Assembly (NCBI GenBank): GCA_040386995.1
Contig: JAZKES010000036.1
Span: 18,809 to 82,808, forward strand
Length of the DNA stretch: 64,000 bases
Direction: 5' to 3'
Origin: Pseudomonadota bacterium
GTDB lineage: Bacteria; Pseudomonadota; Gammaproteobacteria; Pseudomonadales; Pseudohongiellaceae
Shown here: piece by piece, positions 1 to 64,000 of the stretch
Layout: the number at the start of each line of letters is the position of its first letter
Numbering within the stretch: position 1 is the first letter of the stretch
Notes under the pieces: model-generated
Told to the model about the DNA's origin: nothing
The model's input: the letters and a program-made list of their open reading frames with translations, nothing else
Databases searched by the model: none
Translations under genes and position numbers: made by a program

Positions 1-717
1 GCGCAACGTTACGCGCGTGTTTTCGAGCTGGGGCAACACACCGCTGACGAGGTTAGTCAGAATTTCGCCGACCCCAAACAGCCCCATCGCAAGCGCTACA
101 AGACTGATGCCGTCCGCGAGTGCGGGAATATCAAACGTGTAACGGAACTGACCGGAATTGATGTCCGTACCAACAAGGCCCAGGATCAGTCCGAGCACTA
201 CCATACACAGTCCTTTCAGCGGCGAACCCACCGCCAGTGTGGACGCGGTAACAAGCGCGAGCAGCATTATCGAAAAATAATCAGCCGCCGAAAAACTCAC
301 TGCAACGTCGGCTAACACCGGTGCAAAGAAAATCATCAACACTATCGCGAATGAGCCGCCAATAAACGACGCAATGGTTGTCACAAACAGTGCCACACCT
401 GCCCTGCCTTGACGTGTCATTTGATAACCATCGAGACAGGTGACGGCGGATGGCGCACTACCAGCCACGTTCAACAGGATGGAAGTAATCGAGCTGCCGT
501 ACTGCCCACCATAAAAAATGCCCGCGAGCATGATGAGCCCCAGCAGTGGATCAAGATGAAAGGTCAATGGCAGGCACAGCGAGATAGTGGTAAGTGCGCC
601 AATGCCAGGCAACACCCCAACAAACGTGCCGAGGGTTACACCGAACAGGCAGATCAACAAAGCTTCCGGCGTCAGCGCCTGTTGAAACCCCATGCCAAGA
701 TTGATTAATGCGTCCAT
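1..717 (-). CDS. tctA: Tripartite tricarboxylate transporter large permease TctA, N-terminal part; the gene continues past the window start
   Basis: The minus-strand frame is open to position 1. It starts at ATG 715-717, 1 nt after the tctB stop. My translation reads MDALINLGMGFQQALTPEALLICLFGVTLGTFVGVLPGIGALTTISL..., which is typical of a TctA N-terminus. It is absent from the ORF track because it is truncated by the window edge. Confidence 0.75.
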   Translation of the reverse strand, partial: MDALINLGMGFQQALTPEALLICLFGVTLGTFVGVLPGIGALTTISLCLPLTFHLDPLLGLIMLAGIFYGGQYGSSITSILLNVAGSAPSAVTCLDGYQMTRQGRAGVALFVTTIASFIGGSFAIVLMIFFAPVLADVAVSFSAADYFSIMLLALVTASTLAVGSPLKGLCMVVLGLILGLVGTDINSGQFRYTFDIPALADGISLVALAMGLFGVGEILTNLVSGVLPQLENTRVTLR

Positions 718-718
718 T

Positions 719-1162
719 TCAGGATCCAAACGCGGGCACAGGAACACCCAGCAAAGTTACAAATACAATGTATGACGCAAGCGTCATGCCCAGGGCAAGT
801 ATCACAGGCGTGCGCCAGCCCTGCTGCGGCAGCGCGAACGAGCTGAATAACAGCTGCACGATACTTGCCGGAAAAAAACCGAATGTATCAATCAACAATG
901 CCCAGGCAAGAATGCCGCCGCCAACCCACAACACTGGACGCAACGGGAAGCTGAGCTCATTTTCCGGGGCTATGCGCAGCTCGCCAGTTGCGAGAACTAA
1001 TGACAGCAACATAATGCAGACACCCAATGCGACGGGCATAAAACCCGGCCCCATCGCGGTAAGCGAGCCAATCTTGTAGCCGCTACCGACGACAATAACG
1101 CTCACGCTAATGAGAAAAAGGAATGCAGCAGGTAATAGTTGCAGGAGCTTAGTGCGAAGCAA
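719..1162 (-). CDS. tctB: Tripartite tricarboxylate transporter small membrane subunit TctB
   Basis: A 147-aa protein with four hydrophobic segments lies immediately upstream of tctA and is coupled to it. Size and topology fit TctB. Confidence 0.65.
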   Translation of the reverse strand: MLRTKLLQLLPAAFLFLISVSVIVVGSGYKIGSLTAMGPGFMPVALGVCIMLLSLVLATGELRIAPENELSFPLRPVLWVGGGILAWALLIDTFGFFPASIVQLLFSSFALPQQGWRTPVILALGMTLASYIVFVTLLGVPVPAFGS

Positions 1163-1229
1163 GCAAGTGTTCCTTGAAGATTGGATTAAAACCGGAAAAG
1201 CGGAAGAAACTATTGATGCTTGTGACGCG

Positions 1230-1328
1230 GATGTCCCGTATCACCTTAATGACTCTCATCACGTTGATGGCTCTTATCACGGTGATGATTCTCATCACGT
1301 TCATCACGTTGATGACTCTTATAGCACT
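1230..1328. repeat. Imperfect 18-bp tandem repeat, about 5.5 units, consensus GATGAYTCTCATCACGTT
   Basis: Units read directly: 1230-1247 GATGTCCCGTATCACCTT, 1248-1265 AATGACTCTCATCACGTT, 1266-1283 GATGGCTCTTATCACGGT, 1284-1301 GATGATTCTCATCACGTT, 1302-1310 CATCACGTT (half unit), 1311-1328 GATGACTCTTATAGCACT. The array is open in two plus frames (His-rich DSHHV and hydrophobic ITLMTL) and one minus frame. Confidence 0.85.
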
Positions 1329-1953
1329 AACAGATGCGCAGGTGGGCGTTGCCTGTCGGGCGCATATGGTTTCAGAGAGAGCTAGTTCAACATCCGTAGT
1401 ACTACCTTCGGGCCATCGCCGATCAGGCGCAATGTGCAATGCGCCGCATATTACCTCGCGACAGGTAAAGGCAATGGCTGGACGCAGCATGATGTCTGGA
1501 TTGAAGTTAAGCAAAGATAAACAACGTGAAAACCGGACACCACTAGGTCTGACTAGTAACGTCGGCAATCGAACGACTCCTGGGTGCTGATCTATCAGCT
1601 ATTAATTGTTTTTTGTAATACTTGTGGTGGCGTGAGTATAAGTGCAGCCAGCTAAGTTAGGAAGCGGTGCCTGACATTTCTACCTTTATCCGAACGCTGG
1701 CCCGCGAAAGATTTTTCGCGTACTTCCGTTCTTCATTAATTGGCGCACTGCTCGGTTCGGTTGGACCAAAAATGTGGCTGACAGACTTCCTCTTCAAATT
1801 AGTAATCGCCTGAATATATTGAGGAAATTCTGTGCAAGGGGTGGTTCGCATTCGACAAACCTGATACAAACGATTCTTATTTGATACTTGTGACAGCCCC
1901 GGCCTAACCACAAGGATGAGAACGGATTTCTACATAGCCAGGAGTACCCTATC

Positions 1954-3516
1954 GTGCATACCACTGATTCTTCGCATAATAAAATTGACGCGCTCGACCC
2001 CGTTCCGCGTTCTTCCTGGACTCCTTCCTTCCGCGACGTATGGCGATATGACCTTGCAGCCTCCGTGGTTGTATTTCTCGTTGCGTTACCTTTATGCCTC
2101 GGGATTGCTTTGGCTTCCGGTGCGCCACTGCTTGCGGGCGTGGTGACAGGTGTTATCGGTGGAATAGTGGTTGGCGTCGCTTCTGGTTCGCATCTCATGG
2201 TGAGTGGTCCAGCGGCGGGACTTACCGCGATTGTCCTGAGCGCAATCACGACGCTTGGCGGCTTCGAATTTTTCCTCACTGCAGTTGTGCTTGCAGGACT
2301 TATGCAGATGGCTCTTGGCGTGTTACGCGCCGGTGTGATTGGTTATTATTTTCCGAACTCCGTTATCCGCGGCATGCTTGCGGGCATCGGTTTGATCATC
2401 ATTATTCGCCAGCTGCCCTACGCGATCGGAGCTGATGCATTTACTGCTGAACACGGCATTCTGGCGGCGATCAATGACCCTCATCATGGCGCGATTGGCC
2501 TGAGTGTGTTGGCACTTGCAATCCTGCTTTTGTGGGACATGCCATTCATGAAACATTTCAAGATCATACCTGGCGCACTTGTTGCAGTGCTTGCGTGTAC
2601 CGCAATCAACATGGGGCTGCACCCTGAACTGGCGGTTGATGGTGCACAGCTTGTAGCGTTGCCGGTAATCAGCTCGATTGCGGCCTTTGATGAAGCGATG
2701 GCTTCTCCGATATTCAGCGCTCTGAGCAGTGCTGCGGTATGGACCACCGCGATCACAATCGCGATTATCGCGTCGCTCGAAACACTTCTGAGCCTGGAAG
2801 CTACCGACCGCATGGATCCACTGAAACGTGAAGCGCCGGCCAATCGCGAATTACTCGCCCAGGGCTTTGGCAATACTTTGTGTGGCCTCTTTGGTGGTTT
2901 GCCGATGACCGGCGTAATCGTGCGCAGCTCGGCTAACGTTTATGCCGGTGCACGTACAAAGGCTTCAGCGATATTTCACGGTATCCTGCTACTCATCGCT
3001 GTATTGAGCATTCCCCTGCTGCTCAATTTTATTCCGCTTGCCGTACTTGCCGTAATCCTGATCCACACAGGCTGGAAACTCGCAAATCCCAAACAATTGC
3101 AAATTTTCCTGAAACAGGGCTTCCATCAATGGCTGCCGTTCATCGTCACAATAGTCGCAATTCTGCTAAGTGATTTGTTGATTGGAATTTCCATCGGCTT
3201 GGCCGTCAGTCTGTTTTTCATTCTTCAGGAACACCTGCGCGCGCCGTGTTTCGTTATTGAGCAGGAAGATGAAATAACAACCAAAATCCGCCTGAACGAA
3301 CACCTCACGTTTTTACACAAAGCGAGCCTCAGTTCAGCACTGCAGGAATTCACACCAGGCAGCCGCATAGTGATTGATGGTTCCAGATGTAAACGCATCG
3401 ACCATGATGTGCTCGATGTACTGCGAGAATTTAAAGAGTCTGCCACGAATCGCTTACTGAATATCGACATCAAAGGTATCGACCTGACAGCGTCCTCACT
3501 CGGCACAGGACATTAA
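1954..3516 (+). CDS. SulP-family inorganic anion (sulfate/bicarbonate-type) transporter with C-terminal STAS-like domain
   Basis: A 520-aa polytopic membrane protein. The N-terminus WRYDLAASVVVFLVALPLCLGIALASGAP is typical of SulP, and there is a soluble C-terminal domain of about 90 aa. GTG start at 1954 is preceded by AGGAG at 1940-1944. Confidence 0.8.
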   Translation: MHTTDSSHNKIDALDPVPRSSWTPSFRDVWRYDLAASVVVFLVALPLCLGIALASGAPLLAGVVTGVIGGIVVGVASGSHLMVSGPAAGLTAIVLSAITTLGGFEFFLTAVVLAGLMQMALGVLRAGVIGYYFPNSVIRGMLAGIGLIIIIRQLPYAIGADAFTAEHGILAAINDPHHGAIGLSVLALAILLLWDMPFMKHFKIIPGALVAVLACTAINMGLHPELAVDGAQLVALPVISSIAAFDEAMASPIFSALSSAAVWTTAITIAIIASLETLLSLEATDRMDPLKREAPANRELLAQGFGNTLCGLFGGLPMTGVIVRSSANVYAGARTKASAIFHGILLLIAVLSIPLLLNFIPLAVLAVILIHTGWKLANPKQLQIFLKQGFHQWLPFIVTIVAILLSDLLIGISIGLAVSLFFILQEHLRAPCFVIEQEDEITTKIRLNEHLTFLHKASLSSALQEFTPGSRIVIDGSRCKRIDHDVLDVLREFKESATNRLLNIDIKGIDLTASSLGTGH

Positions 3517-3517
3517 A

Positions 3518-6424
3518 ATGAAGCCGGGGCACAGCACTGAAACCGATGTGCTGGAGCACGCACTACAAACAGCTCGTCATATTTTGCCAGACCAGGGACC
3601 GATCGGTGTTTTCATCCACCACAACACCCTGCATTCATTCCAGCATCTGCGCTTTCACGATGCTGTGCAGGAAGCGGCAAGTCTGACGGGCGCCCGACCT
3701 TATCTCGACCTTCATGAATTCCGCGCTGCATTTCACGCGGGCAGAATAGAAGAAGCTGACCTCGCTGCAGCCATACGTTCCCATCTCGGCGAAAGTGGGG
3801 ATGAAGCAATTTTGGCAACTCTTTCGCGTTTTCAGCTCTGGCACCATCTGATGCTGGAAGAAACCGCAATGACCAATACGGTCGAGCTGGACTGGCAGTT
3901 TCGTTCAGCAAGTCCGGCCGAGCGCAAACTCATTCAGGCGGCACACAAACGCGCCGATGACTTGCCTGCCGCACCGTATGAGAAGCCCCATTACAATCGA
4001 CACGCCGAAGTGCTGCGTGTCCTCAACGCGGCCGACAGTGATGTTGTTGTGCACGATGAACTGATCCGGTGGTGCGCGGCCTTCCTCGATCAAGGCCAGG
4101 CGCTGACCCCTATGCCGGGGCGCGACCTGGGATTTCTACAGGCAGTAGCCCGGATGTATGCAAAGGGCGCCGGTTCACCACGGGGATGTCCCGGAGTAGC
4201 CGAAGATTTTCAGTCAATAGCACGTAACCACACTCCTCCCCACACCGTAATCCGCGAATGCCTGCACGACCTCGGCATCGAAGAACAGCAACTCACTTCC
4301 TTTATAAGCGCCACTGCTGCAGCCCTGAATGGCTGGGCAGGAATGTTCGCGCGGCTGGAACATCACGAAGCTGAGAACCATGCACATACACCGGCCACGT
4401 TGGCAGAGTTCATGGCGGTCAGGCTTGTGCTGGAACGGCGTGCACTTGGCCACATTTGCAGTCAGGCCAGGTTGCCCTTGCAATGGCCAGCATTGCTCGC
4501 ACAGGTACCCGACATGAGCGTCTGCCAGCGCAGCGGCAACGCACTTATCCTTTACAAGATTGCGCAAGGCGCAGGCCTGGATGCTGCAGGCCTCGAAGCA
4601 ATTGATGAAACGCAGCTCAATACTCTGTGGCAAGCAGTAGCAACGTGTACTCCACTCAAGCGCCGTGAACTGTGGATGGATGCATACGAAAGCTGGTACT
4701 ACCGCCAGATTCTGAACGGCATAGCCGCACTGCGCCCGAAACGTCTTATACCCGACACTCAGCAACGACCCGCCGCACAATATATGTTCTGCATGGATGA
4801 ACGCGAAGAATCAATTCGCCGCGCCGTAGAAGAACACGGTCCTGACTATCAGACTTTTGGACTGGCTGGTTTTTTTGGCGTAGCAATCGACTATCAGGGT
4901 TTGTACGACCACAAGCCTGCAGCCTATTGTCCAGTCGTGGTGACGCCTGCGCATGAAGTACACGAAACACCGCTATACACCCATCGTGACTGGCACGAAC
5001 TGCGCAATTCTCTGCGCAATGTGTGGCGGTATGCACGACGTCGCACACATTTCGAATCACGCACGCTAAGCGGCGGCGCGGGCCTGTCTTTGTTGCTCGG
5101 ACCGGTTTACGCAGTTATGGCAGCAATCCGCATTTTGCTGCCACGCGGATCAGTCACTACCCATGAACGTGTAACCGAACGAGTGTCGCCAAAACCCGCT
5201 ACCCGTTTGCTTGCCGTGCGCGATACCAATTCCACCATTCGTACTGAACGCGGCAAGTTGCTGGGCTTCACACTTGAGGAAGCGACGGAACGTGTTACCA
5301 ACGTGCTGCGCAGCATTGGCCTGGTCGAAAACTTCGCCCCGATCGTAATCGCGTTGGGGCACGGTTCCACGAGTCTCAACAATCCGCATGAATCTGCCCA
5401 TGACTGCGGAGCTTGTGGCGGTAGACGCGGCGGTGCCAACGCACGTTTGTTTGCGGGGCTCGCGAACGAACCGGAAGTCAGAATCGCGCTGCGCTCAAAA
5501 GGCATCACAATTCCCGCTGATACCTGGTTTATCGGTGGTTTGCACGACACCGCTGATGACAACATTTCCTATTCTGATCTCGCAGATTTGCCTCACGCAT
5601 TGGTCGATGCGTTTGAACAAGCCGACCACGTGCTCGATCTTTCCCGTCGCATGAGTGCTGCTGAACGTTGCCGCCGCTTTCACAATGCAAGCCTGCCCAT
5701 CACACCTGACGCAGGGTTACACCATGTCGAAACCCGAGCGCGCCAGCTTGCGCAACCACGTCCTGAATACGGTCATTGCACAAATGCAGTAGCAGTCGTT
5801 GGCCGGCGTTCGCTTACGCGCGGCTTACACCTGGATCGCCGTGCATTCCTGATCAGTTACGATCCGACTATCGATCCCGAACACCAGTTGCTCGAACGTA
5901 TTCTGGCGGCAGCCGGCCCCGTCGGCGCCGGTATCAGCCTCGAATATTATTTCTCTGCTGTCGATAACGAACGCTACGGCTGCGGCACTAAACTCCCGCA
6001 TAACGTCATTGGATTGCTTGGCATCATGAATGGTCACAAGAGTGATCTTCGTACCGGTTTACCGTTGCAGATGGTCGAGCTGCATGAACCGATGAGGCTC
6101 TTGATCATCGCCGAATCCACTCCAGAAGCATTGCTGGGTATTGCAGGGCGGCAGGCGGAAGTGCGTGAGCTTGTGGTCAACCGCTGGGTACAACTGGCGT
6201 GTGTGGATCCTGACACAGGCGCGATGTATATGTTCACGGACAAGGGTTTTGTGCCTTACGTTCCGGATAAACTCGATATTCCGCTGTTCGATAATTCAGC
6301 GGCCAGACATGGCCTGCATCGTCAGCATTTAACTCCCGCCTTGGTCGCCGCAGCCCTTCGTCGCAGCGCGCCCCACGCTGAGCAAACCGTACACAGCATG
6401 GAGCATCGGCCGCGTTATGCCTGA
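3518..6424 (+). CDS. dabA: DabA / DUF2309 (YbcC, MpsB-like) inorganic-carbon pump subunit
   Basis: 968 aa. N-terminal GPIGVFIHHNTLHSF, the FCMDEREE motif (Cys425, Asp427) and GHGSTSLNNPHESAHDCGACGG (His615, Cys630) are hallmarks of DUF2309/DabA. Its ATG lies 1 nt after the SulP stop. Confidence 0.85.
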   Translation: MKPGHSTETDVLEHALQTARHILPDQGPIGVFIHHNTLHSFQHLRFHDAVQEAASLTGARPYLDLHEFRAAFHAGRIEEADLAAAIRSHLGESGDEAILATLSRFQLWHHLMLEETAMTNTVELDWQFRSASPAERKLIQAAHKRADDLPAAPYEKPHYNRHAEVLRVLNAADSDVVVHDELIRWCAAFLDQGQALTPMPGRDLGFLQAVARMYAKGAGSPRGCPGVAEDFQSIARNHTPPHTVIRECLHDLGIEEQQLTSFISATAAALNGWAGMFARLEHHEAENHAHTPATLAEFMAVRLVLERRALGHICSQARLPLQWPALLAQVPDMSVCQRSGNALILYKIAQGAGLDAAGLEAIDETQLNTLWQAVATCTPLKRRELWMDAYESWYYRQILNGIAALRPKRLIPDTQQRPAAQYMFCMDEREESIRRAVEEHGPDYQTFGLAGFFGVAIDYQGLYDHKPAAYCPVVVTPAHEVHETPLYTHRDWHELRNSLRNVWRYARRRTHFESRTLSGGAGLSLLLGPVYAVMAAIRILLPRGSVTTHERVTERVSPKPATRLLAVRDTNSTIRTERGKLLGFTLEEATERVTNVLRSIGLVENFAPIVIALGHGSTSLNNPHESAHDCGACGGRRGGANARLFAGLANEPEVRIALRSKGITIPADTWFIGGLHDTADDNISYSDLADLPHALVDAFEQADHVLDLSRRMSAAERCRRFHNASLPITPDAGLHHVETRARQLAQPRPEYGHCTNAVAVVGRRSLTRGLHLDRRAFLISYDPTIDPEHQLLERILAAAGPVGAGISLEYYFSAVDNERYGCGTKLPHNVIGLLGIMNGHKSDLRTGLPLQMVELHEPMRLLIIAESTPEALLGIAGRQAEVRELVVNRWVQLACVDPDTGAMYMFTDKGFVPYVPDKLDIPLFDNSAARHGLHRQHLTPALVAAALRRSAPHAEQTVHSMEHRPRYA

Positions 6425-7715
6425 TATTTTGCAATGGGGACTGATATTAAGTATTGCAGCCCCGCTCACATGTTCCCTGATCATCGGTTTATCGATCCTT
6501 GTCCGCCGTGAATGGCTCTCTGAAAACGCAATTTACAAGCTGTGTAACACTGGGCTTTTGTTGGCATTTTCGGGAAGCCTGATCGTGTTGTTTTCGCACG
6601 GTTTCAACAATACTGCGATCGAAGTGGATGCTGGTCACTGGATCAGTATCGGGGATTACGAAATTCCAGCCTTGCTCTACGTTGATAGCCTTGCGCTGGC
6701 GTTTTCCCTACTGGGTTCTGCGTTGACTTTACTCGTTGCGCGTTTCTCGCAAACGTATTTGCATAAAGAAGCGGGCTTTGCGCGCTTTTTTCTGTTGTTG
6801 GGCGTATTTGCAACTGGCACCCAGCTCATCGCGTTTGCTGGCGCACTTGACCTGTTTTTTGCGGGCTGGGAAGCGATCGGTATTTGTTCTGCACTCTTCA
6901 TCGGCTACTTCTACGAACGCGAAGAACCCGTGCGTTCTGCAATCCGCGCATTTACCACTTACCGAATTTGCGATGCAGGTTTTCTGGTTGCTATCGTGAG
7001 CATTCATGAGCTGCTCGGATCCACCAGCATTTCAGGCTTGATGGCGGCCGAAAATCTCGGCGGAGTAACTGTCACCCTGATTGCAGTCATGCTAATGATC
7101 GCAGCGTTTGGTAAATCCGCGCAGCTGCCATTTTCGTCCTGGCTGCCGCGTGCGATGGAAGGGCCTACACCGTCGAGTGCGTTGTTCTATGGCTCGGTTT
7201 CAATACATGTCGGCCTTTTTCTGCTGTTGCGTATCTCGCCCATTCTCGAAGCGGCCCCGGTTGCACAGGCACTCGGTATAGTCGTGGGACTTTCAACCGC
7301 ATTTTACGCGGCAGCCATTGCGCGCACTCACACGGATGCCAAAGGCGCTTTGGCGCATGCCACACTTGCGCAAACTGGTTTGATACTCGCAGAAATTTCC
7401 CTGGGTTTTACGACGTTTGCACTTATACATCTCGTTTGCCATGCGCTGTTGCGCGTGTGGCAATATCTACGTGCTCCCAACACTATGGCGGATGCCCATG
7501 AATTTGGCCATGAACCGCATCACGCACCGAGCCTGCTCGCAAAAATATTCCCACTGACGTCCAACTGGTTGTACGCGCAGGCACTGCATCGCTTCCGGCT
7601 GGACGACCGCATGGACAGTGCAGTGGCTCCTTTCTTATGGTTGGCGGAAAGCCTGGCGCGCTGGGACGAACAATTACGCCGTAGCTTAAGCCGGCGCCAG
7701 GATAATAATTCATGA
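6417..7715 (+). CDS. dabB: NuoL/MrpA-like proton-conducting membrane subunit (DabB-like)
   Basis: 432 aa. GKSAQLPFSSWLPRAMEGPTPSSALFYGS is the canonical antiporter-like (Proton_antipo_M) motif, with Lys at 7113-7115. A later segment reads AHATLAQTG. It overlaps the dabA stop by 8 nt (ATGCCTGA). Confidence 0.8.
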   Translation: MPDILQWGLILSIAAPLTCSLIIGLSILVRREWLSENAIYKLCNTGLLLAFSGSLIVLFSHGFNNTAIEVDAGHWISIGDYEIPALLYVDSLALAFSLLGSALTLLVARFSQTYLHKEAGFARFFLLLGVFATGTQLIAFAGALDLFFAGWEAIGICSALFIGYFYEREEPVRSAIRAFTTYRICDAGFLVAIVSIHELLGSTSISGLMAAENLGGVTVTLIAVMLMIAAFGKSAQLPFSSWLPRAMEGPTPSSALFYGSVSIHVGLFLLLRISPILEAAPVAQALGIVVGLSTAFYAAAIARTHTDAKGALAHATLAQTGLILAEISLGFTTFALIHLVCHALLRVWQYLRAPNTMADAHEFGHEPHHAPSLLAKIFPLTSNWLYAQALHRFRLDDRMDSAVAPFLWLAESLARWDEQLRRSLSRRQDNNS

Positions 7716-8827
7716 CTGGACACACCGGTTTTATTCTTTCGTTCGTTGCTTTCGCGGCTGTATTGCTCGGCGCTCCATTACTTGCCACAAACACGCGTGA
7801 GCGTTCGGCGTGGATCTCCGCTGTCTGTGTCCTGGGCATCCTGACCTTTGCACTGATTACCAGCAGCGGCGTGTTCGCATATCTGGCACTGGCACTTGTT
7901 ACCGCGATGCACGCTGCGTCCGCATGGCACAGAGCACCTACTGGAGCGCTTTATCTGGTTGCGGCTTCAGTGACGCTAATTGCCGCCGCAGCCGCCATTG
8001 CATTCGACTCGGATAACCTGGCATTCGGACTTTCGTGCGTGGCACTGGCGTTGCGCGCAGGTCTTGCACCGTTTCATGCCGGCGTGGCAGAGATGTGTAT
8101 GAAACAACGTGAGCTGCAGCTACAGCAAAGCAGCTCGCTACTGATCCTGGTCCTCGCGCATCTTTATTACATCGATCATTTGCCAATTGCCTATGAAATG
8201 GCGCCCTTCCTCGTGATCTGGGGTGCAGTGCTGACCTTGTTGTATGCACTGACTGCACTTGCGCAGCGTGAACTCGGCGGCCTGCTGCGCTCTTCCACTC
8301 TCATGCATGCGGGTATGTTGTATGCGGCCGTTGGTGCCGGTGCACGCGGCCACTACGGCGCAGCGCTACTCGTAACCGTTACACTCGTGTTCGCGCTGGG
8401 TGGGCTGTCCTTGACCATTTCGGCGCTGGAAGCACGCCTTGGCAAAATCTCTCTGCTGGGTCCTGCAGTGGGTCGCGCACGTGCATTTCCGCGTCTCGCA
8501 GCGGCCTTTGCTTTTTTTGGTGCTGCAGGAGTTGGCATGCCGGGTACCGCAGGTTTTATTGCTGATGACGTGTTGTTGCATGCGCTGTGGGAGGAAAGTC
8601 CTGCCGGTGCAGTGATCATTATTTTTGGCAGTGCGATTCTGGCTGTCGCAACACTCAGCGTACTGGCCAAAACTTTCTTCGGTCCCGCATTACGCGTCCA
8701 TACACCAGATCTGCTGATGCAGGAACGCAGCGTTGTTGTTGCGCTCGTCCTGCTTCTCCTTGGGCTTGGCTTGGTCCCTCAGTTACTCGTAGGTGTAGCC
8801 GAACTCGTGCTCGGCAATACAATCTAG
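7712..8827 (+). CDS. Second antiporter-like (NuoM/NuoN/MrpD-like) membrane subunit, degenerate
   Basis: A 371-aa polytopic protein. LRAGLAPFHAGVAEM aligns by eye with the K..G..PFH.W.P.. motif, SSTLMHAGML with the AYSS..H.G segment, and MPGTAGFIADDV with the TM12 lPgt.GF motif. There is a 4-nt ATGA overlap with the preceding gene. Confidence 0.6.
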   Translation: MTGHTGFILSFVAFAAVLLGAPLLATNTRERSAWISAVCVLGILTFALITSSGVFAYLALALVTAMHAASAWHRAPTGALYLVAASVTLIAAAAAIAFDSDNLAFGLSCVALALRAGLAPFHAGVAEMCMKQRELQLQQSSSLLILVLAHLYYIDHLPIAYEMAPFLVIWGAVLTLLYALTALAQRELGGLLRSSTLMHAGMLYAAVGAGARGHYGAALLVTVTLVFALGGLSLTISALEARLGKISLLGPAVGRARAFPRLAAAFAFFGAAGVGMPGTAGFIADDVLLHALWEESPAGAVIIIFGSAILAVATLSVLAKTFFGPALRVHTPDLLMQERSVVVALVLLLLGLGLVPQLLVGVAELVLGNTI

Positions 8828-8947
8828 ATAGAATTTTCCACGGTGCAGCTCGGTAAATCGGTATGGGGCTAATTTCCACTCAGCCGATTGTTGTTCCTCA
8901 AACCAGTATTACAATCAGCGATAAAAAACCGGCATCGAGGTATCGTT

Positions 8948-9349
8948 ATGCAAGTGCGCGATTTCATGACATGCAAGGTTGTGTGTGTTGAGCTCGACGA
9001 TACGCTGAACGTGGTCAAAGAGATCTTCGACAATACGCGCTTTCACCACCTGCTCGTCGTTGATAATCACAAACTACGCGGAGTGATTTCTGATCGGGAC
9101 TTGCTCAAGGCCATCAGTCCGAATATTGGTCTAGCGTCAGAAACTGAACGCGACACTGCCACTCTGAAAAAACACGCCCATCAGATCATGAGCCGCAACA
9201 TCGTGACACTCCAACCCAATGCGAGTCTCGAGGATGTAGTGGATGTGTTTACCTGCTGCCGGATTTCCTGTGTGCCGATCATTGATCAACACGGAAATGT
9301 CGAGGGAATTGTTTCCTGGCGGGATCTGCTGCAGTTTGTGCGCGAATGA
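8948..9349 (+). CDS. CBS-pair domain protein (stand-alone)
   Basis: Two CBS repeats are visible (MTCKVVCVELDDTLNVVKEIF...GVISDRDLL and IMSRNIVTLQPNASLEDVVDVF...GIVSWRDLL). I prefer the ATG at 8948, preceded by GAGG at 8937-8940, over the longer ORF starting at 8888. Confidence 0.75.
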   Translation: MQVRDFMTCKVVCVELDDTLNVVKEIFDNTRFHHLLVVDNHKLRGVISDRDLLKAISPNIGLASETERDTATLKKHAHQIMSRNIVTLQPNASLEDVVDVFTCCRISCVPIIDQHGNVEGIVSWRDLLQFVRE

Positions 9350-9476
9350 CTGGCGTATCACTGAGCTTTCGATAGGACCACCATTACATTCCTCAATCTT
9401 TATGGATGTATGCGGCATTCAAACAGTTTGACCTGACCTGATTTATATCAGCGAGTACGTCCTTGCTTCCATGCTG

Positions 9477-11639
9477 TCAGGCAAGCATGTCAGCTGGTCT
9501 CTCCCTCATCGCAGCTATTTTTTCGAACTCAGTTACTGTTAGCGGAAAGCTATAGTAGAAACCCTGGATAAGGTCGCAACCAATGTTGCGAAGAAAGTCG
9601 ACCTGATATTGCGTCTCGACACCTTCAGCCACGACCTTCAGGTTGAGGTTGTGCGCCATCGAAATAATGGCGCGGTAAATTGCTCTATGATTGCTTTCTG
9701 TATCGACACCTGTGATAAAAGAACGGTCAATCTTGAGTGTTGAGAACTGCATGCTTTTCAGACAGTCCATGTTGGAATAACCGCTGCCGAAATCATCTAT
9801 GGCGATAACCAGGCCGAGTGCTTTCATCTCGCTTATTGTATGCAGGAATTGCTTTTTATCCCGCGCCAGACAATTTTCAGTGATTTCTATCTCCAGCAAA
9901 TCCGGACTCACGTTATAACGTTCCAGCGTGGACTTGATGTTGTCTATCAGGTCAGGCTGATTGAATTGGCGTGGTGAAATATTTATCGCAACAGGCAGCT
10001 GTGGCAGACCACGCGCTTTCCAGTCAGCCAGCTGCTGGCAAACCGTATCAAGTACCCATGCACCCAACGGCTCGATAAGCCCGCTGCTTTCAGCGACGGG
10101 TATAAAACGTACCGGAGAAATGAAACCCGCCGGAGTATTCCAGCGTAACAAAGCTTCAGCTTTTACGATGCGGCCGTTCGACGGTGAAAAAATAGGCTGG
10201 TAATAAACTTCAAATTGTTTGCCGATGATTGCTTGCCTGAGCTGATGTTCCAGCTCGTGGTTCTCCATCACAATGCGATTAAATTCCTCGGTAAAAAATT
10301 GATAGTTGTTGCGACCGGTATCCTTGGCCTGATACATCGCGATATCCGCATGTTTGAGCAGCGTATCGGTATCCATGCCATCAGCTGGATGCAGGCTGAT
10401 GCCAACGCTGCAGCTCACAATAAATTCACGATCGCCAAGTGAACACGGCTTGCGAACCTCAGCGAGGATGCGCTCAATGATGTGGGCGACAAAATCGTAT
10501 TCATGACGGATGTCGGGGAGCAGCAATACAAATTCATCACCACCGATGCGAGCAACGGTATCTGAGTCACGCAAGCAGCTCTGCAGGCGCCCTGCCACTT
10601 TCCTGATCAGAATATCGCCCGCCGCATGACCCATGGTGTCGTTGACTGCCTTGAAATGGTCCAGATCGATGAATACCACGGCAAAGGAAGATCCGGTTTT
10701 ACCGGCGTTCAATATTGCTGTCTCGATACGCTCGGAAAGTAGCGCTCTATTGGGTAAGCCGGTGAGCACGTCGTGCGTCGCCTGGTGCGCGATCCGCTGT
10801 TCATATTGCTTGCGCGCGGTGACATCTTCGACAGTGCCTTCGTAATACAGTACTTCGCCAGCCAGCCCATACACCACATGAGCATTTTCGGAAATCCAGA
10901 TAATGGTGTGATCTTTCTTGTAAACCTGGGACTCAAAGTTGGTAACAGTGTTGTTACGTTTTATGAGTTCGGCAAATTCATTGCGCCTGCGCGGATCGAC
11001 ATACAACTGCTTGCCGATGTTATCGAGTGCATTCACCAGTTCAGCAGGAGAATCGTAGCCGTAGATTGAAGCCAATGCAGGATTCACTTCGAGATACTGG
11101 CCACTCGCTGTTGTCTGGAAGATGCCTTCGTTGGCATTTTCGAAAATGCTGCGATAGCGATGTTCGGCAGCACTCAGTGCGTTTTCGTGCTGGTGCCGCT
11201 GCGTGATGTCCTGGATAAAACCATGAATCATTTGGGACTGGCCAGGCGTGTGACTTAACGACGAGCCACGCTCCCACACCCACTTTATGGAACCATCGGC
11301 ATGTAATATCCGATACTCGAGATTAAACGTGGTATTGGCTTCCAAGGCCCTGTTCACTTCCTCGCGCACCCTTTCTCGATCATGAGGATGGGTAATGCTG
11401 TCATACGAAATATGCGCGTTTTCCAATAGTTCAGCAGGGCTGTAGCCAGTGAGATGTTTGCAGCCTTCACTGACAAATTCCATGGTCCAGTGTTCGTCAT
11501 TGCGGCAGCGATACACCATGCCATCAAGCTCGGATAGAAGCATCTCGAGCATTTGTTCTCGTTCTGGCTTTTCGCTAATGGGGCGCATGCTGACCTGTTG
11601 AAGGCCCTGGGCCCGGCAGATTTTCACTGAACTGTTCAT
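9477..11639 (-). CDS. PAS/PAC-PAS-GGDEF-EAL signalling protein (c-di-GMP turnover)
   Basis: 720 aa with two PAS-like N-terminal modules. It carries GGDEF (RIGGDEFVLLL) and EAL (KAEALLRW, DDFGSGYS) motifs. Confidence 0.85.
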   Translation of the reverse strand: MNSSVKICRAQGLQQVSMRPISEKPEREQMLEMLLSELDGMVYRCRNDEHWTMEFVSEGCKHLTGYSPAELLENAHISYDSITHPHDRERVREEVNRALEANTTFNLEYRILHADGSIKWVWERGSSLSHTPGQSQMIHGFIQDITQRHQHENALSAAEHRYRSIFENANEGIFQTTASGQYLEVNPALASIYGYDSPAELVNALDNIGKQLYVDPRRRNEFAELIKRNNTVTNFESQVYKKDHTIIWISENAHVVYGLAGEVLYYEGTVEDVTARKQYEQRIAHQATHDVLTGLPNRALLSERIETAILNAGKTGSSFAVVFIDLDHFKAVNDTMGHAAGDILIRKVAGRLQSCLRDSDTVARIGGDEFVLLLPDIRHEYDFVAHIIERILAEVRKPCSLGDREFIVSCSVGISLHPADGMDTDTLLKHADIAMYQAKDTGRNNYQFFTEEFNRIVMENHELEHQLRQAIIGKQFEVYYQPIFSPSNGRIVKAEALLRWNTPAGFISPVRFIPVAESSGLIEPLGAWVLDTVCQQLADWKARGLPQLPVAINISPRQFNQPDLIDNIKSTLERYNVSPDLLEIEITENCLARDKKQFLHTISEMKALGLVIAIDDFGSGYSNMDCLKSMQFSTLKIDRSFITGVDTESNHRAIYRAIISMAHNLNLKVVAEGVETQYQVDFLRNIGCDLIQGFYYSFPLTVTEFEKIAAMRERPADMLA

Positions 11640-11917
11640 ACGTGATTTAGAACCATTAATCGTCTTTCATGAAGGTTGCAAAGTCCTTCTTATAAACGGC
11701 ATAAAGTCACTGAAACTAAAGGTTTTTTTTCGCCCCATGATAGGGCGTGACGCACTTTTTCAGGGCTTTAAACTACAGCTTTTATCAGGCTGGAATAGTC
11801 GAAAAAAACGAGGTGAGAATAGCAGTATCACTGCTGTGAGCAATCCGTACTTTTACGAAAATGTGGACTGGCGCAGATTCCAGCATGGATTTTTCAACGT
11901 TGGAACTTCGCTGGAAT

Positions 11918-11945
11918 CGGGCATGAACCGCTGAGTTCATGCCCG
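11918..11945. repeat. Perfect 11-bp inverted repeat (hairpin) just downstream of purL; no U-tract
   Basis: CGGGCATGAAC at 11918-11928, loop CGCTGA, GTTCATGCCCG at 11935-11945. It lies 29 nt past the purL stop on the minus strand. It may be a REP-like element or a stabiliser, or an intrinsic terminator lacking a U-run. Confidence 0.5.
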
Positions 11946-11973
11946 GCTTTAGCAAGGAAAGCTCCGAGGCGCC

Positions 11974-14900
11974 CTAGTTCAACCAGACGCGTGCATTGCG
12001 GAACATCCGCATGGTTGGACCATCTTCCTGCCACTCTTCAGGACGCCACGAGTTCGTCACTGCGCGGAATATTCGCTCAGGGTGTGGCATGAGAATCGTG
12101 AAACGTCCGTCGCTATTGCACAGACCTGCAATCCCTTGAGGAGAACCGTTCGGATTAGCGGGATACTGCTCAGTGATGCCGCCGTGGTTGTCCACGTATT
12201 GCATGGCTATCGTGCCGCTCTGCAATGCTGCCTGAAGGGCGTTATCACCGCTGAACTGAGCTCTCCCCTCGCCGTGGGCAACCGCGATCGGGAAACGTGA
12301 ACCTTGCATACCGGCCAACAGCACAGACGGAGTGTCCTGTACGGTGACCATGACGGTGCGACCCTCAAACTGCTCGGATGCGTTGCGGACAAAATGCGGC
12401 CAATGTTCAGTGCCCGGAATAAGCTCATGAAGGTTGGACATCATCTGGCAACCATTACAGATACCAAGCGCAAGTGTCGTCTGCCGATTAAAAAATTGTT
12501 CGAACTGCTGACGCGCGCGTGTGTTGAACAGAATCGACTTCGCCCAACCTTCACCTGCACCAAGCACGTCGCCGTACGAAAATCCTCCACACGCGGCAAA
12601 GGCGTTGAAATTTTCGAGAGTTATGCGGCCACTGATAATGTCGCTCATATGCACATCAACTGCTTCAAAACCCGCGCGGTGAAATGCGGCCGCCATTTCC
12701 ATCTGGCCATTCACACCCTGGTCCCGCAGGATCGCGATGCGTGGCTTCTCTCCCCTGCGAATATAAGGCGCAGCGATGTCTTCATTGATATCGAATGCAG
12801 GCGCAGCATGAAGGCCAGGATTGGCGTTATCGAGTATCTGGTCGTATTCCTGGCGGGCGCAGTCGGAATTATCACGCAGCGACTGCATCTGGTAACTCGT
12901 TTCAGCCCAGACACGTTGATAGTGCGTGCGAGTAGCCTGCAACACTGAGTTGTTCGCGAAACTAAAATTGATTGCGTCACCATCAACCGCGGTGCCTATT
13001 GCAAAACAGATATCGCCAAGTCCTTTGTCATCCGCCACTTCCCGGACCAGAGCCAGATTCGCATCGCTTACCTGCAGCACAACACCCAGTTCTTCTGTGA
13101 ACAGCGAATCGATTACCTGACCTGCACTTGTGATGTTGTCGAGCTTGATGTCGAGACCGCAGTGTCCCGCAAAAGCCATTTCCACCAGCGTGGTGAAGAG
13201 GCCACCATCGGAGCGGTCGTGATAGGCAAGCAGCAGGTCCTGTTCAAGGCATTCCTGAATGAAATCAAAAAAGCGCTTCAAATCGCTGGCACTGTGCAGA
13301 TCTGGAGCAACAGCACCGAGTTCACCATAAACCTGAGCCAGAGCGGATCCCCCGAGGCGATTAGAACCAAGACCCAGATCAACCAGCAGCAAAGTGGTCC
13401 GACCTTTATTAGTACGCAACTGAGGCGTAACTGTTTTACGCACATCAAGAACAGGTGCGAAGGCGGAAATAATCAGCGACAACGGCGCGGCCATGCTTTT
13501 TTTCTTGCCATCTGCGTCTTCCCAGACAGTACGCATCGACATCGAATCCTTGCCAACCGGAATGGTGATACCGAGTTCCGGGCACAATTCCATGGCCACG
13601 GCGTTAACCGTTGCATACAACTTTTGATCCTCGCCCGGATAACCTGCCGCAGCCATCCAGTTGGCCGACAGGCGCACATCGCTGAGCTTCTCGATACGCG
13701 CAGAAGCGATATTTGTTATTGCTTCAGCAATAGCCATGCGTCCTGACGCTGGTGCACTTAGCAGGGCGAGCGGTGTGCGCTCACCCATGGCCATCGCCTC
13801 ACCTTTATACGTGTCATACGCAAGAGTCGTGACTGCCGCATCTGCCACTGGTACTTGCCAGGGACCGACCATCTGCTCGCGCGCAATCATACCGGTGATA
13901 GAACGATCACCGATCGTGATAAGAAAACTTTTGCTCGCCACTGCTGGCAGTCGCAATACGCGCTCCGCGGCTTCTGCGAGGTTGATATCGCGCGTCGAAA
14001 AACTCTTGAAGCCCGTTCGCAAAGTTGTTGCGGTGCGATGCATTTTTGGTGGCTTGCCGAACAGCAATGACATTGGCATGTCGATTGGCTGATTATTGAA
14101 ATGGCTATCCGCCAGACTCAGATGCTGTTCCGCCCTTGCCTCACCTACGACGGCGAATGGACAACGCTCACGTGCGCAGATCCGCGTGAAACGTTCAAGT
14201 TCCGCAGGTGCAACTGCAAGTACATAGCGCTCCTGAGCTTCGTTGCACCAGATTTCGAGTGGCGACATTTGCGCTTCAGCTATCGGAATATCACGCAGAT
14301 TAAATTGTCCGCCGCGCTCACCATCTTTCACGAGTTCGGGCAACGCATTGGAAAGTCCGCCTGCACCAACATCATGAATAAAGCAGATTGGATTGCGATC
14401 ACCAAGGGCCCAGCATTTATCGATTACTTCCTGGCAGCGACGCTCCATCTCTGCGTTGTCGCGTTGTACGGAAGCAAAGTCGAGATCAAGCGCACTTGAA
14501 CCCGCAGCCATTGAAGAAGCCGCACCGCCGCCCAAACCGATAAGCATGGCGGGACCGCCGAGGACGATTAGTTTGGCGCCAACAGGTATCTCTTTCTTTT
14601 CCACGTGCCCAGCACGGATGTTGCCGTATCCACCGGCTATCATAATGGGTTTATGATAGCCGCGGATTTCAGTGACGTTGGGATCCGCAATAGCGGCCTG
14701 CGCGGTTTGCATTTCGAAAGTCCGGAAATATCCGCATAAATTGGGACGACCGTATTCATTGTTGAAAGCAGCACCACCAATAGGCCCCTCGATCATGATG
14801 TCCAGCGCTGAGGCAATGTGGCCGGGTTTGCCAAAATCGGTTTCCCAGGGTTGCACAAAGCCCGGTATTTTCAGGTTAGATACAGTAAAACCTGTTAGAC

Positions 14901-15894
14901 CCGCTTTCGGCTTGGCGCCAATACCTGTCGCGCCTTCATCACGAATTTCACCACCCGATCCTGTCGCTGCACCAGGATACGGCGCGATGGCAGTCGGGTG
15001 ATTATGGGTTTCCACCTTGATCAGTACATGTATCGGTTCGGGATGATAGTTATAGGTATTGCTTTCTGGGTCGGGGAAAAAACGTCCGGCGGTAAAACCT
15101 GTAAAAACTGCGGCGTTGTCCTTGTACGCAGACAATATGCCTTTGCTGTTACAGGCATAGGTATTGCGAATCATGCCAAATAACGAGCGCTCTTCTGCGC
15201 GACCATCAATGGTCCAGTCAGCGTTGAAAATTTTATGCCGGCAATGTTCGGAATTGGCTTGCGCAAACATCATCAGTTCAATGTCGTTAGGATTACGGCC
15301 GAGCTCCTTAAAGCTGTGCAGCAGATAATCCATTTCGTCGTCGGCTAACGCCAAGCCCAGTTTCTGGTTGGCATTGGACAAAGCAGTTTTACCTTGTTTG
15401 ATGACATCTACGGTCGACAGCGCTTCAGGCTCGGCGGTCGCAAACAGCTGCGCCGCTGCAGCCAGTTCGGGTAACACGGCCTGTGTCATGCGGTCGTGCA
15501 GTAAGGACGAAAGTATCGCGCTGTCGGCTTTATTCACACCTGCGATGCGATAACTAACCCCACGTTCCAGCCGGCGAATTTTGCCGAGTCCGCAATTGTG
15601 GACAATGTCAGTCGCCTTGCTGGACCACGGTGAAATGGTGCCTTGTCTCGGCACTACGAGATATTCAGCAATTTCGCCAGGCATGGCACTGCTCGTCTGA
15701 CCATCCTCAGGACCATACCGCAGCAGTCGCGCCAGCAAAGCTGTTTCTTCCGGGCTCAGCGGACTTTGCAGATCGACAAAGTGAATCCAGGTACTTTCGA
15801 GACTTGTCACATCGGGGAAGTGCGACTTGAGCTTGTGTAGGAGCTTGTTACGGGCAAAAGCAGAGAGCGCTGGTGCGCCAGGCAGAATCAGCAT
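11974..15894 (-). CDS. purL: Phosphoribosylformylglycinamidine synthase (single-chain large PurL)
   Basis: About 1306 aa from the internal start [11 protein letters not shown] (the ORF track extends to 15957). It has the full FGAM synthase architecture with a C-terminal glutaminase (GICNGCQMM). Confidence 0.95.
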
Positions 15895-16308
15895 CTTGTT
15901 ACGAGCCTGAGTATGAGGAATGCATGCAGGGTAAGACGGCCCGCATTTTAATGGCATTGAAATGATAATGACAGGTAAAAAGCCTTTGACTCGGGATGAT
16001 CATTTCTCCAGCGTGTCGCCGCTTGCACGAGGTGTAGCGGCTACCTGGTTGCACGAAAACCGTCGCAACACCTTTCCATCGCACCAAATAAGAACAGCAA
16101 CAAAATATATGCTCAATTATGGTGCGCATCAGTGGATCTATATGGGGCTTTTGCTAAGTCTTTATAAGATTTCATCGTAATTTTTTTCACGTTTTCAACC
16201 ACATATCTGAGTTGGCGTACTCCTTGCTAGGTGGGGGCATAAGGAAGTTTAGTATTTCCTTAACCCAGACATAAGAAATGTCGTAAAAAAACTCTCGAGG
16301 AGAAATGC

Positions 16309-17058
16309 ATGAAACACAAATTGCTCACCGCAGCTATATCGGCAGCTGCGCTGCTCGCAACATCTTCCAGCTTTGCCCAATTAACAGGCAACGCTAGCGT
16401 AACAAATAATTACATCTGGCGCGGTCTTACCCAAACGATCAATGAAGCAGCTGTGCAAGGCGGAGTAGACTGGGCATCTGACAGCGGTCTTTACGTCGGC
16501 ACTTGGGTATCTAACGTGTCCTACGATTCTGACGATGCTTACTCTTATGAGCACGACATGTATTTCGGTTTTGCTGGCGGCGAAGACGTTACTTACAACG
16601 TTGGCTACCTGTATTACAACTACGACGAAAATGCTGGTTTCGACTTTGGCGAAACTTTTGTGAAACTTGGTTTCGGTAACTTTCTGGCACAGGCTTATTT
16701 TCTGACCAATGCAGAGCCAGATGAAACAGACCTTGGCCGTCCGGACTGGGATTTTGAAGCATTCGGTACCTATTACCTGTCAGGCGACTACAGCATTCCG
16801 CTTGCTAGTGGCGCGACTATCGGTCTTCACTTGGGCTATCACGACGGTGACTTCGCAGAAGCATTCAATGGCGTGACCGAATCTTACCTGGATTACAACG
16901 TCAGCATCGCGAAAGATGGTTTCAGCTTCATGGTAACTGCTACCGATCTTGATGACGACGGCGACGGCGACGGCGTAGAAGATTATGCCAGCATGCCTGC
17001 CCGTGATAATGATGAAGTGAAATTCGTAGTAGGTTACAAACTCAATTTCGAATTGTAA
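16309..17058 (+). CDS. TorF-family putative outer-membrane porin
   Basis: Signal peptide ending SSFAQ. The N-terminal LTGNASVTNNYIWRGLTQT signature matches the gcw_chp/TorF family. Beta-strand-like alternation is present and the C-terminus is aromatic-rich (YKLNFEL). Confidence 0.7.
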   Translation: MKHKLLTAAISAAALLATSSSFAQLTGNASVTNNYIWRGLTQTINEAAVQGGVDWASDSGLYVGTWVSNVSYDSDDAYSYEHDMYFGFAGGEDVTYNVGYLYYNYDENAGFDFGETFVKLGFGNFLAQAYFLTNAEPDETDLGRPDWDFEAFGTYYLSGDYSIPLASGATIGLHLGYHDGDFAEAFNGVTESYLDYNVSIAKDGFSFMVTATDLDDDGDGDGVEDYASMPARDNDEVKFVVGYKLNFEL

Positions 17059-17133
17059 TTTCGCAAGGCGTTAACCTCTCCCCCCTTGCAGGTGGTTTAT
17101 CAAGTTAAGCTTGTAGCTTACCTGCAATTTTTA

Positions 17134-17164
17134 GCCGATGTCCCCAGGACATCGGCTTTTTTTT
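17134..17164 (+). terminator. Rho-independent terminator of the porin gene
   Basis: GCCGATGTC at 17134-17142, loop CCCAG, GACATCGGC at 17148-17156, then eight T at 17157-17164. Confidence 0.85.
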
Positions 17165-17188
17165 GCTTACCAGATTCGCCGTCATCAA

Positions 17189-17707
17189 TCACGATTTCGG
17201 CTGTAAAACTGTCTTCTTCTGCTCGCGGCGATACTGAAAAAACTCACTGATCAATTGCCCACACTGCTCCGCCAGAACGCCCTGTTGATAAGAAATCGTG
17301 TGATTGAAATTCTCTCCATCCAGCAAATGGAAACGGCTACACACTGCGCCTGCCTTGGGTTCAGACGCACCAAACACGAGACGTTTTATGCGTGCATGAA
17401 TCAGTGCTCCTACACACATCGTGCAAGGCTCTAGAGTGACGTACAACGTAGTTTCAGGCACACGATAGTTGCTGACCGTTTGCGCGGCATGCCGCAGTGC
17501 GACAACTTCCGCATGCGCTGTTGGATCGTTGCTGCTGATTGGTTGGTTGAAGCCCTGACCTATCAGTTCGTCATTCAAAACCAGCACAGCACCAACTGGC
17601 ACCTCTCCAATGGCTTTGGCTTGTTGTGCCAAGGTTAATGCCTGGATCATCCAGTATTCATCGCGGTCTGACATAGAGGAGAAAATTGATAGCTGATTTT
17701 TATGCAA
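17189..17707 (-). CDS. tadA: tRNA adenosine(34) deaminase
   Basis: HAEVVALR and PCTMCVGAL zinc-binding deaminase motifs. The real start is probably the ATG at 17674 (MSDRDEYW) rather than the TTG at 17707. Confidence 0.9.
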   Translation of the reverse strand: MHKNQLSIFSSMSDRDEYWMIQALTLAQQAKAIGEVPVGAVLVLNDELIGQGFNQPISSNDPTAHAEVVALRHAAQTVSNYRVPETTLYVTLEPCTMCVGALIHARIKRLVFGASEPKAGAVCSRFHLLDGENFNHTISYQQGVLAEQCGQLISEFFQYRREQKKTVLQPKS

Positions 17708-17958
17708 ATTTTACCAGCTAAAATGCTGCCCACGACAAAGTATCTGACTATGGTTTGCCGAGGTTTATGGATAACAGTGTTGCGGGGTTAACAGAGAGAG
17801 ATGTTAAACAGATGATAAAACTTCTGGCTCTCCGCTATTTTTATCACGATTTTCGCGACTATTTTCGCCACCATTTACGCCACTACCAGAGCCCGCTTAT
17901 TTGCGGGAATTAAGAAGAGTTCGAAGGAAGCACGAGAAGAAGGCAGCAGCGTTGCGAT

Positions 17959-18906
17959 CTATTTAACAGTTAACGTCTGGCCAACCTGAAGAATGTCGCT
18001 GGCCAAACCATTTTTCGCTGCTAATGCGTCAGTGGTAGTGCCATAAAGCTTGGCAATACGCCAAAGCGTTTCTCCGCGCTTGACGCGATGTGTCGACACC
18101 GTAGCTGCCGCTATCTGATTAGTAACCGCAGCTGGTGTTGGTACTGGCGCCGCCACTACCGATGCAACGGCAGCGACATTTGCCGGAACCGTGTCAGCCG
18201 CACGAACCTGTAACTTCTGCCCAACCTGAATAATATCGTTACGAATGCCATTCATCGAACGCAGCTGCGCAACGCTGGTACCAGTTGCAGACGAAATCCG
18301 GGACAGCGTATCACCGCGTCTTACGATGTATTCCTGGGTCGTTGTAGCCATGGTAACCACGTACTGCTCGTAAGTGTCGGGGAATACCGCAACGTGATAG
18401 TGAGGAGGACGGCGCTCGCGCGTAACGTCCAGAACGTCGTCGCCCTCCATAGCAAGCAGATAATTTTCAAGCCATGTTCGGCATTTCTGCTTGGGCGGAA
18501 TTCTCAAGTCTACTGCCATGCCAGTGGGATGGACCGAATCGCTCGAAGCGTTGGCGGGCTGGCGATCAATTGGTCGCGTTAAACTCGTAACTGTTAATTT
18601 TTCGCCGCAAGCAACACGGTACTCTGCACTCAGACGTTCAATGAAAGCTTTAACCGGAGGGCGCGCGAAAGGGTAGGACACATCATGCAATTCAAAATTT
18701 TTGCTGTTTTTGACTTCGACCAGATCACCGGCATCGACAAGACCAGCGACAACTTTTGAGGTCTTCACGAATGTATAACCTTGTTTGATAGCTATCTGAT
18801 TCTGCCGCTCCATGGAGGAACGAGAACCCTTGAGAGTTTGGGCATGGCCGGGATTGCAGATGGCCAGAAGAATGGTTGCTGCCAATGCGAGAGTTAAACC
18901 TTGCAT
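17959..18906 (-). CDS. Secreted LAS-type (M15-like) metallopeptidase domain fused to two C-terminal LysM domains
   Basis: A signal peptide is present. H-x6-D (HPTGMAVD) and H-x-H (HYH) resemble LAS zinc-peptidase motifs. There are two LysM repeats (YIVRRGDTLSRIS... and HRVKRGETLWRIA...). Confidence 0.6.
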   Translation of the reverse strand: MQGLTLALAATILLAICNPGHAQTLKGSRSSMERQNQIAIKQGYTFVKTSKVVAGLVDAGDLVEVKNSKNFELHDVSYPFARPPVKAFIERLSAEYRVACGEKLTVTSLTRPIDRQPANASSDSVHPTGMAVDLRIPPKQKCRTWLENYLLAMEGDDVLDVTRERRPPHYHVAVFPDTYEQYVVTMATTTQEYIVRRGDTLSRISSATGTSVAQLRSMNGIRNDIIQVGQKLQVRAADTVPANVAAVASVVAAPVPTPAAVTNQIAAATVSTHRVKRGETLWRIAKLYGTTTDALAAKNGLASDILQVGQTLTVK

Positions 18907-19175
18907 GTCACATGCCCTACAAGACGCCGATTATTATTTAACTTGCACGACACGGTGTTTCGCTTCATTTAAGACCGTGCTTCCGTGTATACGCATACCA
19001 CTTAGTATATCTTTGATTTTTTTTATGAAAATAGTTTTCTACCTAAATAAAGCCTTTTTTAGGTATTTTAATGAAATGATCGACTGATTACATCGACGGT
19101 TACTGATTTATAAACGGGATCTTCAGCAATGAAGCGTCGGATAGACACACAGCTCAAAACTCGCGGTGCGTGCTT

Positions 19176-20753
19176 CTATTCCCATTCAATGGTTGCAGGG
19201 GGCTTGCTGGAGATATCGTAACTCACACGAGAAACCGCGGGGATTTCATTGATGATGCGATTGGAAACAAGCTCAAGCAACTCGTATGGAAGATGCGCCC
19301 AACGTGCTGTCATGAAATCAATTGTTTCCACTGCACGCAATGCAAGCACCCATGCATAACGTCGAGCGTCACCAACAACACCAACTGATTTAACCGGCAG
19401 AAAAACCACAAACGCCTGGCTCACCTTGTGATACCACTCTGCGCGGCGCAATTCCTCGATAAAAATTGCATCGGCCTGACGTAGAACATCGCAGTATTCT
19501 TTTTTGACTTCACCCAGAATTCTGACGCCGAGACCTGGCCCCGGGAACGGATGGCGATACACCATTTCATGCGGCAGACCCAATTCGACACCGATTCTGC
19601 GCACTTCATCCTTGAACAGTTCGCGAAGTGGTTCGACAAGCCCCATCTTCATACGTGCCGGCAAGCCACCCACATTGTGATGCGACTTGATGACATGCGC
19701 ATTACCGTGTTTTGCCGCCGCGGATTCAATTACATCCGGATAGATGGTGCCCTGCGCGAGCCAGTTCACAGTGCCGAGTTTACTGGCCTCCGCTTCAAAG
19801 ACTTCGATAAACGTGCTGCCGATAATTTTACGCTTGGCTTCGGGATCACTCGCGCCACTTAGCTTGCCCAGAAACAATGCTTCTGCGTCCGCGCGAATAA
19901 CCTTGACGCCCATGTGGCGTGCGAAAGTTTCCATCACCTGATCACCTTCGCGTAGACGCAGCAATCCGTTATCAACAAAAACGCAGGTCAGTTGACTGCC
20001 TATGGCTTTGTGCAACAAAGCAGCAACAACAGAAGAATCGACTCCGCCTGATAACCCCAGCAGAACCTGGCCACTTCCGACCTGCTTTCTGATCGTCGCA
20101 ATTGCATCTTCAATAATGTTGGCTGGTGTCCACAGTCGTTCGCAGCCGCATATTTCATGCACGAAACGATCAAGTATCTGCTGTCCCGCTTTGGTGTGAG
20201 TGACTTCTGGATGAAACTGCAGGCCATACATGAGACGGCTTTCGTCTGCCATGGCGGCTATCGGCGCAGTAGGTGTAGCAGCAATCAGCGTAAAGCCCGG
20301 CGGCATAGTGGTGACTTTATCACCGTGACTCATCCAGACATCTTGCAGCGTTTTACCTTCTTCAACAGCAGCATGCTCAAGGTCGTGCAGCAATTTGCTT
20401 GCGCCGATTATCTGCACCCGCGCGAAACCAAATTCTGAATGTGCGGAGCCTTCAACTTTGCCGCCCATCTGCTCGGCCATCGTTTGCATGCCATAACAGA
20501 TACCGAGTATTGGTAGTCCGCTGTGCAGGATGTAGTCGGGAACTCGCGGAGACAAGTCATGGTTTGCGGATTCGGGACTGCCGGAAAAAATAAGCCCCTT
20601 CGGAGCAAAGTTCTGGAAATCAGCCTCCGTCATAGAGTGATGATGAATTTCACAATAAACGCCGGCTTCACGCACACGACGCGCAATCAATTGAGTGTAC
20701 TGCGAGCCAAAATCCAGAATAAGGATTTTTTGCTCGTGAATATTAGGACTCAT
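19176..20753 (-). CDS. guaA: GMP synthase (glutamine-hydrolysing)
   Basis: 525 aa from [29 protein letters not shown]. It ends in PATIEWE. The ORF track start at 20813 is probably too far upstream. Confidence 0.95.
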
Positions 20754-20828
20754 GTGGATTTCCGAAACTGATGAATAGCTTGCGGCAGGAAGTTGGAGAA
20801 AAAAACTCTCCAACTCCGGCAGTCTTAA

Positions 20829-22310
20829 TTAACCGATGCGGTAGTTGGGTGCTTCCTTGGTGATGCTGACATCGTGCACGTGACTTTCGCTAACACCCGC
20901 AGACGTGATGCGCACAAATTGTGGCTTGACGCGCATATCTTCAATTGTGCCGCAGCCAGTCAGACCCATGCTGGAGCGCACACCGCCAGTCAGCTGGAAG
21001 ATGATCGCCGACATCGGGCCTTTGTACGGCACGCGGCCTTCAATACCTTCAGGAACCAGTTTTGCAGCACCACTATCGAGAGACTGAAAATAGCGATCGC
21101 TCGAACCGTGGGCTTTGGACATAGCACCAAGCGAGCCCATACCACGATATGCCTTGTAGCTGCGACCTTGATATAACTCGACATCACCAGGAGCTTCTTC
21201 TGTACCAGCCAGCAAACTGCCAATCATCACGGCATTGGCACCAGCGGCGATAGCCTTTGCAATGTCCCCGGAAAAACGAATACCACCGTCAGAGATAATC
21301 GTGATGTCGGTATCTTTTAGCGCTTCGGCAACATTACTTACTGCGGTAATTTGCGGCACGCCAACACCTGTCACGATGCGAGTTGTGCAAATGGAACCAG
21401 GACCGATGCCGACTTTCACAGCGTCAACTCCGGCTTCAACCAGGGCAAGCGCCCCTTCCGCAGTTGCTACGTTACCGCCGATCAGGGAAAGCTTGGGAAA
21501 GGCCTCTTTGATCTGTTTGATGCGATTGATCACTTCCTGCGAATGACCATGCGATGTATCGACAACCACTACGTCAACACCCGCCTGCACAAGTGCGCGC
21601 ACGCGATCTTCTGTTTCCTTGCCGGTGCCAACTGCGGCACCTACGCGCAGCTGTCCTTTCGCATCCTTACACGCATTTGGATGATCTTCTGCCTTGCGAA
21701 TGTCTTTAAGGGTTACGAGACCTTTCAGTTCAAATTTCGCATTAACCACGAGTACTTTTTCGATACGGTGTTTGTGCATCAGCACTTTCACCTGATCGAG
21801 ACTCGCGCCCTCACGGACTGTCACCAGACGCGTTTTTGGCGTCATGATTTTATCGATGGTCGCATCCATGTTTGTTTCGAAGCGCACATCACGTGATGTA
21901 ACTATTCCTACCAGCTCACGTTTCCCGCGTTTGACTTTAACTACAGGTAAACCGGATATGCGATATTCACGGGTAAGTTCAAGCAGTTTGCGCACTGTCG
22001 TATCAGGCGTGATACAGATCGGATCTGTGACAACACCACTTTCGTATTTCTTCACAGCACGAACTTCGCGCGCTTGCTCCTCGATACTCATGTTCTTGTG
22101 AATGATACCCATGCCACCTTCCTGCGCCATGGCGATCGCAAGCCGGGATTCCGTGACGGTATCCATGGCGGAAGAAATGAGCGGAATATTCAAAGTGATT
22201 GAGCGAGTGAGGCGGGTTTTTAAATCGACCTTGTTGGGCAGCACCAATGAATGGGCAGGTACAAGGAGAACATCGTCAAATGTGAGGGCTTCTTCAACTA
22301 CACGCAGCAT
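20829..22310 (-). CDS. guaB: IMP dehydrogenase
   Basis: 493 aa with a CBS subdomain and the catalytic loop [11 protein letters not shown]. Confidence 0.95.
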
Positions 22311-22411
22311 AAGGATTACCTGAAACTTGCTAGACCCTTGTTTCGGGAAATCGGCGCATTATAGACCAGCAGAGGGCATCGGGGAAATAGTAATCTAGAC
22401 CATCGAAGCGC

Positions 22412-23839
22412 TTGGTGAATGGGGTTAACCACCCTTATCATGTTTCGGTGAATGTAATTTATCCCACCAGCAATACTCCTGCACCAAGCGTCCTTTCTGT
22501 CAGTCAGTTAAATCGGCTGGCACGCTCTCTGCTGGAAGAAAATTTTCCGGCGGTTCTCGTCGAAGGTGAAATTTCCAATCTTTCCGTTCCCGCTTCAGGG
22601 CACTGGTATCTGACGCTCAAGGACCAGAACGCCCAGGTACGTTGCGCGATGTTCCGCAACCGCAACATGTTGCTACGCATGCGGCCAAAAGATGGTATGC
22701 AGGTATTGGTCAAGGCACGGCTGAGTTTGTACGAGGGTCGAGGTGACTATCAGTTACTGCTCGAACATATGGAAGAGACCGGCGCAGGAGCGCTCCGCCG
22801 TAACTTCGAAATATTGAAAGCTCGCTTGCAGCATGAAGGATTATTTGCACCGGAAAAGAAAAAACAGATTCCGGCCCTGCCCCTGCATATCGCAGTGATC
22901 ACCTCTCCTACAGGCGCCGCCATTCTTGACATCATCAGCGTGATGAAACGACGCTTTCCTGCGGCAGTTATTACCATTATTCCCGTACCAGTCCAGGGCG
23001 TAACCGCGGCGGGTGAAATCATCAAAGCACTGGAGCTTGTGAATGCCCGGGCCGGCTGCCTGGCTGACGTTGAAGTTATATTGCTCAGCCGCGGCGGCGG
23101 ATCACTGGAAGATTTATGGAGCTTCAATGACGAAGGACTCGCGCGCGCAATTTTTGCTTCTCTACTGCCCGTAGTGAGTGCTGTTGGGCACGACAGTGAT
23201 TTCACCATCGCCGATTTCGTAGCGGATATTCGTGCAGCCACACCTTCAGCCGCAGCCGAGTTGTTGACTCAGCACCAGGATGAATGGCGCCAACTTCTTC
23301 AACGGCAGGAAATGCGTCTATCCACACACATACAAGCAAGACTGCAGGACCTGCAGAAACAACTGAATACGCTGCGCAAACAACTGACTCATCCAGGACG
23401 CAGGTTGCAGGAACAGGCACAACGTCTTGATGAAATGGAAATGCGCAGTCGGCGCGCCATACGTGTGCACCTTCAGACCATCAAGCAGAATATCGCGTTG
23501 CTCAATGCACGTTTGGTGAACAATAGTCCTCGCAACAAGCTGCAGCAGAAACAACAACTATTGCGACATTTGCAGCAGCGCCTCGGAGCGACAATTGCAG
23601 GCAATCTGCAACGTCTCCGCATGCAGATCAGGGAACAGAGCCGTGCGCTGCAAACAGTAAGTCCATTGGCAACTCTCGCGCGAGGTTACACGATAACGAC
23701 CTCAGAGAAAGGAACAGTTATCACAAGTTACGAGCAAGTCGGGCCTGGTGCTACAATTCGCAGTCGTTTGGCCAATGGCGAAATAGTCAGCAAGGTGCTG
23801 GAAATCAGGCCGGGCAACGCTGACCGAGAAGATGTTTGA
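22412..23839 (+). CDS. xseA: Exodeoxyribonuclease VII large subunit
   Basis: An OB-fold N-terminus (LSVSQLNRLARSLLEENFP..VEGEISN) is followed by a long C-terminal coiled coil. The exact start is uncertain. Confidence 0.85.
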   Translation: MVNGVNHPYHVSVNVIYPTSNTPAPSVLSVSQLNRLARSLLEENFPAVLVEGEISNLSVPASGHWYLTLKDQNAQVRCAMFRNRNMLLRMRPKDGMQVLVKARLSLYEGRGDYQLLLEHMEETGAGALRRNFEILKARLQHEGLFAPEKKKQIPALPLHIAVITSPTGAAILDIISVMKRRFPAAVITIIPVPVQGVTAAGEIIKALELVNARAGCLADVEVILLSRGGGSLEDLWSFNDEGLARAIFASLLPVVSAVGHDSDFTIADFVADIRAATPSAAAELLTQHQDEWRQLLQRQEMRLSTHIQARLQDLQKQLNTLRKQLTHPGRRLQEQAQRLDEMEMRSRRAIRVHLQTIKQNIALLNARLVNNSPRNKLQQKQQLLRHLQQRLGATIAGNLQRLRMQIREQSRALQTVSPLATLARGYTITTSEKGTVITSYEQVGPGATIRSRLANGEIVSKVLEIRPGNADREDV

Positions 23840-23934
23840 ATGCGCCGTTTATTCACTCGCGTGATTAATAAATTCGCCTTCTTGATCATCCCTTAATAAA
23901 TTCTTCTTAATATACAAATCAGGATGAAAACTAC

Positions 23935-24555
23935 TTGAGCACTAGCAACATACAAACTGTCCGTGGCGTTAAACTTTTCAGCAAAAAGCACAAAATCCTG
24001 CAGAAGCTACTCGCAAAGTCAGACTCTCCCGAAATTCACGGTGACAAAGTCTGGTTCTCCAGTTATTTCATTATGGATTATCTTCAAGCCAATCCCCCAG
24101 TTCCTAAAAGCAGGATCATGGAAGTTGGTAGTGGCTGGGGTGTGTTAAGTATTTTCTGCGCGCAGAATTACGATTCAAAAGTCACCGCAGTGGATGCAGA
24201 CAAGAATGTATTTCCATTCCTGGATGCACATGCCGAATTAAACATGGTGAAAATCAAGTCCAAAGTATGTCGCTATGAAAAGCTTAAACCTGAGCTGCTG
24301 GCCAAGCAGGACATGATTCTTGGTGGCGACATCTGTTTCTGGGATGAACTTGTTGAGCCACTTTACGAGTTGATCCAGACTGCGCTGGAACAAGGCGTAA
24401 AACGTATTGTTATCGCAGATCCTGGCCGTCCACCGTTTTTAACCTTGGCGAAGCGCTGCAAAAAGTTGCATAAAGCGAAACTTAAATCGGTATCGATATC
24501 TTCACCCCGTGCACATACGGGTTATCTTTTAGTCATTAACAACGAACATGCCTGA
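23935..24555 (+). CDS. Class I SAM-dependent methyltransferase (small, unknown substrate)
   Basis: Motif I is EVGSGWGVLS and a post-I acidic residue is present. TTG start. It overlaps the ppk1 start by 8 nt. Confidence 0.55.
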   Translation: MSTSNIQTVRGVKLFSKKHKILQKLLAKSDSPEIHGDKVWFSSYFIMDYLQANPPVPKSRIMEVGSGWGVLSIFCAQNYDSKVTAVDADKNVFPFLDAHAELNMVKIKSKVCRYEKLKPELLAKQDMILGGDICFWDELVEPLYELIQTALEQGVKRIVIADPGRPPFLTLAKRCKKLHKAKLKSVSISSPRAHTGYLLVINNEHA

Positions 24556-26626
24556 CTTGAGCTCTATCAACCTGCAACACCCTGAATATTATCTGAACCG
24601 TGAACTCAGCCTTCTCGAGTTCAACCGTCGCGTGTTGGCGCAGGCGAAAGATAAAACCATTCCTGTACTTGAACGCCTGTTTTACCTTTCGATTGCAAGC
24701 TCGAACCTTGATGAGTTTTTCGAAATCAGGGTCGCTGGAATCAAACAGCAGGTTGCCTATGGCACTGCCCAACGTGGTCCTGACAATATGTCTCCGTCAG
24801 AACAATTAACACGTATCAGTGAAGTTGCGCATAAACTTGTCAGGGATCAGTACCGGGTTTTGAATGAACAAATGCTGCCTGATCTTGCAGCAGCTGGAAT
24901 TCATTTTCTGTTGAGCAAACACTGGAGCGCAAAGCAGAGCGAGTGGATCAAAAAGTATTTCAATCGCGAACTGCTGCCAGTGCTTAGTCCAGTTGGTCTC
25001 GATCCCGCGCATCCCTTTCCACAAGTACTGAACAAGAGCCTCAACTTTATAATTTCGCTGGAAGGCAAGGATGCATTTGGTCGTAATTCAGGCATCGCGA
25101 TCGTGCAAGCGCCGAGAGCCCTGCCCCGACTGATACAACTTCCTCAGTCATGTGCCACACATGAACATGACTTCGTCTATCTCTCATCCATTATCTATCG
25201 TCATGCTGGCGATCTGTTCCCTGGCATGAAGGTTACCGGTTGTTATCAGTTCCGCGTTACCCGCAATGCCGACCTGACAGTTCAGGAAGAAGATGCTGGC
25301 GATCTTCTGATGGTTATAGAAGGCAAGCTGCCAACGAGACGTTTTGCGAGCGCGGTTCGCCTCGAAGTGCAGGAGGAATGTCCTCAGGAAATGATTGATT
25401 TCCTGTTGCAGAAATTCAATCTGCAGCACTCCGACGTTTATCAGGTTGATGGACCGGTTAACATGCATCGCATGCTCGCCATCCAGAGTATGGTCAACCG
25501 CCCAGACCTGCATTTCCCGCCATTTATTCCCGCATTGCACAACAAGGTAAATCGGTCTTCCGATATCTTTGAAGCGATCCGAAAAGGCGACATCCTGTTG
25601 CATCATCCTTTCCAGTCATTTGCCCCTGTTGTTGATTTTCTGGAACAGGCGGCAAATGATCCGGACGTGCTTGTTATCAAACAGACGTTATACCGCACGG
25701 GTAATGATTCGAGCATTATCGACGCGCTGGTCAACGCGGCGCTCGCTGGCAAGGAAGTGACCGTTGTAGTCGAGTTACGAGCGCGTTTTGATGAAGAGGA
25801 AAACATAGAAGTAGCCAACGAGTTGCAGGCAGCAGGTGCGCATGTATCGTACGGCGTCGTTGGTCACAAGACTCACGCGAAAATGATTCTGATTGTAAGG
25901 CGCGAAGGCAAACAGCTTAAACGTTATGTACACCTAGGCACGGGCAACTATCACGCTGGCACCGCCAAGCTTTATACCGATTATGGTTTGTTCTCCAGTG
26001 ATACCGCTCTTACTGATGATGTACAAAAAGTATTCCAGCAACTTACTGCGATGGGCAAGCCAGGCAAACTGAAGAAAATTCTGCAGGCGCCGTTCACGCT
26101 TCACAAAGCAATGATCGACATGATCAATCGCGAAATAACCTTCGCACGTGAAGGTAAACCTGCACGCATCATTGCTAAAATGAACGCACTCGTAGAGCCC
26201 ACCATCATTGAAGCGCTCTATCGCGCTTCGCAGGCTGGCGTTAAAGTGGATTTGATCGTACGAGGCATTTGTTCACTTCGTCCAGGCATCAAGGGCGTAT
26301 CGGAAAACATCCATGTGCGGTCCATCATTGGCCGTTTCCTCGAACATTCACGTCTCTATTATTTCCATAACAATGGTGACTTTCAGCTCTATTGTTCAAG
26401 CGCTGACTGGATGGACAGGAATTTTTTCAGGCGTGTCGAAACCTGCTTCCCGATCGAAGACAAACGTATGATGCGCAAGGTGCTCGAGGAAGGTTTGCTG
26501 AATTATTTGAGTGACAATACGCAGAGCTGGATGTTGTGCAGCGATGGTTCGTACAAACAAAACACCGCAGGAAACAACAAGGTCCGCATAGCGCAGGCAA
26601 CCTTGATCGAACAATATTCTTCTTGA
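24548..26626 (+). CDS. ppk1: Polyphosphate kinase 1
   Basis: 692 aa. N-terminal YLNRELSLLEFNRRVL, two PLD-like HKD regions, and the autophosphorylation region HLGTGNYH. Confidence 0.95.
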   Translation: MPDLSSINLQHPEYYLNRELSLLEFNRRVLAQAKDKTIPVLERLFYLSIASSNLDEFFEIRVAGIKQQVAYGTAQRGPDNMSPSEQLTRISEVAHKLVRDQYRVLNEQMLPDLAAAGIHFLLSKHWSAKQSEWIKKYFNRELLPVLSPVGLDPAHPFPQVLNKSLNFIISLEGKDAFGRNSGIAIVQAPRALPRLIQLPQSCATHEHDFVYLSSIIYRHAGDLFPGMKVTGCYQFRVTRNADLTVQEEDAGDLLMVIEGKLPTRRFASAVRLEVQEECPQEMIDFLLQKFNLQHSDVYQVDGPVNMHRMLAIQSMVNRPDLHFPPFIPALHNKVNRSSDIFEAIRKGDILLHHPFQSFAPVVDFLEQAANDPDVLVIKQTLYRTGNDSSIIDALVNAALAGKEVTVVVELRARFDEEENIEVANELQAAGAHVSYGVVGHKTHAKMILIVRREGKQLKRYVHLGTGNYHAGTAKLYTDYGLFSSDTALTDDVQKVFQQLTAMGKPGKLKKILQAPFTLHKAMIDMINREITFAREGKPARIIAKMNALVEPTIIEALYRASQAGVKVDLIVRGICSLRPGIKGVSENIHVRSIIGRFLEHSRLYYFHNNGDFQLYCSSADWMDRNFFRRVETCFPIEDKRMMRKVLEEGLLNYLSDNTQSWMLCSDGSYKQNTAGNNKVRIAQATLIEQYSS

Positions 26627-26660
26627 TGAAATGTTTGGCGCACGATTTACCGGCGCCTGA

Positions 26661-27377
26661 TCAGAGCTGTGAAACCAGCTGCGCAAACCTTAACAGCAGT
26701 TTACCCGCAACCGGTGTCGCTTCGACGTTCGCCCGCAGCTCAACAACATCCAATCCCTCGTCAAGCAAGACCTGTTCTCGTTCGGAAAGATAAAACTGGA
26801 TGATGTCTGCAGCAAATTCCGGATGAAACTGCACGCCCCACACAGTCTTTCCAAATCGTACCGCCTGATGTGAGTCGAAATCATTTTCTGCAAGCACTTC
26901 TGCACCTGTTGGCAAACGCGTCACAGTTTGCCGATGCGTGACATGGACAGGAAATTCGTTTGGCAAATCTGAGAACAGTGGATCGGTTTTTACTGCGGCG
27001 GTAAGTCGTACATCAGTAGTGCCGATCTCTCTGCCATCAGGGTGATAATCCACGGCGCCACCTAATGCGTGGGCGAGCAGTTGATGTCCGTAGCAAATAC
27101 CAAGCACTGGTATTTCCCGCTCGGCTGCGCCTCGCAGGTAGGCGCCGGAGTATTCGCTCCATACAAGCCGGTCGGTTACCATCGCAGCAGAGCCGGTAAT
27201 GAGGATAGCGGAAATGTGTTCGGGTGCTGGTAACTGTTCTCCGGCCACCACATCGCAAACCTGAAAACTTGTCTCGGGCAATTGCATCCCCGCCATGATC
27301 CAGTCTTCAAAATCACCGCGTTCGCGCGGAATACTTTTTAGCGTACTGCCGGCTTTGATGATCAGGATAGGCTTCAT
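26661..27377 (-). CDS. Type-1 glutamine amidotransferase domain protein (GuaA-GATase-like, stand-alone)
   Basis: Catalytic GICYGHQLLA and FHPEF motifs. Its ATG overlaps the der stop (ATGA). Confidence 0.7.
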   Translation of the reverse strand: MKPILIIKAGSTLKSIPRERGDFEDWIMAGMQLPETSFQVCDVVAGEQLPAPEHISAILITGSAAMVTDRLVWSEYSGAYLRGAAEREIPVLGICYGHQLLAHALGGAVDYHPDGREIGTTDVRLTAAVKTDPLFSDLPNEFPVHVTHRQTVTRLPTGAEVLAENDFDSHQAVRFGKTVWGVQFHPEFAADIIQFYLSEREQVLLDEGLDVVELRANVEATPVAGKLLLRFAQLVSQL

Positions 27378-28789
27378 TTACTACGGGATTGGCGCAGGTA
27401 CGCCCGATTTTTCAGTATACGACGCTTGCGCGCCACCTGCTGGTAGTTGAGGTCTGCTTCATTCTTCGTGAAGGGGTTGTCATCGTTACGCAATTGAATG
27501 CGAATCGGCGTGCCTTCCAGTTTGAGCAGCTTGCGAAAATTCTTCTCAAGGTAACGCACGTAACTGTCCGGCAGTTCATCGGTCTGCTTGCCGTGTATTA
27601 CGAAAATTGGTGGGTTATGGCCCCCCACATGCGCGTAACGCAATTTGATACGTCGACCGTGTATAAGAGGCGGTTGATGGGAGTTCTGGATACGCTCAAG
27701 CATCTGGTTCAGACGCGGAGTGCTGATTGTCCTGAAGGCAGACTCATAAGCCGTTGTAACTGAATCAAACAGATTGCCAACACCGGTGCCATGCAGCGCG
27801 GAAATAAAATGAATGCGCGCAAAATCCACAAATACGAAACGGCGCAGAATCGCCTGCTTGATCTGGCCGCGCGCATATTCGTCCATGCCATCCCATTTGT
27901 TGATAGCAATAACCAGTGCGCGACCGGTTTCGAGGACATATCCAAGCAAATGCAGATCCTGTTCAACAATGCCTTCACGAGCATCCAGCATCAACACCAC
28001 GACATGAGCATCCTGAATCGCCTGCAGTGATTTGACGACGGAGAATTTTTCCACCGTCTCGGTCGTTTTGCCGCGTTTCCTGATACCGGCCGTATCGATG
28101 AGCGTGAAGTTCTGGCCACGTCGTTCAAATGGAATATAAATACTGTCGCGAGTTGTACCAGGTTGATCGTAAACCACGACTCGTTCTTCACCGAGCATGC
28201 GATTAACAAGTGTGGATTTGCCGACGTTAGGTCTGCCAGCCACTGCCATGCGAATACTGTTGGGTGCTTCGTCAGGAACAACAACGGGTTGGCCCGCAAG
28301 TGGAAATTGTTCCATTGCGCTATCGAGCAGTTTCAGAATGCCACGGCCCTGACTCGCAGCAATCGCATGAATATCCTTGAAACCAAGCCCGTAGAAATCA
28401 CTTAGAACCTGATCCTGGTCCAGACCATCAACCTTGTTCACAACAAGCATGACGGGTTTCTGAGTGCGTCGCAGATGGCTCACTATGAACTGGTCACCAG
28501 GCGTTACACCGTCGCGTGCATCCACAAGGAGCATGACAAGATCGGCTTCTTCGATCGCCTGCAACGATTGACCAACCATGACGGATTCGAGCCCTTCCTC
28601 GCCACCATTAATGCCACCGGTATCAATGACGATAAAGCGATTGTCGCCATGTTTGCCTTCACCATAGAGACGATCACGGGTTAGGCCGGCAAAATCTGCA
28701 ACCAGCGCATCACGGCTGTTCGTTAAGCGATTAAATAGCGTCGATTTACCAACATTGGGGCGCCCGACAAGGGCTAGAACGGGAATCAT
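27374..28789 (-). CDS. der: Ribosome-biogenesis GTPase Der (EngA)
   Basis: Two tandem GTPase domains (GRPNVGKSTLFN twice-type P-loops) plus a KH-like C-terminus. Confidence 0.95.
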   Translation of the reverse strand: MIPVLALVGRPNVGKSTLFNRLTNSRDALVADFAGLTRDRLYGEGKHGDNRFIVIDTGGINGGEEGLESVMVGQSLQAIEEADLVMLLVDARDGVTPGDQFIVSHLRRTQKPVMLVVNKVDGLDQDQVLSDFYGLGFKDIHAIAASQGRGILKLLDSAMEQFPLAGQPVVVPDEAPNSIRMAVAGRPNVGKSTLVNRMLGEERVVVYDQPGTTRDSIYIPFERRGQNFTLIDTAGIRKRGKTTETVEKFSVVKSLQAIQDAHVVVLMLDAREGIVEQDLHLLGYVLETGRALVIAINKWDGMDEYARGQIKQAILRRFVFVDFARIHFISALHGTGVGNLFDSVTTAYESAFRTISTPRLNQMLERIQNSHQPPLIHGRRIKLRYAHVGGHNPPIFVIHGKQTDELPDSYVRYLEKNFRKLLKLEGTPIRIQLRNDDNPFTKNEADLNYQQVARKRRILKNRAYLRQSRSK

Positions 28790-28858
28790 TTATATTTCCG
28801 GTATGACCTGAAGTTTTACGGACGGCGTCCGCTCAAGCTTCAGGCAGTTTATTGAATG

Positions 28859-28954
28859 CTTTACTGAGTTTTTTACTGAATTCTTTCGTGAACTTTTAGT
28901 GAGCTCTTTACCTGGATCTTCACCTGGCTCTTCACGTGACTTTACTGAATTCTC
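28859..28954. repeat. Decayed 12-bp periodic array, about 8 units, in the bamB-der spacer
   Basis: Units: ctttactgagtt, ttttactgaatt, ctttcgtgaact, tttagtgagctc, tttacctggatc, ttcacctggctc, ttcacgtgactt, tactgaattctc. The 13-mer tttactgaattct occurs twice (28872-28884 and 28940-28952). The last unit overlaps the bamB stop codon. Confidence 0.7.
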
Positions 28955-30105
28955 AACGCGACCAGGTTGCCCGAGTTGCTGAATACATAAAGTATGTTGC
29001 CTTGGCTCAACATTCGACTGCGAACACCGCCACCAACTTTGCCGCGGCCAACAAAACGACCGTCGGATTGCGCAAGCAGATGTATGTAACCGTCGTCATC
29101 ACCTACTGCCACATAATTGCTGAAACCCAGTGGTGGACTTAGTTTACGTAGAAGCAGTTGGTCATTTTCCCACACAGCAGTTTCCTGTGCGGTACGAAAC
29201 GCTCGCACAATATCCCGCTCGTTTACCACGTAGATATTGCCGAATCCAAAACTTGCACCAACTTCACTTGATTCTTCGACGCGCCATCGGCTCTGACCCG
29301 TCACCACATCAATCGCCGCGAGGTAACCCTGATAACTTGGTACCAACACCGCGCCCTGATCGTTGACCACGAGTTCGCCATCGATATCAACGAGACGATC
29401 AATTTCAGAACGGCCGGTCGGCACAGCAACGCGTTCTTCCCAACGCAAGGTACCGTTATCAAGCGCAATGGAAACCACTGAACCATTAGCGAATGCTGCA
29501 ATTACAAATGCATCAACTATCAGCGGCGAACTGTCGCCGCGTAATGAGAGCGCTGGTACGGAGCTTTCATATATCCAGAGTTCTGAGCCGTTTTCCGCGT
29601 CGAGACCAGTCAACTTGCCATCGATGCTTTGCGTAACAACGACACGACCGTTGGTTACGGGAGCTGACAACACTTCGCTGGTTACCTGTGCTTCCCACAG
29701 AATCTCACCATCAGCCATGTTCAGTGCGATAACTTCCGAGTTATCTGTACCAACCAGCACAAGGCCATCACTCGCGCCAACGCCGCCAGTAATATCGAAA
29801 TCAAGGCGTGTGCGCCAAACTACGTCGCCGTCTTCACGATTAACCGCAACCACAACGCCGTTGTTGCCAGCTGCATAAATGATATTGCCAGCCATTACCG
29901 GGTGTAAGCGATTAAATTTATCGCCTTGTCCCGAGCCGACATTCACACTCCATAGGCGATCGAATTCTACTTCTTCATCGAAATCGACCAACTCATTTGG
30001 CTCTTCTTTCTTGCTTGATTTAAGAAAATCAAACATGCCGCATGAGGTCAACAGCAGACAGCAACCAATCAGTAGAGTTCTTGCTACAACAGTTTTTATA
30101 GCCAT
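28942..30105 (-). CDS. bamB: Outer-membrane protein assembly factor BamB (lipoprotein)
   Basis: Lipobox LLTSCG and PQQ-like beta-propeller repeats. The position between yfgM and der is conserved. Confidence 0.9.
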   Translation of the reverse strand: MAIKTVVARTLLIGCCLLLTSCGMFDFLKSSKKEEPNELVDFDEEVEFDRLWSVNVGSGQGDKFNRLHPVMAGNIIYAAGNNGVVVAVNREDGDVVWRTRLDFDITGGVGASDGLVLVGTDNSEVIALNMADGEILWEAQVTSEVLSAPVTNGRVVVTQSIDGKLTGLDAENGSELWIYESSVPALSLRGDSSPLIVDAFVIAAFANGSVVSIALDNGTLRWEERVAVPTGRSEIDRLVDIDGELVVNDQGAVLVPSYQGYLAAIDVVTGQSRWRVEESSEVGASFGFGNIYVVNERDIVRAFRTAQETAVWENDQLLLRKLSPPLGFSNYVAVGDDDGYIHLLAQSDGRFVGRGKVGGGVRSRMLSQGNILYVFSNSGNLVALRIQ

Positions 30106-30791
30106 TACAATTGTTCCACAGGACTTACGCCGAGATCCTGCAATTTAAGTTTCAGCAACACAGGGTTGCCAGTGGTAATCGCGGCCAGCGCGCGTTCATA
30201 AGCAGCTTTGGCTCCCTCACGGTCACCCTGACTTAGCAATGCATCACCTTCGAGTTCCGCATAAACAGCAACAAAGCTGCCTGCGTCTTCTGCCTTCAAC
30301 AAATCGATAGCTGCCTGCGCTTCACCTTTCGCCAATTTGATTTTGGCGAGCCGCAAACGACTGATCAGGAATAATTCTTCATCGGCGGTTTTCAACACGC
30401 CCAACTTTGGATTGTCGATTATCCATTGCAATTCGGTTTCAGCCGCATCCAGGTGATTCAGTTCGGCCTGGAAACGCGCCATGATCAAAGCTGCATATCG
30501 CGTATAAATGCTGCTCTCATATTCCGACTTTAGCTGGCCGTACACATTCTGCACGGCGAGGAGATCATCTTCGGTAACAGCAACACTCATCTTGGCCAGT
30601 GCCATATCCGCAATCTGCTGATACAAATCGGATGCAGCGCCGCTGTTTGCTTCGGAAGATCTTTGCCACTGCTGCACACCAAAAAACAACGCCAGCACTA
30701 TGACGATGCCAGTCAAAAGTGCAGTACCGTTATCGCGCCACCAGCTTTTGAGGGCATCTAATTGTTCATCATCACTTGCGTAGGTTGCCAA
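30105..30791 (-). CDS. yfgM: YfgM-family TPR-like membrane-anchored protein (ancillary SecYEG subunit)
   Basis: N-terminal DDEQLDALKSWWRDNG followed by a single TM segment. Synteny hisS-yfgM-bamB is conserved. Confidence 0.75.
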   Translation of the reverse strand: MATYASDDEQLDALKSWWRDNGTALLTGIVIVLALFFGVQQWQRSSEANSGAASDLYQQIADMALAKMSVAVTEDDLLAVQNVYGQLKSEYESSIYTRYAALIMARFQAELNHLDAAETELQWIIDNPKLGVLKTADEELFLISRLRLAKIKLAKGEAQAAIDLLKAEDAGSFVAVYAELEGDALLSQGDREGAKAAYERALAAITTGNPVLLKLKLQDLGVSPVEQL

Positions 30792-30811
30792 GAAATTAAC
30801 TCCGGAAAAGT

Positions 30812-32089
30812 TCAGTTTAAAAATTTTTGAAGACAGGTTTTTATTTCACTCAAGGGCAGCAGAGTAGCTTCGCCATCGCTGTCCAACGGTTTGAATTTGA
30901 TGAAGTCTTGCGCTTCTTCGCCTTCGAGTATCAAAGCACAGCGCGCACCATGCGCATAGGCTTTTTTAAGCTGGTTATTATATTTGCCACCACCGCAATG
31001 GGTCAAAATTCTGGCCTCGGGGAACGCAGTACGCAGGTCTCTTGCAAGCAATAACGCCTGGGCCTGCAACGCTGCTCCGCCAACCACCGCGAGGTAGATA
31101 TCGACATGTTTTTCAATGCCGGCAGGAAATTGTCCAGTTTCTTCAATCAGCAATAGCAAACGTTCGAGACCCATTGCAAAACCCACCGCAGGTGTTGCAC
31201 TGCCGCCCAGTTGCTGCGTCAAACCATCATAACGGCCGCCAGCACACACGGTACCTTGCGAACCCAGTTTGTCGGTTGTCCATTCGAACACCAGACCATT
31301 GTAATAATCGAGTCCTCTGACAAGAGATGGCACCACTTCATGCGGAATGCCTGCCTGATCAAGTAAGTGACGCAACGCTGCAAACTGCACCTTACTTTCA
31401 GCGCTCAGAAATTCATCAAGCGTCGGCGCGCCCTGTAGTAACGTTCTGGTTTGCGGGTCTTTGCTGTCCAGGATACGCAACACATTGCTATCGAGACGAC
31501 GCTGGCTGTCTTCATCCAATTCGGCGCGCAGCGGCAGCAAGAATTCATGCAGCGCCTTGCCGTAACGCGCGCGATCTTCGGAACTGCCGAGATTATTGAT
31601 TTCCAGTTTCACATATGGAGCAATGCCGAGCTTTTGCCAAAGCTGGGCGGTCAGCAGTATCAGTTCTGCTTCGATGTCCATCCCGCTCATGCCAAAGGCT
31701 TCTACGCCCAGTTGATAGAACTGGCGGTAGCGGCCTTTCTGCGGTCTCTCGTGCCGGTACATAGGTCCGATGTACCAAAGCTTCTGGGTCTGGTTATAGA
31801 GCAGGCCGTGCTGTTCAGCCGCCCTTACACAACACGCGGTACCTTCAGGTCTTAGCGTGAGACTGTCGCCATTGCGGTCGAGGAATGTGTACATTTCCTT
31901 TTCGACGATGTCTGTGACTTCACCAATAGAACGTTTAAACAACTGGGTCTGTTCAAGGACAGGAAAACGAATCTCGCGATACGCGTGACTTGCCAACAAG
32001 GAGCGTGCGCAACTTTCCACATATTGCCAGCGGGGTGTCTCTGCCGGTAATACATCATTCATGCCCCGGATTGCTTGTATCTTGCTCAA
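30812..32089 (-). CDS. hisS: Histidine--tRNA ligase
   Basis: 425 aa. Class II motifs are present (RGMNDVLP, YRHERPQKGRYRQF, GGGRYDGL-like). Confidence 0.95.
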   Translation of the reverse strand: MSKIQAIRGMNDVLPAETPRWQYVESCARSLLASHAYREIRFPVLEQTQLFKRSIGEVTDIVEKEMYTFLDRNGDSLTLRPEGTACCVRAAEQHGLLYNQTQKLWYIGPMYRHERPQKGRYRQFYQLGVEAFGMSGMDIEAELILLTAQLWQKLGIAPYVKLEINNLGSSEDRARYGKALHEFLLPLRAELDEDSQRRLDSNVLRILDSKDPQTRTLLQGAPTLDEFLSAESKVQFAALRHLLDQAGIPHEVVPSLVRGLDYYNGLVFEWTTDKLGSQGTVCAGGRYDGLTQQLGGSATPAVGFAMGLERLLLLIEETGQFPAGIEKHVDIYLAVVGGAALQAQALLLARDLRTAFPEARILTHCGGGKYNNQLKKAYAHGARCALILEGEEAQDFIKFKPLDSDGEATLLPLSEIKTCLQKFLN

Positions 32090-32214
32090 CTTGAATTCCA
32101 GCTTTCTGAAGAGAACCGTGTTACAGGTAACTCAAAATTTATATAGGGTGATTAGTTTGTCAGCCGTTGGATTTTGAACGTTATTGTTTTTGTCTCGGCC
32201 AAAATCGGCACGGC

Positions 32215-33354
32215 CTAGTTATTGAGACCGCGCACTGTGATTATCTGGGGTTCCGCTGCACGTTTTTCCGCAGCCTGTTTCTCCGCCACTTTCAGCCTGA
32301 CCATAGCTTCAAGTTCATCAACGAGGTTTTCGTTGCTGATCTTGTGGCTCGTAACGCCGTTCAGATAAGACATGTTGGCGGGCGTAGCGCCAGTCAGGCC
32401 GACATCTGCAACCATTGCCTCCCCCGGACCATTCACGATACATCCAACTACGGAAACATCGATTGGAGTGGTAATGTCTTCGAGCCTCGCTTCAAGCGCA
32501 TTCACCGTTGCAATGACATCGAAATTCTGGCGCGAGCAACTTGGACACGCAATCAGGTTCACACCTTTCTGCCGCAAACCCAGGCTTTTGAGGATGTCGA
32601 AACCAACTTTGACTTCTTCCACCGGATCAGCTGCAAGTGAAATACGAATCGTATCGCCGATGCCATCCATCAGCAGCAAGCCAAGCCCAACAGAAGACTT
32701 AACCGTTCCAGAACGCAAACCGCCCGCCTCGGTAATACCAAGGTGTAACGGCTGTTCGATCTGGGCTGACAATTTACGGTACGCAGCCACCGTCATAAAA
32801 ACTTCAGAAGCTTTCAGACTGACCTTGAAATTCTGAAAATCATAAGAATCGAGAATATCGATATGGTGCATGGCAGACTCCACCATTGCATCCGCATTCG
32901 GTTCGCCATATTTACGCAGCAAATCTTTACCGAGAGAACCTGCATTCACGCCGATACGCAACGGCACGTTGTGATCGCGGGCAGACTCGATGACTGCTCT
33001 TACGCGATCGTCGCGACCAATATTGCCTGGATTAATGCGCAGACAATCAACACCGTATTCGAGCACTTTGAGTGCAATCTTATAGTCAAAATGTATATCA
33101 GCGATCAAGGGTACCTTGGTACCAGCCCGAATCTGTTTGAATGCTTCAGCTGCGTCCATAGTCGGCACTGAAACACGCACGATATCTACGCCCACCGCTT
33201 CAAGACGCCTGATCTGCGCGAGCGTCGCCTCGACATCACAGGTTTCTGTATTCGTCATGCTCTGCACAGCGATTGGCGAATCACCACCCACGGGTACCGA
33301 GCCCACCATAATGCGGCGGGTTTTACGGCGAACTATGGGTGATTGCATGCGCAT
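32215..33354 (-). CDS. ispG: 4-hydroxy-3-methylbut-2-en-1-yl diphosphate synthase
   Basis: GcpE family with the CPSCSR and GCIVNGPGE Fe-S ligand motifs. Confidence 0.95.
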
Positions 33355-34628
33355 CAGGGATTCACACTTTGAGATGTTGAAGTAGATGTCGGCAAAACGT
33401 CAGCAACGCCCAACGAAAAACGCGCAGTTTTGTCGCTTCTTATTTGCGAAGCCAGATTGATCGGTACTGAATTGAAAGATAATTCGACCTGGGCGGCATC
33501 TCCGAGCAGCACCTTGAATGGCGCTGTTCCATGCAGGGTCATAGCGTCTCCGCTATTCAAGGTTTCGTTATATAAACGGCCTTTTGCACCATCATCGATT
33601 TCTACCCAGCTGGAACCTTTGAAATATAGTTGAAGCATATCTGCTCCATCGCTTATCAGGGTTACTTGTCTTGCACCTTCGGCAGTAGGAGTAATGGTCA
33701 ACGCAACGTTTCCTTCCGGCGTAGCAACCAGACTCGCCTCAGTTGCTGAAGCAGGCTGCACTGAAGGATTGATGGTTTCTGCAACTGCAGCTTGTGGAAT
33801 CTCGGCGCCAGTCAACGCAACGGCAATCGGTTGCTCAATGCTCGCCACGGCGTTCAAAGTTGTCACCGAAGTAGAATCTGTAACGGTCATATCAGTTGAC
33901 GTTGCAGATACAGAGGTTGGCGTAAAACCGGTTGTATTCGCGGGCGCCTGTAAACCGGTCACCGACAACCCTTGTTGGGTCGCAGCACCCACTGTACCGG
34001 CAGGTTGAGTTACAGCACTCGTAGTACCACCTGACATAACTGGGGTCACAGACGGAAATGCTGTTGAAGCTGTATTGGTGACCTGCGCAGCGCTAGTCTG
34101 GACTGGCGCCCTGACAGTTGTTGGATTGTTCGCAGGACTTCTTGCTTCCGGTTGCGACACATTTTGTTGAGTATCGGTGAGAGCCGCCGTCACTGCCTGA
34201 TCTTTACCAACAAACCACCATCCCGCCGCCACACCGATCACAACGATGACTGCGGTTACAACCGCCCAGCGAAAAGTCTGGTCATGTCTTCTCTGGTTGC
34301 GCGATGACAGTTGCGTTCTATTGCTCAACTCTTCGGCGCTGGCATTATTTTTTTCATATATTGCTAGTACTGCATTCACATCAAGTTTCAGATAGCGGGC
34401 ATAAGCACGCAGGTAACCCTTGATAAAAGTCGCACCTGGTAACTTGCCGTAGTCATCGTTTTCCAGGGCTTTGATGTAATGAACTGTAAGATGCAAGGCT
34501 TCACCAACGGCCACATGGGTAAGATTCGCACTTTCCCGGGCCTTTTTGAGCATCATGCCTGCTGTATCGTGCGGTCGCTCCGGCGGCTTGCTGGCCTGCT
34601 CGGGAGTTGGTTGATCGGAATTATTCAT
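33354..34628 (-). CDS. rodZ: Cytoskeleton protein RodZ
   Basis: An N-terminal HTH (XRE-like), a single TM segment, a Thr/Ala/Val-rich linker, and a C-terminal DUF4115-like domain. Synteny with ispG and pilW is conserved. Confidence 0.8.
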
Positions 34629-35466
34629 CAGTTAAAGTTTCCAGTAATTGCTGGTACAGCTGATTCTCGTCTGAAGCACTGAAATTAGTCTCCAGCTGCT
34701 CCCCATATTCTGTGATGTTGTCGCTATTGCCCAACGCATTTTCCAGTTGTATTCCTATCCAGAGACTGCGGGCGTTATGTGCCACCCTATAGAACTGCTG
34801 TAAGGCTAAATAGTTCCTGTAAAACGCACGCGCTTGCAGCACATCGTTCTTTTTCAGGTTGAGATCAGCAAGCTCCAGGCTTGAGCGAATCTGTTGGTCA
34901 TTTAGTTGCAAGGCCCTGCCGAATGCAGCTTCCGCGTCCACCGGCCGATTTAATCGCAGCGCAGCAAAGCCTAAATTCTCAAACGCCTGCGAGCGGTTCG
35001 GATACTCGACATCCTGCACCACTCTTTCTAACTGATCGTACGCGTCTTCAAGACGGTTGTTGGCAAACAAAAACGCAGCATAATTATTGCGCGCTTTTGA
35101 ATTGTCGGGATTTATCCGTAACGAATGCTCAAAGTTCTCTTCTGCGAGTTTAGCTTCACCTTCGCGTGAATAAACCAGAGCCCAAATGGCATAAATATCG
35201 CTGTTGTTGCCATCGATTGAACTGGCATTGCCGAGGTGGCGTTTGGTGTTTGCAAGATCACCCTGCTCAAGGTAAACAGTTGCAGCCTGTATGTAGTTCT
35301 CGAGCGCAACACTGTCTGAGCGCTCAGCATTAAAGCCACCCGTTGTTTCCGTAACACATGACACCAATAACAACGGTGACATTAACAATATAGCGAATTG
35401 CGCAGTACGCAAAACGGCCTGGATGTTGAAGAAGTATTGTTGTCCTGAACGCATTGAATGTTGCAT
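34621..35466 (-). CDS. pilW: Type IV pilus biogenesis/stability TPR lipoprotein PilW
   Basis: Lipobox LLVSC and TPR repeats. Its position between rlmN and rodZ is conserved. Confidence 0.75.
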   Translation of the reverse strand: MQHSMRSGQQYFFNIQAVLRTAQFAILLMSPLLLVSCVTETTGGFNAERSDSVALENYIQAATVYLEQGDLANTKRHLGNASSIDGNNSDIYAIWALVYSREGEAKLAEENFEHSLRINPDNSKARNNYAAFLFANNRLEDAYDQLERVVQDVEYPNRSQAFENLGFAALRLNRPVDAEAAFGRALQLNDQQIRSSLELADLNLKKNDVLQARAFYRNYLALQQFYRVAHNARSLWIGIQLENALGNSDNITEYGEQLETNFSASDENQLYQQLLETLTDE

Positions 35467-35523
35467 GGGGCGTCTATGCCAATGATGAGTAGCTTGAATG
35501 CGTATATTGTGGCTTTTTATAGT

Positions 35524-36654
35524 TCACTGAAGAGTCAGAATTTGAGTTTGCTCAGCTATTTCACGCTGAGCCAGATATCTGGCATTTCTGCGGGTACGAT
35601 CATCAACCTGGCCAACAAGCTGGCCACATGCTGCGCCAATCTCATCTCCGCGAGTCGTACGAATTGTTACGGTGTAGCCTGCATCCTGCAATATTTTTCT
35701 GAAGGTACTGATAGCCGTATTTGATGACCGATTGTATTCCGATCCGTCAAAAGGATTGAACGGAATCAGATTGATCTTGCAAGGCAGCGTACGTAACAGG
35801 TCCGCTAGTTCCCTCGCATGCTGGCGATGATCATTTACGCCGGATATCAGAATATATTCGATAGTTGCCACTCTGCTGTCAGGGAGTGAGTCCAGATACT
35901 CCTTGGTACTTTCAAGCAATTCCTTGATCGGATATTTACGGTTTATCGGGACAATCTGGTTACGCAATTCATCGTTTGGTGCATGCAAGGAGATTGCCAG
36001 TGAGGCATCGGTGTATTCACGCAGACGCCTGATGGCTGGTACCACGCCGGAAGTACTGATTGTGACTCGACGCTTGGATAAGCCATAACAATTGTCTTCC
36101 ATCATCAGGCCGATGGCGTTTATGACGTTGTCGAAATTCAACAGTGGCTCACCCATTCCCATCATCACGACATTCGTGACGGGGCGCGCCTGTGGACTGT
36201 CGAAGCCGCCCAGTAATTTATTAGCCTGCCATAATTGGCCAATTATCTCGGCGGTAGTCAGGTCACTGTTGAAACCCTGTTTACCGGTAGCACAAAAGCT
36301 ACAGTCAAGACTGCAGCCAGCCTGAGAAGATATACAAAGGGTGCCGCGACCAGCCTCAGGAATGTATACCATCTCCACACTGCTGCCGCTGGTAACTTCC
36401 ACTATCCATTTGTAGCAGCCATCTTTCGCGTCGAAACTCGCCTTGATTACAGGTGGCCGAATCTCGGTTTCAGCCTTGAGCTTTTCGCGCAGCGCTTTAC
36501 TGATATTTGTCATGGCGTCGAAATCCGTTACTCCATGCTGATGAATCCATTTCAGCAATTGCAGGGCACGAAATGGTTTCTCACCAAACTCCAGGAGTTT
36601 GGCTTCCATTTGCGCCTTGCTTAAACCAAGTAAGTTGGTCGGATTGTTAGCCAT
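35524..36654 (-). CDS. rlmN: 23S rRNA/tRNA (adenine2503-C2) methyltransferase, radical SAM
   Basis: [11 protein letters not shown] radical-SAM cluster motif. The length and the C-terminal Cys (GAACGQL) fit RlmN. Confidence 0.95.
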
Positions 36655-36659
36655 GATGA

Positions 36660-37091
36660 TCAGATTTTACGGGGACAGACTTCGTCGGCTTTAAAAAAAT
36701 AAGCAATTTCACGCTCGGCAGAAGCAGTCGAATCAGAGCCATGTACTGCGTTGGCGTCAATCGACTTGGCAAAATCTGCGCGGATAGTGCCGGGGGCTGC
36801 TTGTGCAGGATTGGTTGCGCCCATCAGTTCACGATTTTTGGCAATTGCATTTTCACCTTCAAGAACCTGTACTACTACGGGTCCTGAAGTCATGAATTCC
36901 ACCAGATCCTTGAAGAATCCACGTGCCTTGTGTTCGGCGTAAAAACCGCCAGCCGTTTCGTCGGTCAACTGCACCATTCTACAGGCCACGACTTTCAGAC
37001 CACCGTCCTCAAAACGGCTAATGATCTTGCCGATGACGTTTTTGGCAACTGCATCGGGTTTAATAATTGATAAAGTACGTTCTACTGCCAT
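36660..37091 (-). CDS. ndk: Nucleoside-diphosphate kinase
   Basis: 143 aa. [15 protein letters not shown] at the N-terminus and the NAVHGSDS active-site His. Confidence 0.97.
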
Positions 37092-37198
37092 GCAAGACTC
37101 CAGCTGTAACGAAAAAAAACAGGTCGCGCATTGTACGCAGATTTATGGTTATTTTATAGCCTCAAGTTATAGTCTCAATGGCCACAAAATGAAGGAAA

Positions 37199-37537
37199 TC
37201 AGTGGTTTTCGGACACCATGTTGATGGTATATCGAGGAATTTCAATAACAAGATCGGTGTCGGCCACAATTGCCTGACAACTCAGCCGCGAATCGGCTTC
37301 CAGTCCCCAGGCTTTATCCAGATAGTCATCTTCCAGCTCATCGGAGGGCTCAAGCGACCCAAAACCCTCCCGGACGATGACATGGCAAGTGGTGCACGCA
37401 CAGGATTTTTCGCAGGCGTGTTGTATTTCAACACCATTGCGCAGTGCCGCATCAAGAATACTTTCGCCCGTTTCGGCCTCGATTACCTTGCCATCGGGGC
37501 AATGCTCGGCGTTAGGCAGGAAAATGATTTGTGGCAT
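37199..37537 (-). CDS. fdx: ISC-system 2Fe-2S ferredoxin
   Basis: 112 aa. CEKSCACTTCH plus a later Cys ligand. It lies directly after hscA. Confidence 0.95.
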   Translation of the reverse strand: MPQIIFLPNAEHCPDGKVIEAETGESILDAALRNGVEIQHACEKSCACTTCHVIVREGFGSLEPSDELEDDYLDKAWGLEADSRLSCQAIVADTDLVIEIPRYTINMVSENH

Positions 37538-39441
37538 TACTTGCTGGTCCCCTGTTGCGTAAATTTATCGAGCTCTGCCAGGGTATGTCCTTGCAAGGCG
37601 TTTTTGATCTGAAGATCCATTCTGCGCGTGGCAAAATCACCGCTTAGTGAATTAAGAGATTGCGTCAGCTGGTCAATTTTTCTTGCGTCTTCTCCGGAAA
37701 TAGCCTCGCGCAGGGAAATTATGCTCTGTTCGAGCTCATGGCGTTCTTCAGCGATAAGCAAGGTCTCGCCATCCTGCTGCAGAGCGGCTTCCAGTGCCTC
37801 AATGTGGCGCAAGGCCTCTACCTGCTTTTCCCTCAGGTTGCGCAATTCCTTGTCTGCAGCGGCGGAAGCATAAGAGTCGGTGAGCATGGTGGCGATATCC
37901 TGCTCTTGTAGTCCGAAGGAAGGTTTGATGACCACAGTTGTATTAACGCCGGTAGCAAGTTCTTGCGCCTTGACCTCAAGCAAGCCATCGGCATCTACCT
38001 GAAACGTAACCCTTATGCGCGCCGCGCCAGCAACCATCGGTGGAATACCCTTCAGTTCGAAACGCGCGAGTGAACGGCAGTCGCTGATTAGTTCTCGCTC
38101 GCCTTGCAAGACATGTAACAACATTGCCGTCTGCCCATCTTTATAAGTCGTAAATTCCTGCGCTCTCGCAGTGGGAATGGTGGAGTTACGAGGGATAATT
38201 TTTTCCATCAAGCCACCCATGGTCTCTATACCGAGCGACAGCGGAATCACATCAAGCAGCAACATGTCATCGCCGTATTTATTGCCGACCAGAACATCTG
38301 CCTGCAGCGCCGCACCTAAAGCCACTACTTGATCCGGATCTATACTTGTTAGCAAATCTTTCTGGAAAAATGTCGACACTTTTTCCCGGACTCTCGGGGA
38401 CCGTGTTGCGCCGCCAACCATGACGACTTCAGAAATATCACTTGCATCCACCTTTGCATCACGCAACACGCGGCGACATGCTCTGATCGTTTCATCGATA
38501 AGTCCGTCTACGAGTCCGTAGTAGGTTTCGCGAGTTAATATTCCGCTCCAGTTTCTAAACTGTACTTCAGTAGAAACCGACTCTGTAAGATTGTGTTTGA
38601 GCTCACGCGCAAGCGACATCAGTTGCTGGTAATCGGGGGTGGACAACGCGCTCGTTACAGTCGCTTCCTTAAGCACCCAGTTCGCGATGGCACGGTCAAA
38701 ATCATCACCGCCCAGAGCAGCATTGCCACCCGTTGCCAATACTTCGAACACGCCTTTTTCAAGCTTCATCAGCGAGACATCAAACGTGCCGCCACCAAGA
38801 TCGTAAATAATTACGGTGCCCTGCAATTTTTTGTCGAGACCGTATGCAACAGCCGCCGCAGTCGGTTCGCTTAACAAGCGTAATACGTTGAGCCCAGCCA
38901 GTGTTGCAGCGTCTCTGGTTGCCTGGCGTTGAGCTTCATCAAAATAAGCGGGCACTGTGATGACGACGCCATCCAGTTCGCCACCGAGAGCTTCAGAGCC
39001 ACGTGCGGCCAGTATTTTAAGGATTTCCGCAGACACCTGAACCGGAGATACTGGGCCAGACGGCGTAATGATACGGGGCATTCCACCATCAGGAGACTCC
39101 TGAAGCTGGTAAGGCAGTTGGTAAGAAATATCGCTGCTTCCCCGCCCCATCAGGCGCTTGACGGAAGATATCGAGACAGGGGAAACCAAAGTCTGGGTAT
39201 TTGATACGTTAGCATCGCTTTGCGTCGGAGCACCAACTTTTAGCGTATTTTCCGGGAAATAATGCACAATCGAAGGTAGTAGATAATTTCCGTCGTCACC
39301 CGCAAGCGTACTTGCTTCCCCTTCCCTGGCCACAGCGACAAGCGAATTGGTGGTGCCGAGATCAATCCCGACGGCGCGTTTACGGCCAGGCTTGGTGCGA
39401 TGCTTGCTTTGGCCGGGTTCGGCTATGGTAAAAAGTGCCAT
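37537..39441 (-). CDS. hscA: Fe-S protein assembly chaperone HscA (Hsp70 family)
   Basis: 634 aa Hsp70-like protein (GIDLGTTNS, DLGGGTFD) in isc operon context. Confidence 0.95.
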   Translation of the reverse strand: MALFTIAEPGQSKHRTKPGRKRAVGIDLGTTNSLVAVAREGEASTLAGDDGNYLLPSIVHYFPENTLKVGAPTQSDANVSNTQTLVSPVSISSVKRLMGRGSSDISYQLPYQLQESPDGGMPRIITPSGPVSPVQVSAEILKILAARGSEALGGELDGVVITVPAYFDEAQRQATRDAATLAGLNVLRLLSEPTAAAVAYGLDKKLQGTVIIYDLGGGTFDVSLMKLEKGVFEVLATGGNAALGGDDFDRAIANWVLKEATVTSALSTPDYQQLMSLARELKHNLTESVSTEVQFRNWSGILTRETYYGLVDGLIDETIRACRRVLRDAKVDASDISEVVMVGGATRSPRVREKVSTFFQKDLLTSIDPDQVVALGAALQADVLVGNKYGDDMLLLDVIPLSLGIETMGGLMEKIIPRNSTIPTARAQEFTTYKDGQTAMLLHVLQGERELISDCRSLARFELKGIPPMVAGAARIRVTFQVDADGLLEVKAQELATGVNTTVVIKPSFGLQEQDIATMLTDSYASAAADKELRNLREKQVEALRHIEALEAALQQDGETLLIAEERHELEQSIISLREAISGEDARKIDQLTQSLNSLSGDFATRRMDLQIKNALQGHTLAELDKFTQQGTSK

Positions 39442-39536
39442 CGGAGTAATACTTTGAATAATATCTATTTATGAGACCGGTAATTTCTGCTGTCGAACAA
39501 GCTTGAATTTCAACCGGCTACTGAAATTTTCACAGG

Positions 39537-40064
39537 TTAATAGTCGAGCAATTTGTCTTCTGCTTCTCTTATTTCATCAATCAGTTTGTGCAAGAACTGC
39601 AACTCACGAAAAGTAAGATAAGCTGCCGGATAGTTGCCACTCGAAATTTGCGCAGAAAACCCGCTCCATATATTCGCCAGCTGTTTTTCAACCCTTTGTT
39701 GCAAGGCTTCCAAAGCTTGTGGTTCGGCTTGCTGTTGCAACTCTTCAAGCTCTTCACGAAGTCTCAATTGCGCCAGTAAAAAACCCTTATCGAGTTCAGA
39801 CTGATCATAGACACTTGTGTCGATGCCTTTAACCTGAAGCAGATGTTCAGCCCGCCGCAAGGGAGATTTCAGCGTTGCATACGCGTCGTTGATCATGCTG
39901 GCTTGCTGTATGGCGGCGAGCTTGCTGCTGCCATCAGAATTCACGTGGCGATCAGGATGCAGCTGTACCTGAAGTTGCTTGTATTTTTGTTCCAGCAGTT
40001 CTTTATCCACTTCGCTGGACAGCGGCAAGTCGAACAGAGAGAAAAAATTATGACTGCTGTTCAC
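39537..40064 (-). CDS. hscB: Fe-S assembly co-chaperone HscB
   Basis: J-domain with HPD (QLHPDRH), 175 aa, in isc operon context. Confidence 0.95.
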   Translation of the reverse strand: MNSSHNFFSLFDLPLSSEVDKELLEQKYKQLQVQLHPDRHVNSDGSSKLAAIQQASMINDAYATLKSPLRRAEHLLQVKGIDTSVYDQSELDKGFLLAQLRLREELEELQQQAEPQALEALQQRVEKQLANIWSGFSAQISSGNYPAAYLTFRELQFLHKLIDEIREAEDKLLDY

Positions 40065-40108
40065 TTAAAGCTACTGCCTGAATTCTGCGAAGGGCTATTG
40101 TTAAAACG

Positions 40109-40432
40109 CTAGACTGTGAAGCTTTCGCCACAGCCACATTCGCCTTTCACGTTGGGATTGCGAAATTCGAAGCCTTCATTGATACCGGTTTTGACAAAAT
40201 CCATTTCAGTGCCATCCAGATAAACCAGACTCTTCGGATCTACTACGATCCTGACACCATGGTCTTCAAAAACAGCATCGTTCGCGGTGGGCTCGTCGAC
40301 AAACTCCAGAACATACGCCATGCCGGAACAACCAGTTGTGGTAACACCGATACGGATGCCAACACCCTTGCCGCGATTCGCCAATTGCGACGCTACATGT
40401 TTGGCTGCGGTTTCTGTCAAAGTAACTGCCAT
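40109..40432 (-). CDS. iscA: Iron-sulfur cluster assembly protein IscA
   Basis: 107 aa with the C-terminal CGCGESF motif. Confidence 0.95.
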
Positions 40433-40519
40433 GACTATGATCTCTTTATGCTAAATAACTTCTACTGAACAACTTGCGCTAAATAACTATTTCAAAATTT
40501 ACTGATGAGACTTGCGTAA

Positions 40520-40906
40520 TCAGGCAAGACCACGCTTTTGTTTCACATCGGCAATCGCTGCCTTGATGGCATCTTCCGCCAATACAGAGCAGTGGATTTT
40601 TACCGGGGGCAAACCAAGTTCCTGTGCAATTTCCGTGTTACGAATTTTGCCTGCCTCGTCAATTGTTCGGCCTTTAACCCACTCTGTGAGCAGCGAACTT
40701 GAAGCAATAGCCGAACCACAGCCATAAGTTTTGAACTTGGCGTCTTCAATCACACCTTCGGCATTTACCTTGATCTGCAGACGCATGACGTCACCGCAAG
40801 CAGGAGCCCCTACCATGCCAGTTCCCACGTTGTCGTCTTTATCATCGAGCTTGCCGACATTGCGTGGATTCTCGTAATGATCCAGAACCTTAGTTGAATA
40901 TGCCAT
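40520..40906 (-). CDS. iscU: Fe-S cluster scaffold IscU
   Basis: 128 aa with GAPACGDVM, YGCGSAIASSS and LPPVKIHCS motifs. Confidence 0.97.
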   Translation of the reverse strand: MAYSTKVLDHYENPRNVGKLDDKDDNVGTGMVGAPACGDVMRLQIKVNAEGVIEDAKFKTYGCGSAIASSSLLTEWVKGRTIDEAGKIRNTEIAQELGLPPVKIHCSVLAEDAIKAAIADVKQKRGLA

Positions 40907-40965
40907 TGCTGTAACCTCTATAAACTAAATTATGTTGCGCTTGCCGAAATTCAAGGACAGTTGAA

Positions 40966-42177
40966 TTAATGCGCGGCCCATTTCACCTGGCTCATGTCTA
41001 CTCCGTCCTTGTACATATCCCAGAGCGGTGACAATTCGCGCAGCTTACTTACTGCGTCCCGAATTTTTCCGATCGCATAATCGATATCAGCTTCAGTTGT
41101 AAAACGTCCGATCGTAAATCGCAGTGAGCTGTGCGCCAGTTCGTCATTCAGACCCAATGCTCTTAATACATAGGAAGGTTCGAGGCTGGCTGAAGTACAA
41201 GCAGATCCGGATGAAACCGCCAGATCCTTGAGTGCCATAATCAGCGACTCACCTTCCACAAAATTGAAACTGACGTTCAGGTTGCCTGCAATGCGATGTG
41301 CAAGGTCCCCGTTCACATATACTTCTTCCATGTCTGACAAACCTTTCAGCAAGCGATCCCGCAGTGCTTTTATGCGCACAGTTTCGGTGTGCATTTCTGC
41401 CTTTGCGATGCGGAACGCTTCACCCATGCCTGCAATCTGATGCGTCGCCAATGTGCCGGAACGCATGCCACGTTCATGACCACCACCGTGCATCTGGGCT
41501 TCGAGACGAACGCGCGGTTTACGTCGTACATACAAGGCGCCAATACCTTTGGGACCATAGGTTTTATGTGCAGAAAATGACATCAAATCAACTTGCATGT
41601 CTTCCACATCGATATCCACTTTGCCCGTGCTCTGTGCAGCATCGACATGTAGCAACACTTTATGTGCGCGCGTGACTGCACCAATTGCCTTGATGTCGTT
41701 AATCACACCAATCTCATTGTTAACGTGCATGATCGAAACCAGAATCGTATCCGGACGAATTGCTGCAGCGACCGCTTCCGGTTGGATCAAACCTTTTACA
41801 TCAGGATCCAGATAAGTTACTTCAAAACCTTCACGCTCAAGCTGCCTGCAGCTATCAAGCACTGCCTTGTGCTCGATCTTCGATGTGATGATGTGTTTGC
41901 CGCGCGTCTGATAAAAATGCGCAGCACCTTTGATAGCGAGGTTATCCGATTCAGTCGCGCCTGACGTCCAGACGATCTCGCGTGGATCGGCATTTATAAG
42001 TTCTGCAACATACTGACGCGCCTGCTCGACTGCGGCTTCTGCCTTCCAGCCAAATACATGGGAGCGCGACGCAGGGTTGCCGAAATTGCCCTCGAGTGTC
42101 AGGCAGTCGGTCATTACTTTCAGCACACGTGGATCAACAGGTGTGGTTGCTGAATAATCAAAATAAATCGGTAACAT
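40966..42177 (-). CDS. iscS: Cysteine desulfurase IscS
   Basis: 403 aa. PLP Lys in [10 protein letters not shown] and the active-site loop SSGSACTS. Confidence 0.97.
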
Positions 42178-42268
42178 CTGGTACTCCGGAATTCTGTTGT
42201 TGCTACTGCTGAATGAATTTCACCTTGCAATGACAATCAACGTGTCATGTTTATCAAACTAATTTCCT

Positions 42269-42775
42269 TCACATCGATGAAGTGACTGTGTCCAGGTTTT
42301 TCAGGCGAATATCGCTCTGCTGGCGTCCGTCGCGTTGGCAGCGTTCTTGCTGTTCGCGCGCAATCATTTCTATTTCCCGTTTCGATACCAGGTCGGCCAG
42401 CGTAATGTTGCTCAGGAACGCATGGATCTGGTCGCTGAGATCCTGCCACAAATGATGCGTCAAACAGGTTTCGCCTTGCTGGCAATCAGCCTTGCCTTTG
42501 CACTTGGTCGTATCCAGCGATTCATTTACTGCGTCAATAATTTCGGCAACATGAATGGTGCTATCGCTCCGACCCAGCCGATACCCGCCACCAGGGCCGC
42601 GCACACTACTCACGAGTTTGCGTTTGCGCAAGCGCGCGAACAGCTGTTCAAGATATGAAAGCGAAATATCCTGGCGACGTGAAATATCACTCAGATTCAC
42701 TGGCCCCGTGCTGGAATGGATACTCAAATCCAGCATGGCAGTTACTGCATAACGGCCTTTGGTAGTCAGACGCAT
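42269..42775 (-). CDS. iscR: Fe-S cluster assembly transcriptional regulator IscR (Rrf2 family)
   Basis: [18 protein letters not shown]-terminus and three Cys in the C-x5/6-C-x5-C region ([13 protein letters not shown]). Confidence 0.95.
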
Positions 42776-42816
42776 GACACACTTTCACTCAACATTTTTA
42801 GTTGGCTAATTATGTT

Positions 42817-42841
42817 AAAACCTACTAAAAAGGTCAAGTAT
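42817..42841 (-). promoter_or_regulatory. Putative type-1 IscR operator upstream of iscR
   Basis: The minus strand reads ATACTTGACCTTTTTAGTAGGTTTT. This resembles the ATASYYGACTRwwwYAGTCRRSTAT type-1 consensus (ATA..GAC...AGT core) and lies about 45-65 nt upstream of the iscR start. Matched by eye only. Confidence 0.4.
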
Positions 42842-42858
42842 TTAACATACTAAATCTA

Positions 42859-43620
42859 TCAGGTATTAGATTTGCGCAAACCGTCTTCGGTTGCAGTAAG
42901 AATGCCACGTAAGATGTTGATTTCCATCTTGTCTGGTTGAATACGCTGATAAAGCCGACGCAGTCGGCGCATCAACTGGCGGGGGTTTTCAGGGTTATGA
43001 AAGTCCAGTCTGATAAGAACTTCCTCCAAATGACTGAGATAAAGGTCGAGCTCAGCCATGGTGGCGGGTTCCTTGTCCCATTCACTGGTTTTAATGAGCG
43101 GTTGATTAGCTTGATGCAGGGCAGATTTTCTTAATTCGTATGACAGCACCATCACTGCAGCAGCAAGATTGAGTGATGTGTAATCTGGATTAACAGGTAT
43201 ATTGACGTGGTAGTGACACAGGTGGAGCTCTTCATTCGACAAGCCGCTGATCTCCCTGCCAAATACAAGCGCTACTTTTTTCTCCGACATTTCACTGACA
43301 ATTTTTTCCGCACATGCCGGTGGATCGAGCAACGGTATCGGCATGTTTCGCAATCTTGCACTAGTCCCATATACAAGATGGCAATCAGCAATAGCTTCCT
43401 CCATGGTGTCCACGACGATTGCGTTGTCGAGTATGTCCAAAGCAGAGGCCGCCATGCTGATTGCCTCCTTCGCTGGCCATACTTTCGGCTGAACCAGCAC
43501 CAACTGTTCCAGGCCCATGTTCTTCATAGCGCGCGCTGCGCCCCCGATATTCCCCGGATGGGAAGTGGCAACCAGCACGATACGTATATTCTTGAAATTC
43601 ACGCTCTTTTCCCTACACAT
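42859..43620 (-). CDS. trmJ: tRNA (cytidine/uridine-2'-O-)-methyltransferase TrmJ
   Basis: SPOUT family. FKNIRIVLVATSHPGNIGGAARAMKNMG matches the TrmJ N-terminus. I prefer the start at ATG 43620 over the ORF-track start at 43698. Confidence 0.9.
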   Translation of the reverse strand: MCREKSVNFKNIRIVLVATSHPGNIGGAARAMKNMGLEQLVLVQPKVWPAKEAISMAASALDILDNAIVVDTMEEAIADCHLVYGTSARLRNMPIPLLDPPACAEKIVSEMSEKKVALVFGREISGLSNEELHLCHYHVNIPVNPDYTSLNLAAAVMVLSYELRKSALHQANQPLIKTSEWDKEPATMAELDLYLSHLEEVLIRLDFHNPENPRQLMRRLRRLYQRIQPDKMEINILRGILTATEDGLRKSNT

Positions 43621-43756
43621 TAATGTTGGTAATGGTAAACACACCTGAATGCATTTGCTATCATGCCGCCCTCGCGAAGCTCTTCGCGATGATCGCAAGA
43701 GAGTCCAATACCCGGCTCAGCAGCGAATATCTGGTAGTTCCGGGTTTTGAGGTTTT

Positions 43757-44536
43757 ATGCATCCCATTATCAACATAGCCTTGCGTGCTGCGCGTGAAGC
43801 CGCAACAGTGATGGTCCAGGCCCATGCACGTCCGGACAGAATCAAGGTTTTTGAAAAGGCTCCCAATGATTTTGTTACCGACATCGACCGCCAGGTTGAA
43901 GAGCTACTAATCCATCATTTGCGCAAATCTTATCCCGACCACAGTTTCCTGGGCGAAGAGTCGGGTCTGCAGGAAGGAAAAGACAAAGAAACTGTGTGGC
44001 TCATTGACCCTATCGATGGCACACGGAATTTCATCATGGGTTTTCCCCACTTCTGCATTTCGATGGCGTGTGTGCAACGCGGAAAAGTTCAGCATGCGCT
44101 GATCGTCGATCCAATCAAGAACGAAGAATTTACTGCAACTAAAGGCAGTGGCGCCCAGCTCAATGGCAACCGCATGAGAATCGGTAAACGCGCCAAACTC
44201 GAAGGTGGGGTCATCAGCTTGAGCTGTGCCGGACACCGCAACTACGAATTACTGCTTACATTGCAGGCCAGGCTTAGAGGTGTAGCCGGGTCATTGCGAT
44301 TTACCGGATCTACAGCTCTCGATATGGCCTATGTGGCAGCTGGACGACTTGATGCGGGCTGGACTTCGGGAGTTAACCCGTGGGATACGGCGGCAGGTCT
44401 TTTACTTGTTCAGGAAGCTGGCGGACTAGCGAGCGATGAAGCTGGAAATCCGGATTGCCTCGACAGCAAAACGCTGGTATTTGGCAATCCCAAATGTTTC
44501 AAATCGCTACTCAAACTCGCATCGGGCCTTGAGTAG
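43757..44536 (+). CDS. suhB: Inositol monophosphatase family protein SuhB
   Basis: 259 aa with the WLIDPIDGTRNF and WDTAAG motifs. Confidence 0.92.
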   Translation: MHPIINIALRAAREAATVMVQAHARPDRIKVFEKAPNDFVTDIDRQVEELLIHHLRKSYPDHSFLGEESGLQEGKDKETVWLIDPIDGTRNFIMGFPHFCISMACVQRGKVQHALIVDPIKNEEFTATKGSGAQLNGNRMRIGKRAKLEGGVISLSCAGHRNYELLLTLQARLRGVAGSLRFTGSTALDMAYVAAGRLDAGWTSGVNPWDTAAGLLLVQEAGGLASDEAGNPDCLDSKTLVFGNPKCFKSLLKLASGLE

Positions 44537-44559
44537 CTCCTTGCTTGAGTAGCTCCTTG
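44528..44559. repeat. Perfect 16-bp tandem duplication spanning the suhB stop codon
   Basis: CTTGAGTAGCTCCTTG at 44528-44543 is repeated exactly at 44544-44559. Confidence 0.95.
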
Positions 44560-44569
44560 AATAGTTCGA

Positions 44570-45517
44570 TCAGGGAATAGCATCAAGCTCAGAGGTGTCT
44601 TTGGTCGGTGGCATCATGTCTTCTTTCGACAGATTCATGAATATCAGCGTCGAAGATGCCACATAGATGGATGAATAAGTTCCGACCAGAACACCCACGA
44701 TAAGAATCAACGAAAAGCCGTAAAGCACCTGGCCACCAAAAAAGAATAGCGCAAACAGTACGAGCAGCGTGGTCACCGCCGTGATCGTGGTGCGGATCAG
44801 CGTTTGGCTCACAGCAATGTCGACAATTTCTTCCGGCCCGGTCCCGCGCAGTATCCTGAAATTTTCTCTTATTCGATCGGCAACAACCACGGTATCGTTA
44901 AGTGAATAACCAATGATCGCGAGGATGGATGCCAAGATATTCAGATCGAAATCCAGTTGCGTAACGGCCAGGAATCCCAAGGTGATAATGACGTCATGTA
45001 CCACTGACAGAACTGCTCCCACCGAAAACTTGTACTGAAACCTCACTCCGATATAAATCATCAGCATGACTGTAGCGACGAGCATTCCGAAGCCACCCTG
45101 CTCTTTCAATTCGTCGCCTACCTGAGCTCCCACGAATGCACTGCTTGCGAGGTTCACTTCACTGTCGGATGCTGCTTTCAGTATTTCTTCAACCCTGATC
45201 GCAGTTGCTCCGGACTCAGAATCTGCGTCTCCACCACCAGCACCGTCCTGGATCCTGATAACTACACTTCCCTCAGTACCCAGCGAAGCCACTTCATTAT
45301 TGGGAAAGCCGGAGTCAGCGAGTGTTTGGCGAATCTTGTCCAGGTCAGGTGGACTCGCATAACGCATTTCGACCTGCGTGCCACCGGTGAAGTCCAGCGC
45401 ATAATTCAGTCCGTTGACGGCAAGAGCCACCAGCGAAGCCAGCACCAGAACAATGGAAAACACCGCACCGATCTTACGGTACCGCATGAACGGAATGGTG
45501 ATGGTTAAATCTTTCAC
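44570..45517 (-). CDS. secF: Protein translocase subunit SecF
   Basis: 315 aa with six TM segments. It lies directly downstream of secD. Confidence 0.95.
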   Translation of the reverse strand: MKDLTITIPFMRYRKIGAVFSIVLVLASLVALAVNGLNYALDFTGGTQVEMRYASPPDLDKIRQTLADSGFPNNEVASLGTEGSVVIRIQDGAGGGDADSESGATAIRVEEILKAASDSEVNLASSAFVGAQVGDELKEQGGFGMLVATVMLMIYIGVRFQYKFSVGAVLSVVHDVIITLGFLAVTQLDFDLNILASILAIIGYSLNDTVVVADRIRENFRILRGTGPEEIVDIAVSQTLIRTTITAVTTLLVLFALFFFGGQVLYGFSLILIVGVLVGTYSSIYVASSTLIFMNLSKEDMMPPTKDTSELDAIP

Positions 45518-45536
45518 TTTAATTCTCCGCTCGGAA

Positions 45537-47411
45537 TCAGGCTGTTTCCGGCATTTTCATGCCGATGGAAATAAATCTCACGTTCTTGCCGCCATACAAC
45601 CAGTTAACCAGCGCTCGTGAAATCCAGATTGCGGTCATCATGGATGTCACCACACCGACTGCGGTTGTGATAGCAAAACCCTTGATCGGCCCGGTACCAA
45701 TTGAATACAGGATCACGGCCACAAGCAGCGCCGTAAGGTTGGAATCGAGAATGGTGACAAACGCCTTGTCGTAACCAACATCAATGGCGCGAGCAACAGT
45801 CATGCCCTGCATGAGCTCATCACGAATACGCGCATAAATCAGTACGTTTGCATCCACCGCCATACCCAGCGTCAACACGATACCGGCAATACCTGGCATC
45901 GTCAGAGTCGCGCCGAGAATCGACATGAAAGCCATCATCATCAACACGTTTACAAACAACGCTACATTGGCGATGAGGCCACATATCCGATAGAGCAGAA
46001 CCATGAAAACCACAATCAGCGCCATACCAACCAACACAGAATTTACGCCGTTTTCAATGTTTTCCTGCCCAAGGCTTGGACCAACGGTGCTTTCTTCCAT
46101 AAAGTACATGGGAGCAGCAAGTGCGCCTGAACGAATCATCAACGCAAGATCGTTTGCTTCGTTGGACTCAAGCCCGGTAATCCGGAACTCGCGACCGAGC
46201 GCGCTCTGAATGGTTGCAACACTAATAAGTCTTTCTTCGGCAAAAGGCACAGAAGTGGTGATCAGTTGACCATCAGGGCCAGCAACTGTCTCGCTGCGTG
46301 TCTTGGTTTCACTGAGCAGGATAGCCATCGGTTTGCCGATGTTTACGCGTGTTACCTCATTGATACGCTGAGCGCCGACAGCATCCAGCCTGATGTTCAC
46401 CTGAGGCAACGTCGTCTGCGGATCTATCGAGGTCTGGGCGCCAGTAACACTCTCACCACCCACGATGACTTCTTCGTTTATTTTGTAGGGCAAGCCGTCG
46501 TTTTCATACACGTATTCACGTGTAGTTCCTTGCGCCGCTCCCGGATCAGCCACCAAATGAAATTGCAGTGTTGCTACTGCACTGATCATGTCTTTTGCGC
46601 GAGTCGTATCCTGCACACCAGGTAGCTCGATGAGAATTCTGTTCGGACCCATCTGCTGGATTTTTGGCTCTTTCACGCCAAGTTCATTTATTCTGGAACG
46701 CAATGTGGTGAGGTTTTGTTGAAGCGCTGTTGTCTGCAGGGCCTGCAGGCTCACCTCTGGCATTGAGTAATAGAGCATGAAGTCCTGCCCTTCCTGGGCA
46801 GAACGGGAAACCAGATCCTGGAAGTCTTTCTGAATTAATTCGTTGGCTTTAGTTCTGTTTTCAGCATCACTGAAGCGAATCACGAGACGATTGGTATCAT
46901 CAACAATAATGGGAGGACGGTAACGAATGCGCTCTTCTCGAAGCATGGTGCGCATGGATGCAATCGAATCGTTCAATTGTTTTGATACAGCAGCCTCAAG
47001 GTCGACCTCCATGAGGAAATGCACGCCTCCCTGTAGATCCAGTCCGTAGTTCATCGGCTCCGCGCCTATTGCTTCGAGCCAGGCTGGCGTATTCGCAGCG
47101 AGGTTAAGCGCGACAATATAGTCCTGTGGCAAAGTCAGGTTGATGAGCTGTTGTGCACGCCCCTGATCATTCTGTTCAAGCAAGCGTATTAGCGCTATGC
47201 CGTCTTCGATCTCAGCTCTGGAAAACGGGATGCCATCTTTCTCAAGCGCCTGCGTGGCCGAATCAAGTGCGCCCTGATCAACGGTACCGCTTTCATGGGA
47301 GATCTGGATCGCAGGATCGGATTTATAGAAGTTGGGAGCCGCATAAACTGCTGACAGGATAACCATCAGCAGGATCAACAGATTTTTCCAGACCGGAAAT
47401 TTATTGAGCAT
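45537..47411 (-). CDS. secD: Protein translocase subunit SecD
   Basis: 624 aa with a large periplasmic P1 domain and an RND-like TM bundle. Confidence 0.95.
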   Translation of the reverse strand: MLNKFPVWKNLLILLMVILSAVYAAPNFYKSDPAIQISHESGTVDQGALDSATQALEKDGIPFSRAEIEDGIALIRLLEQNDQGRAQQLINLTLPQDYIVALNLAANTPAWLEAIGAEPMNYGLDLQGGVHFLMEVDLEAAVSKQLNDSIASMRTMLREERIRYRPPIIVDDTNRLVIRFSDAENRTKANELIQKDFQDLVSRSAQEGQDFMLYYSMPEVSLQALQTTALQQNLTTLRSRINELGVKEPKIQQMGPNRILIELPGVQDTTRAKDMISAVATLQFHLVADPGAAQGTTREYVYENDGLPYKINEEVIVGGESVTGAQTSIDPQTTLPQVNIRLDAVGAQRINEVTRVNIGKPMAILLSETKTRSETVAGPDGQLITTSVPFAEERLISVATIQSALGREFRITGLESNEANDLALMIRSGALAAPMYFMEESTVGPSLGQENIENGVNSVLVGMALIVVFMVLLYRICGLIANVALFVNVLMMMAFMSILGATLTMPGIAGIVLTLGMAVDANVLIYARIRDELMQGMTVARAIDVGYDKAFVTILDSNLTALLVAVILYSIGTGPIKGFAITTAVGVVTSMMTAIWISRALVNWLYGGKNVRFISIGMKMPETA

Positions 47412-47429
47412 TTAGATATACCAGTGCTG

Positions 47430-47777
47430 TCAGATGGATTTAATGGTGCCTTTGGGCAATACAGCAGCAACGGCGGTCTTCTGCATTTTTAACTCAACAT
47501 TGTCCGCCACTTGCAGAGCAACGTAATGGTCATCAACACGAGTGATTTTGCCGAGCATACCGCTGGTGGTCAGAATTTCGTCACCCTTGGCGAGACTGTC
47601 TACCAGCGATTTCAGTTCTTTTGCACGCTTGGACTGCGGGCGCCAGATCAGGAAATAAAAGATCAAACCAAAGCCAACGATTGGCAGCATGTTGAACAAC
47701 GCGGACGAAGACGAGCTGGGTGCCGCTGCTGCTGCATCAGCAGCTTGTGCAAGTGCCGAACTGATAAAAAAACTCAT
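47430..47777 (-). CDS. yajC: Preprotein translocase subunit YajC
   Basis: 115 aa with a single TM segment. Motif RPQSKRAKE and the conserved C-terminal domain are present. Confidence 0.93.
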   Translation of the reverse strand: MSFFISSALAQAADAAAAAPSSSSSALFNMLPIVGFGLIFYFLIWRPQSKRAKELKSLVDSLAKGDEILTTSGMLGKITRVDDHYVALQVADNVELKMQKTAVAAVLPKGTIKSI

Positions 47778-47810
47778 GAGATTACCTGTTATGAATGGAA
47801 ATGAGGGGGG

Positions 47811-48932
<1,122 letters not shown>

Positions 48933-48949
48933 TTAAGTTTCCAGGCCTT

Positions 48950-48983
48950 AAAAAAAGCAGGGGCGATTCATAATCGCCCCTGC
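48950..48983 (-). terminator. Rho-independent terminator of mdh
   Basis: A 12-bp stem (GCAGGGGCGATT at 48957-48968 and AATCGCCCCTGC at 48972-48983) with loop CAT, followed on the minus strand by seven U (A-run 48950-48956). It ends only 27 nt upstream of the tgt start. Confidence 0.85.
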
Positions 48984-49044
48984 TAGTACGTGTGCTGCCA
49001 CGCTCCCATCCTTCATTCTGTTAATCTGAAAGACGGGCTGCGTT

Positions 49045-50022
49045 TTATGGCAATAAGTGATTAACCGCAGCTCTCTCTTCGCTGAGTTCTTTTTCGGTTT
49101 TCTGCATCAAATCACGGCTGAAATCGCTGATTGGCAGACCTTGGACGATGCTGTATTTGCCGTCCGCACAGGTAACCGGAAACGAATAAACAAGTCCTTC
49201 TGAAATACCATAGCTGCCATCACTGGGTATTGCCATGCTGACGATTTTGCCATTGGTTCCCAGAGCCCAATCACGTATATGTTCAATAGCAGCATTGGCC
49301 GCTGATGCCGCACTGGAGAGGCCGCGTGCTTTGATGATTGCAGCGCCGCGTTGCTGAACAACAGGAATGAAATCTTTAGTCATCCACTCGGTATCTACGA
49401 GTTGCGTCGCAGCAGTACCAGCCACTTTGCAATGATGGATATCAGGATATTGGGTCGAAGAATGGTTACCCCAGATGATCATGCCGCTGACATCTGTAGT
49501 GTGTTTGCCGGTTTTTGCAGCCAATTGTGCGAGCGCGCGGTTATGGTCAAGGCGAGTCATCGCGGTGAACTGGCCCGGCTTGAGTGATGGAGCATTGCGA
49601 TATGCAATAAGTGCATTGGTATTGGCTGGATTACCAACAACGATAACCTTCACATTGCGACTTGCATGATCATTGATCGCTTTGCCCTGTACCGAGAATA
49701 TCTGCGCATTTGCTTCGAGCAGATCCTTGCGTTCCATACCCGGACCACGCGGTCTTGCACCTACCAACAAACAATAGTCAGCGTCCTTGAATGCAACATT
49801 CGGGTTATCGGATTGCACGATGCCATGCACCAATGGGAAAGCGCAGTCTTCGATTTCCATAGCAACGCCCTTGAGGGCTTCCAGCGCCGGAGTAATCTCC
49901 AGCAATTGAAGGATAACTGGCTGATCCTTGCCCAACATGTCACCCGCAGCAATTCTGAATAATAAAGAGTAGCTGATTTGGCCGGCTGCTCCGGTGACGG
50001 TAACCCTTACTGGTGCTTTCAT
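49045..50022 (-). CDS. mdh: Malate dehydrogenase (LDH-unlike, cytoplasmic-type clade)
   Basis: About 325 aa from [26 protein letters not shown] prefer ATG 50022 over the TTG at 50100. Confidence 0.93.
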
Positions 50023-50267
50023 GTTTGCTTCCTGTGTATTGGTAAGAAAATACGGAAAAAATAAGAAGATTGTCAGCCTGTGCTGCCTTGGCAGCTTCAA
50101 ACGGGGCGCGATTATAACAAAGAAAACCGGGAGGTGGCGGGCGATGAACAGATTTGCGCCACGCGATTAAAACCGATTTAGCCACCGCTTTTCGACCTAA
50201 CTTAGCGGCTGACCACGCCCGGTGATTTTGTTATGCTCCTCGCACTTAATTCCAGAGCTGTGAGTAC

Positions 50268-51680
50268 ATGAGAAAAACTAAAATCATCTGCACCCTTGGA
50301 CCCGCCACAAGTACATACGAAATGATCGAAAAAATGCATGAAACCGGCATGAACATCATCCGGCTTAACATGTCGCATGCTACACAGGCCTGGGCATTAC
50401 GCATGATCGAACATGTCGTCGAACTGAATAAACATTCCACTTTCCCGGTCGGCATCCTGCTCGACACACAAGGGCCGGAAATCAGAACAGGTGTGCGCGA
50501 GAGCGATCTTGATCTCAAGGCCGGCGACGAGATTTCAATCACCGTGCGCGACGGCGTGAGCGTGGAAGAATCTTCCATCAGAATTCACTACGAAGAATTG
50601 CTGGATACCGTCAACGTCGGTGACAAGATCACGGTCGACAACGGCCTGATCAATCTAGAAGTGCTGGAAAAAAATAATAATCTGATGCGCTGCAAGGTCC
50701 TCGACGGAGGCAAGCTGGGTAGCAAAAAACACGTAAATTTGCCGGGAATTCGCGTAAATCTGCCTGCTATCACCCAGAAGGATCGCGAAGATATCCTGTT
50801 CGGTCTCGAGCACGAACTCGACTACATCGCGCTCTCGTTTGTACGCGAAGCCGATGACGTCCTTCAGTTACGTCAATTGATCCTGGATAACAAACCCGAA
50901 AAAGCATCAACGATTAAAATCATTGCGAAGATTGAAGACCAGCAAGGTGTAAACAATCTTGAAGAAATTATCAAAGTAGCGGATGGCATCATGGTAGCCC
51001 GTGGTGACCTGGGCGTAGAGATCGACCTGGCAGAACTACCTAACACGCAGCGCAGGATAGTGCGTCTGTGCGCCGAATACGGAAAACGTGTAATCGTTGC
51101 CACTCACTTGCTCGAATCGATGATTGAAAATCCAATACCTACCCGCGCAGAAGTCACCGACGTGGCAAATGCCGTGTATGAAGAAGCCGACGCCATCATG
51201 TTGTCGGGTGAAACGACTGTAGGCAAACATCCACTTCGTTGCATCAAGTACCTGGACTCCATCACCCGCGCAACTGAAGTTAAAAAAGGCCTCGGCTTTA
51301 CCCAGAACCTTATCAAGAACACCGACAAGGAACATCTGGCGGCTACAGCTGTGGAACTCGCAGAATCACTTTCAGCAAAAGCGATTGTGGTCGTAACACG
51401 TCATGGCATCATGGCTAACTTCGTTACCAACTGTCATCCGCAGCGTTCACCCATTTTCGCGTTTACCAATATCGGTGTTACGCGCCGCATCATGACGATG
51501 AATCGATACGTGTTTCCATTCAAGATTGAGTTCAGCAAGGATCCCGAAGAAACACTCGCGAGAGCTTTCAACGAACTCAAACTTAAAGTGGGCTTTATGA
51601 CGGGTGACAAAGTCGTCGTTATTTCCGATTTGCTTATCGACCAGGATACCGTCGGTATCCAGATTCGATATTTACCCTGA
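50268..51680 (+). CDS. pyk: Pyruvate kinase
   Basis: 470 aa with MRKTKIICTLGPA, MVARGDLGVEI and related motifs. Confidence 0.95.
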   Translation: MRKTKIICTLGPATSTYEMIEKMHETGMNIIRLNMSHATQAWALRMIEHVVELNKHSTFPVGILLDTQGPEIRTGVRESDLDLKAGDEISITVRDGVSVEESSIRIHYEELLDTVNVGDKITVDNGLINLEVLEKNNNLMRCKVLDGGKLGSKKHVNLPGIRVNLPAITQKDREDILFGLEHELDYIALSFVREADDVLQLRQLILDNKPEKASTIKIIAKIEDQQGVNNLEEIIKVADGIMVARGDLGVEIDLAELPNTQRRIVRLCAEYGKRVIVATHLLESMIENPIPTRAEVTDVANAVYEEADAIMLSGETTVGKHPLRCIKYLDSITRATEVKKGLGFTQNLIKNTDKEHLAATAVELAESLSAKAIVVVTRHGIMANFVTNCHPQRSPIFAFTNIGVTRRIMTMNRYVFPFKIEFSKDPEETLARAFNELKLKVGFMTGDKVVVISDLLIDQDTVGIQIRYLP

Positions 51681-51740
51681 TAACTTGTTAGCCGAGAACC
51701 TCTTGGCCGATAACTACTGGCGCATCGATCAATCGATGCG

Positions 51741-52772
51741 TCAGCTGATGAACATCGCATCCCCATAGCTAAAAAAGCGGTATTTTTCGCCGACTGCACT
51801 GTTGTAGGCGGCAAGAATATTGTCCCGACTGCTGAATGCACTGACCAGCATGAGCAGTGTGGATTCGGGCAAATGGAAATTAGTCAGTAACGCATCCACC
51901 ACATTAAATTTATATCCGGGATAAATAAAAATTCGCGTTTCCCCCTGATATGACTTCAGCTCGCCACTCTGACTCGCGGTTTCCAGGCAACGAACTGTAG
52001 TGGTTCCTATAGCAATCACTTTTCCACCGCGCACCTTGCAAGCGCGCACCTGATCACAGACTGATTGCGAGACTTCTACATATTCAGCATGCATCTGATG
52101 GTCTGCGATGTTCTGCACTCTGATCGGTTGAAAAGTCCCGGCACCCACATGTAGCGTGACCGTCGCTAACGCAACTCCGTTGGCCTTGATCAAGTCGAGC
52201 ATATTCTGATCAAAATGCAGTCCAGCCGTAGGAGCCGCCACCGCGCCTTGCCGCTCGGCATATACAGTCTGGTAACGTTCTCGATCTGAATTTTCTGCCT
52301 GACGTTTGATGTAGGGTGGTAATGGCATCGTACCGATACGTTCGAACAGCCCCATCAAATTAATGCTGGTATCAAACTGCAGGTGGAAAAACTCCCCTTC
52401 CCTCCCCATCATGACGGCCGGAAATCGCGATCCGTCATCGTCGGTGAACCATAATTTGCTGCCTAAATTCAGGCCTTTTCCACCACGAATCTGTGCGAGC
52501 ACAGCATTTTCAGGCCTGACTCTTTCGAGCAGAACTTCAACCTTTCCACCTGTATCCTTATGAGCCGCGAGACGCGCCGGAATCACTTTCGAATTGTTGA
52601 AAACGAGAAGATCTCCAGCCTTGAGCAGGATCGGAAAATCCACAAAATTGCGATGATCCAGCTTACCGCTAACGCGATCCATGCACAGGAGACGGCTATC
52701 AGTCCGATGCGTCGGAGGGTAGTGCGCAATGAGTTCATCGGGCAGGTCGAAATGGAAATCGTGAATGTTCAT
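51741..52772 (-). CDS. queA: S-adenosylmethionine:tRNA ribosyltransferase-isomerase
   Basis: 343 aa. F(D/H)FDLPDELIA N-terminus and the GTT(T/S)VR motif. Confidence 0.95.
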   Translation of the reverse strand: MNIHDFHFDLPDELIAHYPPTHRTDSRLLCMDRVSGKLDHRNFVDFPILLKAGDLLVFNNSKVIPARLAAHKDTGGKVEVLLERVRPENAVLAQIRGGKGLNLGSKLWFTDDDGSRFPAVMMGREGEFFHLQFDTSINLMGLFERIGTMPLPPYIKRQAENSDRERYQTVYAERQGAVAAPTAGLHFDQNMLDLIKANGVALATVTLHVGAGTFQPIRVQNIADHQMHAEYVEVSQSVCDQVRACKVRGGKVIAIGTTTVRCLETASQSGELKSYQGETRIFIYPGYKFNVVDALLTNFHLPESTLLMLVSAFSSRDNILAAYNSAVGEKYRFFSYGDAMFIS

Positions 52773-52874
52773 AGAGTACTTGCGTAAAAAAATCGCAAGG
52801 TTACCGAAAACAGCAACTCAGGCATAGGCAGCCCAGCAGGTCGCTGTTATAATCTCCTTTCTTTCTTCCTCCCT

Positions 52875-52960
52875 GCCGGAGTGGTGAAATGGTAGACACG
52901 TCGGACTCAAAATCCGATGCTAGCGATAGTGTGCCGGTTCAAGTCCGGCCTCCGGTACCA
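52875..52960 (+). tRNA. tRNA-Leu (anticodon CAA)
   Basis: An 86-nt class II tRNA. Acceptor stem GCCGGAG/CTCCGGT (G1:U72), anticodon stem TCGGA/TCCGA with loop CTCAAAA, a long variable arm, T-arm GGTTCAAGTCC, and an encoded CCA. It is close to E. coli leuX in layout. Confidence 0.9.
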
Positions 52961-53080
52961 GTACTTCCTTCTTTATTTTTTTCCCCGCTGCGCAACCTCT
53001 AAAGTCGCAGATTAATATTTGTTAAAACGCCCATCTTTCTGCTAATTTTTGCCTTCCGATGCCAAATCTGAAGGTGAGTT

Positions 53081-54943
53081 GTGACTCGTACTTTTTATGC
53101 TTTCCTCGCATCCCTCTTGATCCTGGTTACGTGGAATAGCGTCGCCCAGGAAACCAACACCGATATAACTGCACAGTGGGATTTGACTGATCTTTTCCCG
53201 AGTGTTGAGGCATGGGACCAAGAACGGCAGCGCATGCTTGTGGAATTTGACAAGATCGAAGTCTACAAGGGCACGCTCGGCGATAGCAGTGATTCACTTT
53301 ATAAAGCGTTGCGCTTTGTATCGGACACCTACCGTCAGGCGCTCAAGGTATACGTTTACTCAAGTTTGAATGGTGACGAAGATTTGCGCGAAACGGCTGC
53401 GCAAGAACGCAATCAGCTAGGCGAAGCAATGTTTGCGCGCATGAATGAAGCAACTGCGTGGATGGATCCGGAAATTATCGCGATAGGTGAAGAGCGCGTG
53501 CGACAATTCATGGATGACAATGTCGAACTGGCTCCGTTCCGACACCAACTAGACAACACACTACGCCGCGCATCACACACACTTGGCGCCGAAGCTGAAC
53601 AGGCGCTGTCATTCTTTTCACAATCGTTTGACGCGCCATCCAACATCTACAGCATTATTTCCAATTCTGACATTCCCTTCCCAACCTATACCTTGCCAAG
53701 CGGCGAAGAAGTACGCGTCGACTCACAAGGCTACGGTCGCCTGCGCTCCGACCCTGATCGCGAAGTACGCAAAGAAGTTTTCGATTTGTTCTGGAGCAAG
53801 TGGCAGGAATACAGCAACAGTGTAGGTATGGTTCTCAATAGCCATCTACAGACACAAGTGGCATTGGCCAAAGCGCGCAACTACGACAGCGTTCTTGAAC
53901 GCGAATTATTTGAAGACAACCTGCCGCCAGATGTTTACCACACACTTGTCGAAGAAGTGAACAAGGCCTTACCTACGCTTCATCGCTATTTCAGATTACG
54001 CGCGAGGATGTTGGGCGTAGAACAATTGCATTATTACGACATTTATCCGCCACTGGTCGCACTCGACAAACAATTCGATCTGGAGACGAGCAAAAAAACC
54101 ACGCTCGATGCTATGGCTATTCTTGGTGACGACTGGGTCACCATGCAGAAGGCGGCCATTGATGATCGCTGGATGCATGTTTATCCGCAACAAGGCAAAC
54201 GCAGCGGTGCTTATATGCAGGGTTCAGCGTATGACGTTCATCCCTATCTGCTGCTTAATCACAATAATGATTTTGATTCGTTGTCTACCTTCGCGCATGA
54301 GTGGGGTCATGCAATGCATACGCTGTATGCAAAACAGGAACAGCCATTTGAAACAGCTGATTACGCAACATTCATTGCAGAAATACCTTCGACCTCCCTT
54401 GAGCTGATCCTGCAGCAATATATGAGTAAGAATGCTGAAACCAGTGATGAGAAATTGTTCTACCTCGGCTATGCCCTTGAAAATCTGCGCGGTACATTTT
54501 TCCGTCAGACGATGTTTGCAGAATTTGAATTGAGTCTGTTCGAAGCCGTTGAAAATGGTGAAGCACTAAGCGGTAGCCGGATTTCTGAAATGTACGGCGA
54601 GATCCTGAAACGTTATCACGGTCACGATCAAGGCGTAGTTATTATTGATGACCTGTACTTCAACGAATGGATGTTCGTCCCACACTTTTATTACAACATG
54701 TACGTTTTTCAATACGCGACATCACTCACCGCCGGCACCGCGCTCTACAGCAAAATAGTTGAGGAAGGTGCGGCAGGTGTAGAGAACTACAAGAACTTGT
54801 TGCGTGCTGGCGGCTCTGATTATCCCTACGAATTATTACGCAACGCTGGCGTCGATCTCGCAACCCCTGCGCCCTATCAGTCCGTAGTCACACGGATGAA
54901 CTCGATAATGGATGAAATGGAAACGCTGCTGGACGAGCAGTAA
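53081..54943 (+). CDS. M3-family oligoendopeptidase (PepF-like), secreted
   Basis: 620 aa with a signal peptide (LLILVTWNSVAQE). HEWGH zinc motif with a downstream E. GTG start. Confidence 0.8.
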   Translation: MTRTFYAFLASLLILVTWNSVAQETNTDITAQWDLTDLFPSVEAWDQERQRMLVEFDKIEVYKGTLGDSSDSLYKALRFVSDTYRQALKVYVYSSLNGDEDLRETAAQERNQLGEAMFARMNEATAWMDPEIIAIGEERVRQFMDDNVELAPFRHQLDNTLRRASHTLGAEAEQALSFFSQSFDAPSNIYSIISNSDIPFPTYTLPSGEEVRVDSQGYGRLRSDPDREVRKEVFDLFWSKWQEYSNSVGMVLNSHLQTQVALAKARNYDSVLERELFEDNLPPDVYHTLVEEVNKALPTLHRYFRLRARMLGVEQLHYYDIYPPLVALDKQFDLETSKKTTLDAMAILGDDWVTMQKAAIDDRWMHVYPQQGKRSGAYMQGSAYDVHPYLLLNHNNDFDSLSTFAHEWGHAMHTLYAKQEQPFETADYATFIAEIPSTSLELILQQYMSKNAETSDEKLFYLGYALENLRGTFFRQTMFAEFELSLFEAVENGEALSGSRISEMYGEILKRYHGHDQGVVIIDDLYFNEWMFVPHFYYNMYVFQYATSLTAGTALYSKIVEEGAAGVENYKNLLRAGGSDYPYELLRNAGVDLATPAPYQSVVTRMNSIMDEMETLLDEQ

Positions 54944-55042
54944 GTTGCTCAGTGATATCAATCGTCTCGAATCCAGGATGTTGCCAACTGCGCAATAGAT
55001 CCAGGATTGACTGGATCGAAATAACGCCTGAAGAAAAAAACC

Positions 55043-56269
55043 TCAGACTATTTTTTGCTCTCTTTTGTTATTGTCATCGATGGCAGCCACAACACCCTTG
55101 CCAAACGTTGACTGCGTGTAGACCCGGTTGTTGGTCGCAAATGTCCTGACTGTGGTCCGTAACTTGATGTTGCCCAACAGCGCGGTCAACGCTCTCTGAT
55201 AATCACTTGCACTAACCTGATCAGCCAGTACTTTCGCAATACCAATTGCTTGCAGAGATAGTCCAACATGCAATTGTTCCAGATGCATCGGAAGTATCAG
55301 CATGGGTTTACCCAGCCGCATACATGCTGTGGCTGACCCGATATTGCCATGTCCTATGAAAATATCCGTTTCCCTGATAATCAGGTCCATCGCCGGCATT
55401 AGTGTCGTAAATTGCAGTGACTCCGACTGATATGGCTTTAGCGCTTCTGCATCTCCTCCAGCAAACACGACCAGTACTTCGCAGCCACTCGCGCGTAACG
55501 CTTCGACGAGCGGCGTGAATTTTTTATAGGATGGATCGAGCTGACAAACGACACGAGGTTTTTCAATTTGCGTGAAACTGAAAACCGGCGGCAGATACGT
55601 TGACATCGATGTGTAGTAGGTCACATTGCTACGCAGCTCTCGATAAATATCCAACTGTGGGAAGCTATCGATCATCACTCTATTACAGCGATAAAGTTCG
55701 GAAATAGTTGCAGACACAGGAAGATCAAGTTTTCTCTGCACCTGATTGATCACTTTCAACACTTGTTTTTCCTGCTCTTCGATCAGTTCAGCTCGCGATT
55801 GCATAGGTTGCCAGTCGGTAAGTTTGTAACCTGCAACAGGAATGTTGAAGCCATTCCCTACAATCAATCTTGTGCAGTTGAAATTTGATGCGGCGAGCAG
55901 CGCCGTGGGAGCTTGATCGAAAATAAGGACATCAGCCTGAAGCAAAACCAACAGCGCCTGCCAGGCTTTAACTAAAGGCAGTAGTGTGTTGATGTGCTCA
56001 TAACCCGAAAGCTGCAACGTATCGGCCAGACAAACCAGTTGGCGATTCAAGCGCAAGCGCGGCAGAAAAACCGGAGCCTGGAGTACCGTCATCGAAAGTT
56101 TATTGATCAGCGCGCTTGCCGAAATCAGGTCTCTCACAACCACGGTTACGTCATGCCCTGCATCACCACATTCTTTTGTGATGTCGTGCAGGCGCAACAA
56201 TTGCTCATAATTAGATCCAGAGCCAGAGCCGGAGCCAAGTTCGCAAATGTAGACAACCTTATATTTCAT
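55043..56269 (-). CDS. GT-B fold glycosyltransferase (GT1/GT28-like, UDP-sugar dependent)
   Basis: The C-terminal donor-binding signature GHGNIGSATACMRLGKPMLILPMHLEQ resembles the GT1 (MGT/RhlB-type) motif. The N-terminal loop is ELGSGSGSGSN. I prefer the start at ATG 56269 (MKYKVVY). Confidence 0.6.
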   Translation of the reverse strand: MKYKVVYICELGSGSGSGSNYEQLLRLHDITKECGDAGHDVTVVVRDLISASALINKLSMTVLQAPVFLPRLRLNRQLVCLADTLQLSGYEHINTLLPLVKAWQALLVLLQADVLIFDQAPTALLAASNFNCTRLIVGNGFNIPVAGYKLTDWQPMQSRAELIEEQEKQVLKVINQVQRKLDLPVSATISELYRCNRVMIDSFPQLDIYRELRSNVTYYTSMSTYLPPVFSFTQIEKPRVVCQLDPSYKKFTPLVEALRASGCEVLVVFAGGDAEALKPYQSESLQFTTLMPAMDLIIRETDIFIGHGNIGSATACMRLGKPMLILPMHLEQLHVGLSLQAIGIAKVLADQVSASDYQRALTALLGNIKLRTTVRTFATNNRVYTQSTFGKGVVAAIDDNNKREQKIV

Positions 56270-56525
56270 TGACGAACACTCATCGACAAACACTCATCCT
56301 GTACACCGAACCATTAAATTTTGTGGCAAACAAACTTCCTGCCCTTATAGAGCACTAAACTGCGCAATTTATCCCTTGTTAAAAAAATGATACTTCCAGC
56401 ATCGGGATAATTTCCCGAGCCCGCTCTAAAAAAAACAATCACCAACGAGAGCTTCGCAAGCACTCGTTATCCCCGTTCAAGCGGTTTAGTGGAAATTCAC
56501 ACTCGACAAACTCAAGACAAATTGT

Positions 56526-56555
56526 TTGACAGCGCTTCTCTCGCTAAATTAAAGT
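56526..56555 (+). promoter_or_regulatory. Sigma70-like promoter candidate for the leader and aminotransferase transcript
   Basis: TTGACA at 56526-56531, an 18-nt spacer, then TAAAGT at 56550-56555. Matched by eye only. Confidence 0.3.
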
Positions 56556-56580
56556 GCGGCCCCTCAACAGGACCCAACTC

Positions 56581-56694
56581 GTGATTCTCACTTCTTCCTA
56601 TCAACTTAATGCCATGGCGATCGCCGCAGCACGTGCAGCGGCACGTCGTCGCGCGCGCGCGAATAAGTTGCACTCTGGAGATCACAGGGCTTAA
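56581..56694 (+). CDS. Candidate Arg-rich leader peptide (37 aa from GTG 56581, or 26 aa from ATG 56614)
   Basis: AGGA at 56569-56572 lies 8 nt before GTG 56581. The translation is (M)ILTSSYQLNAMAIAAARAAARRRARANKLHSGDHRA*. There are 5 Arg codons between 56632 and 56658. The ORF is below the ORF-track cutoff. Confidence 0.3.
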   Translation: MILTSSYQLNAMAIAAARAAARRRARANKLHSGDHRA

Positions 56695-56737
56695 TGGGTT
56701 GAACAAATAGTTTTGTAACAACGCAGTAACCGCAAAA

Positions 56738-56772
56738 CCTCCAGATGTCTTAGACGCTGGGGGTTTTTTTTT
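56738..56772 (+). terminator. Orphan rho-independent terminator 31 nt upstream of the aminotransferase start (attenuator or sRNA terminator)
   Basis: CCTCCAG at 56738-56744 pairs with CTGGGGG at 56757-56763 (one G-U pair). An inner GTC/GAC stem has a triloop. Nine T follow at 56764-56772. No plus-strand gene ends upstream of it. Confidence 0.7.
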
Positions 56773-56803
56773 GGGCCCATAAAAACCGAGCAAGGAGAAA
56801 CAA

Positions 56804-57994
56804 ATGAACACAATCGAAATTGAAAATACTCTTGGGTTGTCTTTTTCAGAGCGCCTTGAACTGGCATTCACCCATGGGAAAGGGAGTTACGTATGGGATG
56901 AAGCAGGCAAGGAGTATCTGGATTTTACTTCCGGGTGGGGCGTGACCTGTCTTGGCCATAGCCATAGCGTGATCACCAAGGCGATTTCAGAACAGGCGCA
57001 TAAATTAATGCAGAGCCCCAACGCCGGTTTCACCTACTCTCCCGCGCGAGCAGCACTGCTGACGCAACTGGACAAAGTCTTGCCCGCAAATCTGCGGAAA
57101 ACTTTTTTCTGCAGCAGCGGTGCCGAGGCCAATGACGCAGCACTCAAACTTGCACGTAAATGTACGGGACGGACAAAAGTTATAAGTACTAAAGGTGCAT
57201 TCCATGGTCGTACGTTCAACACGTTATCGGTTTCGCGTGGTACCGATAATACCGGGCGTTATGTGCCTGTTATGCCGTCAACTTGCTTCATACCATACGG
57301 CGATATCAGCGCACTGGAAGCGAAAATTGATGATTCGTGCGCAGCCGTTATTGTCGAACCGATTCAGGGCGAAGGTGGCGTACAGATTCCACCTGCAGAC
57401 TATCTTGGGAGAGTGCAGGCGTTATGTAATACACATGGTGCATTCTTCATCGTCGACGAAGTGCAGACTGGCTTCTGCCGCACCGGTAAATTTTTTGCAC
57501 TGCAACATGAAGCTGCAGAAATTCAACCTGACATTCTGACTATGGGCAAAGGTATTGCGGGCGGGTTTCCATTTGCGGCGTTTGCTGTGAGTGCGCAAGT
57601 GGCAGACAGGTTCAGCAAGGATGATCACGGTGGTACGTATTGCGGCAATCCGCTCGGATGTGCGGTGGCAACCGCAGTGGTTGGTTTTCTGGCGGAGCAC
57701 GACGTGGCGCAGCGGGTAGAAACATCCGGCGCTTATCTGTTTGAGCAGCTACAGAATCTTTTGGTCAACTACCCGACGCTCATTCGCCAGGTGAGAGGAC
57801 GTGGTTTGCTGTGCGCAATAGAGTTTCATGACTCAACAATTACTCGCGCGTTTACTTTGCGCTGCGCTGAACATGGGCTGTTGGTCGTACCGACGCGTAA
57901 CGGAATTGTGAGGTTACTACCCGACTTGCTGGTTGCAAGAACAGACATAAAAAAAGCGGCGGAAATTCTAGCTGTGGTTTGTCGTGGAATGTAA
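56804..57994 (+). CDS. Class III PLP aminotransferase, acetylornithine/succinylornithine aminotransferase (ArgD) family
   Basis: 396 aa with GWGVTCLGHSH, DEVQTGFCRTGKFFA and PLP-Lys in TMGKGIAGGFP. AAGGAG RBS at 56792-56797. Confidence 0.8.
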   Translation: MNTIEIENTLGLSFSERLELAFTHGKGSYVWDEAGKEYLDFTSGWGVTCLGHSHSVITKAISEQAHKLMQSPNAGFTYSPARAALLTQLDKVLPANLRKTFFCSSGAEANDAALKLARKCTGRTKVISTKGAFHGRTFNTLSVSRGTDNTGRYVPVMPSTCFIPYGDISALEAKIDDSCAAVIVEPIQGEGGVQIPPADYLGRVQALCNTHGAFFIVDEVQTGFCRTGKFFALQHEAAEIQPDILTMGKGIAGGFPFAAFAVSAQVADRFSKDDHGGTYCGNPLGCAVATAVVGFLAEHDVAQRVETSGAYLFEQLQNLLVNYPTLIRQVRGRGLLCAIEFHDSTITRAFTLRCAEHGLLVVPTRNGIVRLLPDLLVARTDIKKAAEILAVVCRGM

Positions 57995-58035
57995 AAAAAA
58001 ACAGCGGGAGTCTGTTAACTCTTGCAGGCTCCCGC
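57994..58035 (-). terminator. Rho-independent terminator of the caspase-domain gene
   Basis: The minus strand reads GCGGGAGCCTG, a loop, CAGACTCCCGC (stem 58004-58014/58025-58035, one mismatch), followed by nine U (A-run 57994-58002). Confidence 0.8.
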
Positions 58036-58090
58036 AACTTGTTAGCGCTTATGTCAGCTCGTGGAATTTTTCAGGCTTGCCAACGTGTTG

Positions 58091-60682
58091 CTAGTTTCTG
58101 AACAGCACGTTGTATGCACCCACACCGCCTCTATCAACAACCAGGTGCTGATAGCTGGACTGTGGACCACCCGTTGTTACGTAACTCTCTGCGCCAAACG
58201 CTTTCACGTCCGCTCGATAACGATCATGCAAATATTGACTCAATTCCAACGCGGTCAATTCACTGTTCTGGTCCTGGTCAGCGTAGTTACCACGGATCGC
58301 TTCATCGAAGAACGCAGCCAGATAACCACCTGCCTGGAATTTGAAAGCCACTTGCGAAGTGACATCTTCCTCTGAAGAAAACAGTCCCATCCTGCCGGGC
58401 GCCGAAACAACATCCTTGGCAAAACCACCGCTAAAACACGAATCGAATACCAGCAACACTGTTCCTGCCTGAATGTTGTCGAGGAGTGCTCCGAGTTCAT
58501 CATCGAGCAAAGCGCCGTCATACAACTCGATCGATTCATCCATGCCATCGGGATCTGTCGAGTTGGGACCGTCGGCACGTTCGTACCTGCTGCCATGGCC
58601 TGAGTAGAAAATTACCAGCATGTCGTCCTGATCAATGCTTCCACCAATACTACCCAAAGCATCACGGAAATTGGCATTGGTGGCTTCTTCATTCAGCAAC
58701 GTGTATGCATTATTACTGCTCATACCAGCGCCTTGAATCAGCGCATCTCTTGCGCGCAACGCATCCTGGTCGGTCAATTCAAGATCATTTCCGTCGCCCG
58801 GATAATCTGCCATGCCTGCAAATATCCCGTAAATTTGCGAAGAATTTGCATTGATGGGCGCCTCGACAATCGTGTTGCCACTATTACCCGGGGTTAACGC
58901 CAACTCGTATTCTCCTGCGGCATCACTTCCATAGGTAGTTGCCAGAACGCGATAACGGCCAGTTTCCTGCAACGTTACTTCAATAGCCGAGGTGTCGGTC
59001 CTGCCATCGAAATCATCGTTGTCGATTGCCTGACCACTTGGCGTAATCATGGATAGGTAAGTATCGAACGCGTTTGAACGCAGTTCCACCAGCACCGTAT
59101 CGCCGGCGTTGCCACTGAACACATAGACATCTTCGAGCTTGCCGTCGTCGGAGCGCTGATCACTCGGTTCCAACGCACCACTCATTGATTCCCCCATGGC
59201 AAGACCAATCGAATCTCGACCACCGTTACTTTGCTGTGCAGCGGTTCCACCTGAAGACTGATTAACAGCAAGATCGTAGGCACCTGTTTCGGCCGCGCCG
59301 TACGAGGTGACATGCACGGTATAAGTTCCGAGCTCCGATAGCTGGGTGATGATCTGGCTGTGGCCTGCACCATCATCGGCATCGTCGTTAACCTCGGTTT
59401 CACCGTTGGGGTTTTCGAGAATCAGGTAAGTGTCGAACTCGGATGAGGTGAGATCGATCGTCACCGTTTGACCAGGAGTGCCTTCGAAGGTAAAGGAATC
59501 GTGATATTCGCCGTCGCTGTATGTTCCATCATCTGAAGACAGAGAACCGGCAGTATTTAAATTGGCCGTAGAATCCGCAACAACAGCGCTCGTCATTTCT
59601 ACGGTGTAGTCACCCGTTGCGCCACTGCCGTAACTGCTGACTTCGACCGTGTATTCGCCACTCTCCGTCAAATTCAGCGCCAGTAATGAACGTTCGTAGC
59701 TGCCTTCGTAGTCATCATTGGTAAACAGCTCTCCTGAAGGCGCACGTACCTGCAGATAAGTATCAAAACTTGCTGATCGCAAATCCAGCACAGCGGTGGC
59801 ACCTGCTTCGCCATCAAAGGTGTACGTATCAACATAACCATAATTGTCGAGAACGGCATCAGAACTATCCAGACTACCTCGCGCCGGACCACCTTCCGCA
59901 GCGCCATCTGCTGTAGCTGCGTTCGCCGCTATCGCAACGTTGCCTGCTGCATACAAAGTACTGCAGTCGGTTGCGTCATGATAAAGGTCTGAGTCATCCG
60001 CCGAGTCCGCCACACCTTCGCCCTGAAAACGCGGATCGTCGCACTCGCCATCGTTAGCCCATGCACTGAGATCATCTCCAAAGTCGATCTCACCATTGGA
60101 TGCAACTGACGATGGGGCACCACCAGTGCCATCCAGATCGAGACTGGCCCAATCGGAACTACGACTTTCAGTGATCACCAGTTTTGCGCCGTCACCGGGT
60201 GTGGTCTCAGCGTACGTGCCAATCCAGATATCGTAACTTCCGTTCGGGGGTTTTTTAAACGTCACACCAGGGTTTTCGCCACCGGCGTCTGCGTGGTCGT
60301 CACTGCAATGCCAATTGCCATTTGGGTCATTGATGACAAGCGTCGTGTCCATTCCGGCAGTAACAAAAATGCCAAGCTCGGATTTAGCGGAATCGAGCAC
60401 GAGTTCAAAATCAGGACCATCGCCATAAATAAATCCGCTGCAGCCTGCGCCTAGGTCCTCTACCGCGGTTTCACCGCCAGGAACAACCTCGACGACATAC
60501 GGATCGGGTAAAAAACCTCCGGTCAAAGAGATGCTGCCATTAAGCGCCTCTCCATCGACATCCTGCGCGACCACCAAACCCGAAACACTCGCCAGAGTAA
60601 TGGCGAGAATTGTTGCAGGAAAAACTGCGCAGGTTTGTTGTTCGGTAGAAAGTGAGCAGATCTTTTTCGTAAAGATAGCCAT
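58091..60682 (-). CDS. Secreted multidomain caspase-family (peptidase C14) protein with PPC-like repeats and a C-terminal EF-hand
   Basis: 863 aa with a signal peptide (ILAITLASVSGLVVAQD). A Cys-containing N-terminal beta-rich module is followed by a WANDGECDDPRF motif. Three repeats of about 95 aa share the pattern D.Y.F.G..G......L.S..FDTYL.....G....DD. The caspase dyad is FYSGHG (His696) and FDSCFSG (Cys749). The EF loop is DQDQNSELTALE. Confidence 0.75.
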   Translation of the reverse strand: MAIFTKKICSLSTEQQTCAVFPATILAITLASVSGLVVAQDVDGEALNGSISLTGGFLPDPYVVEVVPGGETAVEDLGAGCSGFIYGDGPDFELVLDSAKSELGIFVTAGMDTTLVINDPNGNWHCSDDHADAGGENPGVTFKKPPNGSYDIWIGTYAETTPGDGAKLVITESRSSDWASLDLDGTGGAPSSVASNGEIDFGDDLSAWANDGECDDPRFQGEGVADSADDSDLYHDATDCSTLYAAGNVAIAANAATADGAAEGGPARGSLDSSDAVLDNYGYVDTYTFDGEAGATAVLDLRSASFDTYLQVRAPSGELFTNDDYEGSYERSLLALNLTESGEYTVEVSSYGSGATGDYTVEMTSAVVADSTANLNTAGSLSSDDGTYSDGEYHDSFTFEGTPGQTVTIDLTSSEFDTYLILENPNGETEVNDDADDGAGHSQIITQLSELGTYTVHVTSYGAAETGAYDLAVNQSSGGTAAQQSNGGRDSIGLAMGESMSGALEPSDQRSDDGKLEDVYVFSGNAGDTVLVELRSNAFDTYLSMITPSGQAIDNDDFDGRTDTSAIEVTLQETGRYRVLATTYGSDAAGEYELALTPGNSGNTIVEAPINANSSQIYGIFAGMADYPGDGNDLELTDQDALRARDALIQGAGMSSNNAYTLLNEEATNANFRDALGSIGGSIDQDDMLVIFYSGHGSRYERADGPNSTDPDGMDESIELYDGALLDDELGALLDNIQAGTVLLVFDSCFSGGFAKDVVSAPGRMGLFSSEEDVTSQVAFKFQAGGYLAAFFDEAIRGNYADQDQNSELTALELSQYLHDRYRADVKAFGAESYVTTGGPQSSYQHLVVDRGGVGAYNVLFRN

Positions 60683-60756
60683 TGAGGAAATCTCAGGAGG
60701 AGAATTGCCCAGAATATGATTAGTTGTTATTTCAGTCCAGTCGGATCATGTGTGAA

Positions 60757-61977
60757 TTATTTGATGCTGTTCCCAATTTCTGCATTCGCGAGCTGTTGCT
60801 TTAAAAGAGCTTTAAAGAGTCTGTTATTGCAGGCTCCTATAATGATCGCGCTGCAGTTGTTAAATGCCGCAAGCGACACCAATCGCTCCGCAAACAGCCG
60901 CGCAAAAGCTTCATCCGTTTTTGCGCCGTCCTCCAGCACAAGATTACGAATTTCCAATACCCCGGTTTTACGCTCTGCTTTTGGATCCAGTCTGCCGACG
61001 AGTTCAGTGCCATATAAAATCGGCAAACAGTAATAGCCATATTTACGTTTGCCTTCGGGCACGTAACATTCAAGCTGATAGTCGAAGCCGAAAAGGTCCT
61101 GCAGGCGCTTGCGCTGAATAACCAGATTGTCGAACGGGCTTAACAAATGTACTTGTCTGGATAAACGAATTTTTGCCACTTGTTCCAGCATCGCCGGAGT
61201 GCTGAACATTCTGTTAACTGCACCCGGATAAGTCAGAGCAACCAGTTCGCCAGCTTCCAGCATGTCAACCAACGAGAGCGACAGTGCTTTTTTAATTCCT
61301 TTGCGCAGGTAGCTTATTTCGGACTCACACACCGCGCCGTGTGCACGTATGGCTCGCAGGATGAGAAAACGTCTGAACTCTTCCGGCGTTGGCACTGAGA
61401 TATCGATGTCGGTCGGCAGCACGCGCTCAGGCAAGTCGTAAACTTTCTGGAACCCGCTCCGGTGACTCACCACCAGTTGACCCTGAATGAAAAGTTGCTC
61501 TAGCGCTTTTTTGCTTGGCTTCCACTGCCACCAGCCTCCTTGTTTGCGCGATGTGTCTTGTTCGAAGTCCTTCGCCTGCAACGGACCTTCCGCACGAATG
61601 CGATCAAGCGCAAATTGCATAAGTTTTAGCTGTGGCTTATGCCAGTGTTTTTCACCCGCTGTGATTGCATGCATCCGGGGCAGGCAATACCGGTAGTCCT
61701 GCATTGGCAAATAAGCAGCGGCGTGAGACCAATATTCGAATATTTTTCGTGCCTGCTGCAACTCATCCAGATGCATTTCCTGATAGCCCGGCACTCTTGT
61801 CCAGCACGTGTGATGATGCGCACGTTTGATTACTGAAATGGTGTCGATCTGGATGTAGCCGAGTTGCTCGATACAGCGCAACACAGCTGCCCGACCTTTG
61901 CCAAATGGCAGTGTTTTATCGAGTCCTTGCGCGTGTAGGGAGAGTCTCCTGACGTCGCTGGTGGAAAGTTTAAGCAT
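60757..61977 (-). CDS. ycaQ: YcaQ/AlkZ-like winged-helix protein (DUF1006; interstrand-crosslink DNA glycosylase family)
   Basis: 406 aa. The N-terminal MLKLS..D.RRLSLHAQGL pattern and the overall length are typical of the YcaQ family. Recognised by eye only. Confidence 0.6.
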   Translation of the reverse strand: MLKLSTSDVRRLSLHAQGLDKTLPFGKGRAAVLRCIEQLGYIQIDTISVIKRAHHHTCWTRVPGYQEMHLDELQQARKIFEYWSHAAAYLPMQDYRYCLPRMHAITAGEKHWHKPQLKLMQFALDRIRAEGPLQAKDFEQDTSRKQGGWWQWKPSKKALEQLFIQGQLVVSHRSGFQKVYDLPERVLPTDIDISVPTPEEFRRFLILRAIRAHGAVCESEISYLRKGIKKALSLSLVDMLEAGELVALTYPGAVNRMFSTPAMLEQVAKIRLSRQVHLLSPFDNLVIQRKRLQDLFGFDYQLECYVPEGKRKYGYYCLPILYGTELVGRLDPKAERKTGVLEIRNLVLEDGAKTDEAFARLFAERLVSLAAFNNCSAIIIGACNNRLFKALLKQQLANAEIGNSIK

Positions 61978-62091
61978 ACTTCTCTGTGATCATGAATAAC
62001 CGGCAATAAACAGCACTACAGGTTAAGTCTATTCGTTGAATTTGTAACCTGCCCCACCTATGCTTGCCTTTTTATCTGCGAGCCAAAACTC

Positions 62092-62493
62092 ATGCCCCTG
62101 CTGAAAATGGAACATTATCTGGTGCTGACCGATGATATCGAAGCCACCAAAAATTTTTATCAGGATGTGATCGGTCTCAGCGTTGGCTTTCGTGCCGAGC
62201 TGGGCTTTCCGGGCTATTGGCTGTACCTGGATGAAACCCCTGTGATTCACATCGCGGAATGGGAAACCTACACAGTGCATTCGCACCAACAGGGAATACC
62301 CGTAACGAGTCGTGGCGCAGGAACCGGTGCATTCGACCACATCGCTTTTAATGGGGTGAACGCAGCGCAGATGATTGAAAAACTTTCCGCAATGAAAGTA
62401 CCGTTCGAGCAGAATGATGTTTCGGCCATACGGCTCATCCAGCTTTTTCTGTTCGACCCCAATGGCATAAAACTCGAACTTAATTATCGTTAA
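62092..62493 (+). CDS. VOC-family (glyoxalase/bleomycin resistance/dioxygenase) protein
   Basis: 133 aa with the paired beta-alpha-beta-beta-beta module pattern (HYLVLTDDIEATKNFYQDVIGL ... FDHIAF ... FDPNGIKLEL). Confidence 0.7.
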   Translation: MPLLKMEHYLVLTDDIEATKNFYQDVIGLSVGFRAELGFPGYWLYLDETPVIHIAEWETYTVHSHQQGIPVTSRGAGTGAFDHIAFNGVNAAQMIEKLSAMKVPFEQNDVSAIRLIQLFLFDPNGIKLELNYR

Positions 62494-62518
62494 CACATTA
62501 GGACTGACTATCTCATTT

Positions 62519-63664
62519 ATGAAGACAAGCACTGATCGTATTCTCACCACCCATGTTGGCAGCCTTCCCCGCCCCGTAGACGTCGCCGACCTTCTTCTGA
62601 AACGCGAGCAGGGCGAACCTGTCGACGATGCACAGTTCGAGAAAGTACTGGAAGCAGCTGTGCGCTCAGCTGTGCAGCAGCAGATTGCTGCAGGTATCGA
62701 TATCGTGAGTGATGGCGAACTAAGCAAAATCGGTTACGCCACCTACATCAAGGACAGGCTGTCGGGTTTTGCCGGTAACAAACCACGCAAGCCCGCACTC
62801 GATCTGCAGCCCTATCCCGAATACATGGAAAAAATGGCGCTAGCTGCAGGCAAGCAAAGTTTCAAACGACTCTGCTGCACCGGTCCCATCAAAGTGGTGA
62901 CAACCAAACCTCTCGAATTTGATCTGGCCAATTTCAGGTCAGCACTAAAAGGAGTAGCTGTGAGTGATGCGTTTATCAATGCTGCATCACCTGGCGTAGT
63001 GTCAGCATTCCAACCAAACGAGTACTACGCATCACACAGTGAATATCTTGAAGCCATCGCTGGCGCGATGCAGGGCGAGTACGAAGCGATTGTGAATGCA
63101 GGCTTTGTGCTGCAAGTGGATTGTCCGGATCTCGCGATGGCGCGCCATACAGGCTTTCAGGATCTTACTGAAAAAGAATTTCTCGCGCAGGCTACGCGCC
63201 AGGTTGAAGCACTCAATGCTGCACTCGTAAACATACCAGCGGATAAAATTCGCATGCATGTGTGCTGGGGCAATTACGAAGGTCCACATAACCACGACAT
63301 CGATCTCGTCAAAATCATGGACATCATCTTGAAAGCAAAGCCTTCGGCAATATTGTTCGAAGCATCCAATCCTCGTCACGCACACGAGTGGGAAGTGTGG
63401 CAGCAGGCAAACATTCCTGTGGACAAAATCCTGGTACCGGGTGTGGTCGACTCAACATCCAATTACGTGGAGCATCCCGAACTCGTGAGCCAACGTATTT
63501 GTCAGTACGCCAACATCGTCGGCCGCGAACGTGTGTTGGCAGGCACAGATTGTGGTTTCGCGACTTTTGCAGGGGTTGGCAAGGTGGACAGCAAAATAGT
63601 CTGGAAAAAACTCGAGACACTGGCCGCAGGTGCAGCGTTAGCCAGCAAGAAATTGTTCAAGTGA
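62519..63664 (+). CDS. Cobalamin-independent methionine synthase II family (MetE C-terminal-domain-like) protein
   Basis: 381 aa. N-terminal ILTTHVGSLPRP, H.C (HVCWGNYEG) and GTDCGF Zn-ligand motifs. Confidence 0.75.
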   Translation: MKTSTDRILTTHVGSLPRPVDVADLLLKREQGEPVDDAQFEKVLEAAVRSAVQQQIAAGIDIVSDGELSKIGYATYIKDRLSGFAGNKPRKPALDLQPYPEYMEKMALAAGKQSFKRLCCTGPIKVVTTKPLEFDLANFRSALKGVAVSDAFINAASPGVVSAFQPNEYYASHSEYLEAIAGAMQGEYEAIVNAGFVLQVDCPDLAMARHTGFQDLTEKEFLAQATRQVEALNAALVNIPADKIRMHVCWGNYEGPHNHDIDLVKIMDIILKAKPSAILFEASNPRHAHEWEVWQQANIPVDKILVPGVVDSTSNYVEHPELVSQRICQYANIVGRERVLAGTDCGFATFAGVGKVDSKIVWKKLETLAAGAALASKKLFK

Positions 63665-63720
63665 AACAATTAGTGCTGGCAGCTGAGCGCCTCTTTCGAT
63701 AATTCGACAAGAGGCTGGTT

Positions 63721-64000
63721 TCACGTCGTGAAGATCAAACGACCCGCGCGCCGGCTGAAACGCCAGCCCGGGTCTGTCAGCACAAATTCATCGTGGTATT
63801 CACCTACCAACACTGACGGGTTGGCTTTCAGGCCGAGTTTCTCGGCTGGATTATTGGTACTGCCACTGAACAGTGTGACGTAACAAATTCCTGTCGCGGT
63901 GTTTGCAGCAGTGACATCGATAACAATATTCGTGATGAGATGCCGGAACACTTTGTCCTTCGGACGCGCCTTGAATCCCGCAAGTATTCCCGCTTTGCCA
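63721..64000 (-). CDS. NTF2/SnoaL-like family protein, C-terminal part; the N-terminus lies beyond the window end
   Basis: The minus frame is open to position 64000 (...GKAGILAGFKARPKDKVFRHLITNIVIDVTAAN...). The pattern RH..tN..idv..d.A is typical of SnoaL-like/NTF2 folds. The assignment is weak. Confidence 0.4.
   Translation of the reverse strand, partial: GKAGILAGFKARPKDKVFRHLITNIVIDVTAANTATGICYVTLFSGSTNNPAEKLGLKANPSVLVGEYHDEFVLTDPGWRFSRRAGRLIFTT

What the first reader, a model, noticed from the sequence alone, without database searches (positions are those of the whole stretch)
1954..9349. SulP + DabA + NuoL-like DabB + extra antiporter-like subunit + CBS protein: an expanded DAB-type inorganic-carbon pump locus
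Seen in sequence: four plus-strand genes are packed with essentially no spacers. The SulP stop and dabA ATG are 1 nt apart. dabA and dabB overlap by 8 nt. dabB and the next gene share an ATGA overlap. A CBS-pair gene follows 120 nt later, and the next gene is convergent. Established knowledge: DUF2309 (DabA/MpsB) paired with one NuoL-like PF00361 protein (DabB/MpsA) forms the two-component energy-coupled CO2/bicarbonate pump known from Halothiobacillus neapolitanus and Staphylococcus aureus. Some SulP transporters carry bicarbonate (the BicA type). Inference: the described system has two components. Here the operon adds a second antiporter-like membrane protein. It also physically couples a SulP channel and a nucleotide-sensing-type CBS protein to the pump. 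That suggests a larger, possibly regulated complex, for example a vectorial carbonic anhydrase with two proton-channel modules feeding or working with a bicarbonate carrier. The window contains no RuBisCO or carboxysome genes, so the context looks heterotrophic.
Basis: partly seen in the sequence, partly recalled or inferred. Interest (0 to 1): 0.75.

Follow-up and report, generated by a model that had tools for sequence, protein, structure and literature searches.

The report
Three-subunit CO2 pump variant with SulP
This is a conserved four-gene cassette for a previously undescribed layout of the bacterial DAB carbon-dioxide pump: the usual membrane subunit is cut short, a second complex-I-like membrane subunit sits beside it, and a bicarbonate-type SulP transporter gene always comes first; the neighbouring CBS gene is not a conserved part.

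Summary
SulP (1954-3516), DabA (3518-6424), a NuoL-like DabB (6417-7715) and a 371-aa PF00361 protein (7712-8827) are packed with a 1-nt spacer and 8-nt and 4-nt overlaps. A CBS-pair gene follows 120 nt later.

Three-subunit DABs are already known: DAB1 has DabC, a degenerate NuoM-like remnant. This locus is neither DAB1 nor DAB2.
- DabB is truncated after TM11 (432 aa against about 560). It keeps the NuoL TM5 Glu that the DabB1 sequences examined here, and DabB2 as reported, have lost.
- The third subunit is a near-complete NuoM fold (pLDDT 95, TM-score 0.86). It has an invariant Asp-Asp at the TM12 position, a TM10 His and a TM7 Arg. DabC has lost these.
- DabA keeps its zinc site but lacks the conserved finger-motif Glu of DabA1 and DabA2.

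SulP-DabA-shortDabB-X recurs in MAGs labelled as four phyla (DabB 24/24, DabA 17/17, SulP 9/9, plus one more locus). Natural DabB-X fusions exist. CBS follows in only 2 of 25 loci, both close relatives.

Most likely this is a third DAB architecture whose proton path is shared between two antiporter-like subunits. Verdict: new variant of a known kind; interest 0.6.

The parts
1569..1953 (+). Intergenic region upstream of sulP. It is the likely promoter region of the cassette and is divergent from a minus-strand membrane-protein gene.
   Evidence: The ORF layout is. One sigma-70-like match lies at 1793-1820, which is not above chance. AGGAG lies 8 nt before the GTG at 1954. The promoter role is inferred.
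1954..3516 (+). SulP/SLC26-family anion transporter (520 aa) with a C-terminal STAS-like region. It is a candidate bicarbonate carrier.
   Evidence: PF00916 at 1.5e-53 and STAS_2 at 8.8e-5. The best solved relative is the BicA transmembrane domain, 6ki1, at E 2e-28. It scores 127 bits against the NCBIfam BicA equivalog cut-off of 880, so it is not a BicA orthologue. A SulP gene lies directly upstream of dabA in 9 of 9 visible family loci, plus L214.
3518..6424 (+). DabA (968 aa), the beta-carbonic-anhydrase-like cytoplasmic subunit. It has a hydrophobic membrane-inserting hairpin at about residues 517-543.
   Evidence: PF10070 at 3e-234. It matches DabA2 (9rd0_A) at 3.7e-72. The CxDxR motif (CMDER), the His-x14-Cys spacing and the E-x3-D-C coupling motif are conserved. 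The finger-motif Glu (DabA2 E444) is not conserved in this family. Identity is 30-34% to DabA1 and 29% to DabA2.
6417..7715 (+). Short DabB (432 aa): NuoL-like TM1-11 followed by a conserved, roughly 85-residue non-membrane tail. TM12-15 are absent.
   Evidence: PF00662 and PF00361. It aligns only to NuoL 6-355 and DabB2 85-354. The last hydrophobic segment ends at residue 347. The AF2 model has pLDDT 82.9 and matches NuoL at TMq 0.75 over about 350-385 columns. In 20 of 20 family members the NuoL-numbered positions read E144, R175, D178, K229, H334, H338 and K342->Arg. The tail residues D359, H361, R392, R394 and D400 are invariant.
7712..8827 (+). Third subunit 'X371' (371 aa): a NuoM-class antiporter-like protein with 12 TM helices, equivalent to NuoM TM3-14. 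It is a long counterpart of DabC that retains charged residues.
   Evidence: PF00361 at 31.8 bits against a gathering score of 21.5. Residues 160-369 align to E. coli NuoM 283-495 at E 1e-12. The AF2 model has pLDDT 95.3 and pTM 0.92. Foldseek top hits are NuoM/ND4/NdhD at TMq 0.84-0.86. H150, H199, D285 and D286 are invariant and R115 is at least 90% conserved across 65 homologues. The mapping to NuoM is K234->R115, H322->H199 and E407->D285. hhalign against the DabC profile gives probability 95.9%. Natural fusions to short DabB exist: P0131 and P0140.
8948..9349 (+). Stand-alone CBS-pair protein (133 aa). It is a lineage-specific neighbour and probably not part of the conserved system.
   Evidence: Two PF00571 domains at 4.7e-29. 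It is present after X371 only in contigs carrying the 86%-identical P0002 (L084, L085 and one contig without DNA). It is absent from the other 23 loci with visible downstream DNA.

Best explanation
The cassette encodes a third architectural class of the DAB/DAC energy-coupled CO2-hydrating complex (a vectorial carbonic anhydrase), together with a SulP-type anion, probably bicarbonate, transporter.

Shown:
- DabA keeps the zinc-site motifs and the E-x3-D-C motif. In the DAB1 structure that motif contacts cytosolic helices of DabB.
- DabB is a NuoL-like protein cut off after TM11. It has a conserved cytosolic tail and keeps both NuoL gating ion pairs, including the TM5 Glu.
- The next gene encodes a NuoM-fold protein with an invariant Asp-Asp at the TM12 break, a TM10 His and a TM7 Arg.
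- This protein is always encoded directly after short DabB and is sometimes fused to it.

Inferred:
- The NuoM-like subunit sits beside DabB where NuoM sits beside NuoL, and where DabC sits in DAB1.
- Its TM12 Asp-Asp then faces the DabB TM5 Glu / TM7 Lys pair, as NuoM E407 faces NuoL E144/K229 in complex I.
- It supplies the periplasm-side part of the proton path that short DabB (no TM12-15) and this DabA (no finger Glu) cannot provide.
- Protons entering by this composite path drive conformational changes. These pass through the DabB TM11 His-His-Arg and the cytosolic tail to the buried DabA active site. CO2 is then hydrated in one direction only and bicarbonate accumulates in the cytoplasm.
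- The co-transcribed SulP adds a second route for inorganic carbon (bicarbonate).
- The CBS protein is a local neighbour, at most a lineage-specific regulator.
For: - Domain identities.
- Zinc and coupling motifs.
- DabB truncation and residue table, 20 short DabB against 3 DabB1 against NuoL.
- X371 fold and invariant polar residues.
- Three-way co-variation. Short DabB keeps the TM5 Glu while the three DabB1 sequences have F or H there and DabB2 has Ile151 (paper). X371 keeps the TM12 Asp-Asp while DabC has Phe-Ala there. This DabA clade lacks the finger Glu that DabA1 and DabA2 keep.
- Adjacency in the survey: DabB 24/24, DabA 17/17, SulP 9/9, plus L214.
- Natural DabB-X fusions P0131 (768 aa) and P0140 (674 aa).
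- Precedent: DabC is essential and occupies the NuoM position in the DAB1 cryo-EM structure (bioRxiv 10.64898/2026.05.01.722082). DAB2 activity depends on the proton-motive force and on proton-path residues (10.64898/2026.03.13.711513).
- SulP: its closest solved relative is BicA. Some proteobacterial SulPs rescue carbonic-anhydrase-free E. coli (PMC12628692).
Against: - No structure of the complex could be computed, so the position of X371 relative to DabB is inferred by analogy with complex I and DAB1.
- X371 lacks the TM5 Glu. It has Leu at the MAFFT-aligned NuoM K265 and H348 positions, and Arg rather than Lys at the TM7 position. It may therefore not conduct protons by itself.
- The DAB1 authors conclude that their third subunit is structural. 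They also dispute that the DabA finger takes part in proton transfer.
- The DabC profile matches generic NuoM-like proteins better than it matches X371. X371 is therefore not shown to be the direct ancestor or orthologue of DabC.
- No activity, expression or substrate data exist for this clade.
- The SulP is far below the BicA equivalog score.
Confidence: 0.6

Rival explanations
1. The complex is the same, but the 371-aa subunit is purely structural or allosteric, as proposed for DabC. All proton translocation runs through DabB (and DabA). The conserved polar residues of X371 serve folding or subunit contacts.
For: The DAB1 preprint finds DabC essential, but without polar-axis residues or ordered waters. 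X371 lacks the TM5 Glu, the mid-TM8 Lys and the TM11 His of NuoM, and has Arg at the TM7 Lys position. The family member P0140 carries only the C-terminal half of X, which is about DabC size.
Against: D285/D286 and H199 are invariant in 65 homologues at exactly the NuoM E407 and H322 positions. Even the shortened P0140 keeps the Asp-Asp. Short DabB has no TM12-15, and this DabA has no conserved finger Glu. It is therefore hard to see where the periplasmic half of a path would come from. Retention of the DabB TM5 Glu co-varies with retention of the X371 TM12 acid.
Confidence: 0.25
2. The cassette is built around SulP rather than around carbon acquisition. DAB makes a steep cytoplasmic bicarbonate pool, and SulP uses it as the counter-ion to import another anion (sulfate, a dicarboxylate or similar), or SulP exports bicarbonate for pH control. 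The 'pump' would then energise anion exchange.
For: SulP is the first gene and is invariably present in the loci examined. A beta-carbonic anhydrase gene sits just upstream of SulP in L002. From general knowledge, many SLC26/SulP proteins are anion:bicarbonate exchangers, and SulP-carbonic anhydrase fusions are known. The DauA equivalog scores as well as the SulP subfamily model. The window has a housekeeping context with no RuBisCO.
Against: The closest solved relative is the bicarbonate importer BicA. DAB systems in heterotrophs are already explained as a bicarbonate supply for carboxylases (Desmarais preprint discussion). There are no data on substrate or direction.
Confidence: 0.12
3. The two PF00361 genes are fragments of one broken or mis-assembled gene, or the 371-aa ORF is a decaying duplicate, so the 'third subunit' is an artefact.
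For: The lengths add up: 432 + 371 aa is about the same as DabB1 + DabC (565 + 253). Fused versions exist.
Against: At least 120 X371 clusters and at least 120 short-DabB clusters have uniform lengths of 363-391 aa and 420-486 aa. The split layout recurs in four phyla. X371 is collinear with PF00361 and NuoM TM3-14, not with NuoL TM12-16. Model confidence is very high. The start and stop codons are translationally coupled (ATGA).
Confidence: 0.02

Closest known systems
DAB1 (DabA1-DabB1-DabC) of Halothiobacillus neapolitanus, Thermocrinis albus and Nitrobacter hamburgensis
   Same: Three subunits: a PF10070 carbonic-anhydrase-like subunit, a NuoL-like subunit and a third membrane subunit derived from the NuoM fold. 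hhalign of X371 against DabC gives probability 95.9% over X371 residues 118-355. The DabA E-x3-D-C motif and polar DabB cytosolic elements are conserved. Fusions of DabB with the third subunit occur in both systems.
   Different: DabB1 is full length (559-565 aa, with TM12-15) and has lost the TM5 Glu. Here DabB is 432 aa, ends after TM11 and keeps the Glu. DabC is 241-270 aa, has no Pfam hit and has hydrophobic residues at the TM12 position. X371 is 371 aa, passes the PF00361 threshold and has an invariant Asp-Asp there. The DAB1 gene order is dabB-dabC-dabA-PII beside carboxysome genes. Here the order is sulP-dabA-dabB-X, with no P-II gene and no carboxysome genes nearby. DabA identity is only 30-34%.
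DAB2 (DabA2-DabB2; PDB 9rd0) and the related MpsAB / Tcr_0853-0854 DAC
   Same: PF10070 plus a NuoL-like PF00361 partner. The zinc ligands and the TM7 Lys / TM11 His-His relay are conserved. DabA has a hydrophobic hairpin that enters the membrane.
   Different: DAB2 has two subunits only. DabB2 is 551 aa with 15 TM helices. The essential finger Glu (E444), said to replace NuoL K399/D400, is not conserved here. DabB2 has Ile at the TM5 Glu position.
Complex I NuoL/NuoM pair and the cyanobacterial NDH-1MS CO2-uptake module (NdhF3/NdhD3/CupA)
   Same: A NuoL-class subunit next to a NuoM-class subunit. The TM5 Glu of the L-type and the TM12 acid of the M-type are both retained. The X371 model matches NdhD3 (6tjv_D) at TMq 0.84 and NuoM at 0.86, and short DabB matches NuoL/NdhF. 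In NDH-1MS such a pair supports a vectorial CO2-hydrating subunit (general knowledge and the introduction read).
   Different: There is no redox module and no NuoN/K/J/A/H genes. Both subunits are truncated: L-type TM1-11 and M-type TM3-14. The carbonic-anhydrase subunit is DabA, not CupA.
BicA (the SulP-type Na+/bicarbonate symporter of cyanobacteria) and the DIC-transporting SulPs of sulfur-oxidising Gammaproteobacteria
   Same: SulP fold with a STAS-like tail. BicA is the closest solved relative. The gene is encoded with other inorganic-carbon uptake genes.
   Different: It scores 127 bits against the 880-bit BicA equivalog cut-off. The substrate is untested. Some proteobacterial SulPs fail to transport DIC.

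Membership tests
DAB/DAC energy-coupled CO2 hydration complexes (general) | A PF10070 (DabA) protein | tested here: met
   PF10070 at 3.2e-234, covering profile positions 2-747 of 747.
DAB/DAC energy-coupled CO2 hydration complexes (general) | Beta-carbonic-anhydrase-type zinc ligands (CxDxR and His...Cys) | tested here: met
   The motifs CMDER and GHGSTSLNNPHESAHDC are conserved across the clade and align with DabA1 and DabA2.
DAB/DAC energy-coupled CO2 hydration complexes (general) | An adjacent NuoL-like PF00361 membrane subunit that retains proton-relay residues | tested here: met
   PF00662 and PF00361. E144, K229, H334 and H338 (NuoL numbering) are present in 20 of 20 sequences, and K342 is Arg.
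DAB/DAC energy-coupled CO2 hydration complexes (general) | CCCP-sensitive inorganic-carbon accumulation, or rescue of carbonic-anhydrase-free E. coli | not testable with these tools
   This needs an experiment.
DAB2 subtype | Two-gene operon with a full-length DabB of about 550 aa and 15 TM helices | tested here: not met
   DabB is 432 aa and its last TM segment ends at residue 347. A third PF00361 gene follows.
DAB2 subtype | Conserved Glu in the DabA finger-like motif (E444) | tested here: not met
   The position is Gly in the HMMER alignment. Under the alternative alignment it is E, G, R or Q across the clade.
DAB1 subtype | A small DabC (about 250 aa, no Pfam domain, hydrophobic at the NuoM proton-path positions) | tested here: not met
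   The third subunit is 371 aa, passes the PF00361 gathering score and has invariant D285/D286 and H199.
DAB1 subtype | A third subunit homologous to the part of NuoM that lies next to NuoL | tested here: met
   hhalign of A1 against the DabC profile gives probability 95.9% and E 5.7e-9 over X371 118-355. However, DabC matches generic NuoM-like proteins at least as well.
DAB1 subtype | A full-length DabB1 (about 560 aa) and the dabB-dabC-dabA-PII order near carboxysome genes | tested here: not met
   L083, L212 and L213 show that layout. The window has sulP-dabA-dabB-X, with no P-II gene and housekeeping flanks.
PF00361 antiporter-like subunit, NuoM/ND4/MrpD class (for the 371-aa protein) | Pfam gathering score reached and the NuoM fold | tested here: met
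   31.8 bits against 21.5. Foldseek TMq is 0.86 to 8qby_M. hhalign probability to NuoM-like proteins is 100%.
PF00361 antiporter-like subunit, NuoM/ND4/MrpD class (for the 371-aa protein) | The full set of 14 TM helices with TM5 Glu, TM7 Lys, TM8 Lys and TM12 Glu/Lys | tested here: not met
   It has 12 helices, equivalent to TM3-14. The TM5 Glu is absent, TM7 is Arg, the aligned TM8 position is Leu, and TM12 is Asp-Asp.
BicA-type bicarbonate transporter (for SulP) | The NCBIfam BicA equivalog score | tested here: not met
   127 bits against a cut-off of 880. It is a SulP family member only (PF00916).
CBS-pair regulator as part of this system | Conserved co-occurrence with the cassette | tested here: not met
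   It is present in 2 of 25 loci with visible downstream DNA, and both are 86%-identical relatives.

The most novel reading that the evidence does not exclude
This clade is a 'missing-link' DAB in which the proton path is physically split between two complex-I-type subunits. The NuoM-like subunit supplies the TM12 acidic half-channel. In DAB2 that role is attributed to the DabA finger Glu, and in DAB1 it has been lost from DabC. If so, the clade records how a NuoL/NuoM pair was reduced to DabB/DabC. It also offers a natural experiment on a current disagreement between the two 2026 structures: whether the DabA finger or elbow takes part in proton transfer. In addition, the invariably co-encoded SulP may work as a functional unit with the pump, either as dual CO2 and bicarbonate uptake or as bicarbonate-driven anion exchange, in largely heterotrophic soil and freshwater phyla.
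Probability: 0.3. Interest if true: 0.75.

Novelty: new variant of a known kind. Interest (0 to 1): 0.6.

Why it matters
DAB pumps are a current target for engineering carbon-concentrating mechanisms, and their coupling mechanism is unsettled. Two 2026 cryo-EM studies disagree on whether the membrane-inserted DabA motif carries protons.

This clade naturally lacks three things: the finger Glu, DabB TM12-15, and the loss of the TM5 Glu seen in the DabB1 and DabB2 sequences compared here. It retains a NuoM-like partner with a TM12 Asp-Asp. That gives specific residues whose mutation would locate the proton path. It also suggests an evolutionary route from a complex-I or Mrp-type L/M pair to DabB/DabC.

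The clade extends three-subunit DABs beyond carboxysome-bearing autotrophs. It occurs in Gemmatimonadota, Acidobacteriota, Planctomycetota-labelled MAGs and uncultured Gammaproteobacteria, always together with a SulP gene. This raises the question of what energised bicarbonate accumulation is for in those organisms.

Tried and rejected
1. I tried to recover T. albus DabB-DabC from the DAB1 preprint's Supplementary Table 5. The machine-read DNA is too corrupted: 2224 of 2317 nt, and even DabB gave no tblastn hit. Real DAB1 genes came instead from the Nitrobacter hamburgensis plasmid in PLSDB.

2. The single genome-contig scan with the X371 alignment was largely wasted. Only 4 family loci were returned. 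A hand-made pattern (ADDxLLHAxW) on metagenome contigs gave 20 true family loci out of 120.

3. I tested the idea that X371 equals DabB TM12-15 plus DabC with a shifted gene boundary, because the lengths sum to about the same. It is rejected. X371 is collinear with PF00361/NuoM TM3-14, and the first part includes a TM7-type broken helix.

4. I tested the idea that X371 is specifically the closest relative of DabC. It is not supported. The DabC profile scores higher against generic NuoM-like proteins (106 against 69).

5. Exact-sequence look-ups for the window's own protein found nothing on record.

6. The Schmid et al. 2021 paper on one-, two- and three-subunit DACs (J Bacteriol) could not be read, so prior description of this layout there cannot be excluded. 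Literature searches for DabA/DUF2309 together with SulP or DabC found no description of this layout. One search was wasted on a loose term setting.

7. Scans of the locus for Rfam families, tandem repeats, promoters and terminators gave nothing above chance.

8. I did not model a DabB-X fusion. The structure tool returns no coordinates, so the interface could not have been read.
Full report
**1. The observation**

- SulP: 1954-3516.
- DabA: 3518-6424.
- A NuoL-like protein: 6417-7715.
- A 371-aa protein: 7712-8827.
- A CBS-pair gene whose likely start is ATG 8948, 120 nt after the previous stop.

I read the junctions directly from the sequence. TAA is followed by one base and then ATG at 3514-3520. 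There is an 8-nt overlap at 6417-6424 and an ATGA at 7712-7715.

Pfam confirms each assignment. SulP matches PF00916 and, weakly, STAS. DabA matches PF10070 at 3e-234. The 432-aa protein matches PF00662 and PF00361. The 371-aa protein matches PF00361 at 31.8 bits against a gathering score of 21.5. The CBS protein has two PF00571 domains.

The next gene is a convergent PAS-GGDEF-EAL protein. The rest of the window, up to about 55 kb, is housekeeping: purL, guaAB, xseA, ppk, der, bamB, hisS, ispG, rlmN, hscA, iscS, secDF, tgt, queA, mdh and pyk. There are no RuBisCO or carboxysome families. The window matches an NCBI MAG labelled Pseudomonadota.

**2. What was already known**

That is outdated.

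H. neapolitanus DAB1 has three genes: hneap_0907, hneap_0908 and hneap_0909. A 2026 preprint reports a 2.13 Å cryo-EM structure of the T. albus DabA-DabB-DabC heterotrimer. According to that preprint, DabC has these properties:
- It has no Pfam domain.
- It aligns structurally with the NuoM helices next to NuoL.
- It has hydrophobic residues where NuoM has proton-path residues.
- It is essential and was judged to be structural.

The DAB2 structure (PDB 9rd0) shows a 15-TM DabB2. Its TM12-14 are displaced by a DabA 'finger'. The conserved finger Glu444 is proposed to replace NuoL K399/D400. DabB2 has Ile at the NuoL TM5 Glu position. The DAB1 authors dispute that the finger carries protons.

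**3. The third gene product**

The 371-aa protein belongs to a well-populated family of uniform length.
- There are at least 120 clusters at 90% identity, 354-411 aa long.
- There are about 25 clusters at 50% identity, 363-391 aa long.

An AlphaFold model built on 65 homologues is very confident: pLDDT 95.3 and pTM 0.92. Its best PDB matches are all NuoM/ND4/NdhD chains at TM-score 0.84-0.86. They include NdhD3 of the cyanobacterial CO2-uptake complex NDH-1MS. The model has 12 helices that correspond to NuoM TM3-14, including both broken helices (TM7 and TM12).

Several polar residues are invariant or nearly so: R115, H122, H150, H199, R242, D285, D286, H290, D333, E338 and R339.

Alignment to E. 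coli NuoM, NuoN and NuoL gives the following mapping:

| NuoM residue | Helix | X371 |
|---|---|---|
| K234 | TM7 | R115 |
| H322 | TM10 | H199 |
| E407 (NuoL K399/D400) | TM12 | D285/D286 |
| E144 | TM5 | no counterpart |
| K265 | TM8 | Leu |
| H348 | TM11 | Leu |

So this is a nearly complete but partly degenerate antiporter-like subunit.

**4. Relation to DabC**

I obtained genuine DAB1 genes from the Nitrobacter hamburgensis plasmid (L083). They are dabB1 (565 aa), dabC (253 aa), dabA1 (1037 aa) and a P-II gene. Two more DAB1 loci lie beside carboxysome genes: L212 and L213.

Pairwise BLAST of X371 against DabC is not significant. A profile of 39 DabC homologues aligns to the X371 profile with probability 95.9% and E 5.7e-9, over X371 118-355 against DabC 13-245. 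DabC therefore corresponds to TM7b-TM14 of X371.

In that alignment DabC has Phe-Ala where X371 has Asp-Asp. It also lacks the TM10 His.

A control tempers this result. The DabC profile matches a generic NuoM-like profile even better, with score 106 against 69. Both proteins are NuoM derivatives, but a specific X371-DabC sister relationship is not shown.

**5. DabB and DabA differ too**

DabB here aligns to NuoL, DabB1 and DabB2 only through TM11.
- Its last hydrophobic segment ends at residue 347.
- A conserved non-membrane tail follows. D359, H361, R392, R394 and D400 are invariant.
- The AlphaFold model (pLDDT 82.9) matches NuoL over about 350-385 columns. It ends in an extended TM11 and a long C-terminal helix of low to medium confidence.
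- At least 120 homologous clusters are all 420-486 aa long.

The table compares 20 short DabBs, three DabB1s and NuoL, using NuoL numbering.

| NuoL position | Short DabB (20 of 20) | DabB1 (3 sequences) |
|---|---|---|
| E144 (TM5) | Glu | Phe or His |
| R175 / D178 | Arg / Asp | Arg / Asp |
| K229 (TM7) | Lys | Lys or Arg |
| H254 | Tyr | His |
| H334 / H338 (TM11) | His / His | His / His |
| K342 (TM11) | Arg | Lys |
| K399 (TM12) | no TM12 | Lys or Gln |

DabA keeps the CxDxR and His...Cys zinc motifs. It also keeps the E-x3-D-C motif which, in T. albus, contacts the cytosolic helices of DabB.

The conserved Glu of the finger or elbow motif (TVE or FVE in DabA1 and DabA2) is not conserved in this clade. 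Instead there is an SRTLxGGA insertion. Under either possible alignment the position is Gly, or E/G/R/Q.

This DabA is 30-34% identical to DabA1 and 29% to DabA2. DabA1 and DabA2 are 30% identical to each other. It is therefore about equally distant from both.

**6. Conservation of the arrangement**

I surveyed 31 loci that carry an X371 homologue. They came from exact-protein look-ups, the genome scan and a hand-made pattern scan of metagenomes. Counts are for loci where the relevant position is visible.

| Neighbour | Present / visible |
|---|---|
| Short DabB directly upstream | 24 / 24 |
| DabA | 17 / 17 |
| SulP | 9 / 9 |
| CBS downstream | 2 / 25 |

Both CBS-positive loci are 86%-identical relatives. 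Elsewhere MarR, a sigma factor or unrelated genes follow.

One further locus, reached through DabB, is from a Phycisphaerae-labelled MAG. It has the same four genes.

The record labels span Gammaproteobacteria, Gemmatimonadota, Acidobacteriota (Vicinamibacterales) and Planctomycetota.

Two natural fusions link short DabB to X in one polypeptide:
- P0131 (768 aa) is DabB 5-424 plus X 449-764.
- P0140 (674 aa) is DabB plus only the C-terminal half of X, and it still carries the Asp-Asp.

**7. How it most likely works**

Shown: three features co-vary across the DAB types.

| Feature | This clade | DAB1 | DAB2 |
|---|---|---|---|
| DabB TM5 Glu | kept | lost | lost |
| DabB TM12-15 | absent | present | present |
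| Partner subunit | NuoM-like, TM12 Asp-Asp | DabC, TM12 acid lost | none |
| DabA finger Glu | absent | present | present |

Established knowledge of complex I: the TM12 acid or base of one antiporter-like subunit faces the TM5 Glu / TM7 Lys pair of the next. This forms the lateral proton-transfer axis.

Inference:
- X371 occupies the NuoM position next to DabB, as DabC does in DAB1.
- Its Asp-Asp links to DabB E152/K233.
- The two truncated subunits together provide one composite proton path.
- That path drives the conformational gating of the buried DabA active site, through the TM11 His-His-Arg and the cytosolic tail.
- The result is one-way CO2 hydration.

I give this about 0.6 overall. 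That the three proteins form a DAB-type complex is much more certain than that X371 conducts protons.

The main rival is that X371 is purely structural, like DabC.

SulP is most simply a second route for inorganic carbon (bicarbonate). Its closest solved relative is BicA. Some proteobacterial SulPs rescue carbonic-anhydrase-free E. coli and others do not. An alternative cannot be excluded: that the bicarbonate made by DAB drives anion exchange through SulP.

The CBS protein is not part of the conserved unit. DAB1 operons carry a P-II gene in the corresponding place. A nucleotide-sensing regulator there would have a precedent, but the evidence in this clade is only local adjacency.

**8. Novelty and limits**

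Within the literature I could search, I found no description of a layout with a short DabB, a PF00361 third subunit and SulP.

Schmid et al. 2021 studied one-, two- and three-subunit DACs. I could not read that paper, so prior mention there is possible.

No multimer model, activity data or expression data were available.

I classify the finding as a new variant of a known kind. Its interest to specialists is moderate to high because it bears directly on the open question of DAB proton coupling and on how these pumps evolved.

Noticed in passing
window 719-1162 (-) and 1-700 (-): A 147-aa minus-strand membrane ORF that by eye looks like a TctB-type small subunit. Another membrane ORF runs off the window start. 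This explains the strongly A-rich plus strand (AT skew 0.31) and leaves a divergent intergenic region of about 390 nt before sulP.
   Followed up: no
window 1240-1301: An 18-nt unit repeated 3.4 times in tandem (79% matches) inside the upstream region. Its significance is unknown.
   Followed up: no
L213 1-10171: A metagenome contig carries a DAB2-type pair (dabB 531 aa, dabA 821 aa) immediately upstream of a DAB1 set (dabB1 559 aa, dabC 246 aa, dabA1 1036 aa, P-II). These lie next to a LysR regulator and csoS2, so both classical DAB types sit in tandem beside a carboxysome locus.
   Followed up: partly
L012 19-4232: An Acidobacteria MAG has DabA, a short DabB (475 aa) and a third subunit of about 393 aa. 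The third subunit is more NuoM-like than X371: it has Arg-Lys at the TM7 position and Glu-Asp at TM12. This suggests a graded series of third subunits: NuoM-like, then X371, then the P0140 half-size form, then DabC.
   Followed up: partly
alignment A2 (DabC homologues, from L083 4727-5488): The DabC family is detectably NuoM/PF00361-like by profile-profile comparison (hhalign probability 98%). The DAB1 preprint describes it as belonging to no Pfam family. One member (P0318) even has a precomputed PF00361 hit.
   Followed up: yes
L002 1429-2136: In the Gemmatimonadetes genome GCA_016712265.1 a conventional beta-carbonic anhydrase gene (PF00484) sits directly upstream of the sulP-dabA-dabB-X cassette.
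   Followed up: no
P0141 (326 aa, from the representatives library): A protein whose N-terminal half looks like a nucleotidyl-transferase and whose C-terminal half is the C-terminal half of an X371-like protein. It is probably an assembly or gene-calling chimera.
   Followed up: no
window 7551-7691 (DabB residues 379-425): The short DabB model ends in a single helix of about 47 residues with conserved Arg and Asp residues (R392, R394, D400). It could act as a lateral clamp like the NuoL HL helix, or as the DabA contact. Model confidence there is only low to medium.
   Followed up: partly

Follow-up and report, generated by a model that had tools for sequence, protein, structure and literature searches.

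A probable leader-peptide attenuator with an Ala/Arg codon block upstream of an ArgD-paralog aminotransferase gene in Pseudohongiellaceae

The locus described here lies in a window of 64,000 nucleotides, which is the whole stretch of DNA that was analysed, from a bacterium of the family Pseudohongiellaceae. In front of a gene for a class-III aminotransferase, a promoter, a short open reading frame (ORF) and an intrinsic terminator follow one another in a compact element of about 250 nt (Table 1). An earlier note on this DNA had listed the TTGACA-18-TAAAGT promoter, the AGGA-8 nt-GTG start region, the in-frame small ORF with its five CGT/CGC codons and stop, an exact TCTGGAG/CTCCAGA complementarity, a terminator with nine U residues shortly before the aminotransferase ATG and a divergent upstream neighbour, and all of these were found to be present. 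The neighbouring gene (55043-56293) is on the minus strand, and for this reason the hairpin was rejected as a terminator of the upstream gene.

Table 1. Parts of the leader unit and the gene that follows it (positions in the window)
Feature	Position	Strand	Remarks
Sigma-70 promoter	56526-56555	+	TTGACA 56526-56531; spacer 18 nt; TAAAGT 56550-56555
G+C-rich stretch after the -10 box (GCGGCCCCUC) and short 5' UTR	56556-56580	+	AGGA 56569-56572
Leader ORF, 37 codons	56581-56694	+	(V/M)ILTSSYQLNAMAIAAARAAARRRARANKLHSGDHRA, then stop; GTG 56581-56583; TAA 56692-56694
Segment 1 (predicted), UCUUCCUAUCAAC	56593-56605	+	early ORF; pairs with the segment 2 region without a ribosome
Ala/Arg codon block, AIAAARAAARRRARA	56617-56661	+	five Arg codons (CGT/CGC), 56632-56658
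Segment 2, antiterminator 5' strand, GCACUCUGGAG	56670-56680	+	exact core TCTGGAG 56674-56680
Intrinsic terminator	56734-56772	+	A4 56734-56737; stem-loop 56738-56763; U9 56764-56772
Terminator arms	56738-56749 and 56753-56763		segment 3 = 5' arm, CCUCCAGAUGUC, 56738-56749; loop UUA; segment 4 = 3' arm, GACGCUGGGGG, 56753-56763
Aminotransferase gene, 396 aa	56804-57994	+	SD AAGGAG 56792-56797; class-III, ArgD/LysJ/OAT clade

In a consensus scan the promoter scored 10/12 and was the top promoter-like site within 55500-57500. The AGGA of the start region is separated from the GTG by a gap of 8 nt, and an alternative in-frame ATG is located at 56614. The core of the leader ORF reads AAARAAARRRARA, and the in-frame translation up to the TAA ends with AIAAARAAARRRARANKLHSGDHRA. 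The Ala/Arg block is G+C-rich, and a local hairpin is predicted there. Segment 2 begins 14 nt past the block's last Arg codon, and its end is 12 nt 5' of the stop codon; its TCTGGAG core is the exact complement of CTCCAGA at 56739-56745. The terminator stem-loop has a folding energy of -14.6 kcal/mol (RNAfold), its U tract ends 31 nt before the ATG of the aminotransferase gene, and the predicted terminated transcript is about 200-210 nt long. A simple terminator scan missed the hairpin, whose stem is interrupted; it was visible by RNAfold and in a sub-threshold Rfam match that aligned the terminator part only. When the source genome was searched for a second copy of the leader none was found, and the unit being single-copy, a repeat or mobile element was rejected. 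A search of the same genome for other mini-ORFs with Arg runs followed by terminators gave no convincing candidate.

The product of the downstream gene was matched by Pfam family PF00202 (E 4e-110). Against TIGR00707 it scored 371.6 bits, which is under the cut-off of 410, and in the NCBIfam profile search it reached no cut-off. Its nearest solved structures are acetylornithine/acetyl-lysine aminotransferases (1vef, 2e54 and 2ord), and it shares 36% identity with the true ArgD of the genome, encoded on contig C20. The enzyme is an ArgD paralog and not the ArgD of this genome. Thus the earlier assignment to the ArgD family stood as regards the family, but it does not extend to the ArgD of the genome, and the location of the true ArgD led to the rejection of a canonical argD leader. 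ArgA and ArgJ are also encoded elsewhere, and in the source genome none of these three canonical arg genes has such a leader. With a paralog as the regulated enzyme and the canonical arg genes located elsewhere, a link to arginine biosynthesis is not established; and as the canonical genes are without such leaders, the logic by which Arg shortage would induce Arg synthesis is unproven. The N-terminal domain of ArgR (PF01316) was looked for in the source genome and not found, and a GNAT gene, also looked for, was absent from it. The physiological roles considered below for the aminotransferase, and for the GNAT-aminotransferase operon of relatives, are ones that we infer.

To follow the unit in related bacteria, the regions upstream of the gene were fetched via the aminotransferase protein, which was far better than BLASTN with the leader (only six weak matches among relatives). 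The unit was parsed in 60 genomes, which represent five Pseudohongiellaceae genera. In every one of them a promoter, an ATG-initiated mini-ORF with an AAA(A)RR(R)ARA core and a terminator precede the gene, so that the conserved Arg-codon mini-ORF plus terminator, for which the earlier note had proposed to look in front of orthologues, does exist. All 60 have TTGAC(A)-17/18-TAnAGT/TAnATT at the equivalent position, and in the alignment the motif GCGCGCCUUC / GCCCGCCUC directly 3' of the -10 box is kept across all genera. In the relatives the gene starts 22-110 nt 3' of the terminator, which in most cases is too small a space for a promoter of its own. In Pseudohongiella and in some unclassified gammaproteobacterial MAGs the leader precedes an operon of a GNAT acetyltransferase and the aminotransferase. 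These GNAT-linked leaders surfaced in a pattern scan of contigs; most of the matches listed in that scan were chance occurrences in unrelated phyla. Among the matches listed, the leader was always located 5' of the aminotransferase gene or of the GNAT-aminotransferase operon, and in the same orientation. Owing to this invariable linkage a novel trans-acting sRNA is disfavoured.

The leader matches no curated Rfam family at threshold, the His, Leu, Thr and Trp leaders, gabT and potC included. With permissive thresholds no family was obtained either: the best match was NsiR1 with 21.5 bits (gathering score 39), confined to the terminator part, and potC was matched with 20.4 bits against a threshold of 44. 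A Pfam/NCBIfam search with the leader peptide returned no family.

The homologous leader ORFs in the 60 genomes have 26-70 codons, mostly 33-46, and their frame is maintained though the length varies. Within the span of the ORF, stops occur in frame +1 in 53 and in frame +2 in 43 of the 60 sequences. Variation is highest at third codon positions, and in genus g9 the single-nucleotide codon differences comprise 427 synonymous and 271 non-synonymous changes, a count made, like the other leader statistics, over related sequences without correction for phylogeny. CGT or CGC accounts for 269 of the 335 Arg codons (80%) in the 60 ORFs, and among relatives the two codons alternate at positions where the residue stays Arg. 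The kept frame, the Arg codon usage and the synonymous excess indicate, as far as comparison of sequences can tell, that the leader ORF is translated and under coding selection. What counts against translation is that the Shine-Dalgarno sequence is weak or absent in 52 of the 60 leaders. A riboswitch was rejected, as the ORF frame, the synonymous changes and the placement of the stop codon point to translation.

The Ala/Arg block is the proposed site of ribosome stalling and thus of sensing. In the relatives the core contains 3-6 Arg codons amid 6-10 Ala codons, and the leader peptides are composed of 29% Ala and 13.5% Arg compared to 9.7% and 5.4% in the proteome, an enrichment of 2.5-3 fold. 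In enrichment and in conservation Ala codons equal Arg codons, which sensing of Arg-tRNA alone would not call for. Of the earlier view that this is an arginine attenuator, the conserved Arg run was borne out, but arginine is perhaps not the sole input, and alanine or the general speed of translation may be a further one. It is conceivable that the same RNA switch does not respond to Arg-tRNA, and that what the Ala-rich leader monitors is a shortage of alanine or general translation stress, with the Arg codons as one of several slow points. The three-fold enrichment of Ala, which matches or exceeds that of Arg, the conservation of Ala positions beside the Arg run, cores with just two or three Arg (for example AAALIRARA and AAERAAACGRAPA) and the precedent of the Ala-rich whiB7 uORF attenuator of mycobacteria (PMC10274678) would all fit such an input. 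We nevertheless consider it unlikely, taking into account that nothing in the peptide varies less than RR(R)AR(A), a run which borders the block on its 3' side and whose distance to segment 2 is fixed, that the Ala (GCN) codons may partly serve the G+C-rich local hairpin, and that the enzyme has no shown alanine-related function. On balance we lean towards Arg as the main sensed input.

The frame of the terminator, AAAACCUC...GAGG-U7-10, is kept in 60/60 relatives, with compensatory changes within the stem; the hairpins, each followed by U7-10, have energies between -10 and -25 kcal/mol. The competing structure was evaluated as a switch energy, that is, the gain obtained when the 5' arm of the terminator pairs upstream while the 3' arm is not yet made. 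With a ribosome modelled at the Arg codons of the window, segment 2 paired with 56738-56748. The mean switch energy was -3.7 kcal/mol with no ribosome, -7.3 kcal/mol with the ribosome at the last Arg codon and -1.8 kcal/mol with the ribosome at the stop. Folding with the leader masked, which the earlier note had recommended, thus gave stronger upstream pairing of the 5' arm with the ribosome at the last Arg codon than with the ribosome at the stop. The same order was found with nine GNAT-linked leaders (-1.3 without ribosome, -4.2 at the last Arg codon and -0.5 at the stop).

In the window the antiterminator (-9.3 kcal/mol) was stronger than in all of 40 dinucleotide shuffles (-2.5 ± 1.6 kcal/mol; z -4.2). 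For the relatives the shuffles had a mean of -3.6 kcal/mol, with a mean z of -2.0 and z < -1 in 47/60 sequences. The recurrence of the promoter-to-U-tract arrangement before an orthologous gene in 60 genomes of five genera, together with an antiterminator that beats the shuffles, shows that this arrangement is more than chance. Swapping the 5' arms between clades weakened the pairing from -6.8 (native) to -4.9 kcal/mol (Wilcoxon p 1.4e-5). In a register-fixed manual alignment with 23 distinct combinations of segment 2 and 5' arm, double-sided compensatory changes were counted at three positions of the helix, two being exchanges of U-A for C-G and one of A-U for G-C. Apart from the terminator, RNAalifold applied to the MAFFT alignment of the whole leader detected just a 4-bp GCCGC/GCGGC helix, since variable regions of the leader misalign; this is why thermodynamics of single sequences and the register-fixed alignment were used.

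The antiterminator is 5-12 bp long across the relatives. Its support is strong in the genus of the window and weak in g2, in g10, in part of g5 and in several GNAT-linked leaders, where its energy is just -2 to -5 kcal/mol and native arms pair no better than swapped ones. An ungapped count of 12-mer pairs, a crude measure of low power, gave p <= 0.05 in 10/60 sequences. Segment 2 starts 14-29 nt past the last Arg codon, and its end is 1-17 nt 5' of the stop in about 50 of the 60 sequences. In the other approximately 10 the stop is 25-33 nt past segment 2, or no compact segment 2 is found upstream of the stop in the MFE structure, so that in these leaders segment 2 would not be covered by a ribosome terminating at the stop. 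Pairing of segment 2 with the 5' UTR, the ribosome-binding site or the early ORF is predicted in most sequences; the registers and sequences of this segment 1 differ among clades with the predicted pairing retained.

Taken as a whole, the region is probably a ribosome-mediated (leader-peptide) transcription attenuator. This had been claimed in the earlier note, together with the 2:3 versus 3:4 geometry, and the claim is supported by the conservation in five genera, the shuffles, the covariation and a predicted competitor of the 1:2 type. Transcription would begin at the conserved promoter, with a predicted start near 56562, and a ribosome would translate the 37-codon leader. Slowing of the ribosome within 56617-56661, most likely caused by scarce charged tRNA-Arg(CGU/CGC), would leave segment 2 uncovered and free to pair with the emerging 5' arm (56738-56748); this pairing would block the terminator and let RNA polymerase enter the aminotransferase gene. 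A ribosome that reached the stop codon would cover segment 2, so that the arms of the terminator could pair and transcription would stop at U9. With no translation, the upstream segment in the 5' UTR and early ORF would partly hold segment 2, and termination would be favoured. Readthrough upon slowing is the direction of regulation that we infer.

The same choice between terminator and antiterminator could also be made by the peptide itself, if it were a ribosome arrest peptide which, in the manner of TnaC or SpeFL, senses a small molecule (arginine, ornithine or an N-acetylated intermediate) in the exit tunnel. Purifying selection does act on the peptide beyond the Arg codons, the start codon and the end of the Arg run are separated by a near-constant 25-30 residues, approximately what the exit tunnel spans, members of a clade share conserved C-terminal tails (EMPETL, GELWF, KGMPG, ETEFIC), and speF has leaders with Arg codons and ornithine sensing (PMC6386406). 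However, the N- and C-terminal parts are wholly different between genera, the leader peptide contains no known arrest motif, and the conserved C-terminal codons overlap segment 2, so that their conservation can be attributed to RNA pairing. An arrest peptide thus appears very improbable.

We give scarcely any credence to the reading in which the promoter-to-terminator unit is an independent gene, for a small basic protein, a precursor peptide for the GNAT and aminotransferase enzymes or a trans-acting or dual-function sRNA, and the downstream gene is served by constitutive leak through the terminator: a stand-alone gene would need neither the covariation between segment 2 and the 5' arm nor the placement of the stop, the weak Shine-Dalgarno sequence is ill-suited to a highly expressed peptide, the unit was never apart from the operon among the matches listed, and no Pfam, NCBIfam or Rfam family was found, even though a strong promoter and a strong terminator bound a discrete transcript of about 210 nt and the peptide is conserved. 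Precursor peptide genes with leaky terminators before modifying enzymes are known in other peptide-modification clusters.

Leader-peptide attenuation is textbook knowledge for the His, Trp, Leu, Thr, Ile/Val and Phe operons, and arginine genes are taught as being controlled by ArgR. The attenuator proposed here shares with the classical ones (trpL, hisL, leuL, thrL, pheL and ilvL/ivbL) a promoter-proximal, apparently translated short ORF in which codons for one or two amino acids are clustered, an intrinsic terminator just 5' of the structural gene and an antiterminator strand at the 3' end of the ORF that a ribosome at the stop would mask. A competing upstream segment, which would complete the 1:2, 2:3 and 3:4 logic, is predicted in the present case. 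It differs from them in several respects: the codon cluster is Arg plus Ala; the genes, an ArgD-paralog aminotransferase and in some lineages a GNAT, form no recognised biosynthetic operon; the predicted segment 1 is located in the 5' UTR/start region and not on the regulatory codons; and the leader has a weak Shine-Dalgarno sequence and no match to an Rfam model.

Control of speF involves Rho-dependent termination, sensing of ornithine by the nascent peptide and rare Arg codons. The likeness of the speF leader orf34/SpeFL of Salmonella and E. coli (PMC6386406) to the present one is that, in a gammaproteobacterium, consecutive Arg codons of a leader ORF couple, or here would couple, translation rate to an ornithine/arginine-related gene, whereas the present leader has a canonical intrinsic terminator and common CGT/CGC codons, and the two peptides are dissimilar. 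The whiB7 uORF of mycobacteria and other actinobacteria contains 25-40% Ala and is followed by a rho-independent terminator and an antiterminator, and the whiB7 response helps under the alanine shortage that results from inhibition of the alanine aminotransferase aspC (PMC10274678). As in the present leader, an Ala-rich uORF is combined with a terminator/antiterminator pair and, as is proposed here, stalling leads to readthrough and the amino-acid composition decides which starvations are sensed; in contrast, the phylum is unrelated, the sequences are not similar, the Arg run is a trait of the present leader alone, and whiB7 encodes a transcription factor with a large regulon where here an enzyme gene follows directly. 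The fungal AAP (arg-2/CPA1 uORF) is also a short upstream peptide tied to the control of an arginine-related gene, but it is eukaryotic and acts translationally, by nascent-peptide arrest at high arginine, without a transcription terminator or a run of Arg codons, and its resemblance is in name only. In the searchable literature no report was found of a bacterial Arg-codon attenuator for arginine-family enzymes.

A more far-reaching proposal, and in our judgement a decidedly improbable one, is that the leader defines an undescribed regulon of arginine (or Ala/Arg) starvation, in which the GNAT and the ArgD-like aminotransferase would form a bypass from glutamate-semialdehyde/P5C to N-acetylornithine, skipping the feedback-inhibited ArgA/ArgB/ArgC, and the conserved AAAARRRARA nascent peptide would, beyond its codons, take part in sensing. 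Such a bypass would resemble the Mpr1 route of yeast.

A family-wide Ala/Arg leader, if true, would add to the amino acids that are read by ribosome-mediated attenuation. It would mark the uncharacterised GNAT-aminotransferase pair as responsive to amino-acid supply, by which the search for its substrate would be narrowed, and it would offer a handle on gene regulation in the Pseudohongiellaceae, which are mostly uncultured marine bacteria.

The stretch between the promoter and the class-III aminotransferase gene (see table) is proposed to be a classical ribosome-mediated attenuator. The promoter, the AGGA box 8 nt ahead of a GTG, the mini-ORF and its five CGT/CGC codons were all recovered when positions 56100-57000 were re-read, and the same holds for the exact TCTGGAG/CTCCAGA complementarity, the terminator preceding the ATG and the divergent orientation of the upstream neighbour, on which the earlier note had also relied. 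A promoter scan of 55500-57500 gave the leader promoter as the best promoter-like site. The leader occurs as a single copy in this genome, and an Rfam search of it returned no family at threshold, the top match covering the terminator alone.

Features of the leader unit and its surroundings (window positions)
Feature	Position	Strand	Remarks
M3 oligopeptidase (PepF-like) gene	53081-54943	+	
GT-B-like glycosyltransferase gene	55043-56293	-	divergent upstream gene
Promoter	TTGACA 56526-56531, TAAAGT 56550-56555	+	18-nt spacer; consensus scan 10/12
AGGA	56569-56572	+	8 nt ahead of GTG 56581
Leader ORF	GTG 56581 to TAA 56692-56694	+	peptide (V)ILTSSYQLNAMAIAAARAAARRRARANKLHSGDHRA
Arg codons	within 56632-56658	+	five CGT/CGC
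Segment 2 core (antiterminator strand), TCTGGAG	56674-56680	+	exact complement of CTCCAGA 56739-56745
Intrinsic terminator, A4-CCUCCAGAUGUC-UUA-GACGCUGGGGG-U9	56734-56772	+	hairpin -14.6 kcal/mol; end 31 nt before ATG
Class-III aminotransferase gene, 396 aa	56804-57994	+	PF00202, E 4e-110

Being flanked by A4 and U9, the terminator hairpin resembles a bidirectional terminator; there is no convergent gene to use the reverse direction. Right behind the -10 box (56556-56566) stands a G+C-rich motif, GCGCGCCUUC / GCCCGCCUC, which is kept across genera in the leader alignment (A1). It could be a stringent-type discriminator, or it could form the start of the RNA, where its CCUC would mimic the terminator 5' arm.

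Orthologs of the aminotransferase were found in 75 of 151 sampled Pseudohongiellaceae genomes, and 60 leaders from five genera could be parsed in their upstream regions. A TTGAC(A)-17/18-TAnAGT/TAnATT promoter stands at the head of all 60, followed by an ORF that begins with ATG, runs for 26-70 (mostly 33-46) codons and encodes a peptide core resembling AAA(A)RR(R)ARA; each leader closes with a canonical terminator bounded by AAAACCUC and GAGG-U7-10. The mini-ORF, Arg codons and terminator described in the earlier note are shared by relatives. The Shine-Dalgarno sequence and start of the aminotransferase gene lie 22-110 nt 3' of the terminator, and since most genomes have no space for a second promoter, transcription of the gene must rely on readthrough. 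In two same-genus loci, L015 (genome G018) and L019 (G019), the spacer between terminator and aminotransferase measures 105-109 nt versus 22-60 nt and includes extra G+C-rich sequence. Among 401 genomes sampled across 58 families of the order, the diagnostic pattern matched 8 of the 12 Pseudohongiellaceae genomes and only one genome outside the family; this match (L198, G342:C4:31261-31384) lacks an evident Ala/Arg block and resembles a fortuitous hit or a gene's 3' end. The end of the M3 oligopeptidase gene adjoins the leader promoter in the same-genus loci L010, L011, L016, L018, L021 and L026. In the window the glycosyltransferase gene lies between them and therefore looks like a lineage-specific insertion.

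Several features bear on translation of the mini-ORF. Its reading frame is kept despite the length variation, whereas stops interrupt the two alternative frames over that span in 53 and 43 of the 60 leaders. The third codon position is the most variable. Single-nucleotide codon differences in the largest same-length group (11 distinct sequences of genus g9) were 427 synonymous versus 271 non-synonymous, the neutral expectation being about 1:3. CGT and CGC interchange with Arg retained, and 269 of the 335 Arg codons across the 60 ORFs are one or the other. Ala makes up 29% and Arg 13.5% of the leader peptides, compared with 9.7% and 5.4% in the long ORFs of the window's genome. A point against translation is that 52 of the 60 leaders have weak Shine-Dalgarno complementarity, whereas that of the aminotransferase gene is strong.

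To describe the RNA switch, we calculated for each leader the ensemble free energy gained when the terminator 5' arm pairs upstream before the 3' arm is made, with ribosome-covered RNA masked. The values (in kcal/mol; averages for the leader sets) for the 60 aminotransferase-linked leaders, for nine leaders of the same type preceding a GNAT acetyltransferase gene, and for the window were -3.7, -1.3 and -6.1 with no ribosome, -7.3, -4.2 and -9.3 with the ribosome at the last Arg codon of the core, and -1.8, -0.5 and -2.1 with the ribosome at the stop codon. Masked folding, as suggested in the earlier note, thus gave the strongest pairing at Arg and the weakest at the stop. Stalled-state pairing was stronger than in dinucleotide shuffles of the intervening RNA (mean -3.6, mean z -2.0, z below -1 in 47 of 60 leaders); for the window the shuffles gave -2.5 ± 1.6 (z -4.2) and none of 40 was as strong. 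When 5' arms were swapped between clades, pairing fell to -4.9 from the native -6.8, the native arm being better in 40 of 60 cases (Wilcoxon p 1.4e-5, kinship ignored). In a fixed-register alignment of 23 distinct segment-2/5'-arm combinations from genera g1, g2, g9 and g10, nine of ten helix positions were paired in 17-23 combinations and the tenth in 12. Double-sided compensatory changes were seen at three of the ten, two being U-A to C-G and one A-U to G-C.

Segment 2 starts 14-29 nt beyond the last Arg codon and is therefore free when the ribosome stalls there; in about 50 of the 60 leaders it ends 1-17 nt ahead of the stop codon and is therefore covered by a terminating ribosome. With the ribosome absent, it is predicted to pair with the 5' UTR, the ribosome-binding site or the early ORF, a stretch that differs in sequence between clades and is a plausible segment 1. 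The G+C-rich Ala/Arg block is predicted to fold locally, and its hairpin might be a polymerase pause site. The fit is not uniform. The short antiterminator, already a caveat of the earlier note, amounts to only -2 to -5 kcal/mol, not above swapped controls, in several GNAT-linked leaders as well as in g2, g10 and part of g5. For individual leaders a crude pair-count statistic is seldom significant, and in about ten the stop lies 25-33 nt beyond segment 2 or no compact segment 2 upstream of it was obtained by MFE folding.

In the proposed attenuator, a ribosome slowed in the Ala/Arg block would leave segment 2 exposed, and its pairing with the terminator 5' arm would allow readthrough. Upon fast decoding the ribosome would reach the stop and mask segment 2, and the terminator would form; it would form as well without translation, when segment 1 holds segment 2. 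Judging from sequence, Arg-tRNA is taken as the main input, because the RR(R)AR run varies least of all elements, marks the 3' boundary of the block and keeps a fixed distance from segment 2. Sensing of alanine is possible, Ala being as strongly enriched as Arg and composition-driven alanine sensing being known from the Ala-rich whiB7 uORF attenuator (PMC10274678), but it is the Arg run that is most invariant. A nascent-peptide arrest sensor and an independent small gene whose terminator leaks are minor alternatives to the attenuator.

The leader would work in the same mode as trpL, hisL and pheL, whose structural features, as far as they could be tested, were found in the window, but it differs from them in using Arg plus Ala codons, in the location of segment 1, in its weak Shine-Dalgarno sequence, and in what it precedes, namely a paralogous aminotransferase, in some lineages together with a GNAT, rather than a recognised biosynthetic operon. 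Closest in the literature are the speF leader, in which Arg codons stand side by side (PMC6386406), and, working differently, the fungal arginine attenuator peptide. No bacterial leader combining Arg codons with a terminator/antiterminator ahead of arginine-family enzyme genes came up in a full-text literature search. What appears to be new is the Arg/Ala codons and the target; leader-peptide attenuation as a mechanism is already known.

The ArgD-family assignment of the aminotransferase in the earlier note stood only in part. The ArgD subfamily model scored highest, but with 371.6 bits versus a cut-off of 410, and no NCBIfam cut-off was reached in the profile search; a separate true ArgD (469 bits, 36% identity to the leader-linked enzyme) is encoded on contig C20. 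Among solved structures the nearest are the acetylornithine/acetyl-lysine aminotransferases 1vef, 2e54 and 2ord (E about 5e-74); succinylornithine, putrescine and ornithine aminotransferases come next. As canonical ArgA and ArgJ are also present, in this genome and in ten relatives checked, the standard arginine pathway is independent of the leader-linked enzyme. The ArgR N-terminal domain (PF01316) was not found in the 92%-complete assembly, nor was any further convincing Arg-run leader with a terminator.

In Pseudohongiella (g6) and several unclassified gammaproteobacterial MAGs, a leader of the same type (example peptide MLLTQNSSVSTQAVAQAAAARRAARARSKSPGELWL) precedes a GNAT of about 260 aa matching Pfam Rv0428c_C and Acetyltransf_1; among the matches listed, such loci are L134 (G128:C6), L145 (Pseudohongiella sp. 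OZ244193.1), L131, L118, L121, L150, L137, L184 and L105. The GNAT gene is absent from the window's genome. At least in genomes G128 and G076, the GNAT stop region lies directly 5' of the aminotransferase ortholog, which by gene order makes the unit a putative leader-GNAT-aminotransferase operon. The pairing of an acetyltransferase with an acetylornithine-type aminotransferase would fit a role in the metabolism of N-acetylated ornithine or glutamate-semialdehyde.
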